A DNA stretch of 47,372 nucleotides from Eledone cirrhosa (Eukaryota): positions 1-47,372 of the forward strand of contig CAXHJY010000367.1 of NCBI GenBank assembly GCA_964016885.1. The letters are read 5' to 3'. A program made the translations under genes and the position numbers. The notes beneath the pieces are model-generated. The model worked only from the letters and a program-made list of their open reading frames with translations. It was not told the origin of the DNA and searched no databases. How positions within the stretch are numbered: position 1 is the first letter of the stretch; each line of letters opens with the position of its first letter. Shown here in pieces: positions 1 to 47,372 of this stretch.

Positions 1-5436
<5,436 letters not shown>

Positions 5437-6982
5437 CTGTGGCGGAACTCACTAGATGCTGGATATGTGCCAGAAAACCTTCTATCCCAGTCTGTTGTCC
5501 CAGTTTTCAAAAAGGGAAACAAATCCCTTGCCGTGAATTACCGTCCAATCTCACTCACCTCTCATATCATTAAGGTATTTGAGCGAGTGGTGAGATCGCG
5601 AATGACCCACTTCCTTGAGAGTAACAATATGCTGAACTCCAACCAGCATGGATTCCGTAATGGAAGGGATTGCCTGACGCAACTACTGCATCACTTTGAT
5701 GACATTTTGAGAGCCTTGGGAGAGAGTTCCAACACTGATGTTATCTACCTTGATTTCAGCAAGGCCTTTGACAGGGTTGATCATAACATTCTACTGAGAA
5801 AGCTGTCCAATATTGGTGTCACTGGAAAGCTGCTGCAGTGGATCAAGAGCTTCCTGTCAAACAGAACCCAACATGTTGTAGTTGAGGGAGTCAAATCAAG
5901 CCAGCCAAAGTCAGTAGTGGAGTCCCACAAGGCACTGTGTTGGGCCCACTTCTCTTCATCATCTATATTAATGACATCACTGACATCATCAAACACAGCA
6001 ACATTAACATTTTCGCTGATGATTCCAAGCTCCAAAAGGTCATCAATGGCGTGGATGACCGGATAAGCCTTCAGTCAGACCTACTGGCTGTTACCCAATG
6101 GGCAGAAAAGAACAACATGTTACTGAACGAAGACAAATTCGAACTGATCCACTTTGGAAAAGAGGATGCTCTGAAACTCCCGTACTCCCCTTCCCTCCGG
6201 GGAAACTCTCGTGGCATCTAACAACATCAGAGACTTGGGAGTAACCGTGGACAGCAACATAAGCTGGACCACGCATATAAGCAGCAAAGTTGACATGGCC
6301 CGCAGAATGTGTTCCTGATCCTCAGAACCTTCCAGTCGAGAGATTCCCGCACCATTATCCTTCTCTTCTCTACTTTCGCCCGACCACACCTTGAATACTG
6401 TTGTCCACTGTGGTCTCCCACACGAAACAAAGTATCATGAAACTTGAAGCTCCTCAAAGGGCAATCACGAAAAAGATAGATGGCATGTCAGACTTGACTA
6501 CTGGGTCGATTGGAAAACCTGAAACTTTACTCACTCCAACGTCGCCGTGAGCGTTATATTATCTGCATGATGTGGAAAATGTTCCATCATCACTGCCCAA
6601 ATGATGTTGGCATCGCCTTCAAGATACACCCAAGGCTTGGGCCCCGTGCTATCCGTCCCATTCAAAAATCTAAATCGCAACTCATAACAACAATACGGCA
6701 CAATTATTTCACCTCAATCGGCCCTGCTCTCTTCAACATCACACCAGGACACGTCAAAACAGAAACTGACCACACAAAATTCAAGAAGTCTTTGGACAAA
6801 TTCCTCCAAGTAATCCGGACAAACCACCCACACCCGGATATGTCTCCGCAAACAATAATTCTCTTCTCGAATGGGCCATGGTGCCCAAATCCTGAATTGA
6901 AAGACTTCGCCAGGTGGTGCTATTAAGTTAGACATGGCCTGGGCCAATACTGGCCAAAACATTTCAAAGTTATTCAAAGTTA
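5437..6982 (+). mobile_element. 5'-truncated, frameshifted CR1-clade LINE (reverse transcriptase and 3' end)
   Basis: RT motifs spread over several frames: [68 protein letters not shown], then RPHLEYCCPLWSP and LYSLQRRRER. Ends in a short tandem tail (TTCAAAGTTA)x2 joined to (TA)n. Confidence 0.92.
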
Positions 6983-6989
6983 TATATAC

Positions 6990-7038
<49 letters not shown>

Positions 7039-7049
7039 CATATATATAC

Positions 7050-7114
<65 letters not shown>

Positions 7115-7175
7115 CATATATATACATATATATATATATACATATATATATATACATATATATATATATACATAT

Positions 7176-7783
7176 GTCAGGTCACCAGTTGGTGCTACTG
7201 GTAACATGTATCCCAGTACAACCTGTCCCATGGTCGGGTCGTTGGCGACTAAACTGGCAACCCCACCAAGGTTTCTTGGTGAGGAGGGTGACTTTGGACA
7301 TCCTGCAGGACTAAAAACAAAACCTGTCAAAGGGCAAAGGAGCTCTTAAGAGTCAATAGCCATCCAAAATCACCGGGAGAGATGACCCCTTAGCCTTTGT
7401 CAAGGCAGAATTCTAGGAGAAGGAAAACTCTGATATAACACCTGCAACCCTGATGGTATCCAATGATGTTGACTTGTTCTTCTTTTTGGTAAATATCATC
7501 TTTGTTAAGAGAGTGGGACTGGCTTTGTGCAGTGCCTTTGCTCACTATAAAAGCTTCACGGCACAGGCATTGCTTTATATCTGGAGATCTCTCTGCACTT
7601 GTCGTCACATGGTACCATGGGCCCAGCACTATGTGTCAGTAATTGTCACAAGTGTAGTGTTTGTACCAGAGTTTTCAAGTCGCTGGCTGGACTAAAAAGT
7701 CACACGCGTTCAGCGCATCGGTAGGGGTTCTCCTACATGGATATAAAGTAGTGGCCGTACTCGAAAACGAGTTGGCAGCCACC
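7176..7783 (+). mobile_element. Short non-autonomous RTE-derived element (5'UTR-like part fused to an RTE 3' end)
   Basis: Contains CTAGGAGAAGGAAAACTCTGA (~7413-7433), a motif I recall from RTE 5'UTRs. 7653-7724 encodes [23 protein letters not shown], the C-terminal C2H2 finger typical of RTE ORFs. A short hairpin CTCG-AAAA-CGAG precedes the 3' end. Flanked by (TA)n on both sides. Confidence 0.65.
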
Positions 7784-11163
<3,380 letters not shown>

Positions 11164-11411
11164 TAACTTTGAATAACTTTGAAATGTTTTGGCCAGTATT
11201 GGCCCAGGCCATGTCTAACATAATAGCACCACCTGGCGAAGTCTTTCAATTCAGGATTTGGGCACCATGGCCCATTCGAGAAGAGAATTACTGTTTGCGG
11301 AGACATATCCGGGTGTGGGTGGTTTGTCCGGGATTACTTGGAGGAATTTGTCCAAAGACTTCTTGAAATTTGTTTGGTCAGTTTCTGTTTTGACGTGTCC
11401 TGGTGTGATGT
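11164..11411 (-). mobile_element. 3' terminal fragment of the same CR1 LINE family, inverted
   Basis: Reverse complement of ~6736-6982 with only a few differences. Encodes [11 protein letters not shown]...[27 protein letters not shown] and has the same (TTCAAAGTTA)x2 tail. Confidence 0.92.
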
Positions 11412-13707
<2,296 letters not shown>

Positions 13708-13830
13708 GCCCTAAGGACAGACACTGGTCTGTTGGAGACGCAGGACATGGCAGCGATAATGAGGGACAGAGACCGCTGGAGAGAACTCGTCCATGGATCT
13801 CGGGAATTTTACCCGCCTTAGATAGATAGA
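13708..13830 (+). mobile_element. Extreme 3' end of an RTE/RTE-X-clade LINE
   Basis: Encodes [37 protein letters not shown]. The L..DTGL...M.DR..WR pattern is typical of RTE-type C-termini. Followed immediately by a (TAGA)3 tail. Confidence 0.7.
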
Positions 13831-13927
13831 TATATATACATATATATATATGTGAATGAAAAATAGACCAAGAAACAGGACTGTCCATCATCAGTGATCT
13901 TCTGACTCTCATCGGTATATCTTCGCA

Positions 13928-13990
<63 letters not shown>

Positions 13991-14465
13991 GTTAGGGTGT
14001 TGGAAACACGATTATATGATTTGCGGAAGAGAAGTCACGTAGTTTTATTTAGCGTCGACTGACGTGGTTGCAGTCCTCCCAAATAAAAAAAAACAATGAG
14101 TTTCACCACCAGCTATAATTTAACCCCAGCACCAGACAGGTGTCCTAATCTGATAAAACCGGGTCGCATATCATTAAAACGTCTTAGAAAGGCCTTATAA
14201 TATTCAATGACATGGGAGTTAGCTCTTATAACAACATACTTAGGGATATTTTATCCGAATTTCCCAACTATCATCTGTAGAGACCGGCTATTGTTATAGT
14301 TATTCATATCAGGACGGCTATATATATATATATATATATATATAACAAAGGAATTGTGGTAAGGAACCAGATGGACCATAACGCACCAGAGTACACAATA
14401 CTTAGGGTAGTCGAGTGGAAAATAGGTAAAAAGTATGACCCCGACGGCAGAGCCCAAGCCGTTTT

Positions 14466-14501
14466 GACGGCTATTTCTGGACTAGTCCAGAAATATCCGT
14501 C
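14466..14501. repeat. 36-bp near-perfect palindrome
   Basis: GACGG-c-TATTTCTGGACTAGTCCAGAAATA-t-CCGTC: perfect 24-bp core and one mismatched pair. Confidence 0.85.
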
Positions 14502-14512
14502 GATATATATAT

Positions 14513-14698
14513 CAGATGTGCCAACCTCTAAAAAACCAAACGGGGAGTAACATGAATAATATTGCTCCAAAGAGGGGAGAAATGAGGCAAAATGGGGACA
14601 TTTTGCATAATGAAAGTTATATCCATTTTCACAAGACATCTCTCACCGACCCCAAAGTGGGTGGGAGATGGCTTCGTCCGACGAGGAGAGTTGACAGG

Positions 14699-14700
<2 letters not shown>
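14513..14700. mobile_element. Possible degenerate MITE
   Basis: Left end CAGATGTGCCAACC versus right-end reverse complement GACCTGTCAACTC (weak terminal inverted repeat); TA runs on both sides. Confidence 0.3.
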
Positions 14701-14782
<82 letters not shown>

Positions 14783-15038
14783 CACATGTAGTGATATTGA
14801 TACACAGATTTTGCATACATCCTTGTATGGGTGTGTCTGCGTGTGTGTGAGATCCCATGTGTGTGTGTCTGGTTGTGGGTGGATATTTTATTTTTATTGC
14901 CGTATCTCACTTTAGATCATTTGTCATGGTGTAGATTTGAATAACACTATGACAATCAATGTTTGTATCTATGTAATGATCCCGCTCATTGTGAAAGCAA
15001 AAATTATTTGTTAAACTTTCAATGTGTGCTAATAATAA

Positions 15039-15074
<36 letters not shown>

Positions 15075-15098
15075 AAAATTTGCTTTCGCTCTTAACGT

Positions 15099-15148
<50 letters not shown>

Positions 15149-15187
15149 GTCTCTGTGTGTGTGTGTGTGTGTTTATACATATATACA

Positions 15188-15543
15188 TACTCTGGGGGGG
15201 GGGGGATAATAGGGGGAGATGGAAAAAGCGGTGTGGGGAAAATCGGTAATTTTTCTAGATTTTTTTAACAAATCAGAACTAGTTGTTTAGTTTACATATT
15301 GAGAACCCCCAACCCATTATATTCATTTGATAACGTATGGGATTTCTAGTAACATAATTGTTTGTCATGTATAATGTTTTTTTTATATCTGAAGAAAATG
15401 AATTGTCGCAGGAATGCTACGACTTAAAATAAAATTTCACCGGCTATGCATAAGCAACATTTAATAAGCAGGGGCTGATTGGTGGAAAAATCGGATAATT
15501 TTATAAGCGGGGGCACGGGGTGATTATTCCAGACCCGACAGTA
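15188..15543. mobile_element. Possible degenerate MITE (TA-flanked DNA transposon relic)
   Basis: Left TACTCTGGG...GGATAAT versus right-end reverse complement TACTGTCGGGTCTGGAATAAT. Confidence 0.3.
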
Positions 15544-15762
15544 TATATCTATATATCTGATGGGGTATTGAAACGGACGTAGAAATAAAATAATGAATGT
15601 TGTTAACCTTGGTCTTTTGTCATATCCAGTATATGTGTGCATGTGTATGTATCTATGTACATTTTTGTATATAGATATATATATTATAGAGACAAAAATA
15701 TACATACACACATACACACACATGCACACACATACATGCACACACACACACACACATACATG

Positions 15763-15804
<42 letters not shown>

Positions 15805-16019
15805 TGATATTAAATGATTGGAAACTATATTTATAAAACCATATTTTGGGACGCTATAATCAGATAAAATACAAAATGTTTTATAAATATTTGACATGAC
15901 CAAGGATGATATACCTTAACGGTTCAGTTATCCCTTTACTCCAGAAACTGTCGAGTGTTTTGAATCAGTTGTAAACATCTATATTTATTGGATTTTCCAA
16001 CAAATTAAATATCTCTTAT

Positions 16020-16068
<49 letters not shown>

Positions 16069-16422
16069 TTTTGCGAGGTTTTTGATATATGTGTATGTAT
16101 GTATATGTATATGTATATATGTATGTATATGTGTATGTATATATATATATGTATATGTGTATGTATGTATATATGTGTATGTATATATATATGTATGTAT
16201 ATATGTATATATATACATATATACATATATATATATACATACACATATATACATACATACACATATATCATACATACACATATACATATATATATATATA
16301 CATACACATATACATACATATATACATGTATATATATATACATATATATATACCAAACAGTGAGTGTGTTCTGTTATTAATTCTGGCAATATTGTTACAC
16401 AAATATGACCCTCCCCAAGTAT

Positions 16423-16500
<78 letters not shown>

Positions 16501-17199
16501 ATAATTTTATGTTCTTGTATGTTTGTTTTTGTTAGGACAGATTCTTCTCTATTTCTATGTTTACATTTTCCATACAACGTCGATGAATAAAATGTTATAA
16601 AACGGTCATGGGAAAAAAGAAAATATACGACAAATTATGAATATTTTTATATAATGTTAATGCTAACGTTACATAAACAAGGGCTTTGTTTTCCTGATTA
16701 AAATATCCATCACAAAGCTTGAGCCAACGAAATTACTTCTAGCTAAATGCTTGACCGGTTGAAAATAGTAGCCACATCTTACTCAATTCATACACAACCG
16801 TCTAAAAACGACAAGGCATATTGAATAGTGTAATAATAGTTACACAGTCTGAAAATACAAACAGATGTGTTAGATGATCACTACTGAGGTACTTTTGATC
16901 ATAATAATCGATTAAGTTTGATCTCAGTCGAAACAAAATCACGATAGACGCCAGACGTTTTTGTTCGTTTTGTTATTTCGCCTAGGATCAGATCTGAACG
17001 ATCATATAACCATAACCAGAGGCATTTCAGCCATGACCATACTGATCTTTTCTTGGGCATGGAGTTCCTAGGCACGGGCATTACAAAATGTATATCTTAA
17101 TTTTGAAGGTGATAGAGTGATTTTTAGAAATAAGAATTTGACTGGTATTTCTAACAGGTTGACAAACCATGTACTGGCTATGTTGTTTTTGTATGCATG

Positions 17200-17232
<33 letters not shown>

Positions 17233-18192
17233 ATGTGTGTGTGTGTGTGTGTGTGTGTTTTGCATGTGTATATGTGTGTGTATGTGTAAGTAAATGATGA
17301 TGTCTGTTTGCACGTGCCTATTAGAGAGTGTATGCGTGTGTGACGTGTGAGTACACGCGCGTATTTCAATTGTTTTGACATATAATTTAGTTTGTTATGA
17401 AAAGTAGTTACTTTATATTTAGTGCTATCTATTTCAAACATTTTTGACACACAGTCTTGTATTTTAAACTCACCTCCCTACACCATTCAAGAAGTTGCTT
17501 GTTATGTCTGTTTTATTTTTAAATGTACACAGTCAACATTTGATATCTTCTCTGTATTAAAGCACCACATTTCAAAACCTTTTTTATTGATTCAAATTGT
17601 TTAATCCAACAGATCAACCAACCTTAGCTGCTACTTTTTGCAGATCGGGTGATTACGCAAGGGTTCCTTTCTGGCTTTTTTCGCGTTTGATAAACTTAAA
17701 TTGGGTGCAATAAACAGGGTATCTCACGACCTGTTAGGAATAGCAGACAACTTACCCACAACTCACATTCCTGTGGTCTATTTAACAAAGAAAGGCACAT
17801 TGGAGAATGTAGCTCTAGACATACAATATGATGATTACAGATGAAAGCCTTTGATTAAAGGTTTGCTTGATCAGCGTTGATATGACGCTAAACGATAACA
17901 ACAAATAACAGCAACAAGGAAATATAGGAATTATCAATAGAAAATTATATATATCTTCCTTCATATCTACATCTGATCCTGTTTGTTGTATCCACATGGC
18001 GTCAGCATGAGACATTTTAGAACTTTAGAAATGAAGTTATTGTTTTAAGCAACTTACAATATATTATTTACGTGTTAAATTGAATAAATTACAATGAATA
18101 AAATGAAATAGAAACAAATGATTATTGAATCAATGACAGTTCAACGTAGGGTAGTGATTAAGATGAGAATTAGAGAAAAATATCTAACTCAC

Positions 18193-19294
18193 CTTTGTCC
18201 AAATTCGTAATGTTTTCTTCATGACCCTCATTTGCCGTAAGTAATTTATCCGTTTCGAATATGAATGATTTTACATAAAATTGGCGTAAAACAAGTTCTA
18301 CAAACATTTTCTTGGCAAACTCCAGCCAATACCCATCTTTGTTACTAATGATGACTAGATGTTGCCAATGGTAGTGATCAAATATGAGACTCAGTGCCTT
18401 AACTATTTGTGAAATCTTAGGCACCAAGCTGATCATATGTGGTGTTCTGACATCTCGAACGATAACATCACCGTTTGCTGCGATATAGGGTTTTTGCCAT
18501 AGAGGAGCTAAGCTCAGAACATTGTGGTAAAAATCCTCCTGAGGAACTCGTATATCCTCTATGCTCCAGATATCAAAAACCTCTTTGTTTCCAGATTTTT
18601 CGTCCTGTTGAGGATACAAGTTTTTCCAATGTTGGTTACGATCAACATATCTTAATGGCAATTGCTGTCGTTTTGGCAAGCTGAGCACGATACAAGTTCC
18701 GGGATCTTGGAATAATTTATAAAGGGCTAAATCTGGTCTTTCAATAACATCTATATTGCCCCTCTCTCGGCTCTTTACATGGTTTTCGCAGAAAGTGCGC
18801 CATTTAAACGAAAACTTTTGGGTTGTCTTTTTAATTTTCAAATTAAATAATTTTGAAGAGTTCACTGCTATTTTATTTATGGCAGGAGCTGTCGGGGACG
18901 GTGAAAGCGTATACTGCATTTGGCTAGCCATTTTTTCGGTCCAGTTTTTAATATTCTCTAATAATGTCTGATTACAGAAATATGGGTCCGGCAAAATAAT
19001 TGCCAAAGTTGTGCTGTCTAAAGCGTTAGGAAACTGTGAAGAGTGAACAGCATGTGGGAGGAGAGAAGGCTTATCGAAAGACAGAGTTGACCGATTCTGT
19101 GTTTGCTTGTTTGGGGATGGTGTACCCAGGAACTCATTGCTGTTTAAAGCTGAAATATTGCTTTTGAAAACAGAAAACAAAACCATAACAGCGAACGTCC
19201 ATAGAAAATTAGACTGGTGGAACCTGTACTCGACTCGGATATTACGAACCGAGTGTTTTCCCACTGAATGTGGCTGTGTTGATAATGCAAACAT
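18193..19294 (-). CDS. Large (probably first) coding exon of a secreted or membrane receptor with an ANF-receptor/periplasmic-binding-protein-like ectodomain (receptor guanylyl cyclase-like)
   Basis: Only long, normal-complexity, uninterrupted non-TE ORF in the window. ATG at 19294; hydrophobic signal-like segment FLWTFAVMVLFSVF; several N-x-S/T sites; motif IVKALSLIFDHYHWQHLVIISNKDGYW resembles the ANF_receptor 'll..f.W..v.ii' pattern; strong donor AAAG|GTGAGT at 18193/18192 (phase 1). Family assignment is by eye. Confidence 0.7.
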
Positions 19295-20109
19295 TTCATT
19301 CTGTTTGGGAGGGAAACAAGTCAGGATTTTGTAATATTCCTGTCCTCCTGTTCACAGAAGGCCTGTTATTTTCATTATTTTCCTCCTTCTCATCCTTTTT
19401 TGATTCTCATTCCCTTGTGCTCTCCGACATATATACACTCACACATACCCTTTCTCCCGCTTTCCCTCTCTTTCTTTCTCAACCACCTCGCATTCAGTCT
19501 GCCTGTCTGTTTCACACTCCCCTTCACTCGCTCTTTCTATTCCACTTTACTATTTACTTCTGCTTCCTGCTCTTCAGTTAGCTACTCTTTATTATTTTAT
19601 TTTATTGTTCTTTTTCTTTCTTTCTCTTCCTCCCTTCCTCCCACTTTCTCTTTTCTCCGTGTGTGTTTTTTTATCTTCTTTCTCTCCCCCTTAGTCTATT
19701 GCTATGGTTATCTAGTCAGCCAGGCAAAACAGCCGCTATGGTAGTAACAGGTAAGAAAATACTTTCGGAAAAGTCTTCAGTTGAACGTTAACGTAAGTCT
19801 CGTCCGTCACAAACGACCGGTTCAGGTGAAATAGAAAAAAAGAGTACATACAGGAAAATACCAAATTAAATTTCCTAGATGTATTGAAAAGACAGTGCTG
19901 TTTATTTTTCCTTGCGCAGATATGGAACTTGAGGACTTGAGACTTTATATTATTTTTTTTTAATGCCTGCATATCAGAAGATGCGAAGCCCGTGCCATTT
20001 CTATGGGCATTAGTGATAGAAGCGACATTGTGTTGTTCCAAGCCGGAATCCAAATACAATACAACACGTTAATAACAAACCAGCCAACAATAACATCAAC
20101 AGCAGAAAA

Positions 20110-20210
20110 CAATAGCAACAGTAGCGGTAGTAGTAGTAGTAGTAGTGGTGGTGGTGGTGGTGGTGGTGTAGTGGTAGTGGTGGTAGTAGTAGTGGTAGTA
20201 GTAGTGGTGA

Positions 20211-20275
<65 letters not shown>

Positions 20276-21080
20276 ATGCGAGGAGGAGGAGGAGAAGAAG
20301 AAGAAGAAGAAGAAGAAGAAGAAGAAGAAGAAGAAGAAAGCAAAATAATCAATGTCGTTATTGCTATCAAATAAATCACTATGAGTGGATAAGAACTTGT
20401 CAAACTTTTAGAACGTCCATGAGTGAAACGATTCTAATGCGCTAAATATGAAGTTAACATACAATATATACACATACATGCGTATGTGTGTGGATGTGCA
20501 CGTGAGTTTATATATGTGATTGTGTGTTTGTGTCTTTGTGTATATTTTGTTCGTATGCGTGCAGGATTTGAGGGGGTGGTCCGTGTGAATACTGCAAGTA
20601 TTTTTAGTGTGAGGTTTTTCCGTACGTACATTACATACTTACATACATATATATTCATACAAACATATATAATTATACACATACATATATATAAAAGTAT
20701 GTATAAATATACACTGGTTGTTCCTCGTTTGTATACATACATTCCTCCTTTTGTACACAAACCGAGGAACTTTCTACTTCATCTAAGGCATTTTGGTAAA
20801 CAACAGAAAAATACCGCACCATATTCGGAAATCCCCATTATGTTGACACTGGCGATGACGTGGCTGGAAAAAATGACGATGGTAGAGGTGTTGGTGGTAG
20901 TAGCCGTCGTAGCCGTGGTGGATATTGTAGTGGTCGTGATTTTGGTTGTTGTAATAATGGTAGTTAGTAGTATTGTCACTGTTGGTGTTGTTGGTAATGT
21001 GCCGGTAGTAGTGCTGGTGATCTAAATGGTAGCTGTTTACTGGCCGTAGCCTTACTAGTAGTGGTAGTAATAGTAGTAGC

Positions 21081-21122
<42 letters not shown>

Positions 21123-22045
21123 TATGGTGGTGGTGGTGGTGATAGTTCGTGGCAGTAGCAATGGTAGTGGTAATTGCGGTTGTAATAGTCGTGCTGCTAA
21201 ACGTGGTTGTAAAGGTGATGGTAGTATAGTGATAGTAGCAGTGATAGTAGTAGTAGTAGTATTAGTAGTAGTAGTAATTGTTGATGTTATAGAAGAGGTG
21301 GTGGTAGTGGTGTTTTTATATTAGTACTAACAAGATGGATTAGGTTGTGGTAGTTGTGACTTGGTGTGGTTTGCTTTGCTTTCGTTTTGTTGTTGTTGCT
21401 GTTGTACTCTTCTTGTAAGTTCTTTTTTATGCTGTTGTTGTTATTGTTGATAGTGGTAGTGATGGTGGTGGTGTTGGTGGTGTTGGTGGTATTAGTAGTG
21501 ATGTAATAGTGAGGACAGTGGTGACGCTAGTGGTATGACAGTCTTTATACTGTGATAGTGATAGTAATGTGATTGTAGTAACATGACAGTAGTGGTAGTA
21601 AATAGTGTTATGATGCTGGTGGTGGTGGTGATGGTAGTAGTAGTGGTGATGCGTTGGTGTTGGTAATGGTTTGATGACGAGTGTGATACTGGTGGTATTG
21701 GCGTGATAGTGTTTATAGTGATGCGATCGTGGTAGTAGTGATATGATGGTGATGACAGTAGATAGTGTTTTGGCGGTAATGCTGGTGGTGGTGTTGGTGG
21801 TGTTGGTGGCGGTAGTGGATGGAGTAGTGGTGGTGATAGTGTGGTGGAAGGGCGGCGGTGTGATTGAAATTATATTTCTATTGGCGTTTATAATGTTGTG
21901 CAAGCGGTGATAGTGAAAATAATGTGGTGATAGTAGTGTTTTGGTAGTGGGTTGTAGTGGCGTTTCTGGTGGTGGTGGTGGTGATGATGTTATTCGTAGT
22001 GGTGGTGGTGGTGTTATTCGTAGTGGTCTGATGGTGGTAGCCGTG
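20110..22045. repeat. Trinucleotide low-complexity region: (TAG)n, (TGG)n, (GAA)n and degenerate GT-rich triplets
   Basis: Pure tracts at ~20120-20340 and ~21055-21280; degenerate triplets up to ~22045. Confidence 0.9.
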
Positions 22046-22133
22046 TTGTGATGCTCGTTGTCATGACGTACGATCAGTGTACGATCAGTGCCGAAAACAG
22101 GTGGTACTGCGAATGGAAAAGAATGTATCTGTT

Positions 22134-22136
<3 letters not shown>

Positions 22137-22212
<76 letters not shown>

Positions 22213-22444
22213 AGGGTGTATATGTGTAATAGATGTTATGTTGGCGATAGTGAGAAGCAATGTTTGTTTGCGAGAAAGTGAAAGTAGAAATGGGAGGAAT
22301 AAAGAAAGAGAGAAAAAGGGAGGTTATATGCAGTGTTGAAGTGAGGAGGGCTGAGTGAAGCGCAATCAAATGTAGCAGTGACTCGATTAATAAAGGAAAA
22401 TTGTTACAGAAAACGTAAATGTGGCAACTATATGAGAGAGGGGG

Positions 22445-22508
<64 letters not shown>
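22137..22508. repeat. Two (GA)n tracts (~22137-22210 and ~22449-22508)
   Basis: Direct inspection. Confidence 0.95.
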
Positions 22509-22511
<3 letters not shown>

Positions 22512-22752
22512 TGGGATAAGGAGGAGAGTTAAATAACTAGGTATTGTCAGCTAACTAACCGACCGAAGAGACATAGTAAGAATCAACAAAGACACAACAT
22601 ACATTTCAGTCAGTATCAAGTATCAGAAATTACAGCAACTATAACATCACCAACATCACTATCATCATCAGCAGCAGCAGCAAGAGCAGCAGCAACAACA
22701 ACAACAACAAGTATGACAATATGCATAATAACAATTTAAGAAATAATAGTTA

Positions 22753-22991
22753 AAATAAAGCACCAGTAATGCACTGGTGTCGATTTAATCGACTAACCCC
22801 ACCCACCCACCCCAAAAATTGCTGGCTTTGTGCCTAAAGTAGAAATCATTATTATTATTATTACTGAGTTTAAATCCCGTCGAGGTTAACTTTGCCTTTC
22901 ATCCTTACGAGGTCGATAAAATAAAGTACCAGTAATACACTGTGTTTTGCTGGCCTTGTGCCAAAAGTAGAAACAATTATTATTACTATTA
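22753..22991 (+). mobile_element. Two tandem partial tRNA-derived SINE copies
   Basis: Shared core ACTTTGCCTTTCATCCTTACG.GGTCGATAAAATAAAGTACCAG and 3' end GGCCTTGTGCC.AAAGTAGAAAC followed by (ATT)n. Confidence 0.8.
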
Positions 22992-23247
22992 CTGAGTATC
23001 TGTCTGTAAATTAAAGGTGGAAAACTGGGAGAGGGCACTTGCCCTGGGTCACTGTGGCCTTTTAATGGGCTTTCTCCATAAATGTCCCTCGGAAGTCTCC
23101 CCCCTATTGGGGAATTTTTCATTGTTATTTTTTATTAAATCCTCTGTTTTTTTTTACACGCAGAAATGCCCATTTGTACCGTCCTGTATTGTCCTGTACT
23201 GTCTTTAATGTCTACTTTATGTAAACCCTTGTGGTTAATAAAGAAAG

Positions 23248-23279
<32 letters not shown>

Positions 23280-23455
23280 GTTGGCAGTATCGGTAGAGGG
23301 TTGGACGCCATGCTTTCCAGCATAGTTACGTCCCTTTACGATCTGAGTTCAAATCCCGCCGATGTTGACTTTGCCTTTCATCCTTACGGGGTCGATAAAA
23401 TAAAGTACCAGTAATGAACTGGGTATTTGCTGGCCTTGTGCCTAAAGTAGAAACA

Positions 23456-23490
<35 letters not shown>
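23280..23490 (+). mobile_element. tRNA-derived SINE
   Basis: A-box-like TGGCAGTATCGG, B-box GAGTTCAAATCC, conserved core GCCTTTCATCC...GGGGTCGATAAA, (ATT)n tail; preceded by an (ATT)n tract. Confidence 0.85.
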
Positions 23491-24278
23491 GGAATAAACA
23501 AGTGCATATTCCCGCACCTACGGCACACGAGGCTGAAGTAGACGATGCAGTGAGAAAACTCGCCACAAGTCTTAAAAATGATAGCACGTTTTTTTTCACA
23601 AAATAACGATGACAAACATGATAATGCTGCTGCTGTTGCTGCTGCTGATGATGATGGTGATGATGAGGATGATGACTGATGATGATGATGATGATGACGA
23701 CGACGATGACGATGGCCCTTTCTTGTATCGCCGACAAGGGCCGAAGAGGTGTTCTATGCAAGAGCGGGACAGGTTAACAGTGTTGGAGAGTACATTATGC
23801 CAAAGCAGCAACAGTAACAACAACACCACAATCAACAACAACAGCAGCAACAACATCAATAATAAATAACAAATAGATCTTCCCCCCTCCCCTCCCACCA
23901 AAAAATACTGCTGGTATTGTGCCTAAATTAGTATAACGAACAATTTTCCTAGGTGTAAAAAGATAAAACATAAAACATGATTAAAGAGAGTGGGAGTTAT
24001 AAACCCGAATTAATTCGAACGATATCGGTTTTTGTCAAGGTTTCCAGCATTTTACATCTTTCTTTCATTTAAAAAAAATTTGCTTTCTTCTTAGTTTTCT
24101 TGTTGATAATATCTTTTTGTTTTTATTTCTGCAAGTTATTCATTTTATGTGTTTGTATATATTTGATGGTCGTTTTATTTTGTTAGTGTGTTTTTTTACT
24201 CAATTTTATTGTAAACCCCCACTGTCCCTGTTTTTTGTATTGTCCCCTATATGTCGGCCCTTGTGTCCAATAATTGAA

Positions 24279-24317
<39 letters not shown>

Positions 24318-24790
24318 GAGTTATGGCCCTTTACGTTCTGAGTTCAAATCCCGCCGAGTTTAACTTTGCCTTTCATCTTTACGGGGTCGATAAAATAAAG
24401 TACCAGTCACGCACTGGGGTTGATTTAATCGACTTTCCCCTCCCCCAAATTATTGGCCTTGTGCCTATATAAAAACCATTATTATTATGCGGTGGATTGG
24501 CAGTATCGGTAGAGGGTTGGACGCCATGCTTTGTCGCATAATTACGGTCCTTGCAATTCTGAGTTCAAATCCCGCCGTGGTTAACTTTGTCTTTCATCAT
24601 TATGGGGTCGATAAAATAAAGTACCAGTAATGCACTGGTGTAATTGCTGGCCTTGTGCCAAAGGTAGAAACAATTATTATCATTATTATTAAAGCACTAG
24701 TAATGAACTGGGGTCGATTTAATCGACCCCCCCCCCCTCCCCCCCCAAAAAAAAGAATTTCTGGCCTTGTGCCTATATTATTTTATTAAA
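24318..24790 (+). mobile_element. Head-to-tail chain of about three SINE copies of the same family
   Basis: B-boxes GAGTTCAAATCC at ~24340 and ~24561; each copy starts in the (ATT)n tail of the previous one. Confidence 0.85.
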
Positions 24791-25404
24791 CAGAATAACA
24801 AATCGTGAGTGAAATTACATTCAGAGCGGCATAGAAAATAAAATTATTTAAGAATATTTTACATTTACTAACATTTTTTCAACACACTGACGCGTATGTG
24901 TATATGTGTGCGTGCGTATATGTGCGTATGCATACATTTATATGTATGCATATATAAATATAAACACGGAAACACAGACACACTTTCAAAAATATACACT
25001 CACAGACATACATTCATACAAACACACATACATTCAGACAAACACATACAATCACACAAACACACACATACATTCACACAAACACACACATACAGTCACA
25101 TAAACACACACACACTTACATTTACACAAACACACACACACACATACACATACACTCTTACAAAGCGTAGCAAATAGAGCGAGCCACTGTTTTGCTATAG
25201 TTTGTTTCACCATCCCTTTCCTTCCTTTTACACACACATACATCCACACACACACACAACCACACACATACATATTGTGTGACGGACGGAAGTCGCTCAA
25301 ATTTATATATAGATACCAATATAAATAATGCTGACGCAGACCTGTAACCCTCTCTCTTTCTCTCTCCCTATCTCTATCTCTATCTCGTTCTCTCTCTTGC
25401 TCTC

Positions 25405-25435
<31 letters not shown>

Positions 25436-25693
25436 GATACATACATGCACACATACATACATAAATTATACATGCATACATATATATATGTGTGTGAGTG
25501 GTGTAAAGATGAATTCTTAAGACGTCTTTGCTTTTTGTCCTTCGAGGTCGATAAATAATATTCCAGCCCACTCTTCTTATTTTTCTTTTTATTTCCCTCC
25601 CTCTCATTCTCTTTCTCTCCCTTTCTCTCTCTCTATATATATACATATATAAATATATATATGTTCAGATGCATCACTGATTTTTCGTTTTCT

Positions 25694-25739
<46 letters not shown>

Positions 25740-25742
25740 TAT

Positions 25743-27452
25743 ATACAAACATAAATTATCGAGATTCGCATTTCGGCCCACGAAATAACGAAAAACAACC
25801 TCCGAGATGTAAGGCAAGTGCTCAAAGATTCAGATGAACCAGACCTATAACAAACGTTAAAGGCCAAACACACTGAGACGATGGTTAAACAATCATTTGC
25901 ATAGCCAAAAAAAAACGATCAAGTAATTCGGGTATTGAAAATTTACCGGGACCCCTGGAAGGTTGGTAAAATCCAGTATATGGGTTTCTACGGCTCCTAA
26001 ATCAAGTACCGTCCGCTTACATAAATAATGTCTGGCTTCTGGTAAGATGATTGAACAAGGAAGCCACTTTCTCAATAGGTTTTAGTTCAATGTTAATACA
26101 AGGACTGACTATTGCTGACCCCACGTGGGGATCGGCAAGGGAGGCAATCCCTATATCAGGCGAATGAATTCAGTTGTGTATATTTTTGCACGAATGCAAA
26201 AACATCACAAATCGAATAGAGTTCTCAACAGAAGGGTTAAAATTAACATAAGCTATTCATCAGTCAATAGAATCAACTATAAAATCAAGAAAATTAACTG
26301 GTCAATAGCTAGAGTCTGGAGAATAATACAAACATAAATTATCGAGATTCGCATTTCGGCCCACAAAATAACGAAAAACAACCTCCGAGATGTGCGGCAA
26401 GTGCTCAATGATTCAGATGAACCAGAGCTATAACAAACGTTAAAGGCCAAACACACTGAGACGATGGTTAAACGATCATTCGCATTTTGGGAGGAGCCGG
26501 CTGGGGACAATACTGTACCCACATTTTGATTAATGTCCAAGAAACGCCGTGTCATGCTTGTACGACTCCAATGCAGATATACAAACTTTAACTTCACATT
26601 ATTTTTCTCAAATCCTTCTACACACAAACCTTGTACGACTCCAATGCAGATATACAAACTTTAACTTCACATTATTTTTCTCAAATCCTTCTACACACAA
26701 ACCTTAATAATTTTTCTCTTCGTTAATTTTGAAATTGCCACAATACTTATCAACATACACCTTTTTGACGTTAGAATATTCATCCACAATTATTATTTTT
26801 TCTCTCTATCTTCATACATAAACACCCTTTCTTTCCTCGTAAATATTTTTCCCTTCGTTAATTTTCAAATTCTTTTAATTTATACATTATCTTCCAACGG
26901 TTCTCAACCTCTCTATGTAAAACAATATATCTTTTCTCAGTTATAAAAACTATCTCTTTCTCTCTATCACCCATCTCTCCCTCTCCACCTTCACTCTCAT
27001 CTCCTCCCCCTTTTTTCATCCTTTCCACCCCCCATCCCTAAATAAAATATTTTTTCCTCGTACATATCTTTCCCTTCGTTAATTTTCAAATTCTTTTAAT
27101 TTATACATTATCTTCCAACGGTTTTCAACCTCTCTATGTAAAACAATATATCTTCTCTCAGTTATAAAAACTATCTCTTTCTCTCTATCACCCATCTCTC
27201 CCTCTCATCTCCTCCCCTTTTTCATCCTCCCCCCCCCCTCTCTAAATAAAATATTTTTCCCAATATCACACATCAATCTAAAACCACTTTTCATATGTTG
27301 ATTTAAAACTGCACTATCCACAAGTGTTTTTTAGCCTTCATATCATGTTCTCCTGTTTTATCTGATGAAAACACAAATATTATTGCATGATGATGTTTGT
27401 TTTTGAAATGCGCATAATAAAATACATGAAACTCCTTTAACCATCTTTTGAT

Positions 27453-27456
<4 letters not shown>
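25743..27456 (+). mobile_element. Decayed Penelope-like element (PLE) 3' region: GIY-YIG endonuclease remnant, repeat-rich 3'UTR/pLTR and hammerhead
   Basis: Frame-broken peptides in the expected order: GY*KF, VSTAPK, EAIPIS, NSVVYIF (from 26167), SNRVLNRRVK, KKINWSIAR, EPEL. These resemble PLE linker/GIY-YIG motifs (NGYP.KF, VP.K, KD.LP, S.VVY.F, T.R.L..R, INSSI..HL, KP.L). A canonical HHR follows at 27354-27424. Internal direct repeats: 25743-25902/26326-26485, a 73-bp dimer at 26557-26705, and a ~220-bp dimer from 26836/27056. Confidence 0.55.
27354..27424 (+). ncRNA. Type I hammerhead ribozyme, family C (PLE-associated)
   Basis: Stem I UGUUUUAU/AUAAAAUA; CUGAUGA 27362-27368; 16-bp stem II (15/16 paired) with GCAU loop; GAAA 27405-27408; palindromic stem III AUGCGCAU; predicted AUA cleavage after 27416. 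Confidence 0.85.
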
Positions 27457-27526
<70 letters not shown>

Positions 27527-27659
27527 TATATATATATATATATAGATATATAGATATAGATATATATAGAGATATATATATATATATAGAGATATATATA
27601 TATATATAGAGATATATATATATATATATATAGAGAGAGATATAGAGAGATATATATAT

Positions 27660-27722
<63 letters not shown>

Positions 27723-27934
27723 TATATATATATATATATATATATAGATATATATATATATATATATATATAGATATAGATATATATATATATATATATA
27801 TATATAGATATATATATATATATATATATAGATATATATATATATATATATATATATAGATATAGATATATATATATATAGATATAGATATATATATATA
27901 TATATATATATATAGATATATATATATCTATATA

Positions 27935-27970
<36 letters not shown>

Positions 27971-27996
27971 TATATAGATATATATATAGATATATA

Positions 27997-28058
<62 letters not shown>

Positions 28059-28179
28059 TATATATATCTATATATCTATATATCTATATATATATATATA
28101 TATATATATAGATATATAGATATATATATATATATATATCTATATATATATATATATATATATATATAGATATATAGAT

Positions 28180-28214
<35 letters not shown>

Positions 28215-28248
28215 TATATATAGATATATATATCTATATATCTATATA

Positions 28249-28282
<34 letters not shown>

Positions 28283-28308
28283 TATATAGATATATATATA
28301 GATATATA

Positions 28309-28345
<37 letters not shown>

Positions 28346-28369
28346 ATATATATATATATATATATATAT

Positions 28370-28402
<33 letters not shown>

Positions 28403-28482
28403 TATATATATATATATATAGAGATATATATATATATATATAGAGATATATATATATATATCTATATATATATATATATATA
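27457..28482. repeat. (TA)n microsatellite with TAGA/TCTA interruptions
   Basis: Direct inspection. Confidence 0.97.
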
Positions 28483-28518
28483 TATTATTATTATGTAATA
28501 AACAACATAAGGCAATTA

Positions 28519-28578
28519 TTCCATTTACCAGTGGTTTCTTAAAAGCAAAAGGTTTTGCTTTCAATCCTCAGAATGAAA
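28519..28578 (-). ncRNA. Type I hammerhead ribozyme, family B (mirror copy)
   Basis: Exact reverse complement of 28680-28739. Confidence 0.78.
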
Positions 28579-28679
28579 AATCCTGGTTTGTTTATTGAAT
28601 ATGGATTCTAAAAACAAGAATGCAATCATAGATTGCATTTTTGTTTTTAGAATCCATATTCAATAAACAAACCAGGATT

Positions 28680-28739
28680 TTTCATTCTGAGGATTGAAAG
28701 CAAAACCTTTTGCTTTTAAGAAACCACTGGTAAATGGAA
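28680..28739 (+). ncRNA. Type I hammerhead ribozyme, family B
   Basis: Stem I UUUCAUU/AAUGGAA, with distal AAUAAACAA/UUGUUUAUU pairing; CUGAGGA 28687-28693; 11-12-bp stem II UUGAAAGCAAA/UUUGCUUUUAA; GAAA 28720-28723; stem III ACC-acu-GGU; predicted GUA cleavage after 28732. Confidence 0.78.
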
Positions 28740-28840
28740 TAATTGCCTTATGTTGTTTATTACATAATAATAATAATTAAGCTCTGTTGCATACATAGAG
28801 CACTCTTTTTTCCTGGACTTTTCCGATGGAATTACTTCAT

Positions 28841-29830
28841 ATATATATATATATATATAGATATAGATATATATATATATATCTATATATATATATATAT
28901 ATATATATAGATATATATATAGATATATATATATATATCTATATATCTATATATATATATATATATATATATCTATATATCTATATATATATATATATAT
29001 ATAGATATATATATAGATATATATATATATATCTATATAGATATATATATATATATAGATATATATATATATATAGATATATATATATATATCTATATAT
29101 CTATATATATATATATAGATATATATATATATATAGATATATATATATATATCTATATAGATATATATATATATATAGATATATATATATATATAGATAT
29201 ATATATATATATCTATATATATATATATATAGATATATATATATATATCTATATATCTATATATATATATATAGATATATATATATATATAGATATATAT
29301 ATATATAGATATATATATATATATAGATATATATATATATAGATATATATCTATATATATATATATAGATATATATCTATATATATATATATATATATAG
29401 ATATATATCTATATATATATATATAGATATATATCTATATATATATATAGAGATATATATCTATATATATATATAGAGATATATATCTATATATATATAT
29501 AGAGATATATATCTATATATATATATATATATAGATATATATCTATATATATATATATAGATATATATCTATATATATATATAGAGATATATATCTATAT
29601 ATATATATAGAGATATATATCTATATATATATATAGAGATATATATCTATATATATATATAGAGATATATATCTATATATATATATAGAGATATATATCT
29701 ATATATATATAGAGATATATATCTATATATATATAGAGAGATATATATCTATATATATATAGAGAGATATATATCTATATATATATAGAGAGATATATAT
29801 ATATATATAGAGAGATATATATATATAGAG

Positions 29831-29861
<31 letters not shown>

Positions 29862-29880
29862 TATATATATATATATATAT

Positions 29881-29929
<49 letters not shown>

Positions 29930-30134
29930 TATATATATATATATATATGTATAGATATATATATATATATATATATAGATATATATATATATAGATATAT
30001 ATAGATATATATATATATATATATATAGATATATATATATATATATAGATATATATATATATATATATAGATATATATATATATATATATAGATATATAT
30101 ATATATATATAGATATATATATATATATATATAG

Positions 30135-30207
<73 letters not shown>

Positions 30208-30385
30208 TATATATAGATATATATATAGATATATATATATCTATATATATATATCTATATATATATATCTATATATATATAGAGATATATATATATATAG
30301 AGATATATATATATCTATATATATATATCTATATATATATATCTATATATATATATCTATATCTATATATATATATCTATATATC

Positions 30386-30432
<47 letters not shown>

Positions 30433-30568
30433 ATATATATATATCTATATATCTATATATCTATATATATATATATCTATCTATATATTTATATCTATAT
30501 ATCTATATATCTATATATATATATAGATATATATAGATATATAGATAAATATATATATATAGATATAT
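28841..30568. repeat. (TA)n/TAGA/TCTA microsatellite with a ~26-bp higher-order unit at ~29330-29800
   Basis: Repeating AGAGATATATATCTATATATATATAT-like unit. Confidence 0.93.
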
Positions 30569-30985
30569 AATTAAGTTAAAAATGTACATCCACATATGTA
30601 TACTGAAATACTAGTATGCATATGAATACACACACGTGTACATATGTAGATGTACCGAGTTTTCACTGGTCACTTTACTGTGAGTGTCCAGCTATTCTGT
30701 ATGTAGACACACAGACAAACCGGTTCTTAGAGTCATACTGGTTTTTGAGGAAACACCTTTCCTGTATTCTCCAGAAAGCCAGACAAGGAATATTGGACTA
30801 GTTTCGATGTTGTTACATCTCATCAGCAATATTTACCTATCTTCCGGCTTCTCTAGAGAATCGTGAAAGCACATATCGTTATATGCTTTTTCTATGAAAA
30901 TTAGTAGTGGGCAGACCAATTTGCACAGAGCGTGAGTACGTACCGGTTCAACGGAGACGATAAAAACAAATAACGAAACGAAATT
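30569..30985 (-). mobile_element. Inverted partial copy of the 465-bp retrozyme unit (left arm of the 835-bp palindrome 30569-31403)
   Basis: Reverse complement of 30987-31403 about axis 30986; one mismatch seen (30764/31208). Confidence 0.95.
30789..30833 (-). ncRNA. Type I hammerhead ribozyme, family A (inverted copy)
   Basis: Reverse complement of 31139-31183. Confidence 0.9.
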
Positions 30986-31138
30986 TAATTTCGTTTCGTT
31001 ATTTGTTTTTATCGTCTCCGTTGAACCGGTACGTACTCACGCTCTGTGCAAATTGGTCTGCCCACTACTAATTTTCATAGAAAAAGCATATAACGATATG
31101 TGCTTTCACGATTCTCTAGAGAAGCCGGAAGATAGGTA

Positions 31139-31183
31139 AATATTGCTGATGAGATGTAACAACATCGAAACTAGTCCAATATT
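31139..31183 (+). ncRNA. Type I hammerhead ribozyme, family A, unit 1
   Basis: Stem I AAUAUUG/CAAUAUU (extended by 31112-31136 pairing with 31184-31205); CUGAUGA; stem II GAUGU-aaca-ACAUC; GAAA; palindromic stem III ACUAGU; predicted GUC cleavage after 31176. Confidence 0.92.
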
Positions 31184-31603
31184 CCTTGTCTGGCTTTCTG
31201 GAGAATAGAGGAAAGGTGTTTCCTCAAAAACCAGTATGACTCTAAGAACCGGTTTGTCTGTGTGTCTACATACAGAATAGCTGGACACTCACAGTAAAGT
31301 GACCAGTGAAAACTCGGTACATCTACATATGTACACGTGTGTGTATTCATATGCATACTAGTATTTCAGTATACATATGTGGATGTACATTTTTAACTTA
31401 ATTGTTTAAGCGTCAGTCATACAAAAGTGAGTTACAAACGAAACGAAATTTAATTTCGTTTCGTTATTTGTTTTTATCGTCTCCGTTGAACCGGTACGTA
31501 CTCACGCTCTGTGCAAATTGGTCTGCCCACTACTAATTTTCATAGAAAAAGCATATAACGATATGTGCTTTCACGATTCTCTAGAGAAGCCGGAAGATAG
31601 GTA

Positions 31604-31648
31604 AATATTGCTGATGAGATGTAACAACATCGAAACTAGTCCAATATT
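31604..31648 (+). ncRNA. Type I hammerhead ribozyme, family A, unit 2
   Basis: Identical to unit 1; cleavage after 31641. Confidence 0.92.
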
Positions 31649-32068
31649 CCTTGTCTGGCTTTCTGGAGAATAGAGGAAAGGTGTTTCCTCAAAAACCAGT
31701 ATGACTCTAAGAACCGGTTTGTCTGTGTGTCTACATACAGAATAGCTGGACACTCACAGTAAAGTGACCAGTGAAAACTCGGTACATCTACATATGTACA
31801 CGTGTGTGTATTCATATGCATACTAGTATTTCAGTATACATATGTGGATGTACATTTTTAACTTAATTGTTTAAGCGTCAGTCATACAAAAGTGAGTTAC
31901 AAACGAAACGAAATTTAATTTCGTTTCGTTATTTGTTTTTATCGTCTCCGTTGAACCGGTACGTACTCACGCTCTGTGCAAATTGGTCTGCCCACTACTA
32001 ATTTTCATAGAAAAAGCATATAACGATATGTGCTTTCACGATTCTCTAGAGAAGCCGGAAGATAGGTA

Positions 32069-32113
32069 AATATTGCTGATGAGATGTAACAACATCGAAA
32101 CTAGTCCAATATT
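32069..32113 (+). ncRNA. Type I hammerhead ribozyme, family A, unit 3
   Basis: Identical to unit 1; cleavage after 32106. Confidence 0.92.
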
Positions 32114-32533
32114 CCTTGTCTGGCTTTCTGGAGAATAGAGGAAAGGTGTTTCCTCAAAAACCAGTATGACTCTAAGAACCGGTTTGTCTGTGTGTCTACA
32201 TACAGAATAGCTGGACACTCACAGTAAAGTGACCAGTGAAAACTCGGTACATCTACATATGTACACGTGTGTGTATTCATATGCATACTAGTATTTCAGT
32301 ATACATATGTGGATGTACATTTTTAACTTAATTGTTTAAGCGTCAGTCATACAAAAGTGAGTTACAAACGAAACGAAATTTAATTTCGTTTCGTTATTTG
32401 TTTTTATCGTCTCCGTTGAACCGGTACGTACTCACGCTCTGTGCAAATTGGTCTGCCCACTACTAATTTTCATAGAAAAAGCATATAACGATATGTGCTT
32501 TCACGATTCTCTAGAGAAGCCGGAAGATAGGTA

Positions 32534-32578
32534 AATATTGCTGATGAGATGTAACAACATCGAAACTAGTCCAATATT
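32534..32578 (+). ncRNA. Type I hammerhead ribozyme, family A, unit 4
   Basis: Identical to unit 1; cleavage after 32571. Confidence 0.92.
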
Positions 32579-32998
32579 CCTTGTCTGGCTTTCTGGAGAA
32601 TAGAGGAAAGGTGTTTCCTCAAAAACCAGTATGACTCTAAGAACCGGTTTGTCTGTGTGTCTACATACAGAATAGCTGGACACTCACAGTAAAGTGACCA
32701 GTGAAAACTCGGTACATCTACATATGTACACGTGTGTGTATTCATATGCATACTAGTATTTCAGTATACATATGTGGATGTACATTTTTAACTTAATTGT
32801 TTAAGCGTCAGTCATACAAAAGTGAGTTACAAACGAAACGAAATTTAATTTCGTTTCGTTATTTGTTTTTATCGTCTCCGTTGAACCGGTACGTACTCAC
32901 GCTCTGTGCAAATTGGTCTGCCCACTACTAATTTTCATAGAAAAAGCATATAACGATATGTGCTTTCACGATTCTCTAGAGAAGCCGGAAGATAGGTA

Positions 32999-33043
32999 AA
33001 TATTGCTGATGAGATGTAACAACATCGAAACTAGTCCAATATT
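32999..33043 (+). ncRNA. Type I hammerhead ribozyme, family A, unit 5
   Basis: Identical to unit 1; cleavage after 33036. Confidence 0.92.
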
Positions 33044-33463
33044 CCTTGTCTGGCTTTCTGGAGAATAGAGGAAAGGTGTTTCCTCAAAAACCAGTATGAC
33101 TCTAAGAACCGGTTTGTCTGTGTGTCTACATACAGAATAGCTGGACACTCACAGTAAAGTGACCAGTGAAAACTCGGTACATCTACATATGTACACGTGT
33201 GTGTATTCATATGCATACTAGTATTTCAGTATACATATGTGGATGTACATTTTTAACTTAATTGTTTAAGCGTCAGTCATACAAAAGTGAGTTACAAACG
33301 AAACGAAATTTAATTTCGTTTCGTTATTTGTTTTTATCGTCTCCGTTGAACCGGTACGTACTCACGCTCTGTGCAAATTGGTCTGCCCACTACTAATTTT
33401 CATAGAAAAAGCATATAACGATATGTGCTTTCACGATTCTCTAGAGAAGCCGGAAGATAGGTA

Positions 33464-33508
33464 AATATTGCTGATGAGATGTAACAACATCGAAACTAGT
33501 CCAATATT
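33464..33508 (+). ncRNA. Type I hammerhead ribozyme, family A, unit 6
   Basis: Identical to unit 1; cleavage after 33501. Confidence 0.92.
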
Positions 33509-33802
33509 CCTTGTCTGGCTTTCTGGAGAATAGAGGAAAGGTGTTTCCTCAAAAACCAGTATGACTCTAAGAACCGGTTTGTCTGTGTGTCTACATACAG
33601 AATAGCTGGACACTCACAGTAAAGTGACCAGTGAAAACTCGGTACATCTACATATGTACACGTGTGTGTATTCATATGCATACTAGTATTTCAGTATACA
33701 TATGTGGATGTACATTTTTAACTTAATTGTTTAAGCGTCAGTCATACAAAAGTGAGTTACAAACGAAACGAAATTTAATTTCGTTTCGTTATTTGTTTTT
33801 AT

Positions 33803-36638
<2,836 letters not shown>

Positions 36639-37165
36639 ATAATGTAGGAGGTGAGTTTTATTGTAGTACAATAAAGCAATGCAGATATCGGATAAGAAGC
36701 ACTCTACAGTTTGTGGGACTGGAGTATGCATAATATAAGATCAAAAGATGGTTAAAGGAGTTCCATATATTTTATTATGCGCATTTCAAAAACAAACATC
36801 ATCAAGCAATAATATCTGTGTTTTCATCAGATAAAACAGGAGAACATGATATGAAGGCTAAAAAACACTTGTTGATAGTGCAGTTTTAAATCAACATACG
36901 AAAATGGTTTTAGATTGATGTGTGATATTGGGAAAAATATTTTATCTAGAGAGGGGGGGGAGGATGAAAAGGTAAGGAGACGAGAGGGAGAGATGGGCGA
37001 CAGAGAAAAAGAGATAGTTTCCACAACTGAGAGGAGACATATTTTTTACACAGAGGGGTTGAAAACGCTGGAAGATACTGTATGAATTAAAATTTTGAAA
37101 ATTAACGAAGGGAGGATATGTGCGAGGAAAAAATATTTCATTTAGGGAGGGGGGGTGGAAAGGAA
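36639..37165 (-). mobile_element. PLE pLTR-like HHR cassette (family C), inverted copy 1
   Basis: Diverged reverse-complement homologue of ~27019-27456, extending ~95 bp further at its 3' end. Confidence 0.8.
36768..36838 (-). ncRNA. Type I hammerhead ribozyme, family C
   Basis: Minus strand: UGUUUUAU CUGAUGA aaacacagauauuauu-gcuu-gaugauguuuguuuuu GAAA UGCGC AUA^AUAAAAUA; cleavage at 36776/36775. Confidence 0.85.
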
Positions 37166-39956
<2,791 letters not shown>

Positions 39957-40485
39957 ATAATGTAGGAGGTGAGTTTATTGTAGTACAATAAAGCAATGCA
40001 GATATCGGATAAGAAGCACTCTACAGTTTGTGGGACTGGAGTATGCATAATATAAGATCAAAAGATGGTTAAAGGAGTTCCATATATTTTATTATGCGCA
40101 TTTCAAAAACAAACATCATCAAGCAATAATATCTGTGTTTTCATCAGATAAAACAGGAGAACATGATATGAAGGCTAAAAAACACTTGTTGATAGTGCAG
40201 TTTTAAATCAACATACGAAAATGGTTTTAGATTGATGTGTGATATTGGGAAAAATATTTTATCTAGAGAGGGGGGGGGGGGATGAAAAGGTAAGGAGACG
40301 AGAGGGAGAGATGGGCGACAGAGAAAAAGAGATAGTTTCCACAACTGAGAGGAGACATATTTTTTACACAGAGGGGTTGAAAACCGCTGGAAGATACTGT
40401 ATGAATTAAAAATTTTGAAAATTAACGAAGGGAGGATATGTGCGAGGAAAAAATATTTCATTTAGGGAGGGGGGGTGGAAAGGAA
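39957..40485 (-). mobile_element. PLE pLTR-like HHR cassette (family C), inverted copy 2
   Basis: Near-identical to 36639-37165, with the same two breakpoints. Confidence 0.8.
40085..40155 (-). ncRNA. Type I hammerhead ribozyme, family C
   Basis: Identical to 36768-36838; cleavage at 40093/40092. Confidence 0.85.
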
Positions 40486-45477
<4,992 letters not shown>

Positions 45478-47372
45478 TTTCTTTTATTTGCCACTAGGGC
45501 ATCAAAAGTGGGACAAGTACAAAGGGGGGAGTTTACACAAAAAGGCGTCCTCAATAAGGAGGAGGCAATAACAAAATATAAAAATAAAATAAGATATAAC
45601 AAAAAATAAAATTTTTAACAAAATCCTCAATAGAGAGGAGGCGCCTTGGGGGGTCGCACACACCCCCGAAAAAAGTGTGCAACCCTTCTCCTCAGGAGCA
45701 CAGAGAAGGGGTGCTCCCTTGGTCTTTCATCTTCCTCACCTATAGTCTGATGTAGAGTGAAGGCCCATTCACACGGGCCATTCTCGCCACTTTCACCCAT
45801 CTTTCATAGAAACGGCTGGGGTGCAGCACCTCTCTCTCCATCCTGATCCTTCTTCCGAAATGATATCGGAAGAAACGGACCAGTTGTTGGCCAGAGAGAA
45901 AGGTGCCCGACCTCAGTCCTTTCAGACGTGTCCACCATACAACCTCTTTCGCCATGGCTATTACGCACAGAAACACCGCCTCTGCTTCATCTTTGAAGGG
46001 GGGAGGCGGCTTGATCATTACAATAGACTCGGTGGTCAACCGGATCGGTCCCACCCTTGACAGCAGTTGTTCGACATAGCCCCACAGATCGGCTACGCCC
46101 GAGCAGTGTACTAATGCGTGTGCAACGGTTTCCTCGTCGCACACGCATCTGGGACAGATCTTTTGGCGGGGTCCCTACCCGGGCGCCCGTGTCTGTAGAG
46201 CCTTTCTCGAACGGGTAAAGCCCCTCGGTAGCACTGCCAGGCCAGGGACTTCTGGAAGTTGTCCATAGGTCCCGGCTGAATGTCCTACCGAAAAGGCTGG
46301 CCAGTTCGTCCTCCTCCATGTCTAGGGCTTCTCCGAGGGCGTCGTCGCACCTGCTGCGTACCAGCCCTCTATAGAATGTTGCGGTGGAGTCTCCACTGAT
46401 AACCGGATCCGCCTGCCAGAGGGCGGTGAGCGCCTGGGCACACTCAGTGTGCCAGGCGCCCAGTTTTCTCGGTCTTTGCTTGACCCAGGATTGCAGCTCG
46501 GTGAGTGAGACGAGTCTGGGAAAGGTTCGTCTCACAAACGAGGCCCACACCGGTTGTCCGGTGAGGAATACGTAGAGGTGCCGTAGCCTTAATGCGTGTT
46601 TACGCATCATTAGCCACGGCATCCCCAGCCCTCCTTTCGAAGGGTGTTGACAGCAGATGGATCTCCTCACCATAGGAGCCCGCCTCTTCCAAAGGAATTG
46701 GAAGAGCGCGCGCTCCATCTTGGTGAGGGTTTCCCTTGGGCAGGGCACTACGGTCAGGCGGTAGTAGATGACGGACGCTATGTAGGTGTTCGCCACCTCC
46801 GCCCGACCTTTCAGGGATAGTTTGCAACTGGCCCACTTCTGGGTCAGTGCAAACACTCTGTTCGTAACCTCCGCCCAGTTTTTCTCCACCTGGAGGTCCG
46901 GTCCGAACCAGACCCCGAGCAACTTCACCGGGCCCTCCGTCCAGCGTCCGACGACGCTATCGGAGGGCATCGGTCTGCCCCTCCACGTGCCGAGTTGCAA
47001 ACCGATCGACTTGTCCCGGTTCAGCTTAGCCCCTGTGAACTTTTCGTACTCCTCCAGTAAGGTGCCGACCGCCTCGATTTCGGAGGCCGTCGACACCATT
47101 ACTGTCACGTCATCGGCGTAGGCCGACACCGCTTTCCGCAATCCCGGTTCCAAAGGGATGCCCTGCAACAACTCCAACTTCCGCAGTAGTGGCTCGAGAG
47201 TCAATACATACAGAAGGGAGGAGAGAGGGCACCCTTGTCGGATGGACCGCGCGATTTTGAACGGCTCCGAGAGGTAGCCGTTCACCTTGACCCTAGAGCA
47301 GATGCGGCTGCTGTGCATAGCAGTGATCCAGCCCCTGAAAACGGGTCCGAAGGGTAACCATGGTCGACCCTA
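45478..47372 (-). mobile_element. Tx1/L1-clade LINE, 3' half (RT, C-terminal CCHC finger, 3'UTR); frameshifted and truncated by the window edge
   Basis: RSIRQGCPLSSLLYVLTLEPL, AYADDVT, LNRDKS, VKLLGVWF, LSLKGRA, KGGLG; in another frame CPRCECDEETVAHALVHC, with stop at 45740. AATAAA at 45488-45483 lies directly before the junction with (TA)n. Short deletion between RVDHGY and FGP near 47352. Confidence 0.9.

What the first reader, a model, noticed from the sequence alone, without database searches (positions are those of the whole stretch)
30972..33802. Six-copy 465-bp hammerhead array: candidate cephalopod retrozyme producing a 465-nt self-cleaved/circular RNA
Seen: a non-coding 465-bp unit repeated six times with no differences I could find. 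Each unit has a complete type I HHR (AAUAUUG-CUGAUGA-GAUGUaacaACAUC-GAAA-CUA-GUC^CAAUAUU). Known: tandem type I HHR repeats in animals are non-autonomous non-LTR retrozymes, expressed as linear and circular RNAs (reported ~170-400 nt) and thought to borrow an RT, with Penelope-like elements as candidates. Inference: transcription would release five exact 465-nt monomers (31177-31641 etc.), longer than the usual range. Copy identity suggests one recent rolling-circle reverse transcription of a circRNA. I do not recognise this family as described.
Basis: partly seen in the sequence, partly recalled or inferred. Interest (0 to 1): 0.92.

Follow-up and report, generated by a model that had tools for sequence, protein, structure and literature searches.

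The report
Hammerhead retrozyme riding a Penelope transposon
The six repeats are one arm of a two-armed insertion of a small, non-coding, self-cutting RNA parasite. Its insertion ends, and two hybrid copies, point to a particular Penelope-like jumping gene as the enzyme supplier, a link long suspected for this known class of elements and now directly testable.

Summary
The array is real: 6.09 identical 465-bp units, each with a complete type I hammerhead. The element is dispersed (1,558 exact hammerhead copies; a sister family has 27,147), so it is an animal non-LTR retrozyme, a known class, and 465 bp is not an unusual length.

The new part is the insertion footprint. In 35 of 36 two-armed loci the arms sit head-to-head, with one ending at unit base 41 and the other at 429-437; 79 of 86 arm ends run into (TA)n. 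That is the two-start-site 'tail' of Penelope-like elements (PLEs). At two loci one arm is retrozyme and the other is a young Neptune/Nematis-type PLE. That PLE's terminal 21 nt are 18/21 complementary to the retrozyme end. No pLTR homology was found.

Best model: a dimeric PLE enzyme primes both target strands on retrozyme RNA and copies through the ribozyme site. A circular template is likely but not shown; some loci fit a multimer or later duplication. No RNA data, cleavage untested, host clade not established.

The parts
30569..30985 (-). Inverted arm (0.9 unit). Its RNA-sense 3' end is at unit base 432 (inner start site, E1), fused to (TA)n.
30773..30844 (-). Seventh hammerhead, in the inverted arm; cleavage C at 30796
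30972..31000 (.). 13-bp hairpin of the tail; in this insertion it is also the head-to-head junction of the two arms (centre 30986)
30972..33802 (+). Direct arm, 6.09 identical 465-bp units. Its 3' end is at unit base 41 (outer start site, E2), fused to (TA)n.
31139..31183 (+). Type I hammerhead of unit 1 (stem I 31139-45/31177-83, core 31146-52, stem II 31153-66, GAAA 31167-70, CUAG loop, cleavage after C31176); repeated every 465 bp
31177..31641 (+). Predicted 465-nt monomer or circle; branched, highly paired fold (z -9.6)
31404..31477 (+). PLE-type 'tail' (69-74 nt) between the two fixed insertion ends E1 and E2; its last 25 nt hold the 18/21 antisense match to the Neptune-B end. The terminal copy is at 33729-33802.
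31046..31053 (+). Octamer-like motif in a conserved hairpin; ATGCAAAT in 311 copies at other sampled loci, GTGCAAAT in the 7 copies here. Possible promoter element (inference).
27455..30568 (.). Left (TA)n-rich target
33803..45478 (.). Right (TA)n-rich target

Best explanation
A non-autonomous retroelement (animal non-LTR retrozyme) that borrows the protein of a Neptune/Nematis-type Penelope-like element, most likely the family called Neptune-B here. Steps: (1) Arrays are transcribed; the hammerheads, probably working as dimers, cut out 465-nt monomers and a host ligase closes them (inferred from relatives). (2) A PLE RT-endonuclease dimer binds the tail region and nicks both strands of a (TA)n target (inferred from the Anolis PLE; the TA target is shown). 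(3) The two DNA 3' ends prime reverse transcription at two internal sites about 70 nt apart (shown as fixed genomic ends). (4) Both RTs copy through the ribozyme site, often several times (read-through shown; a circular template is inferred). (5) The two cDNA ends are joined head-to-head at variable positions by microhomology or short filler (junctions shown). The two primers usually use the same RNA or sister RNAs; occasionally one copies the PLE's own RNA, giving retrozyme-PLE hybrids. Odds: PLE-mobilised about 0.9, Neptune-B the main partner about 0.65, circular template in most events about 0.55.
For: Dispersal: 733+825 exact hits of the 38-nt hammerhead core, control 0. Termini in 50 loci (the window, 19 best-hit loci, 30 consecutive C1 loci): 83 of 86 arm 3' ends lie at E2 (44) or E1 (39), 79 of 86 run into TA, and 35 of 36 two-armed loci have exactly one E1 and one E2. 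Two more loci agree. Contigs of run X1 show loose TA ends at 31403, 31408 and 31477, the same sites. This is the tail and inverted-copy signature of PLEs (PMC8557442; PMC3846280); the tail was shown in vitro to lie between two RT start sites, with both strands nicked and extended (PMC11167929). Neptune-B is young (40 of 40 full-length hits about 100% identical), abundant (30,851 motif hits), two-armed in TA, and has a 62-nt tail against 59 for sister family B and 69-74 here. Two head-to-head hybrids: L031 (retrozyme E2 arm + Neptune-B arm 99.7% identical to a young copy) and L182/L185 (Neptune-B arm ending at its E1 in TA46 + retrozyme arm ending at E2 in TA26). The retrozyme end is 18/21 antisense to the Neptune-B E2 end: 0 of 1000 shuffles, and the best of 14 PLE-type ends tested. 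74 of 78 arms cross the cleavage site, 12 of them shorter than one unit. 5' ends do not pile up at the cut (4 of 70, 3.2 expected). Arms of a locus agree at 6,834 of 6,835 sites, and 14 alleles found in one sampled locus only are shared by both arms in 11 loci. Five hammerhead stem pairs change on both sides between families A and B.
Against: No RNA, cleavage or circle was observed. No pLTR homology to the PLE families compared: blastn found none and local alignment scores were near the shuffled range, unlike the pLTR-derived origin proposed for frogs. Only two hybrids were found among about ten junctions to foreign non-TA sequence. Others are co-linear with a LINE (L047) or a Hydra-like PLE (L170), or join another small element (L055), so deletion could also make such joints; P 0.003-0.03 assumes Neptune-B is 1-3% of the local DNA. 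L031's Neptune-B end is off the contig. No hybrid was seen in 24 family-B stretches or in one targeted test. Family B lacks the antisense match (13/21, p 0.4), and 3 of 30 shuffled units reach 18/21 somewhere in the 4.2-kb element; the terminal test was post hoc. Against a single circle: L068 and L052 share variants between arms at the same repeat index (3 sites), L070's arms differ at one site, and old long arrays show block-duplicated variants. L107's 'private' alleles recur on C21.
Confidence: 0.7

Rival explanations
1. Same PLE enzyme, but the template is a long uncut (or partly cut) linear multimer, and long arrays grow further by unequal exchange after insertion. The circle is then a by-product or storage form.
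For: In the Anolis PLE the unprocessed RNA is the main substrate and hammerhead mutants still insert (PMC11167929). Helix III is weak. Three same-index variants are shared between arms. Block-duplicated variants occur in C1_69.5 and C1_117.9. Eight of nine frog dimers did not cleave in vitro (preprint).
Against: Young arms reach 5.2-5.7 kb with 0-1 differences (L047 0/5150, L042 0/5790, L037 1/6087), which needs transcripts with more than ten uncut ribozymes. There is no run-off at a cut end or at one start site. 69 same-index differences are not shared between arms. Stem pairs are kept by compensatory change.
Confidence: 0.3
2. The inverted arm is made by fold-back self-priming on an antisense template or cDNA (the model in PMC3846280), not by a second target-primed RT.
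For: The window's junction is a perfect palindrome at the tail hairpin, and L067 and L114 also join there.
Against: In most of the 36 junctions the two 5' ends lie at unrelated unit positions. Either arm can be the longer one, and 20 of 35 loci have both arms over one unit. Hybrids with a different RNA cannot arise by fold-back.
Confidence: 0.12
3. A PLE other than Neptune-B is the main carrier: its relative PLE-A (65% identical protein), the 784-aa PLE-D, or a family not sampled. The hybrids are then deletions or occasional cross-use.
For: PLE-A and PLE-D are also young, two-ended and TA-targeting. PLE-A has a 46/60-nt tail and 14,051 motif hits. Only four autonomous families were examined.
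Against: Both head-to-head hybrids, and the only strong terminal complementarity, involve Neptune-B.
Confidence: 0.25
4. An assembly artefact or a single-locus satellite.
For: The window is a whole 47-kb contig that is mostly (TA)n; the copy number of this one array was not checked on long reads.
Against: The same architecture occurs on many chromosome-scale contigs with different junctions, and an independent run shows the same ends.
Confidence: 0.02

Closest known systems
Animal non-LTR retrozymes (coral, mussel, axolotl; Cervera and de la Pena 2020, PMC7229834)
   Same: Tandem non-coding units of low GC, one type I hammerhead per unit, highly paired fold with the ribozyme left accessible. 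Helix III is like axolotl HHR_Amex1 (one pair plus a palindromic tetraloop, active as a dimer).
   Different: Two-armed inverted insertions, two fixed internal ends and a named partner are not described in the main text (0 hits for 'inverted'; supplement unreadable). PMC7761336 says these repeats show no motif that reveals the partner. Expression is shown there and not here.
Retrozymes as non-autonomous PLEs (Li, Clavereau, Pollet 2026, bioRxiv 10.64898/2026.07.22.740005)
   Same: Same conclusion: retrozymes depend on PLEs; similar length range.
   Different: Their evidence is co-occurrence and pLTR homology in vertebrates (35 species: 31 vertebrates, 3 insects, 1 coral). Here there is no pLTR homology; the evidence is the insertion footprint and hybrids.
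EN+ PLE insertion architecture: inverted 5'-truncated copy, one-sided tail, microsatellite bias (PMC8557442, PMC3846280); two internal RT starts in Anolis Poseidon (PMC11167929)
   Same: Head-to-head arms, one arm with the tail, (TA)n targets, variable 5' truncation.
   Different: The tail is 69-74 nt rather than 30-40, although the local Neptune-type PLEs have 46-62. No ORF, and arms run to many units.
Non-autonomous Chlamys PLEs such as MRC1 (PMC8557442)
   Same: Non-coding PLE passengers with multicopy head-to-tail insertions.
   Different: Those resemble their autonomous partner at the 3' end, and most Chlamys elements lack hammerheads; this one has a canonical hammerhead and only an antisense match.
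LINE-1 twin priming, and the snRNA-type promoter of newt satellite 2
   Same: Two target ends priming on one RNA give a 5' inversion; an octamer lies upstream of the hammerhead.
   Different: Here the second priming site is fixed. Promoter function is untested.

Membership tests
Animal non-LTR retrozyme | Tandem repeats with a type I hammerhead in every unit | tested here: met
Animal non-LTR retrozyme | Non-coding, GC under 50% | tested here: met
   stops in all six frames, GC 37%
Animal non-LTR retrozyme | Dispersed multi-locus family | tested here: met
   1,558 exact hits; 50 loci mapped
Animal non-LTR retrozyme | Highly self-paired monomer with the ribozyme stems free to form | tested here: met
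   z -9.6; stems I and II 0.65-1.0 in the circular fold
Animal non-LTR retrozyme | No LTR, primer-binding site or polypurine tract | tested here: inconclusive
   No LTR layout in any locus; PBS and PPT were not searched
Animal non-LTR retrozyme | Self-cleavage and expression as linear and circular RNA | not testable with these tools
   no RNA holder listed
Animal non-LTR retrozyme | Target duplication longer than 4 bp when present | tested here: inconclusive
   Unreadable in (TA)n; one 12-bp duplication at L059
Non-autonomous PLE derivative | Inverted 5'-truncated copy with the tail on one side only | tested here: met
   35 of 36
Non-autonomous PLE derivative | Microsatellite target bias | tested here: met
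   79 of 86 ends
Non-autonomous PLE derivative | Sequence homology to the pLTR or 3' end of an autonomous PLE | tested here: not met
   None with PLE-A, PLE-D or a Hydra-like family, nor around the Neptune-B hammerhead; only a 21-nt antisense match. It works like a PLE passenger, but is not shown to descend from a pLTR; unsampled families remain possible.
Neptune/Nematis clade (partner) | [quoted passage not shown] | tested here: met
   Motifs read by eye in the L167 and L085 ORFs against the description in PMC8557442; Pfam gave no hit for L085
Neptune/Nematis clade (partner) | Placement in an RT tree with reference PLEs | not tested
   no reference set at hand; 'Neptune-B' is a working label
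Autonomous PLE | Encodes RT-endonuclease | tested here: not met

The most novel reading that the evidence does not exclude
A viroid-sized circular RNA that does not descend from its helper's terminal repeat but captures it. The end of its tail pairs with, or mimics, the helix at the tail of the Neptune-B RNA, so the dimeric PLE enzyme starts two reverse transcriptases about 70 nt apart on the circle. They chase each other round by strand displacement and write two head-to-head concatemers into (TA)n. Hybrids record the moments when one subunit stayed on the PLE's own RNA.
Probability: 0.25. Interest if true: 0.85.

Novelty: new variant of a known kind. Interest (0 to 1): 0.62.

Why it matters
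How animal retrozymes get back into the genome has been inferred, not shown. The papers read name PLEs as candidates from co-occurrence or pLTR homology, and one review says the repeats give no clue to the partner. This family supplies exact predicted start sites, the target, a young candidate enzyme and hybrids that tie the two together. The published in vitro PLE assay can therefore test the whole cycle, including rolling-circle reverse transcription on a natural circle. The hybrids and paired ends also bear on the unresolved origin of the PLE inverted-plus-tail structure, favouring two target-primed RTs over fold-back.

Tried and rejected
- RNA evidence: no RNA holder listed. Runs X4 and X5 each give one closed 495/496-nt contig, but the run type is not on record and tandem DNA gives the same shape, so this was not used.
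- Rfam at gathering level: no match.
- pLTR homology to PLE-A, PLE-D, a Hydra-like family and eleven other hammerhead contexts: none convincing; one scored 56 vs shuffled max 60, and a few exceeded their shuffled maximum by 4-11 points, against 139-188 for family B. One high score (L039) came from a neighbouring retrozyme copy.
- A-to-I editing written back into the genome: single-locus fixed transitions lean A>G/T>C (11 vs 5, the distant locus L064 left out; 19 vs 14 with it), against 35 vs 70 for within-array variants (Fisher p 0.011). A>G and T>C are equal (6, 5), so it is not strand-specific; inconclusive. Polarity on a tree was not obtained.
- Arm lengths correlate only weakly (rho 0.33, p 0.056).
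- A suspected family-B/Neptune-B hybrid at C1:5.41 Mb was not one.
- PDB search with the PLE-A protein: no hit.
- Host clade: the Atlas search of a neighbouring ORF gave only Eukaryota; not pursued.
- Rows dropped: 5 of 50 loci (C1_95.6, L038, L046, L061, L062) from the allele tables for internal jumps, alignment trouble or an unreached end; arms under 100 bp from the terminus counts; L038, L046 and L051 from the arm-length counts; 2 of 17 junction stretches (L168, L173) did not reach the junction.
Full report
Numbering: unit base 1 = window 30972; the hammerhead cleavage C is unit base 205. E1 and E2 are my labels for the two recurrent ends; PLE-A, Neptune-B, PLE-D and families A and B are working labels.

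1. Observation. The array is exact: 30972-33802, 6.09 units, no differences. Every unit has the full hammerhead core; Rfam HH9 scores 38.9 bits (E 4.4e-8), below its gathering score of 52. Helix III is one pair plus a palindromic CUAG loop, as in the axolotl ribozyme that works as a dimer (PMC7229834). The monomer folds far better than shuffles (z -9.6), and stems I and II form in the circular fold. The unit is non-coding. The insertion is therefore 30569-33802: two arms head-to-head, joined at a 13-bp hairpin, with (TA)n on both sides.

2. A dispersed family. The own genome (3.0 Gb) has 1,558 exact copies of the 38-nt core, control 0, many as near-identical arrays on different contigs. A sister family B aligns over most of the unit (scores 139-188, shuffled maximum 52), has 27,147 hits of a 20-nt motif with repeat spacings mostly of 420-540 bp, and keeps the hammerhead stems through five both-sided changes (essentially one comparison, A versus B). 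So this is an animal non-LTR retrozyme, and its length is ordinary.

3. The footprint. I mapped 50 loci: the window, 19 best hits and all 30 consecutive loci in the first listed part of C1. Of 86 arm 3' ends, 44 lie at unit base 40-42 (E2; 42 at 41 exactly), 39 at 429-437 (E1) and 3 elsewhere; 79 run into TA. Of 36 two-armed loci, 35 have one E1 and one E2 end, and two further loci agree. Run X1 shows loose TA ends at the same three window positions. The 5' ends vary freely: 23 junctions overlap by 1-50 bases (BLAST-extension estimates), 3 are flush and 10 have 1-29 filler bases. Family B shows the same pair of ends, 59 nt apart. PLEs are described as having an inverted 5'-truncated copy, a one-sided 30-40-bp tail and microsatellite bias. 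In the Anolis PLE the tail lies between two internal RT start sites, both strands are nicked and extended, and the protein is predicted to be a dimer. E1 and E2 are best read as those two start sites.

4. The partner. I examined four autonomous families; three are young. PLE-A has open frames of about 1,200 aa and a hammerhead-like motif. Neptune-B is 65% identical to it in protein, carries the linker zinc finger and C-terminal GIY-YIG motifs, and is two-armed in TA with a 62-nt tail; the one copy read in full is split over two overlapping frames. PLE-D has a 39-nt tail, and a Hydra-like family is older. None shares pLTR sequence with the retrozyme. But two insertions are hybrids. At L031 an 8.6-unit E2 arm is joined head-to-head to a 5'-truncated Neptune-B arm (99.7% identical to a young copy; the contig ends before its 3' end). 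At L182/L185 a 1.2-kb Neptune-B arm ending at its own E1 in TA46 is joined to a 1.9-unit retrozyme arm ending at E2 in TA26. The second obeys the one-E1-one-E2 rule across two different RNAs. These are 2 of about 10 junctions to foreign non-TA sequence, from the 50 loci plus 15 informative junction stretches. The others are co-linear LINE or Hydra-like sequence, a small element, simple repeats or unknown, so deletion remains an alternative (P 0.003-0.03 under an assumed 1-3% local share). Separately, the retrozyme's E2 end is 18/21 antisense to the last 21 nt of Neptune-B (0 of 1000 shuffles; the best of 14 ends). This test was post hoc, 3 of 30 shuffles reach 18 somewhere in the element, and family B lacks the match.

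5. Template. A cut linear monomer is excluded as the usual template: 74 of 78 arms cross the cleavage site, 12 of them too short to have grown by unequal exchange, and 5' ends are not enriched there (4 of 70, 3.2 expected). In 45 loci, the two arms nearly always carry the same haplotype (1 discordant site of 6,835 in the 18 testable loci). Fourteen alleles found in a single sampled locus are present in both arms, in 11 loci, plus 23 in the distant L064. One of them is the window's own G at unit base 75. The youngest arrays have 0-1 differences over 3-8 kb. This fits rolling-circle copying of one circle or sister circles. Against a strict version: three variants are shared between arms at the same repeat index (69 are not), L070's arms differ at one site, old long arrays show block duplications, and one 'private' haplotype recurs on C21. 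Circle versus uncut multimer stays open. Unexplained: among arms longer than one unit, E1 arms stop mostly at unit bases 187-279 (14 of 30, p 0.003, post hoc bins) and E2 arms at 373-465 (13 of 32, p 0.06).

6. Mechanism. Shown: target, two fixed ends, head-to-head joining, read-through of the ribozyme site, recent activity, hybrids. Inferred: transcription, dimer cleavage, circularisation, a dimeric enzyme, and the identity of the main partner. Both arms point outward, so sense transcripts need an internal promoter or read-through from a flank. An octamer-like motif is conserved in A and most B copies (311 intact, 7 altered, the seven being this window's). It recalls newt satellite 2 (recalled; one search gave no text on it), but it lies in a conserved hairpin, so structure could explain it.

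7. Literature seen. Preprint 10.64898/2026.07.22.740005: parts 1-3 of 5 (main text); its supplements were closed. PMC7229834: parts 2-4 of 6 and passages; its supplement, with structures of further invertebrate retrozymes, could not be read and may include this family or a relative. PMC11167929: parts 1-2 of 4. PMC8557442, PMC7761336, PMC3846280 and PMC10886601: passages. Eight searches listed no paper describing paired PLE ends or PLE hybrids for a retrozyme. Repbase and Dfam were not searchable. Earlier scan notes describe similar PLE footprints in other genomes (unchecked).

8. Verdict. A real, young member of a known class, with an insertion anatomy and hybrids that make the proposed PLE dependence concrete.

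Noticed in passing
window about 28490-28860: A second, short head-to-head palindromic element in TA, with a hammerhead-like motif on each arm and ends 66 nt apart; probably the stump of another PLE-type insertion.
   Followed up: partly
window 18170-19351 (-): 393-aa open frame resembling an ANF-receptor ligand-binding region, probably an exon of a receptor gene.
   Followed up: partly
window about 5450-7000 (+) and 45740-47369 (-): Broken LINE-type reverse transcriptase frames; pieces of the first element's end recur near 7700 and 11250.
   Followed up: no
window about 36640-37180 and 39960-40500: A 0.5-kb sequence duplicated 3.3 kb apart inside the TA tract; local duplication or assembly effect.
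   Followed up: no
window 16352-16430 and 15105-15190: Short end fragments of PLE-A and PLE-D.
   Followed up: no
L143-L154, L093-L104: Sister retrozyme family B, 27,147 motif hits, GUA cleavage triplet, U-U mismatch at the base of stem II, internal TA tract of variable length, same paired ends.
   Followed up: partly
G000:C1:95642500-95669400: A diverged family-A array of at least 58 units (27 kb), one end not reached; likely expanded after insertion.
   Followed up: no
L127-L134: PLE-D: a very young 4.7-kb PLE with two overlapping frames (455 and 784 aa), no canonical hammerhead seen, and a 39-nt tail.
   Followed up: partly
L048, L050, L055, L064, L065, L067, L088, L090: At least six further small hammerhead-like families, several two-armed in TA; L090's has an octamer upstream.
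   Followed up: no
L055:3050-4150: A family-A arm abutting a palindromic element of another family without intervening TA; its end is at unit base 30.
   Followed up: no
L185:900-2201: The hybrid insertion lies just upstream of a C2H2 zinc-finger array exon.
   Followed up: no

Follow-up and report, generated by a model that had tools for sequence, protein, structure and literature searches.

Paired fixed termini in inverted insertions of a retrozyme-type repeat from Eledone cirrhosa and their probable origin by asymmetric twin priming

The window analysed here is a complete, unplaced and (TA)n-rich contig of 47,372 bp from the 3.0-Gb assembly of Eledone cirrhosa, in which a tandem array of a short non-coding repeat is headed by an inverted arm. 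The outer end of this arm is a fixed second terminus (site B), common to hundreds of insertions, while the forward array stops at another fixed terminus (site A). From its sequence, the locus is probably a young non-autonomous retrozyme insertion, produced by a Penelope-like RT/GIY-YIG protein through asymmetric twin priming. What carries this reading is a quantitative rule, according to which an inverted insertion has one A end and one B end and derives from one template, with some pairs of arms that could not have been copied from each other.

Unit positions are counted from 30972 (position 1), where a 465-bp periodicity begins exactly; it stops at 33802, i.e., at unit position 41, after 6.09 units, and the six full units, which start at 30972, 31437, 31902, 32367, 32832 and 33297 and are followed by a last start at 33762, show no differences among them (Table 1). 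On the unit map the hairpin occupies positions 1–29, the hammerhead core begins at 175, its GUC ends at 205 and the array ends at 41. Ahead of the array lies a real palindrome at the unit's own hairpin, as the original prediction had it, with its axis at 30986 (T), pairing from 30985/30987 outward to 30569/31403, a total length of 835 bp and a single mismatch at 30764/31208; the arms measure 417 bp each, the 416 bp given before being the same arm minus one loop-flanking base. The presence of the hairpin in every unit, and the end of the array 12 nt after it and not at the ribozyme cut site, were also correctly described. The outer end of the inverted arm (30569) corresponds to unit position 432, and the self-complementary homology at the junction amounts to 29 nt. 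The hairpin region (31395–31485) folds with z = –3.8, and the whole unit folds much better than its shuffled versions (z = –9.2). The insertion has no coding region and contains no RT/GIY-YIG ORF.

Table 1. Features of the insertion and of its flanks in the window (forward-strand positions).
Feature	Position	Strand	Remark
Left flank, (TA)n with AG interruptions, insertion target	27455–30568	.	
Candidate target-site duplication, left copy, 12 nt	30558–30569	+	again at 33800–33811
Inverted arm, unit 432 down to 16 (0.9 unit)	30569–30985	–	outer end = site B
Hammerhead motif, copy in the inverted arm	30789–30833	–	core at 30826, minus strand
Hairpin, unit 1–29, 13-bp perfect, common to both arms	30972–31000	.	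axis 30986
Forward arm, 6.09 identical units	30972–33802	+	ends at site A
Type I hammerhead motif, unit 1, every 465 bp	31139–31183	+	pattern, predicted
Site B inside unit 1 (unit 429–437)	31400–31408	+	ends cluster at 432, 434, 437
"Tail", site B to next site A (~70–75 nt), hairpin inside	31409–31477	+	
Site A end (33802) and candidate target-site duplication, right copy	33800–33811	+	
Right flank, (TA)n with AG interruptions	33803–45478	.	

The unit carries a type I hammerhead motif, called by pattern from its conserved core and consisting of a stem I of 7 bp, the core CUGAUGA, a stem II of 5 bp, GAAA and a very short stem III; in unit 1 the core begins at 31146 (unit 175) and GUC finishes at 31176 (unit 205). 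The pattern of core, stems I and II and GUC, which is of the minimal type, is present in all six units (6/6) and in the inverted arm. Rfam at gathering score gave no match, the window hammerhead included, and the MFE fold of the motif alone did not yield the active fold. By these features, namely short tandem non-coding units, a predicted hammerhead in each of them, and dispersal over many contigs (1816 A-end junctions) in insertions that, where parsed, lack LTRs and coding regions, the element is of the non-LTR retrozyme type and set in (TA)n. Junctions between the hammerhead cut site and (TA)n are absent genome-wide (0 copies), and 7 of 102 inner junction ends lie close to the cut site (p = 0.047). 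In public contigs the unit end is joined to the unit start in 4/4 runs of unrecorded kind, a join that tandem DNA gives likewise. Across the public runs X1–X20, whose kinds are also unrecorded and none of which is listed as RNA, the complete unit or a portion of it is found in 16 studies that differ in organism code, and in X4 and X5 it forms a single contig of 495–496 nt closing on itself.

The genome holds at least 300 matches of the unit (28 of the 538 candidates were scored), and arrays reach ~30 units. Twenty other fully locatable arrays, picked by whole-unit similarity and not by their ends (set 1), all run at their sense 3′ end into (TA)n at unit 40–41 (site A) or 429–437 (site B). Two divergent arms are present in 14 of these arrays, and 13 of the 14 combine an A with a B end, with no A+A and no B+B pair; L032 was completed by L067, and L047 has an A end and an end in unrelated DNA. 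Exact junctions of unit 41 with (TA)n number 1816 genome-wide, and those of site B with (TA)n 583 on the forward strand alone, the reverse rows being redundant. The pairing of the two sites was also assessed from coordinates among the matches listed (100 per pattern), which cover C1 to 143.8 Mb and comprise 92 A and 62 B ends: 31 outward-facing pairs lie within 20 kb of each other, and 29 of them are A+B, one is A+A and one B+B (29/31, p = 8e-8 vs 48%).

A larger sample was parsed on chromosome 1, consisting of 80 of 122 loci (all 30 pairs below 9.5 kb, 30 of 32 unpaired B ends and 20 of 60 unpaired A ends), with L051 and L052, which had been chosen as pivots, excluded from the counts. The parser returned 55 A+B and 2 B+B insertions. 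Further A+B insertions were added where a second arm of 7–21 nt was recognized by eye or by extension (L114, L116, L121, L143, L144), where a foreign insert of 65 nt stands at the junction (L105), and where longer stretches were retrieved (L153, L154, and L112 with L145, which are one insertion with a B arm of ~30 units); L125 is a double inversion of type B+B, and L084, considered as an A+A pair, was rejected as two separate insertions. With both ends resolved, 64/67 insertions are A+B, 3/67 are B+B and 0/67 are A+A, and the tail, i.e., the stretch from site B to site A, is found at only one end of an inverted insertion. The remaining 12 loci comprise the 8 one-armed ones (8/80) and others that are ambiguous, masked or joined to other elements (L133, L136, L138, L155). 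Among the public contigs listed for run X1, which may come from the assembly's own sample, loose (TA)n ends occur at 31403 and 31408 (site B) and at 31477 (site A), and run X8, from another study, has a loose (TA)n end at 31477 (site A).

Target duplications, mostly of 11–13 nt, were found in 15 of the 34 A+B insertions with interrupted flanks, some of the 15 being weak, and 1000 shuffled pairings gave a mean of 4.9 and a maximum of 12; in the window the duplication is weak because its motif is common in the flanks. Priming from both nicks of a staggered cut would produce duplications of this kind. The insertions have an inverted, 5′-truncated arm, a tail at one end (the 64/67 A+B insertions), (TA)n on both sides and a short duplication, as in Penelope-like elements (PLEs). 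The idea of a Penelope-like footprint holds for the repeat, which is of retrozyme type with Penelope-like marks, but not for the fold-back at the hairpin, which is not the rule of the family (see below).

The ends at sites A and B are observed, and by analogy with an in vitro result on a PLE protein they would be the starts of reverse transcription. In that system the anole protein PAc, a predicted dimer, cuts and extends both strands, and reverse transcription starts at two internal sites bounding the tail; the start site does not differ between strands in vitro and the two sites are not linked within one molecule, later integration steps being unvalidated in the portion of that work available (PMC11167929). 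The earlier assignment of the RT start to the hairpin agrees with this as far as site A is concerned, which lies next to the hairpin, is fixed family-wide and is best read as a start, but it missed the second fixed terminus, site B. Alternatively, A and B could be points of endonuclease resolution, at which GIY-YIG would cut a multimeric double-stranded or cruciform intermediate that is then ligated into (TA)n. Such a process would be expected to leave fixed ends on both sides; the tail is ascribed to EN-mediated resolution in the text available of one study (PMC8557442), and according to another the tail is required for recognition by the Penelope EN (PMC11167929). The latter, however, maps both tail boundaries as RT start sites, both ends share 1–4 nt with the (TA)n primer, and a prior step would be needed to form the head-to-head junction, even between arms without common sequence. 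Resolution is for these reasons an unlikely origin of the two sites.

The hairpin is a hot spot of inversion junctions and not the general axis of inversion. Exact hairpin pivots, window included, number 16 with a 47-nt pattern and 24 with a 35-nt pattern genome-wide, the latter being ~100-fold the ~0.24 expected from independent uniform ends, and they account for ~1% (24/1816) to 8% (5/64) of insertions. All 15 other pivots of the 47-nt pattern are A+B, L063 having been completed by a longer stretch. A seamless hairpin pivot is found in 0/13 A+B arrays of set 1, and 4 of the 55 parsed A+B insertions of chromosome 1 pivot at unit 1–29, on which grounds the hairpin was rejected as a general axis: in other copies the termini are fixed (A and B), but the axes are scattered. 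Junctions are near-symmetric, at palindromic parts of the unit, in 9/55 cases (p = 0.01), and asymmetric in 46/55, with uniform offsets (KS p = 0.59) and joins that show microhomology (25, mean 2.8 nt), are blunt (7) or contain short inserts (14). With the pivots removed, the pooled junctions show no significant excess close to the hairpin (p = 0.09 and 0.31), and stalling of RT at the hairpin outside the pivots was accordingly rejected. At the exact pivots the A arm measures only 40–41 nt in 8/16 cases, and the B arm is below one unit in 12/16, as it is in the window. Other junction structures include the capture of a 65-nt GC-rich foreign sequence between the A and B arms (L105:499–563) and same-strand template jumps with short templated duplications near the junctions (L037, L045 and L139), the jump from unit 185 to 70 occurring twice in L037.

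The inverted arm had originally been explained by a snap-back, in which the cDNA starts near the hairpin, ends in the hairpin and there self-primes the second strand, that is, the inverted arm. Self-priming has already been proposed for Penelope (PMC3846280), and the excess of seamless pivots (24 vs 0.24), the near-symmetric junctions and the variants shared by the two arms would fit it, the window arm being short enough for a copy. As a general rule of the family it is refuted by the 46/55 asymmetric junctions with their uniform offsets and by the 14/55 A+B insertions in which neither arm can be copied from the other; in L123, L142 and L147 the divergent arms share 0–3 positions, that is, no sequence. 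Since, with L051 and L052 included, only a copy of B from A is possible in 28/57 insertions and only a copy of A from B in 15/57, snap-back would need each site to act both as a start and as a precise stop. Moreover, an A arm of 40–41 nt, as in half of the pivots, cannot have templated the long arm. A copied arm needs no site B end, but the window and 15/15 other pivots end at the partner site, and the enrichment at the hairpin is equally predicted by annealing between cDNAs: cDNAs that have the same polarity can form long duplexes only in self-complementary parts of the unit, so a hot spot arises without self-priming. Snap-back is on the whole improbable. For the window locus alone it is possible: the arm is shorter than the array, the locus taken by itself could accommodate a copy of the adjacent unit, and the arm-only 237C is undecisive between a copy and a separate cDNA, though the end of the arm inside the site B interval would then be a 2% coincidence (11/465 positions).

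Both arms of one insertion derive from one template. Arm differences have a median of 0.47% within an insertion as against 3.4% between insertions (n = 60), and in 44 of 60 cases no other arm lies closer than the partner. In the window, 75G is present in all six units and in the inverted arm (30926), which has in addition one change of its own (30764, unit 237); elsewhere 75G occurs in only one array, of a subfamily 16 changes away, and this C20 array was rejected as the parent of the window copy (16 differences, period 466). Private variants span all units also in the arrays L041, L050 and L039. Because such variants are common to all units and to both arms, a monomeric circle is the probable template; a homogeneous multimeric source transcript from outside the assembly could alternatively yield uniform variants.

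A palindrome at this place might also be a later product, formed when replication folded back, or recombination took place, at the hairpin of an ordinary tandem array already inserted; inverted duplications are known to begin at perfect hairpins. A duplication of this sort would be expected to extend into flanking DNA or to end at random, but the actual end is site B on (TA)n, and target duplications flank both ends, which makes a later origin very unlikely. The chance that the palindrome is an assembly or library artefact, i.e., a fold-back chimeric long read, is slighter still. The window corresponds to an entire unplaced contig of 47 kb with much (TA)n, and the public short-read contigs, which cannot show absence, contain no strand-switch joint among those listed; a fold-back read, however, would mirror the whole array and not 0.9 unit up to site B, the two arms differ by one mismatch, and 23 other loci pivot as the window does, most of them on large chromosomes and in subfamilies 88–98% alike.

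In the preferred reading, asymmetric twin priming, the (TA)n target would be cut on both strands with a stagger of ~10–12 nt, as judged from the duplications, and each free 3′ end would start a cDNA on the same RNA, one priming at site A (unit 41), immediately 3′ to the hairpin, and the other at site B (429–437), ~74 nt upstream. Each reaction would run for 0.02 to ~30 units, probably around a monomeric circle, as the common variants suggest. The two cDNAs, being of the same polarity, would join head to head, mostly through 0–9 nt of microhomology or with short scars, self-complementary parts of the unit being the preferred places; each would then be lengthened using the other as template, and repair would follow. 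In the window, the cDNA primed at A would have reached 6.09 units and the B-primed one would have stopped at its first encounter with the hairpin, the two 3′ ends annealing through the hairpin arms to give the seamless 835-bp palindrome. We infer that both target ends prime, that the RNA is a circle and that the protein is a PLE dimer. A broader proposal, to which we give even chances, is that this is the normal route of endonuclease-bearing PLEs and their retrozymes, with one (probably dimeric) RNP, a single RNA (a circle in retrozymes), one fixed start site for each side of the staggered cut and rolling-circle multimers from both.

A young, active PLE of the same genome (1836 first-look candidates) has (TA)n as its target and two kinds of end, 60 nt apart, with one of each in 11/12 inverted pairs, and its ORF family (L068–L081) is separate from the retrozyme. 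The protein of the full-length copy is 1268 aa long and shows RT motifs, a CX4CXXC linker and GIY-YIG, and the element carries a type I hammerhead of its own; the protein domains were called from motifs by eye and from the CX2-5CxxC linker described in PMC8557442, and following that description the element appears Neptune-like. Pfam found no family in the 1268-aa protein, and PDB gave a weak GIY-YIG match only (1mk0, E 0.16). An intact 1268-aa ORF lies at L081:1346–5152 (G000:C1, ~154.96 Mb); its RT is preceded by a long low-complexity insert rich in N, T and H, which recalls the asparagine-rich inserts reported in PMC3846280. Since the unit has no significant similarity to this PLE (best E 0.48, with one autonomous family compared), the PLE displays the pairing rule and is at most a candidate partner, and as the sequence parent of the unit it was rejected. 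In L031 a retrozyme arm is joined directly to the ORF of this PLE: an 8.5-unit arm with an A end stands head to head with it at L031:9140/9141 (G000:C613), and the PLE part is 99.5% alike to the full-length copy, the contig stopping before the PLE end. This is possibly a twin-primed chimera of two RNAs. L155, considered as another retrozyme–PLE chimera, was discarded, its ORF belonging to an old, stop-ridden element of another type. At least two further PLE-like families are present in the genome.

A sister family bearing a hammerhead aligns across the whole unit and ends at the two homologous places (five loci, by eye); the hairpin preceding site A is conserved in it, apart from one base pair in which both partners differ. 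It was seen at L043:60–410, L115:1–150, L118:1–125, L131:1–200, L167:5470–5740 and L181:2970–3209, and in L167 its inverted insertion continues into seven units of the window family, possibly by a template switch between families.

Other repeats surround the insertion in the window. Inside the left (TA)n tract, positions 28483–28838 (axis 28629) hold a second, unrelated inverted insertion, a ~300-bp palindrome on a short self-complementary motif with one arm ~60 nt longer; it represents the 3′ terminus of a different young family, with 2004 first-look candidates, which has PLE-like ORFs beside some copies and the same long/short architecture as the retrozyme insertion. Two direct copies of a 540-bp repeat fragment lie 3318 bp apart in the right tract (36644–37183 and 39962–40503) and are related to the element that ends at the left tract, with a reverse copy at ~27019–27450. 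Frameshifted LINE-type RT fragments and other repeats are nested in (TA)n at 5438–6985, 7175–7790, ~10969–11411 and 45478–47372; the last of these lies on the minus strand, and the end of the contig truncates it. A 160-bp direct repeat occurs at 25743–25902 and 26326–26485, 583 bp apart, and is followed by an exact 73-bp tandem duplication at 26557–26705.

The origin of the inverted repeats and one-sided tails of PLEs, and the way in which animal retrozymes return to DNA, are stated to be open in the available texts on both (PMC8557442; PMC11167929; PMC7229834; bioRxiv 10.64898/2026.07.22.740005). With thousands of insertions that are very young and have a short unit, this genome allows arms, ends and junction to be read in one coordinate system, and in this light the window palindrome is a rare, seamless special case. 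If true, one rule would explain why pLTRs are inverted, why the tail is one-sided, why junctions are palindromic and why tandem arrays come ready-made, and may account for the long-puzzling inverted structure of Penelope-type elements; it would also be direct genomic evidence for retrozyme circles as PLE templates.

With the metazoan non-LTR retrozymes (PMC7229834; bioRxiv 10.64898/2026.07.22.740005), as far as their accounts were available, the element has in common the AT-rich, non-coding tandem units with a type I hammerhead each, the thousands of dispersed dimers to multimers and the co-occurrence of PLEs, with a unit of 465 bp as against 220–390 bp in the metazoan examples. Retrozyme circles have been proposed as templates of tandem cDNA, with PLEs as candidate helpers (Cervera and de la Pena, 2020; PMC7229834), and retrozymes have been described as non-autonomous PLE derivatives, with the mechanism left open (Li, Clavereau and Pollet, 2026; bioRxiv 10.64898/2026.07.22.740005). 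The latter authors favour local amplification after PLE insertion, whereas the present arrays look inserted ready-made. The available text of these two works contains no mapping of termini, inversions or targets, and the terms "inverted" and "target site" have 0 occurrences in that of PMC7229834.

With PLEs, in the portions available of PMC3846280, PMC8557442 and PMC11167929, the likeness extends to head-to-head inverted insertions, the tail at one end, AT or (TA)n targets, duplications of ~8–12 bp and two internal 3′ termini. The tail is on one of the inverted pLTRs, with junction palindromes read as self-priming on an antisense template (PMC3846280), or often at one end only and ascribed to EN resolution, with a (TA)n bias (PMC8557442). 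It is ~74 nt here and 60 nt in the local PLE, against 30–40 nt in published PLEs, and unlike in these it is carried by a non-coding multimer. The explanations published for PLEs are self-priming or EN resolution, and the in vitro paper, in its available part, does not link one start site to each end (PMC11167929). Two start sites and one-sided tails are already published, and the pairing rule is apparently unstated.

This rule discriminates the self-priming and EN-resolution models from twin priming and predicts a specific result in the existing in vitro system. The original twin priming model for L1 is reportedly that of Ostertag and Kazazian from 2001, and in L1 the process happens only now and then, and the internal place at which the second primer acts varies. 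Both target ends there prime on one RNA, and the cDNAs are joined by microhomology, giving an inversion within the target duplication (PMC2837659, available part). The application of twin priming to PLEs, as well as a rule of one site per end, are absent from the literature searched, which lay mainly outside subscription papers and supplements. Compared with L1 twin priming, inversion is here the usual outcome, the two starts lie at fixed places, and multimers can make up both arms.
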